Assembly: GCA_963726245.1 (NCBI GenBank)
Contig: CAVSBT010000034.1
Coordinates: forward strand, 1 to 18,865
DNA length: 18,865 nucleotides
Direction of reading: 5' to 3'
From: an uncultured Chloroflexia bacterium
GTDB taxonomy: Bacteria > Chloroflexota > Dehalococcoidia > DSTF01 > JALHUB01
The position numbers were made by a program, and so were the translations under genes. Of this stretch, positions 1-18,865 are shown piece after piece (position 1 is the stretch's first letter; every line of letters begins with the position of its first letter). Under the pieces are notes generated by a model. That model had not been told where the DNA came from and ran no database searches. It was given only the letters and a program-made list of their open reading frames with translations.

Positions 1-1
1 C

Positions 2-94
2 ACCAGAAGAAGGACGCAAGTCCTCTTGGCCGAACGCTACTCGGAAGAAATTGCAGCCGGACAGGAGGTCCCTGCCGTCTCATCGTCAAGCTAA
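2..94 (+). CDS. 3' end of an unidentified upstream gene (TRRRTQVLLAERYSEEIAAGQEVPAVSSSS*)
   Basis: Frame is open from the window edge to TAA at 92-94, 21 nt before the next start. Too short to identify. Confidence 0.4.
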   Translation, partial: TRRRTQVLLAERYSEEIAAGQEVPAVSSSS

Positions 95-115
95 CGCGGC
101 CGACCGAGGACTGCC

Positions 116-1049
116 TTGGTAGACTCAACCATGGTGAAGCCACTTCACCCCAAGGACTTGACAGCACTGGTCGTCGAAGATGACCACAACGACGCAACGA
201 TAGCTGCAAGGGCGCTCAATACGTTCGGCATCAAGAAGTGCCGCACGGTGGGCACTGCGGAGGATGCGCTGGCGTTCCTGGCCGATCACACGCGCGACGT
301 CGCGCTCATCGACTACAGGTTGCCCGGAATGAACGGCCTGCAACTCCTGGAGCGCACTCGTGAATTGTACCCTGACATCCTGGCTATCCTCGTGACGGGG
401 GTTAGGGACGAAAATGTCGCAGTCTCCGCCATGAAGCTAGGCGCAGCCGACTACGTGGCCAAGGATGACCTTCTCACGGGCCACCTCGTTCGCTCCCTAC
501 AGACCGCTCTGAGGGAACGGATGGCTTCGCGCGACGAAGAGCGCAGAGCAGTGATCTTCATCTGGTGCGGATAAGATTCAGGTAGCCAGCGAGGAAGCGA
601 GGTGGCTCGTGGATTTGGTCTGTGAGGCCTCGTATGACCTGACGGCGCGTCGCTTTCGGGACAAGTGGTCTGACGTCCTGGCTTCGAACTCACCGCTTGG
701 CGACCGCGTGCCGTCAGGCTCTGTTGCCCTAGATTACGGGGAGGAGCAGTGGTCCGACGTGCTCGATGCCTTCCTGCAATACGTGAGCGAATCCTTTCGT
801 GTGTTTCCCGCTCCCGCCTCGAAGGAAGAGGATTTGCTCGTCGGAAGGTTCGTCGCGCGCGGTTCAAGCCCCCGAGAGGTCATGATGGTCTATCGAGCTG
901 CGCTGCGGTCACTATTGTCCGAGCCTACTAGGACAGAGGCGGAGCCGCCATTGAACCCCACGGTTCTCCTTGCCCGGATACTGGCCCGCCTAATTGATGA
1001 GTGCCAGCGGCAGTCGTCTGTCATGGCAGCAGGCGAGAACACAGCCTAG
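116..1049 (+). CDS. Response regulator: receiver domain plus helical output domain (KaiA-C/RsbU-N-like); apparent one-base frameshift near 557
   Basis: Receiver motifs are intact: VVEDD, phosphoacceptor IDYRLPG, LVTG, DYVAK. GAGGA at 106-110 precedes TTG116 (ATG131 is an alternative). The second frame is open from 555 (SSGADKIQVASEEARWLVDL...). Removing one T from ATCTTCA joins ORFs 116..574 and 609..1049 into a 310-aa protein. Confidence 0.8.
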
Positions 1050-1169
1050 CGATCTGGTTAGAGCCAAACGCGAGCCACAGAAGCCCATCTGCCTACCGAG
1101 GACGTGGGGATGATGCGCGTGTTGGACTGGACAGGCTCAAGTGCGTCCAGTGGGTAGAAGGCGCCCGTC

Positions 1170-1305
1170 TCCATGAACTCGCGCCGACGCTCATCCCGGA
1201 GGGTGGCCCCTCCCGCCACCGCTCCGGTCAGCGCGGTGAGGCTGGTGATGCCGGGAGCCACGAACTGGTTATAGTCCTCGATGCCCGCCGTTACCGTCCA
1301 CACGC
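1170..1305 (-). pseudogene. Short remnant of an ABC-2 type permease
   Basis: GIEDYNQFVAPGITSLTALTGAVAGGATLRDERRREFME parallels the YLDFMAPGILAQ...IIWERDLG segment of the permease at 10680-11530. The rest of the gene is absent. Confidence 0.5.
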
Positions 1306-1323
1306 CAGGCGCCGCCCATCCTC

Positions 1324-3804
1324 TCAGTCCAGTGCTCGGGCCGCGTAGGCGAGCGCCGCCAGGCCGACGGCGTAGCTGACGCATCCCGCCCAGAACGCCG
1401 ACGAGATCCCCCAGGACAGCGCGATGAGCACGGCCAGCACCGACGCGCACACCGACATGGCACCGTTGATTCCCCACAGGAACGCCATCGGTGCGTCCGG
1501 CCGCAACGATGCCATCTTCATCCCGATTGGGAAGGGCATCCCCATCAGGAAGCCGATGGGCACCAGCATGGCCGTGGCCGCTGCGATGCGGACCGGCGTC
1601 GTCGCTGAGTCGAACCGGTGGATGACGAGAGGCGTCACAAAAGCAAAGGCGACGAGCAACATCATCAGGGGCACGAACGGCCACAAGGTAGACCGGCGCG
1701 GATGCGGATTGCCCAATCGCTGGGTCGCCAGGCTGCCGATGCCGCTGGACAGGAGAAGCGAGAAGAGTACCACCGACAGGGCGTAGGACGGGTGCCCCAG
1801 GAAGATGATGAGGCGCTGCAACTGAGAGACCTCGATGAGCAAGAAGCCCAGACCGATGCCCGAGAAGAACACGAAGAACGGCAGCATGCCCCTCAGGGCC
1901 GCCTTCTTCGTCGTGAGGGACAGCGGCAGGATGATGCTCAGGAAGGTCAGCGACAGGACGGCGATGGTCAGTGAGAACAGCACTCGCGTCGGCCTCGCAA
2001 TGTAGTCCTCCGAAGCCGGCACGCTATTGAAGACATCCTGGGGCCGGACCATTTGAAAGAAGAAGGGTCTATCGTCGGTCGGCGGCGAGATATCGAAGGG
2101 GTAGGCGGCGGCGAAGGCAGCCGGGTCCTTCGCCTCCACGATGGCGTTGAAGGTGGGGTCGCTGGCGTGGTCCGGCGCCAGCACTACCTCGAACCGCATC
2201 TGCCGCGCGACGCGTTCCAGCGTCGCCACGTCCTCCTGCGACAGCGGCTGCGGGCTAACGAGGATCGTGCCCACAGAGGCAAAGGGCGCCGGACCCGTCG
2301 CCAGGAAGAGGTGCTGGCGGGGGTCATCGATGCCCCGGTCGCGCAGGACCTTCGCCGCCAGAGCCGTGAGGCGATAGGCCTCCAGCGGCTGGTCCGGGAC
2401 GTACCAGCGGGAGACGGTCAGCACGCCACCCGGGGTCAGGTGATCGAGGAAGGTCTGCCATGCTTCGACGGTGTAGAGAGAGTTCTCAGAGAGGGCATAG
2501 GCTCCTGCCGCCGTGGCCGCCCAGGTGTCGATGAAGGAGATCTGAATGATGTCGAACTTCTCCTTGGAGCGGGCGATATAGCTCCTCGCCTCGTCGGTGA
2601 CGAACCGGACGCGCGGGTCGCGGTCCAGGTGACCGGTGAAGTCGCCATAGACCTTGTTGACGGCGTCCAGGATCTGCTGGTTGATCTCGACGCCGGTGAC
2701 TGAGTGCTGGTTGAAGGCCAGGGCCGACAGGACGTCGCTGCCGCCGCCTACACCGACGACCAGCACGTCGGCGTTGCTCCTGATGTAGTGCGCCAGGTTC
2801 ACCACCTGGTACTTGAGGTGTTCTATCGTTGCCGGGTTGCCGTCGTAGTGGGTGAGGACCGTGCCGGCGCTGGCGTCGATGGTCATGCCGAGCTGGCGCA
2901 CCTGGAAGCCAGCCGGTAGGGTGGGGCTCATGCCTCCACCGACCGGCCTGGCGAGCACGTTTGGGTCGCCAGCTACCTTGATCCGGGAGAACGAGTTCCA
3001 CTTCTCGTAGAGGCCGGGCTCGTCCCGCTCGCCCTTGGTCCACATTAGCCGCAGGATCGGCTCCTGATGTCGGAACGCGACAGCGTTGTTGATGGTGAAG
3101 CCCAAGAGCAGGCCGGCGGCACAGGCGGCGAGCCACATCGTGCTGCGCGTCCCGGCATCATAGGCGAAGAGCACTGCGCCGACGCAGCAGAGCGAGGCGA
3201 TGGCGACTACGGCAGACGGGCCGTCGAGGACATCGAGGAGCCGAAGGAGGGCGATGGTTCCCAGAGCCGCGCCCACCAGGTCGGCCGCGTACAGCTTGCT
3301 GACCTGCCGGCTGAACTTCGTAAGGGCCAGGCAGACACAAATGCCGCTGAACATGAAGGGGACAGAGATTACCAGGTAGGTGAAGCCGACGGAGTAGACT
3401 CCCATGAGCGTCCACTCTGGGTTGAAGGGGATCGAGAGCTGGGTGAGGAAGCTGACAATTATCGCCACGCCGAAGAGGAGCGCAAATAGCGAAAGCCGCT
3501 CCTTGGCCTTTTCGTCTGGAAAGCGCTCCGGCAAGAGGTAAACCAGCAAGGCGCCGACGGTCATCCCGAAGAGGGCTACTGAGACAGCGACAAAGGCAAA
3601 GTGATACCACATAGTCACGCTGAATATCCGGGTCAGCAGGACTTCGTACATCAGGGTGCTGAAGGAGACCATGAAGAGGCCGGCGTAAGTGCCGGCCGTG
3701 GCCTGCGAGGGGTTGACGGCGCTCTCGCCCGACTTCCTCAGCAGGCCCAGGGGTCGCCGCAGCGCCCCAAGCGTATCCAGGAGTCCCTTATTGCCCGATG
3801 CCAA
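1324..3804 (-). CDS. Polytopic membrane protein with central spermidine-synthase-like class I SAM-binding domain (fused MFS/spermidine synthase family)
   Basis: About 7 TM + soluble domain (VLVVGVGGGSD, GVEIN, DEARSY, FDIIQI, LYTVEAW, LTPGGVL) + about 7 TM. Start uncertain: the ORF extends to GTG3873; TTG3804 has AAGGG upstream and lies downstream of a TACAAT hexamer at 3859-3854. Confidence 0.85.
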   Translation of the reverse strand: MASGNKGLLDTLGALRRPLGLLRKSGESAVNPSQATAGTYAGLFMVSFSTLMYEVLLTRIFSVTMWYHFAFVAVSVALFGMTVGALLVYLLPERFPDEKAKERLSLFALLFGVAIIVSFLTQLSIPFNPEWTLMGVYSVGFTYLVISVPFMFSGICVCLALTKFSRQVSKLYAADLVGAALGTIALLRLLDVLDGPSAVVAIASLCCVGAVLFAYDAGTRSTMWLAACAAGLLLGFTINNAVAFRHQEPILRLMWTKGERDEPGLYEKWNSFSRIKVAGDPNVLARPVGGGMSPTLPAGFQVRQLGMTIDASAGTVLTHYDGNPATIEHLKYQVVNLAHYIRSNADVLVVGVGGGSDVLSALAFNQHSVTGVEINQQILDAVNKVYGDFTGHLDRDPRVRFVTDEARSYIARSKEKFDIIQISFIDTWAATAAGAYALSENSLYTVEAWQTFLDHLTPGGVLTVSRWYVPDQPLEAYRLTALAAKVLRDRGIDDPRQHLFLATGPAPFASVGTILVSPQPLSQEDVATLERVARQMRFEVVLAPDHASDPTFNAIVEAKDPAAFAAAYPFDISPPTDDRPFFFQMVRPQDVFNSVPASEDYIARPTRVLFSLTIAVLSLTFLSIILPLSLTTKKAALRGMLPFFVFFSGIGLGFLLIEVSQLQRLIIFLGHPSYALSVVLFSLLLSSGIGSLATQRLGNPHPRRSTLWPFVPLMMLLVAFAFVTPLVIHRFDSATTPVRIAAATAMLVPIGFLMGMPFPIGMKMASLRPDAPMAFLWGINGAMSVCASVLAVLIALSWGISSAFWAGCVSYAVGLAALAYAARALD

Positions 3805-3972
3805 TGTGTGGTACCCTTGTCCGCCGCCCCCTGTTTCTTGAACAAGCGGGCCTATTGTAAGGCCCAAATACACTTGTGAGCACTAGCCGAAAGGAAGGCC
3901 GCCACCGGCCGCTATCTGAAGGAGTGCGGCTTCCGGCATTCTCTGGGGGAAAAGGTGCCTCTCGGGGTCTGG

Positions 3973-4746
3973 TCAGATCATCCCGAGGAGCTCGCGCAGC
4001 AAAAAGTACACCCCAAACGCCACCATGAACAGCCCGAAGGGCCGGCGCAGGTGTACATGTCGCAGCCATAGGGAAAGCCGAGCTCCCAGGTAGGTTCCCG
4101 GTATGACACCCACACTCAACTGCAGGCAAAGCCACCCATCAATATGCCCGAGCACAGCATGCGTTATCGTGCCAGGGATCGCCAGAAGAGCGACGCAGGG
4201 CAGAGACGTCGCCGCGGCCTGACGCACGTTGGCGCCGAAGAGCAGAACAAAGGCCGGCACCAAAAGGAAACCGCCTCCGTTGGCCAGCAACCCGGATAGG
4301 AGGCCAACCGGGACCGCCACCGCAAGCAGTCTAGTCCCAGGGGGGTCTTGCCAGAGATGTCCCCCACGCCCCAACGTGTCTGGTGGCCCGGCGGAGCGTA
4401 TCATCTCTACCCCAATCACGAGAATGGCCGCTCCAATCATGATCATGAGCCCCTGGGCCGGCGCCCACCGGGTCAGCAGCGCGCCGGCCACCATAGAGGG
4501 CACACCGCCCGCCGCGGTCCAAGCTACGACGCGGATATTGATGAGCTTGTGACCCTGGTAGACGACGACGCCAGCCAAGGCCGTGGGGAGGGTTACAGGC
4601 AAGGGTGACGCCAGGGCGATGAGACGGGGCGTGCCAATAAAGATGCGGAGGAGTGGCGTGCTGATGCTGCTGCCACCTACCCCGAACAGGCCAGAGAAGA
4701 CACCAATAGACAGGCCGAGGGCGGCTACAGCTACCCAATCCGCCAT
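3973..4746 (-). CDS. TauE/SafE (TSUP) family sulfite/anion exporter
   Basis: Two repeats of the family motif (GVFSGLFGVGGSSISTPLL; GLLSGLLANGGGFLLVPAF), AAATSL motif, about 8 TM, 257 aa. Confidence 0.9.
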   Translation of the reverse strand: MADWVAVAALGLSIGVFSGLFGVGGSSISTPLLRIFIGTPRLIALASPLPVTLPTALAGVVVYQGHKLINIRVVAWTAAGGVPSMVAGALLTRWAPAQGLMIMIGAAILVIGVEMIRSAGPPDTLGRGGHLWQDPPGTRLLAVAVPVGLLSGLLANGGGFLLVPAFVLLFGANVRQAAATSLPCVALLAIPGTITHAVLGHIDGWLCLQLSVGVIPGTYLGARLSLWLRHVHLRRPFGLFMVAFGVYFLLRELLGMI

Positions 4747-4819
4747 GGGAATTCCAACATTGGGCCGGCGCGCTCTCCAGTCGCTGAGCTTCTATGTCCG
4801 AAGCCTGGGGCCAATGGCA

Positions 4820-5800
4820 TCACGCAGGCTGTCGCCGATGAAGTGGACTTGCCCATATCTCCCCTGAAGATACCGCTTCTCTAATCCTGGGCAGCACCTG
4901 GCTGTCGATATCGGTGTCCCCGCTCGGCACTGGCACATCGCGGAACAGGAACCAGTGCTCGACATGCTCTACAGTGCCCTCCGGCCGTAGGCGCGTCAGC
5001 GGGCCCAGGGTTTCCAGCTCCAGCATGTCAGCGTCGGTGAACACCTCGACAGAGCAGCCGAAATCGGGGTAGCGCTCGCCTTCGAAGTAGCTGAACTTCT
5101 TCACGAACAAGTGGCCCTCCCGAGCGTAGGCTGCCCAACCGTCGGTGACCATGAAGCCCGCCTTCTGCGGCGTATTGGCTCTCCTGTCCTGACCCAACGT
5201 CACGTACTTGCTGCCCCAGGCCCAGCGCCGGTCCGCCATATCGGTATACGCCCAGAGCGCGATGATGTTCGTCGGCAAGAGGCTCTCCTCGTGCGATGCG
5301 CGCGGCGGCAGCGGGATGATAGCCTTGCCTCCCGGCGCCATGACGGAGAGTGCCCACGGAGCGAGTTCCACCGCCCAGAGGTTGGTGTTGCGGAGACGAT
5401 GGGTCAACTCCACGTGCGCCTCGCTCGCCGACAGTCTTATGTCAATCTCCTTCTGAATCCCCGTTGTTGTCTCAGTGGGCTGAATCATGCGGACGAAGCC
5501 AGTATGCTCCTCCAATTCGACAGGCGAGTTGTCGGGATAGTAGGTCCGTGGCCTGGCTTCGGGAGCGTGCCAGAGGCGATGCCCGCCATAGATGCGCCAC
5601 TCGGCACCGCCCGTCTCGCCCACCATATCGTCGTATTCCTTGAACTCATTCTCCTCACCCACGAATCCGAACCGGATGATGCGTGGTCCGACATCCGTCG
5701 TCACGACAAGGTCAACGAGACCGTTTGACATACGGTAACAGTTCTGCCAGCCCTCGTAGTTTGTCTTTTCCATGTCTACGTTCTGCTGCGCTGAGTGCAC
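4820..5800 (-). CDS. DUF4380 / galactose-mutarotase-like fold protein
   Basis: LVVTTDVGPRIIRFG, YGGHRLWHAPE and ELETLGP motifs typical of this beta-sandwich family. GGGAGG precedes GTG5800; ATG5773 is an alternative start. Confidence 0.7.
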   Translation of the reverse strand: MHSAQQNVDMEKTNYEGWQNCYRMSNGLVDLVVTTDVGPRIIRFGFVGEENEFKEYDDMVGETGGAEWRIYGGHRLWHAPEARPRTYYPDNSPVELEEHTGFVRMIQPTETTTGIQKEIDIRLSASEAHVELTHRLRNTNLWAVELAPWALSVMAPGGKAIIPLPPRASHEESLLPTNIIALWAYTDMADRRWAWGSKYVTLGQDRRANTPQKAGFMVTDGWAAYAREGHLFVKKFSYFEGERYPDFGCSVEVFTDADMLELETLGPLTRLRPEGTVEHVEHWFLFRDVPVPSGDTDIDSQVLPRIREAVSSGEIWASPLHRRQPA

Positions 5801-5926
5801 GTCGCCTCCCTTGGCTTCGGCATACTAGGGTGGACGAGCCCCATCGAGGTCCGCCGCGCCGAACGCACACTGAGTGTGGATCGTGTGTCCTAGGTCGCAA
5901 GGGTGGTTCGACCCTTAGTTCAGACA

Positions 5927-5957
5927 ACAAAGGGGGTTGTTGCGCAACCCCCTTTGT
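5927..5957 (-). terminator. Perfect 13-bp hairpin, possible intrinsic terminator downstream of the binding-protein gene
   Basis: ACAAAGGGGGTTG-ttgcg-CAACCCCCTTTGT. On the minus strand the GC stem is followed by TTTGTTGTCT. Confidence 0.5.
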
Positions 5958-6024
5958 GGAGTAGGTAGGGGAAAGGTGAAGGAGTTGCCCGCGGACTGGC
6001 TCGGCCTGCCCCTGTGTGAGGCCC

Positions 6025-7407
6025 CTACTCTCCCACCCGCCGGTTGTACTCTGCGATGGTTTCGTCGGCCTTGGCGGCAGCGTCCGCCAGGGCCTGCGCG
6101 GGGTCCTTGCCGCCCACCAGCATCTCCTCCACCGCCGTATACACGATTTCGGCCACCTGGTCGGCAGGACCGAGGACGGCTCCCGAAGTGGCAGCCGTGG
6201 CCGGGGTATTACGGTAAAGGTCGAGGGGCACCTGGAAGAGGGGATAGCGGGCCACCATGTCCTGCGCCGCCGGCAGGTCGACAGCAGAGCGGCTGACGGG
6301 GAGGTAGCCGGTGCCACCGACCCACTCGGCCTGCTGCTCGGGTTGCACAAGCCACTTGATGAACTTCCAGGCCGCCTCCTGCTCTTGCTCCGGCCGCTGG
6401 TTCATGATCCAGAGCGCGTAGACAGAGAAGCCGTTAAGGCCCTTGCCCCCAGGGACACCCGGCATCTGGCTGACGCCGATCTCCACGCCCTGCACGCCCT
6501 GCTCCAGGGCATCGATCACGGAGCGCAACGCACCCGCATAGCTGAAGGTCATGGCGACCCGACCGGAGGCCATGGCGAGAAAGTCGTCCGCGTAGGTGGG
6601 GTTGCGGCCCACATTGAACGCCAGCCCGCTATCCACCATGTCGTGCCACCACTGGAAGAACTAGCGACCGGTGTCGTTGTCGAAGAGGACCTTGGTCGCG
6701 CGGCCGTCATGCCCGTTGGACTGGTCTACCCAGAGTTCGTCGTTCTCTGTTAGGACGGTGCTCAGCCAGCCGAAGATGTCGAGGGCGATGCCGCTGCGCA
6801 CCACGTTCCCGGAGGCGTCGCGCTTCAGGATCTTCTCTGAATACTGGCGGAGTTCCTCCAGGTCCTGGGGCGGCTTCTCGGGGTCCAGCCCCACCTCTCG
6901 GAAGGTCACCTTGTTGTAGTACAGGAGGGGCATCTCTCCGGTGAAGGGCATGGCCCATATGCTGTCTTTCACCGTGTAGTATTGCACCGCCTTTTCGTCC
7001 AGGTCCGAGAGGTCATAGCCCTCCTTGTCGATGAAGTCCTGGGCAGGGGCGACGGCACCGCTGTCGATCATTCTCTGAGTCTGGCTCTCGTTCAATAGGA
7101 CCACGGCCGGGACCTGCCCCGAGCCAAGAGACGCGATCAACTTGGCCGCGGCCTCGTCGTAGGCGCCCTGGTAGGACGCACGCACCCTCACCTCGTTCTG
7201 GGACGCGTTGAACTGATCCACGAGGCGGTTCAGGGTCTCCACGTTGGAGCCGACCTCGGAATGCCAGAGGTCAATGCTGACGGGCCCGGCTGCTGGGCGG
7301 GCGCCAGGGGTCTTGGCGGTTGGGGTGCCCTTTTCGCCACCACCGCAAGCCCCCAGGGTCACGGAGAGGAGCAGGACAGCGACTAGCGAGAGCAGTGACT
7401 TTCGCAC
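6025..7407 (-). CDS. ABC transporter solute-binding lipoprotein, sugar/glycerol-3-phosphate (UgpB-like) class, interrupted by in-frame TAG at 6663-6661
   Basis: AAGGAGG before GTG7407; lipobox LGAC; IDLWHS, YQGAYDE, AMPF...LLYYNK, AAWKFIKWL, TGYLPV. ORFs 6661..7407 and 6025..6639 share a frame: ...NDTGR*FFQWWHDMVDSG. Confidence 0.85.
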
Positions 7408-7592
7408 CTCGTGCCTCCTTGCTGGCTTTCTTGCCAGCCCAATCCACCGTACCTTCTGCTATCGCGGCGGCGCGACCAAACTCACTGCCCCCGTCGGGCC
7501 GCCGACAGGCGACATGGCCACGCCAGTTGCCAGCACGAGCACGTGTGGCGGGTGTCGTAGCGTAGCCGAATCGGTGCAGGGGTTTCGGGCGA

Positions 7593-7620
7593 AGGATAGC
7601 ACTACCTGTGGAGATGTCAA
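7593..7620 (-). promoter_or_regulatory. Sigma70-type promoter for the binding-protein gene
   Basis: TTGACA (7620-7615), 16-nt spacer, extended -10 TGc-TATCCT (7598-7593). Confidence 0.65.
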
Positions 7621-7657
7621 GGTTCCAGAGGCCGTTCGGCCGCCGACGAATAGGGCA

Positions 7658-8462
7658 TCACCTGGCGGGCTGTCTCATACACCACGCCGAATGGGGAAGG
7701 TCGCTACACGGAGATAGTCGGCCACCCATTAGCAGATGATCAGCTTGTAATGTTTGTTCTCCAGACCGGCCGTTTTCTGGGTCCAGTCCCGGCCCCGCGT
7801 CGCCCACCAGAACGCATCTAGAGAGGGCCGCCCCGCAGCGCATCGGGGCGACTATTCTCCAGCCGCTTCTCCTACCATCTCGGGCAGACCCCTCCACCTC
7901 GCCTCCCACATGCGCACGCGCCCGCAACGGCATCTCCCGCAGCAGCCACGAGACGAGGAAGCCGACGACGATGAGGGGTACCGCCCACAAGAACACCGTA
8001 CCCAGGGATAGAGAGAAGGCATGGACCACGCCGGCGTGGTGCGACGATGTCGCCGATGACGGCCTGGGACATCGTAATGATCCCGCCGGCTCCCAGGCCC
8101 TGTATGCCCCGAAACAGGACGAGTTGGAGCATGCTGTGTGCGACGCCGGACAAGAGAGACCCCACCAGGAAGATGCAAATGGCAATCTGGAACAGCAGCT
8201 TCCGGCCGTAGAGGTCACTCAGCTTCCCGTACAGCAGCATCGAAGAACAGGAGGTAAGCAGGTAGGCCGTAATGACCCAGGAAAGGTGTTCCAGGCCGCC
8301 TAGCTCGCCGACGATCGTGGGTAAAGCCGTCGACACCACTGTCTGGTCGAGGGATGCCAGCAGCATCCCCGCCATCAGGCCGGTGAACACGATCTGGATC
8401 TGCCGGTGCGAAAGCCCGACTACACCGTCGGCAGTGGGCGCGGAATCTGAGCTGCTACTCAT
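7658..8462 (-). pseudogene. DHA2 (EmrB/QacA-like) MFS transporter pseudogene with about 1-kb internal deletion; paralog of 13262-14875
   Basis: N-terminal part (LSHRQIQIVFTGLMAGMLLASLDQTVVSTALPTI...GDIVAPR) jumps near 8030, with a frame change, to the C-terminal part (GVVHAFSLSLGTVFLWAVP...LREMPLRARAHVG). Both match the intact paralog. Homology ends near 7900; 7658 is only the next stop. Confidence 0.9.
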
Positions 8463-8563
8463 TTCTACCGCGAGTCTGGTTCATGACTACCTGCCGAATC
8501 GACGGCGGCACAGAATGCTTCAAGTGAGTCTGCCAGACGACGGACGGAGTCCTCGCCCATCTC

Positions 8564-8800
8564 TTGCAGGACACTCGCCACCTCCTTCGAAAACTGGGCG
8601 TGACACCAATGGTTATTTGGGGTCGTCCGAAACGTGCAGGTCAACCAAGTGATCCTGCCGCGATGGCGGCCTTCGGCAAGGACCTAGAGGCGTGGGCCCT
8701 GCTTGACCGGCTGGAAAAGGAGGCTCGGATTGCCCACGACAACATCGAACGCTGCCAGGAGACCTTGAAGCATCTAGCGGCGAAAGAGACTGTCGTCTAG
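8564..8800 (+). CDS. Small hypothetical protein, helical/coiled-coil C-terminus; possibly 5'-truncated
   Basis: 78-aa ORF with amphipathic LLDRLEKEARIAHDNIERCQETLKHL. TTG start has no clear RBS. Confidence 0.4.
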   Translation: MQDTRHLLRKLGVTPMVIWGRPKRAGQPSDPAAMAAFGKDLEAWALLDRLEKEARIAHDNIERCQETLKHLAAKETVV

Positions 8801-8817
8801 AATCGGTAGGGCAGGCC

Positions 8818-8910
8818 ATGGGAGTAGCATTTGGTAATCCCTGGGCGCTAGCGTTCGTCATTGCGGGGGCCATCGTTCTCGCCCTGGTGGTGATGCTCAT
8901 GCGGGAGTGA
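8818..8910 (+). CDS. 30-aa single-pass membrane microprotein (MGVAFGNPWALAFVIAGAIVLALVVMLMRE)
   Basis: ATG8818-TGA8910, purine-rich GGTAGGGCAGG upstream, about 19-residue hydrophobic run. Below the ORF-track cutoff. Confidence 0.55.
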   Translation: MGVAFGNPWALAFVIAGAIVLALVVMLMRE

Positions 8911-8951
8911 AGGCCGGGCCAAGGTTTGGAGGAGGAGGAGGGAATGGCGAT

Positions 8952-9080
8952 TCAGCGTGCCCCAGTGGGCAGTCGTCCCACAACCCTCGCCTCTAAGACC
9001 GCCACGACGGCGAGCGCCAGCAGACGGTTACGCCAGCGATGCTCGCCGATCTGCAACGGGGCCTCAAGTGGTCCCTTCAC
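8952..9080 (-). pseudogene. 5' stub of a membrane-anchored protein coupled to the TetR remnant
   Basis: AGGAGG RBS; GTG9080 overlaps the TetR stop (GTGA). MKGPLEAPLQIGEHRWRNRLLALAVVAVL is a basic patch plus a half-length TM that breaks off. Confidence 0.45.
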
Positions 9081-9394
9081 GTTCCCCGCCTCCTTCCCAT
9101 GCCCGCGTAGCGCAAACCGCCCAGCGCCAGCGCCGGTAACGTTTGCAGCAGCGTCCCATCTTCCGGGCCGCTCTCGGTTGAGAACAACATCTGAATGTAC
9201 ATGCCGCCAATCGCCTGGGCGGCGCCTCAGACATCACCGACGGTGAACGCTCCCTCGCTCATACCGCGCTGGATGATTCCTTCGAATACCCGGGTGGGTA
9301 TTTCCGCTAGCGGACGGCCGCGATGTCCTCGCTTGGGCAGATGCTGCACGGTCAGCGCCAGCAGGCTGCGGTGCGAGCGGATGAGCCGGATGGG
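9077..9394 (-). pseudogene. TetR-family regulator C-terminal remnant (HTH missing, in-frame TGA at 9229-9227)
   Basis: Manual translation IRLIRSHRSLLAL...RVFEGIIQRGMSEGAFTVGDV*GAAQAIGGMYIQMLF...LPALALGGLRY shows the typical TetR C-terminal pattern. Confidence 0.7.
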
Positions 9395-9423
9395 TTGACA
9401 ACGGCAGGCACCGCCGATATGCT
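9395..9423 (+). promoter_or_regulatory. Sigma70-type promoter of the MarR-ABC operon
   Basis: TTGACA (9395-9400), 17-nt spacer, TATGCT (9418-9423). Confidence 0.75.
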
Positions 9424-9429
9424 TGACTT

Positions 9430-9921
9430 ATGCAACAATTAACAATGGAAAGTACCCAACCTGTCAGCGAGGGGCGGTGCGCTGCGGTCCTGATCGATGT
9501 CGTACCTCTCGTGATGCGTGCCCTCCGAGACGAAATGCGCAGGCATCGCGCTGCTGGCCTGTCCGTGCCCCAGTTCCGCGTCCTGATGTTCCTGGGCCAT
9601 CGCCAGGAGGCGACGTTGTCGCAGGTGGCCGAACACGTCGGCCTGACGCTCCCCTCGGCGTCCCGCATGGTGGACGGACTGGCAGCCCGAAAGCTGGTGA
9701 CGCGCCGCATCTCGCCCAGCGACCGCCGTTGTGTCACGTTAGCACTCACCACCCGGGGCAGGTCCAGGCTGGAGTCGGCCCACCGGGCCGCCCAGCTACG
9801 CCTGGCTGCAATGCTCGGGGCGCTGTCGGCGGAGGAGAGACTTACCGTCGTTCAAGCGATGGACGTCTTGCGGCCGGTCTTCACGCCGAGGAGGACGCCA
9901 GAGGCCCATGCAGCCAGGTGA
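9430..9921 (+). CDS. MarR family transcriptional regulator
   Basis: GLSVPQFRVLMFL, TLSQVAEHVGLTLPSASRMVDGL, DRRCVTLALTTRGR winged-helix motifs. Start ATG9430 or ATG9445. Confidence 0.95.
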   Translation: MQQLTMESTQPVSEGRCAAVLIDVVPLVMRALRDEMRRHRAAGLSVPQFRVLMFLGHRQEATLSQVAEHVGLTLPSASRMVDGLAARKLVTRRISPSDRRCVTLALTTRGRSRLESAHRAAQLRLAAMLGALSAEERLTVVQAMDVLRPVFTPRRTPEAHAAR

Positions 9922-10723
9922 CTCAAGGGGGATCGTGGAGACGAGGTCTCTCACCCGCCGCTTTGGCGGCCTGACGGCGGTAGATGCGCTAACGCTCACG
10001 GTGGAAGCGGGCGAGGTGTTCGGACTGGTGGGTCCCAATGGGGCGGGAAAGACGACAGTAATGAAGATGCTGACCACCCTGCTGCCACCTACTTCGGGCA
10101 CGGCGCTTGTCGCCGGCTTCGACATCGTGCGCAAGGCAGCAAACGTGCGGCGCAGCGTCGGGTACGTGCCGCAGATGCTCTCCGCCGACGGCGGTTTGAC
10201 GGGGTATGAGAACCTGTTGCTCTTCGCCAAGCTATACGACATCCCCCGCCGCGAGCGCCAGGCGCGGGTACAGGAGGCTCTCGCCTTCATGGGCCTCGAC
10301 GAGGCAGCAGACAGGCTCGTGCGCAACTATCGGGCGGCATGATCCGGCGCCTGGAGGTCGCCCAGGCCATGCTGCACCGGCCGCCGGTTCTCTTCCTGGA
10401 CGAGCCGACAGTGGGCCTGGACCCTGTGGCTCGCAGAGCGGTGTGGGAGCACATAACGGCGCTCCGGGCGGAGTACGGCACCACCATCTTGCTGACCACC
10501 CACTACATGGAGGAAGCGGACAGCCTCTGCGACCGAGTGGCCATCATGCACCGCGGCAAGGTGGTCGCCATCGGCACGCCCGCCGCGTTGAAGGCGTCCG
10601 TCGGCGGAGACGGCGCGACCATGGACGAGGTGTTCACCCACTACACCGGCGGGAGTCCTCGAGTCGGGAGGGAGTTACCGTGAGACTGCAAGAACAAGGC
10701 GCACTGCGCGGCGGCTTGGCTAG
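9908..10723 (+). CDS. ABC-2 (DrrA-like) exporter ATP-binding subunit; two apparent frameshifts (about 10330 and 10652)
   Basis: Walker A GPNGAGKTT, Q-loop YVPQ, Walker B LFLDEPT, H-loop LTTH. Adding one T at TATCG restores the signature YSGGMIRR. Removing one G near 10652 restores the tail LESGGSYRETARTRRTARRLG* ending at TAG 10721-10723. Confidence 0.9.
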
Positions 10724-11530
10724 CCTGGCGCTTCCCATCCTGCCAGCCCGTTGGCCGCTGTCGGCCAGTTCGTAGGCAAGACCCTGACTATCGCCGAGGT
10801 GGAGACGCGCAAGCTCCGCCACGACCCGACCGAACTCCTCACGCGGGCTATCCAGCCCACTCTCTGGCTCCTGGTCTTCGGCCAGGTCTTCACCCGCGTG
10901 CGGGCGATCCCGACCGGTAACCTGCGGTACCTGGACTTCATGGCGCCGGGGATTCTCGCCCAGAGCGTGCTCTTCATCGCTATCTTCTACGGCATCGCCA
11001 TCATCTGGGAGCGCGATCTGGGCATAATACACAAGTTCCTGGCCACGCCCACGCCGCGCACGGCCCTGGTGCTGGGCAAGGCGCTGGCGGCTGGCGTCCG
11101 CGCGCTCACGCAGGGGCTCATCATCTACGTGCTAGCCTTGCTGCTCGGCGTGAAGGTCAACTGGTCGCCGCTGGCGCTCCTGGGCGTGGTGATTCTGGTG
11201 CTCCTGGGCGCCGCCCTCTTCTCCACCTTCTCCCTCATCATCGCCTGCCTGATCAAGACCCGCGAGCGCTTCATGGGCATCGGCCAGGTGCTGACCATGC
11301 CCATGTTCTTCGCCAGCAACGCCATATACCCCATCTCCATAATGCCGGCGTGGCTGAAGGTCTTCGCCCACGCCAACCCGCTGACCTATGAAGTGGACGG
11401 GCTCCGCAGCCTGATGCTGGCCGGTGGGACAAGCCAGTACAGCCTTGGCCTGGACTTCGCCGTGCTGACGGCGGCTACGGCGGCGCTGGTGATAATCGGC
11501 GGGCGCCTTTACGCGAACGTGGTGACGTAG
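10680..11530 (+). CDS. ABC-2 (DrrB-like) exporter permease
   Basis: YLDFMAPGILAQ, ERDLG, FFASNAIYP, NPLTYEVDGLR; about 6 TM. GGGAGGGAG RBS precedes GTG10680, which needs one extra base near 10735 to join the 10751 frame. Otherwise the start is TTG10751. Confidence 0.9.
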
Positions 11531-11902
11531 CCGTGGAAGCGTGCGTGTAGGCCCGCAACGTCTTACGCCCGCGGAGGGCTCGTCCTGCGACCACCGTGAG
11601 AGGCACGACCTCTACCGCTCGTCATTGCCACTGTCCCGCTCTTCGCCATATCCTGGTTGCCAGCGTCGGTTCAGCGGAGGTTTCAAGAAGGGAAACAGAT
11701 GCCACTTGGCAACAACCTGTATCGTGTTCAGACGGTACGGGTGAACCGACGGGAGGTACTGCAGGTGGCAGTCCTCGCTGGCGCCAGGCTGGCCAACCGC
11801 GTCGAAGATGGCGGTCTACGCGATGAAAACCCGGAGCGAGGTAAGCCCAGTGCTTGCGCGCCCTAGAGGGCGACAAGGCCCCGGTCAGACTGGCAAGAAG
11901 TC

Positions 11903-13117
11903 CTATCCCACACGCTCGATCACGGCGGCCATGCCCTGACCTCCACCGATGCACATCGTCTCCAGCCCGAGGCGAACCTGCCGCCGCTCCATCTCGTACA
12001 GCATCGTTGCCATGATCCGGCCGCCAGTGGCCCCAACAGGATGGCCGATAGAGATACCCGAGCCATTGACGTTCATCCGGTCGAAGTCACGCTCCGTGAA
12101 TCCCCACTCGCGGGTGCAGGCCAGCACTTGCGCCGCGAAAGCTTCGTTCAGCTCGATCAGATCCATGTCCTGAAGGCTGAGCCCGATGCGCTCGAGCGCC
12201 TTCTTAGTCGCGGGCACGGGGCCCAAGCCCATGTAGGCGGGGTGAACGCCAGCCGCTGCCCAGGACAGAAGCTTCCCCATCGGCTTCAGCCCAAGCTCTG
12301 CCGCCTTCTCCGGCCAGGTGACGACGCAACAGGCCGCAGCGTCGTTCTCACCGCTGGCGTTCCCGGCGGTGACGGTAGCCTCCGGGTCCTGCTTGATGCG
12401 GATCGGCCGCAGCGAGGCGAGCTTCTCCAGAGTCGTGTCAGCCCGTGGATGCTCATCCCGCGAGAACAGAGTCTCCTCGCCCTTCTGTGACCGTACCGTG
12501 ACGGGCACGATCTCAGCATCGAATCTCCCCGCCTCCCACGCGGCGACGGCGCGCTGGTGGGAACGAAGGGCGTACTCGTCCTGCTCCTCGCGGGGGATCT
12601 TGTACTGGCGGCGCAGGTTCTCCGCCGTCTCCAACATGCCGCCCTCAACCGGATAGCGGTGGCTGCCGGCCGTCACGCGACCGCGATCAAGGCGATCCAA
12701 GAGACCAAGGTTGCCGCGGTTCGGGCCCCAGCGGATGGAGGTGACGTAGAACTCTGCGTTGCTCATGCTCTCCACCCCGCCGGCAAGCACGACATCGGCT
12801 ACACCCGTCTGGACCTCCATGGCCGCAAGACAGATCGCTTGGAGGCCAGAGCCACAGCGACGGTCGAGTTGAAGGCCCGGTACCTCAACCGGAAGCCCGG
12901 CCTGCAACGCGGCGAGACGGCCAATGGCAGGCGTCTCGCCGTTCGGGTAGCAGTGCCCGAAGATACAGTCATCGATGGCCCGCGGGTCTAGCTTCGTTCG
13001 CTCCAGCACAGCGCTAACGACTGTCGCCGCCAGCGTTTCCACGTCCACGCCTCGGAGGGCGCCGCCGTAGCGGCCCACCGGCGTGCGTACCGGGCTGCAG
13101 ATTACGGCGTCGCGCAT
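11903..13117 (-). CDS. Acetyl-CoA C-acyltransferase (thiolase)
   Basis: RTPVG, catalytic RRCGSG, NEAFA, GHPVGATG and MCIGGGQG. GAGGAGG RBS before ATG13117; 404 aa. Confidence 0.95.
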   Translation of the reverse strand: MRDAVICSPVRTPVGRYGGALRGVDVETLAATVVSAVLERTKLDPRAIDDCIFGHCYPNGETPAIGRLAALQAGLPVEVPGLQLDRRCGSGLQAICLAAMEVQTGVADVVLAGGVESMSNAEFYVTSIRWGPNRGNLGLLDRLDRGRVTAGSHRYPVEGGMLETAENLRRQYKIPREEQDEYALRSHQRAVAAWEAGRFDAEIVPVTVRSQKGEETLFSRDEHPRADTTLEKLASLRPIRIKQDPEATVTAGNASGENDAAACCVVTWPEKAAELGLKPMGKLLSWAAAGVHPAYMGLGPVPATKKALERIGLSLQDMDLIELNEAFAAQVLACTREWGFTERDFDRMNVNGSGISIGHPVGATGGRIMATMLYEMERRQVRLGLETMCIGGGQGMAAVIERVG

Positions 13118-13202
13118 AGTCGCCCTCCTCATCCAGATCTTCCCATCTCCAGGTTCTCGCCGAAGGCACCGACAGGACGCAAGACACTGTCGAAACGTGC
13201 TC

Positions 13203-13231
13203 ATGGTAGCATCCGTCTCTGGCTGAGCCAA
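13203..13231 (-). promoter_or_regulatory. Candidate promoter for the thiolase
   Basis: TTGGCT (13231-13226), 17-nt spacer, extended -10 TGc-TACCAT (13208-13203). Confidence 0.5.
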
Positions 13232-13261
13232 GCCGCAGTAAAGTCCCCCGGCCTGAGCGCG

Positions 13262-14875
13262 TCAGACGATCAGGGGCCCTCGAAGGGCTCCGCGGCCAGA
13301 GCCGGCGTCGGCGGTTGCTCCGTTTCGCGCGCCCACGTGGGCGTGCTCGCGCAGCGGGATCTCCCGCAGCAGCCAGGAGGCCAGGAAGGCGAGCAGGGTT
13401 ATCGGCACCGCCCACAGGAAGACGGTGCTGAGGGAGCGGGAGAACGCCTCGATCACGCCGTGCAGGACCGGCGCCGGGAGCGTCCGCAGTTGCGCCGGGC
13501 TGGCGGTGAGCGCGGCCCGACTGATGCCGTTGAGAGCAGTAGTGGGGACCAGGCGCGGCAGGTAGTAGTCCAGCCGGTTATTCAGGATCGAGCCAAAGAT
13601 CGCAACCCCGAACGCTGCGCCCAGCGAGCGGAACAGGTTGGCGCCGGCGGTCGCCGCGCCCAGGTCTCGGTACGGGACAGCGTTCTGCACCGCCAGCACG
13701 ATCACCTGCATGATCATCCCAAGTCCGACGCCGAGCACCACCATGTAAGCGGACTCCTCGAGGAAGCCGGTGCCGGCGTCCAGCCGGGACAGCAGGAAGA
13801 GCCCCAGCGTGGTGATGGCTGTGCCGGTGATCGGGTAGAAGCGGTACTTCCCGGTCTTGCTGATCATTCGACCGGAAAGGACCGAGGTGACGACCACCCC
13901 GAGCATCAGGGGTGCCAGCCGCAGGCCCGACATCGTGGCCGAGACGCCGTCCACCACCTGTAGGTAGAGCGGCAGGAAGGCCACGGTCCCGAACATGGCC
14001 AGGCCCAGGACGAACATGATCACCGCGCCCACCCGGAACACCTGCTCGCCGAACAGCCGTAGCGGCAGGAGCGGCTCGGGGGCGCGCGTCTCCTGGACCA
14101 CGAACAGGCAGAGCAGCAGCACCCCGGCCACGCTAAGGCCGATGATCTCCGGGGACCCCCAGGGATACTCGGTGCCGCCCCAACTGGTGACCAGCAGCAG
14201 GGAACTGAGACCGCCCACCATCAGCGCCGAGCCCAGGTAGTCGATGGGATGCTTCTGCCGCTGGAAGGGAAGTCGCAGCACGGTCTGCGTCACCACCAGC
14301 GCCAGCAGCCCCAGTGGCAGGTTGACGTAGAAGACCCAGCGCCAGGTCAGGTGGTCGGTGAACAGGCCGCCCATCAGCGGGCCGGCCACGCTGGCGATCG
14401 CGAAGACGGTCCCCATGTAGCCCTGGTAGCGGCCACGCTCGCGGGGGGCGATGATATCGCCGATCGTGGCCTGCGACATCGTAATGATGCCGCCGGCACC
14501 CAGCCCCTGCACGGCGCGGGAGCCAATGAGCTGCAACATGCTCTGGGCAGCCCCGGAAAGCGCCGACCCGATGAGGAAGACGGTGATGGCGAACTGGAAG
14601 AGCAGCTTGCGGCCGAACAGGTCGCTGAGCTTGCCGTAGAGCGGCATCGAGGCGGTAGAGGTCAGCAGGTACGCGGTGATGATCCAGGACAGATGCTGTA
14701 GCCCGCCCAGCTCGCCGACGATGGTCGGCAGCGCCGTGGCCACGATCGTCTGGTCCAGCGCGGCCAGCAGCATCCCCAGCATCAGGCCGCTGAACACGAC
14801 CTGCACCTGCCGGTGCGACAACTGGGTCTGTCCGGTGGTAGTTGTGCGCAGCGAAGCGGATTGCTCAGACGTCAT
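13262..14875 (-). CDS. DHA2 family (EmrB/QacA-like, 14-TM) MFS efflux transporter
   Basis: LDQTIVATALP, motif A GKLSDLFGRK, SRAVQGLGAGG, GPLMGG, WRWVFYVNLPLG, IDYLG. ATG14875 overlaps the RND stop (ATGA). Confidence 0.95.
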   Translation of the reverse strand: MTSEQSASLRTTTTGQTQLSHRQVQVVFSGLMLGMLLAALDQTIVATALPTIVGELGGLQHLSWIITAYLLTSTASMPLYGKLSDLFGRKLLFQFAITVFLIGSALSGAAQSMLQLIGSRAVQGLGAGGIITMSQATIGDIIAPRERGRYQGYMGTVFAIASVAGPLMGGLFTDHLTWRWVFYVNLPLGLLALVVTQTVLRLPFQRQKHPIDYLGSALMVGGLSSLLLVTSWGGTEYPWGSPEIIGLSVAGVLLLCLFVVQETRAPEPLLPLRLFGEQVFRVGAVIMFVLGLAMFGTVAFLPLYLQVVDGVSATMSGLRLAPLMLGVVVTSVLSGRMISKTGKYRFYPITGTAITTLGLFLLSRLDAGTGFLEESAYMVVLGVGLGMIMQVIVLAVQNAVPYRDLGAATAGANLFRSLGAAFGVAIFGSILNNRLDYYLPRLVPTTALNGISRAALTASPAQLRTLPAPVLHGVIEAFSRSLSTVFLWAVPITLLAFLASWLLREIPLREHAHVGARNGATADAGSGRGALRGPLIV

Positions 14876-17800
14876 TGCTCGGAGAGATGTTCGCTCGACG
14901 GCTGGCGGGTGAAGCGCATCTTGAGCCCGTCGACCAGGCTGTAGACCACGGGCACTACGACCAGGGTAAGCAGGGTTGAGCTGAATAGCCCGCCGATCAC
15001 CACCCGGCCCAGTTCGCTCGCGATCAGCGCCCCCTGGTTGCGGCCCAGGGCCAGCGGGATGAGAGCGAGCATCGCCGCGACGGCGGTCATCAGAATTGGG
15101 CGCACGCGGGTCTGCCCGCCCTCGACCAGCGCATCGTACGTGCTGTAGCCGCGCTCCTGCCGGAGCATGATCACGAACTCCAGCAGGACGATGGCATTCG
15201 TGACCACGATGCCGACGAGCATCAGGATGCCGATCAGCGCGCTGACGCTGAGCGCCGAGCCGGTGACCACCAGCGCCACGATCGCGCCGATCAGCGCCAG
15301 CGGCAGGCTGAAGAGGATGACGAACGGGGTGAGCAGGCTGCCGAACAGCAGCGCCATCAGCGAGTAGACCAGCACGATCGAGACGAGGATCGCGACCAGC
15401 ATCTTGGAGAAACCCTCGTTGATGTCGGCGGCGACGCCGCCGGCCTTCACCGTAAGCCCGTCCGGCAACTTGAGCTTGTCGGCGGCGCTCTGCGCATCGC
15501 TGGGAGACCTTGCCGGTGTTGGAGCTGGTGATGTCGCCGGTAATCGTCGCTGCCGGCTTGCCGTCGACGCGCGTGATGGTCGTCTGCTTGGTCACCGGCA
15601 CGATGTTAGCTACGGAGTCAAGCCGTACACCCCGGGCGATCTGCACCGCGCCCAGCGCCTCCGCGCTCGTGAGGTCGCTGGCGGACACCACCAGCCGCAC
15701 GCCGAGCGCGCCCTGGCCGAGGTCGGCGGTAGTGATGGTGCGGTTGGACGACAGGTTGGCCAGGCTGTTGGAGATCTGCTGTGCCGTCAGCCCGGCAGCC
15801 GCTGCCTTTGCCGGGTCGACCCTCACTTCGAGCGTGGGCTCGGCGGCGGCGAGGTCGCTGCGGACGTTGGCCGTGTTGGGCACGGCCGCGATCGCCGCCC
15901 GCACCTGCTCCGCCGCCCCGGGCAGGCCGCTTGCCGCCGCATCACTGTCGGCCGAGACGGTCATCGAGATGCCGGACGAGCCGAAGCCGCCGCCGGAAGC
16001 GGAAACGGAGACGTTGTCGCTGTTGGGGATGTCCCGCGCGATCAGGCCACGGAGCTCGGTCGCGACGGCGTTCTTGTCCGGTCCGCTCTTCGCCAGCTCC
16101 ACCGTGATGGTGGCCGTGTTGGCGCCCTTGCCCGAAGTGATCTTGTTGATGGCACTGAAGTCGCTGGAGGCGCCGCTGATCACGGTCTGGTAGCGGTCGA
16201 CGCTGAAGTTCGGCAGCAGCTTCTCGACGGCGATGGCCTGCTGGAGGACGGAGTCCTGGGTCTGGCCGGGGCGGGCGTTGACCGTCACCGTCACGGTCTT
16301 CTGACCCGAATCGGGCAGGAACTGCACGGGCAGCCGCGGGAGGAGCGCCAGGCTGCCGACGAACAGCCCGCCGGCAATGCCGAGGGTGATCCAGCGGTGC
16401 CCGAGCGCCCAGCGCAGTACGGGCGTGTACACCTTCGCCAGGCGGGTGTCGCCGGGGCCCGCCTTCTCACGCACCTTCACGCGGCCGGCGATGGTGAAGC
16501 GGGTGAGCGCCGGGATGACGGTCACGGCCACAACCAGCGAAGCCAGCAGCGCGAACACCACGGCCAGCGCGAACGACCAGAACATCTGGCCGATGAGCCC
16601 GCCCACCAGCCCGAGCGGCAGGAATACGGCGCAGGTTGTGGCGGTGGCGCCGGTGATGGCGATGCTCACCTCGCGGGCGCCGTTGACGATGGCCGGGAAG
16701 GATCTTCTCCCCCTGCGCCATGTGTCGGTAGATGTTCTCGAGGACCACGATGGAGTCGTCGATCACGCGGCCGATGGCGATGGTGAGGCCGCCCAACGTC
16801 ATGATGTTGACCGAGTAGCCCATGCGGTCGAGCAGCACCACGGCCACGATCACCGACAGCGGGATCGAGACGGCCGTCACCAGCGTCGTGCGCCAGTTGG
16901 CCAGGAAGAGGAAGACGATGATGACCGCGAGCACGCCGCCCAGGAGCCCATCCCGGACCACGCCGTTGATCGAGCTGGTGATCCAGGTGGACTGGTCGAA
17001 GAAGACGGTGATCGAGGCGCCCTGGGGCAGCGTCGGCTCGACCTTCTTCAGCTCGTTGGTCACCTCATGGGCGACCTGGACCGTGTTGGCGTCCTTCTCC
17101 TTGACGACCTGGATGCTGACGGCCGGCTGGCCGTCCGTGCGGCTCGCGCCGGTCGAGGCGGCCGGCGCCTCCGCGACCGTGGCGATGTCGCCGAGGCGGA
17201 CAACGCTGGCGGACGAGCCGGCAGCAGGCGCAGTGCGGATGCCGATGTTGCGGATATCGTCCAGGCTCTTGTAGACGGCGACGGTCTGAAGCGGCAGGAC
17301 GCTGTCCCCGGTGGCGAGCTGGCCGGAGGGGAGGATGACGTTGTTGGCTTGCAGCGCCTGCGCCACTTGATCGTAGGTGAGCCCGCTATCGAGCAGCTTC
17401 TGACGATCGAGGGTGACGACAACCTCGGTGAGCGCCCCGCCGCTGACGGAGACGGAGGCGACGCCGTCCAGCTTGGTCAGGTTGGGCACGACCTGGGACT
17501 GGGCGAGCTGGTACAGCTCCGTCTGGCTCAGATCGCCCTGCAAGCTGAATGTGACGATGGGTATCGACGAGACGTCAAACTTGAGGATCGATGTCGAGAC
17601 ATTCGTCCCGAGCTGCGCGCCGGCGATCGCCTGCCTGACCGCCGCCTCCGCCCCATTGAGGTCCGTACCGTAGTCGAAACTGAGCATGGTCACGCCCAGG
17701 CCCGAAACCGCAGTAGAGGAGGTCTTCTTCAGCCCTGGGAGGCCGGCTACAGCGGACTCGATCGGTGTGGTGACGGTCTGGACAATGTCCTGGGGCTGGC

Positions 17801-17975
17801 CGCCGGGGCTCCGGGCGACCACGGTAAGCACAGGGAAAGCGATGTCCGGGAGCAATTCTTCCCTGACACGGGTGAACGTAAAGCCGCCGAACCCGACCAC
17901 AAGCACGACGGCGACGAGCACCAGCAATGCCTTGCGGAACGAGTATTCAGTCAGCCACGAGACAACACGGCGCAC
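14872..17975 (-). CDS. RND (AcrB/SwrC-like) efflux permease; two apparent frameshifts (about 16696 and 15503)
   Basis: EELLPDIAFP, IGRVIDDSIVVLENI, VFLPL, GIVVTNAIVL and RVRPILMT motifs. GGAGGA RBS before GTG17975. Removing one base from each GGG run (16695-16697, 15502-15504) gives a continuous 1033-aa protein. Confidence 0.92.
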
Positions 17976-18003
17976 GGATGGTCCTCCGAATGGGTGTCCA
18001 ATC

Positions 18004-18054
18004 ATTAGAACCGGAATTCCGGTTCTTGTCAAGGGCGTCGAACTGGTGTATTCT
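18004..18054. promoter_or_regulatory. Divergent sigma70 promoters with overlapping -35 boxes
   Basis: Minus: TTGACA (18032-18027)-17 nt-TCTAAT (18009-18004). Plus: TTGTCA (18026-18031)-17 nt-TATTCT (18049-18054). Confidence 0.65.
18007..18026. promoter_or_regulatory. Perfect 20-bp palindrome, probable TetR operator
   Basis: AGAACCGGAATTCCGGTTCT between divergent RND and TetR genes, inside the RND promoter. Confidence 0.8.
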
Positions 18055-18064
18055 GCCTGTGGAA

Positions 18065-18670
18065 ATGGACCTCAACATCGTCCGTCCGTCGGAACGCGCG
18101 GATGCCCGCGCCAATCGCGCCCGTCTGGTCGAAGCGGCGCGCGCGGTCTTTAGTGAGCGGGGCCTCGCCGCCGAGATGAAGGAGATCGCGGAACGCGCTG
18201 GCGTCGGCGTCGGCACGATCTACCGCAACTTCCCCAGCAAAGAGGACCTGGTCCTTGCAATCATGAGGGATGCCCTTGCTGCTGCCATCGCAGAGGCGCG
18301 CGTGGCCGAGGCGATGGATGACCCAATCGATGGACTGCGCGCGCTGCTCGTGAGCGCGCTCGCCATGGTTGAGCGCCACGGCTGGCTGGTCGAGGCGGCG
18401 CTCGGCGGCCAGTTCCTGCCCAATCCTCAGATGCGAGCCGAACTAGGACACCACGAGCACCTGGGGCGGTTCGAGCGCCTGATCCAGCATGCCGTGGACC
18501 AGGGACGCCTGCGCGCGGATCTCGACGTGCCGGTGGCGGCCGCGATGCTTGCTGGCATAACCACGCCATGGAGTTACCGCCGCCTCCTCGCCGGGCGCAC
18601 GCCGGAGCAAGCCGCGGACGCGATCATGAGGTCGTTCCTGCGCGGAGCCGCTCCTGACGCATCTGCTTAG
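18065..18670 (+). CDS. TetR/AcrR family transcriptional regulator
   Basis: RADARANRARLVEAARAVFSERG, MKEIAERAGVGVGTIYRNFPSKEDL HTH; AVDQGRLRADLD in the C-domain. Start ATG18065 or GTG18059. Confidence 0.95.
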   Translation: MDLNIVRPSERADARANRARLVEAARAVFSERGLAAEMKEIAERAGVGVGTIYRNFPSKEDLVLAIMRDALAAAIAEARVAEAMDDPIDGLRALLVSALAMVERHGWLVEAALGGQFLPNPQMRAELGHHEHLGRFERLIQHAVDQGRLRADLDVPVAAAMLAGITTPWSYRRLLAGRTPEQAADAIMRSFLRGAAPDASA

Positions 18671-18835
18671 GTGACGTTCCAATCGCCGCGCACTCGGGCT
18701 GCCAAAAGCAAGCAATGAGAGGACCGGAGCTCTGGTCCTGGCGCTTTGCGGGCGGCGGCTAGCTTACGGTAAGCGGCGGCTGGAGGATGTGTTCCGGCCC
18801 TCCCGCCGCTCACGAACCGCTGGGCGTGGCTGGCG

Positions 18836-18844
18836 TGATATGAT
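18836..18844 (+). promoter_or_regulatory. Possible extended -10 element for a gene beyond the window
   Basis: TGa-TATGAT near the window edge; no clear -35. Confidence 0.3.
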
Positions 18845-18865
18845 CAACTACGCTAGTCGGAGATT

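Follow-up and report, generated by a model that had tools for sequence, protein, structure and literature searches.

The window, 18,865 nucleotides in all, opens with two plus-strand ORFs set one frame apart, at 116-574 (152 codons) and 609-1049 (146 codons). An earlier note on this DNA had proposed that removing one base would join the first of these, a receiver, to the second, and had raised homologs encoded as two separate genes as the contrary case. We searched for relatives with the C-terminal 165 residues of the read-through translation (P0001, in which a four-letter step, TTCA, is read as F at the junction) and obtained 20, of which 17, with lengths of 215-305 aa, also carried the receiver family PF00072. 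The other three were 171, 171 and 221 aa long, and two of these came from contigs of 749 and 905 bp. The closest relatives were 305 aa long and 87-95% identical, and the relatives occur as single proteins of 284-305 aa. A genome scan also found an unbroken ORF of 310 codons on a Dehalococcoidia MAG contig, L001 (Table 1), which was 92% identical to the C-terminal query.

The point of disruption could be placed closely. At the junction the relatives read '...ERRAVILSGADKIQ...' and continue across it as '...ERRAVILSGADKIQVASEEARWL...', while the window reads '...ERRAVIFIWCG*' (protein alignment A1, comprising P0001 and 16 of the 20 relatives; P0006, P0008, P0009 and P0010 were omitted as short or redundant). 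Aligned at the DNA level to the intact L001 ORF, the window carries a net gain of one base within a short divergent stretch in which, on reading the sequence, there is no long homopolymer. Because the downstream frame is open from 555, after the TGA at 552-554, and the receiver frame is closed by its TAA, the joining shift can fall only within the interval given in Table 1. Both the intact ORF and the one-protein relatives bear out the proposal of the earlier note, and sequence comparison confirms that the two ORFs are halves of a single gene parted by a one-base frameshift. The separate 'receiver' and 'hypothetical protein' gene calls in the window are an artefact of this frameshift. We rejected a programmed frameshift, as a single frame runs through all full-length relatives and through the approximately 91%-identical L001 copy, and no slippery pattern was seen by reading.

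Table 1. Features of the disrupted gene in the window and of the corresponding region of contig L001.
Sequence	Feature	Position	Strand	Remarks
Window	5' half: receiver and start of linker	131-574	+	PF00072 at 167-466; codons 557-571 out of frame; premature TAA at 572-574
Window	Predicted phospho-acceptor Asp codon (D66 counted from TTG 116)	311-313	+	Partner residues E21/D22, T94 and K116 present
Window	Frameshift site	549-558	+	Net one extra base relative to intact L001; frames joinable in 555-571 only
Window	Predicted long linker helix with conserved A..EA.WL motif, GTG 609 inside	561-680	+	AlphaFold2 residues 3-40
Window	Variable low-confidence loop	681-752	+	pLDDT 54-65 (blocks 31-60); gapped alignment columns
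Window	Acidic four-helix bundle, KaiA-C-like predicted fold, with last residue	753-1046	+	Helices 753-803, 819-860, 870-920 and 957-1043; stop 1047-1049
L001	PAS-GGDEF-GAF-HD protein	1-2160	same as REC-bundle gene	
L001	EbdA-like type II DMSO-reductase-family alpha subunit	2397-5237	same	
L001	4Fe-4S subunit	5273-6310	same	Followed by a small ORF
L001	PAS-HisKA-HATPase kinase	6785-7978	same	
L001	REC	7993-8451	same	14-base gap after kinase
L001	Second REC	8461-8907	same	9-base gap after first REC
L001	Intact REC-bundle gene	9044-9976	same	About 150 bases after second REC

The ends of the two reading frames were also revised. Since the relatives begin with MVKPL, ATG 131 is probably the true start, and TTG 116, the start chosen by the ORF finder, is less likely. 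GTG 609 sits within a conserved coding segment, SEEARWLVD, and reads as an internal codon and not as a start, so that neither of the starts given in the earlier note (116 and 609) agrees with the relatives. As it stands, the disrupted gene would yield at best a lone receiver of 147-152 aa with an aberrant tail. It is very unlikely that the halves act as separate proteins, namely a CheY-like receiver (from 116 or 131 to 574) and a free C-terminal domain initiated at GTG 609. Such a reading can point to two open ORFs, to an SD-like GAGG ahead of GTG 609 (by reading), to the two 171-aa relatives without a receiver, and to the short homologs that make up 18 of 54 in a broader alignment, some of which could be free-standing C-terminal domains. 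However, the putative SD lies, like GTG 609 itself, within the conserved SEEARWLVD segment, the last five residues of the receiver ORF are aberrant, and the short relatives sit on very short contigs (749 and 905 bp), most of them being probably fragments. Several other genes in the window are broken as well, which makes decay or an error in the sequence the simpler account.

These further lesions became apparent from the gene content of the window, which is collinear with positions 8929-16619 of L001 at about 90% identity (about 91% over the shared region). In the minus-strand gene for a solute-binding protein, a TAG stands at 6661-6663 in the window where L001 encodes Trp. An AcrB-family gene is scattered across three frames (16467-18032, 15470-16669 and 14872-15468), an ABC ATPase ends early, at profile position 104 of 137, and an MFS gene is present as a 196-aa piece only. 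In total the window holds at least five disruptions in 19 kb, with at least four disrupted genes beside the receiver gene. Such a load speaks for either a genome in decay or a consensus of low quality, and the extra base may be a genuine mutation or an error in the sequence. No Rfam family, tRNA, promoter or terminator was found on scanning the window or its first 1400 bases, and tblastn against PLSDB plasmids gave no match.

The N-terminal half has the hallmarks of a working receiver. ORF 116-574 matched PF00072 with an E-value of 2.9e-19 and 69.7 bits (gathering cut-off 30.2) over residues 18-117, counted from the 116 start. The predicted acceptor D66 and the acidic residues E21 and D22 are kept in 15 of the 15 full-length rows of A1, and T/S94 and K116 in 17 of 17 rows, position 94 being Thr or Ser among the relatives. 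The intact L001 protein, modeled by AlphaFold2 from an alignment of 37 rows (A5), reached a pLDDT of 82.5 and a pTM of 0.60, and Foldseek aligned the model to the receivers of CheY and NtrC1 at TM 0.89-0.90 and an rmsd of 1.5 Å; with this full-length model, receivers alone were returned and nothing for the tail. Family match, conserved residues and CheY-like model all indicate a true receiver with canonical phosphorylation residues, predicted to be phosphorylatable, as had been claimed.

We then turned to the C-terminal part, which matched no family in Pfam (E≤10) or NCBIfam (E≤0.01). At these same thresholds it contained no HTH or enzyme domain, in line with the earlier note. An exhaustive HMMER search of 1.84 billion representative proteins with a profile of 13 rows (A2) retrieved 52 clusters at E≤0.001; 37 of them reached E≤1e-10 and 6 reached E≤1e-30. 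The 52 matches range from 62 to 320 aa, and the domain is C-terminal in those of full length (about 257-320 aa); the sole architecture among them is a receiver followed by the C-terminal domain, or fragments thereof. Seven of the 52, very short or matching in multiple stretches, were omitted from a larger alignment (A4, 55 rows), in which 40 of 55 members matched Response_reg (PF00072) and the domain was preceded by 110 residues or more in 36 of 54 homologs. Judging by its three labelled sequences (L001, L002 and P0018), the family seems to be restricted to Dehalococcoidia. The two genome loci and the sole organism-named relative belong there, and the host is indeed non-cyanobacterial, as had been suggested.

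Conservation within the domain is marked. Q149 is invariant, Y74, P83, G101, P104, P133 and L137 are kept at 90% or more, and W15 and L16 are invariant in A2; the family consensus runs F..YL......FP....EED.LVR....RG.SPREV...Y.AALR.L...(loop)...P.L.LAR.LARLVEEYQ. The bundle is acidic, with a median pI of 4.83 and a net charge of -5, and His reaches at most 11% in any of its columns. Most response regulators have DNA-binding outputs, and the histidine phosphotransfer (HPt) proteins 1wn0 and 4pac appeared among the structural matches described below, which might suggest that the C-terminal domain is a new DNA-binding or HPt domain. The HPt proteins were, however, matched at a Foldseek probability of 0.07-0.08, and no HTH family was matched. 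Because the bundle is acidic and has no conserved His, neither DNA binding nor HPt function is likely; we rejected both on charge and His content and regard a domain of either kind as extremely improbable.

Structure prediction gave a clearer lead. With A4 as the alignment, AlphaFold2 modeled the window's C-terminal translation (561-1046) at a pLDDT of 84.2 and a pTM of 0.74. Numbered from 561, the model comprises a long helix at residues 3-40, a low-confidence loop at 41-64, and helices at 65-81, 87-100, 104-120 and 133-161, the last four forming a bundle mostly above pLDDT 90. In most relatives the loop is some 20 residues shorter than in the subgroup to which the window's protein belongs. 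The four bundle helices are the same four that the earlier note had picked out by eye as KaiA-like. We searched this model against 350,542 PDB chains with Foldseek and obtained 379 matches, of which ranks 1-50 were listed. Nine of the listed rows are KaiA entries (1q6a_A, 5jwr_F, 1r8j_A, 5n8y_N, 1r8j_B, 5c5e_A, 1v2z, 4g86_A and 1r5q), at ranks 1, 2, 3, 5, 6, 8, 12, 16 and 22. The best PDB match, 1q6a_A, had an E-value of 0.54, a probability of 0.84 and a target-normalized TM of 0.58; 5n8y_N had a probability of 0.87 and a TM of 0.62 (rmsd 3.4 Å over 89 columns), and 1r5q a TM of 0.70 (rmsd 3.3 Å over 84 columns). Target-normalized TM was 0.58-0.70 against the five isolated KaiA C-terminal-domain entries and 0.26-0.47 against longer KaiA chains, and the three best-fitting KaiA rows gave rmsd values of 3.3-3.4 Å over 84-89 columns.

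Several points temper this match. Sequence identity in the KaiA structural alignments is 12-16%, and none of the 379 matches reached E≤0.001. Helical bundles also readily match one another. RsbU_N, the other fold named in the earlier note (PF08673; for example PDB 1w53), was absent from the rows listed (ranks 1-50). At the same time, ordinary up-down bundles (the FAT domain, the designed H4C2R, apolipoprotein E and HPt) were matched at probabilities of 0.30 or below, as against the 0.84-0.87 seen for KaiA. The model thus suggests that the bundle is likely of the KaiA/RsbU-N fold class, which the available parts of two studies treat as one (PMC11372060; PMC4030988), and closest to the KaiA C-terminal domain. 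Of the KaiA-C-like or RsbU-N-like bundle that had been proposed, the KaiA-C likeness finds some support in the top Foldseek rows, all at E-values above 0.5, and RsbU_N found no counterpart among the listed rows.

Sequence comparisons were less favorable to the KaiA3-like or RsbU-N-like switch that the earlier note had inferred. Pfam KaiA (PF07688) and RsbU_N (PF08673) matched none of five proteins at E≤10, and neither was among the 25 listed of the 34 Pfam families found for 55 members. KaiA chains were likewise absent from PDB sequence searches with a single protein and with three profiles (A2, A6 and A7). One RsbU chain, 2j70_A, was matched by profile A6 at E 0.69 in an alignment that spans the entire bundle (chain residues 12-91, profile positions 47-130), and neither the bundle-only profile A7 nor the first profile A2 recovered it. 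We discounted this match as evidence, given its single profile and its E-value. Protein language-model comparison was more suggestive: for residues 146-286 of the family member P0014, the top named neighbors were three KaiA clusters (0.91, 0.89 and 0.89; 199, 198 and 191 of 256 features), followed by an RsbU_N cluster at 0.85 (186 features) and, at 0.82, by a cluster named 'KaiA C-terminal domain-containing'. The window's own C-terminus, with its longer loop, had RsbRD_N-type neighbors at 0.91 with only 157-163 shared features, below the reliability mark, and KaiA was not among its neighbors. We did not retain this RsbRD_N lead (PF14361; 15-17% of cluster members), there being no such family among the Pfam matches shown and no RsbR N-domain among the listed Foldseek rows. 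Homology of the bundle to KaiA or RsbU_N is therefore unproven, and what the model offers is a likeness of fold.

It is accordingly worth asking whether the likeness is convergent, with the C-terminal domain a generic helical dimerization or scaffold module and the protein a phosphate sink or connector in a pathway that branches from one kinase to three receivers. We consider this unlikely, although it deserves appreciable weight. Every Foldseek E-value exceeded 0.5, and the best PDB sequence-profile matches were helical repeat proteins designed de novo (THR1, THR2 and others) sharing a helix-capping 'G-SP-E' pattern; we judged these to be chance matches through a common helix cap. In L001 the gene also follows two single-domain receivers, a layout typical of multi-receiver pathways. 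On the other side stand the wide gap in Foldseek probability between ordinary bundles and KaiA, and the invariant Q149 with its near-invariant companions listed above, which suggest more than a simple zipper.

The surroundings of the gene were examined at three loci. The window begins 22 bases past the point at which, by comparison with L001, the preceding gene ends, so its own upstream context is missing. The adjacency of kinase and receivers was seen in one locus, L001 (Table 1). Downstream, the window and L001 alike carry a convergent gene for a membrane protein with a spermine-synthase-like domain (849 aa in the window, 826 aa in L001), and further on a TauE exporter, a DUF4380 protein and the solute-binding protein. 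In L002, another Dehalococcoidia MAG, an 81-aa, internally deleted remnant (5704-5949) is immediately preceded by a REC gene and a PAS fragment and followed by a gene for a membrane GGDEF protein, by labels taken from ORF translations. No kaiB, kaiC or rsb genes were found in the window, in L001 (about 9 kb on each side) or in L002, where ORF translations were read. The earlier remark that no kaiB or kaiC is visible in the window was thus correct, and of the neighbors it had proposed to look for, a PAS histidine kinase turned up in L001 together with single-domain receivers, while kaiB, kaiC and rsb genes were absent from all three loci.

In full-text literature we found no description of such a protein beyond a study of KaiA3, and none for Dehalococcoidia together with KaiA; the one paper retrieved for that pairing, PMC12879404, was irrelevant in the portion available. 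As far as the accessible text of the KaiA3 study goes, KaiA3 (Sll0485 of Synechocystis PCC 6803) is a 299-aa protein with a true receiver and a KaiA-like C-terminus, orthologs occur outside cyanobacteria as well, including the Chloroflexota genera Roseiflexus and Chloroflexus, and kaiA3 lies directly upstream of kaiB3 in every analyzed genome (PMC11372060). KaiA3 is the nearest known counterpart of the Dehalococcoidia protein, which resembles it in its receiver with a phosphorylatable Asp, in a linker without detectable relatives, in its length (305 aa, against about 300) and in a KaiA-type four-helix bundle, the last resting here on weak fold and language-model matches. It is nevertheless improbable that the gene is a true, far-diverged KaiA3 ortholog, whose bundle would grip a KaiC homolog, encoded at some other place in the genome, by its C-terminal tail and stimulate its autophosphorylation under receiver control. 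Architecture, length and the reported Chloroflexota orthologs fit such a view, as do the KaiA C-terminal domains at the top of the Foldseek matches and the KaiA clusters that lead the named language-model neighbors of P0014. Yet where kaiB3 would be expected, the window and L001 both have the convergent spermine-synthase-like gene; L001 has neither kaiB nor kaiC nearby, the neighbors there being two single-domain receivers and a PAS histidine kinase; and Pfam KaiA is unmatched. The Dehalococcoidia family thus appears to be a variant of the KaiA3-like design, set apart from KaiA3 by synteny and by Pfam KaiA.

Taking these observations together, we modestly favor the reading that positions 131-1049 are a frameshifted copy of a response-regulator gene of about 305 aa, composed of a receiver, a linker helix, a loop and an acidic KaiA-C-like bundle, with protein contact as its output. 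In the intact protein, the canonical receiver would pass into an extended alpha-5/linker helix, then a floppy loop, then the bundle. The neighboring PAS histidine kinase would phosphorylate the receiver Asp, and the signal may be relayed through the alpha-5 and linker helices to the bundle, by analogy with linker coupling in RsbU as described in the available text of PMC12143880. The bundle would probably dimerize and may bind or release a protein partner, much as KaiA does with KaiC tails and RsbU-N with RsbT in the accessible part of PMC11372060. The output would then be a protein-protein contact, neither DNA binding nor catalysis. Because the gene in the window is broken, no such protein is made from it, unless the extra base is an error.

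Comparison with other systems helps to place this proposal. CheY-type single-domain regulators and regulators with 'REC plus small helical domain' act by protein-protein contact. The Dehalococcoidia family resembles the CheY type in a predicted output without DNA binding or catalysis and in its clustering with a kinase and lone receivers, and differs in carrying a further conserved domain, roughly 150 residues long. Like the KaiA C-terminal domain (1q6a, 1r8j, 1v2z, 1r5q, 5n8y), the bundle is C-terminal and follows a receiver-fold domain and a helical linker; KaiA, however, has a pseudo-receiver without Asp, whereas the Dehalococcoidia receiver is canonical and its Asp conserved. The available text on RsbU describes its N-domain as a dimerizing four-helix bundle that binds RsbT and signals via a helical linker (PMC12143880). 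Likeness to RsbU_N consists in the weak full-domain profile match to 2j70_A and the language-model neighbor at 0.85. RsbU_N, however, stands N-terminal to an effector (PP2C, kinase or GGDEF), whereas the Dehalococcoidia bundle is C-terminal and the sole output; moreover, Pfam RsbU_N was unmatched, the listed Foldseek rows did not include it, and the three loci hold no rsb genes.

The family is best described as a divergent cousin of the known KaiA3-like design with no proven part in a clock. Its fold assignment is likely, and a link to Kai or Rsb is unsupported; with kaiB, kaiC and rsb absent from the window, L001 and L002, the KaiC-type or partner-switching connection proposed for it is speculative. 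Its practical value is modest, with 52 clusters among 1.84 billion proteins, uncultured hosts and a partner that is as yet hypothetical. It nonetheless adds an unannotated output domain to the response-regulator catalogue.

A broader interpretation, which we regard as doubtful, is that anaerobic Dehalococcoidia possess an unannotated branch of the KaiA/RsbU-N fold with a working receiver, situated among His-Asp signaling genes and not in a clock operon, and that phosphorylation gates the binding of a tail of an ATPase or kinase partner. To our knowledge, KaiA was long held to be unique to cyanobacteria. If the interpretation is true, the family would be a living example of the real response-regulator type behind KaiA's pseudo-receiver architecture, and the KaiA-type 'tail-grabbing' adaptor mechanism would extend past clocks and the stressosome. 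KaiA3, in the available text of its description, has already provided a case of a true receiver able to carry a KaiA-like bundle (PMC11372060). A second family of this design, distinct in sequence and without kai genes, would suggest that the module of receiver and KaiA/RsbU bundle is a more general signaling device, and would offer a way into the question of how KaiA arose.

Convergent to the response regulator, both in the window and in L001 (a Dehalococcoidia MAG contig with an intact receiver–bundle gene), lies a conserved gene for a polytopic membrane protein of 826-849 aa, the centre of which weakly matches a spermine/spermidine-synthase-like methyltransferase-fold domain (E 3e-6). Upstream of its kinase and receiver cluster, L001 encodes a protein of PAS-GGDEF-GAF-HD(HD_5) architecture, together with a type II DMSO-reductase-family enzyme (EbdA-like) and its 4Fe-4S subunit; the signalling cluster may act on these proteins or receive input from them.

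Several other window genes are interrupted. The SBP_bac_1/8 solute-binding protein gene carries an in-frame TAG (6661-6663) where the L001 ortholog, from DNA ~90% identical over the shared region, encodes Trp; it is a point nonsense change and not an indel. Collinearity with L001 is lost from window base 7645 onward, and further gene fragments occupy 7658-10775. Among them is a truncated ABC ATPase, the remainder of which probably lies within an overlapping ORF and is followed by an intact ABC-2 permease. One AcrB/RND-family transporter gene (14872-18032, minus strand) is split among three reading frames, with a TetR-family gene divergent to it. The 1135-aa ORF at 13262-16669 is an artefact, extending from the middle AcrB piece into a distinct MFS_1 transporter gene that is apparently complete.

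Coordinates of features in the window and in the two related loci
Feature	Locus	Position	Strand	Remark
Polytopic membrane protein	window	1324-3873	-	
Polytopic membrane protein	L001	10251-12731		
PAS-GGDEF-GAF-HD(HD_5) protein	L001	within 1-6629		
EbdA-like enzyme	L001	within 1-6629		TIGR03479, E 4e-262
4Fe-4S subunit	L001	within 1-6629		
Solute-binding protein	window	6025-7407	-	
MFS_1 fragment	window	7872-8462	-	profile positions 1-120 of 347 only
ABC ATPase fragment	window	9908-10342		match ends at profile position 104 of 137
Overlapping ORF	window	10206-10775		
ABC-2 permease	window	10751-11530		
AcrB/RND piece 3	window	14872-15468	-	profile 842-1020
AcrB/RND piece 2	window	15470-16669	-	profile 433-830
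AcrB/RND piece 1	window	16467-18032	-	profile 3-418
TetR-family gene	window	17927-18670		
Receiver–bundle deletion form	L002	5704-5949		

When profiles of the family's C-terminal part (A2, A6, A7) were compared with the PDB, de novo designed helical repeat proteins matched with E down to 3e-9 (8g9k, 8g9j, 8cws, 8cwy, 8v3b), because of a common 'helix - G - (A/S)SP(E) - helix' capping pattern. These matches show that natural relatives can rank below idealised designs in sequence searches with helical domains.

The family also occurs in two natural deletion forms. At L002, a second Dehalococcoidia MAG locus, an 81-aa ORF consists of the N-terminal ~40 residues of the receiver fused to the bundle's final helix, and in the 204-aa protein P0028 a PAS domain is fused to the last ~75 residues. 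Together, both forms suggest that the gene order PAS, REC, REC-bundle is recurrent and that the locus has decayed in several lineages.
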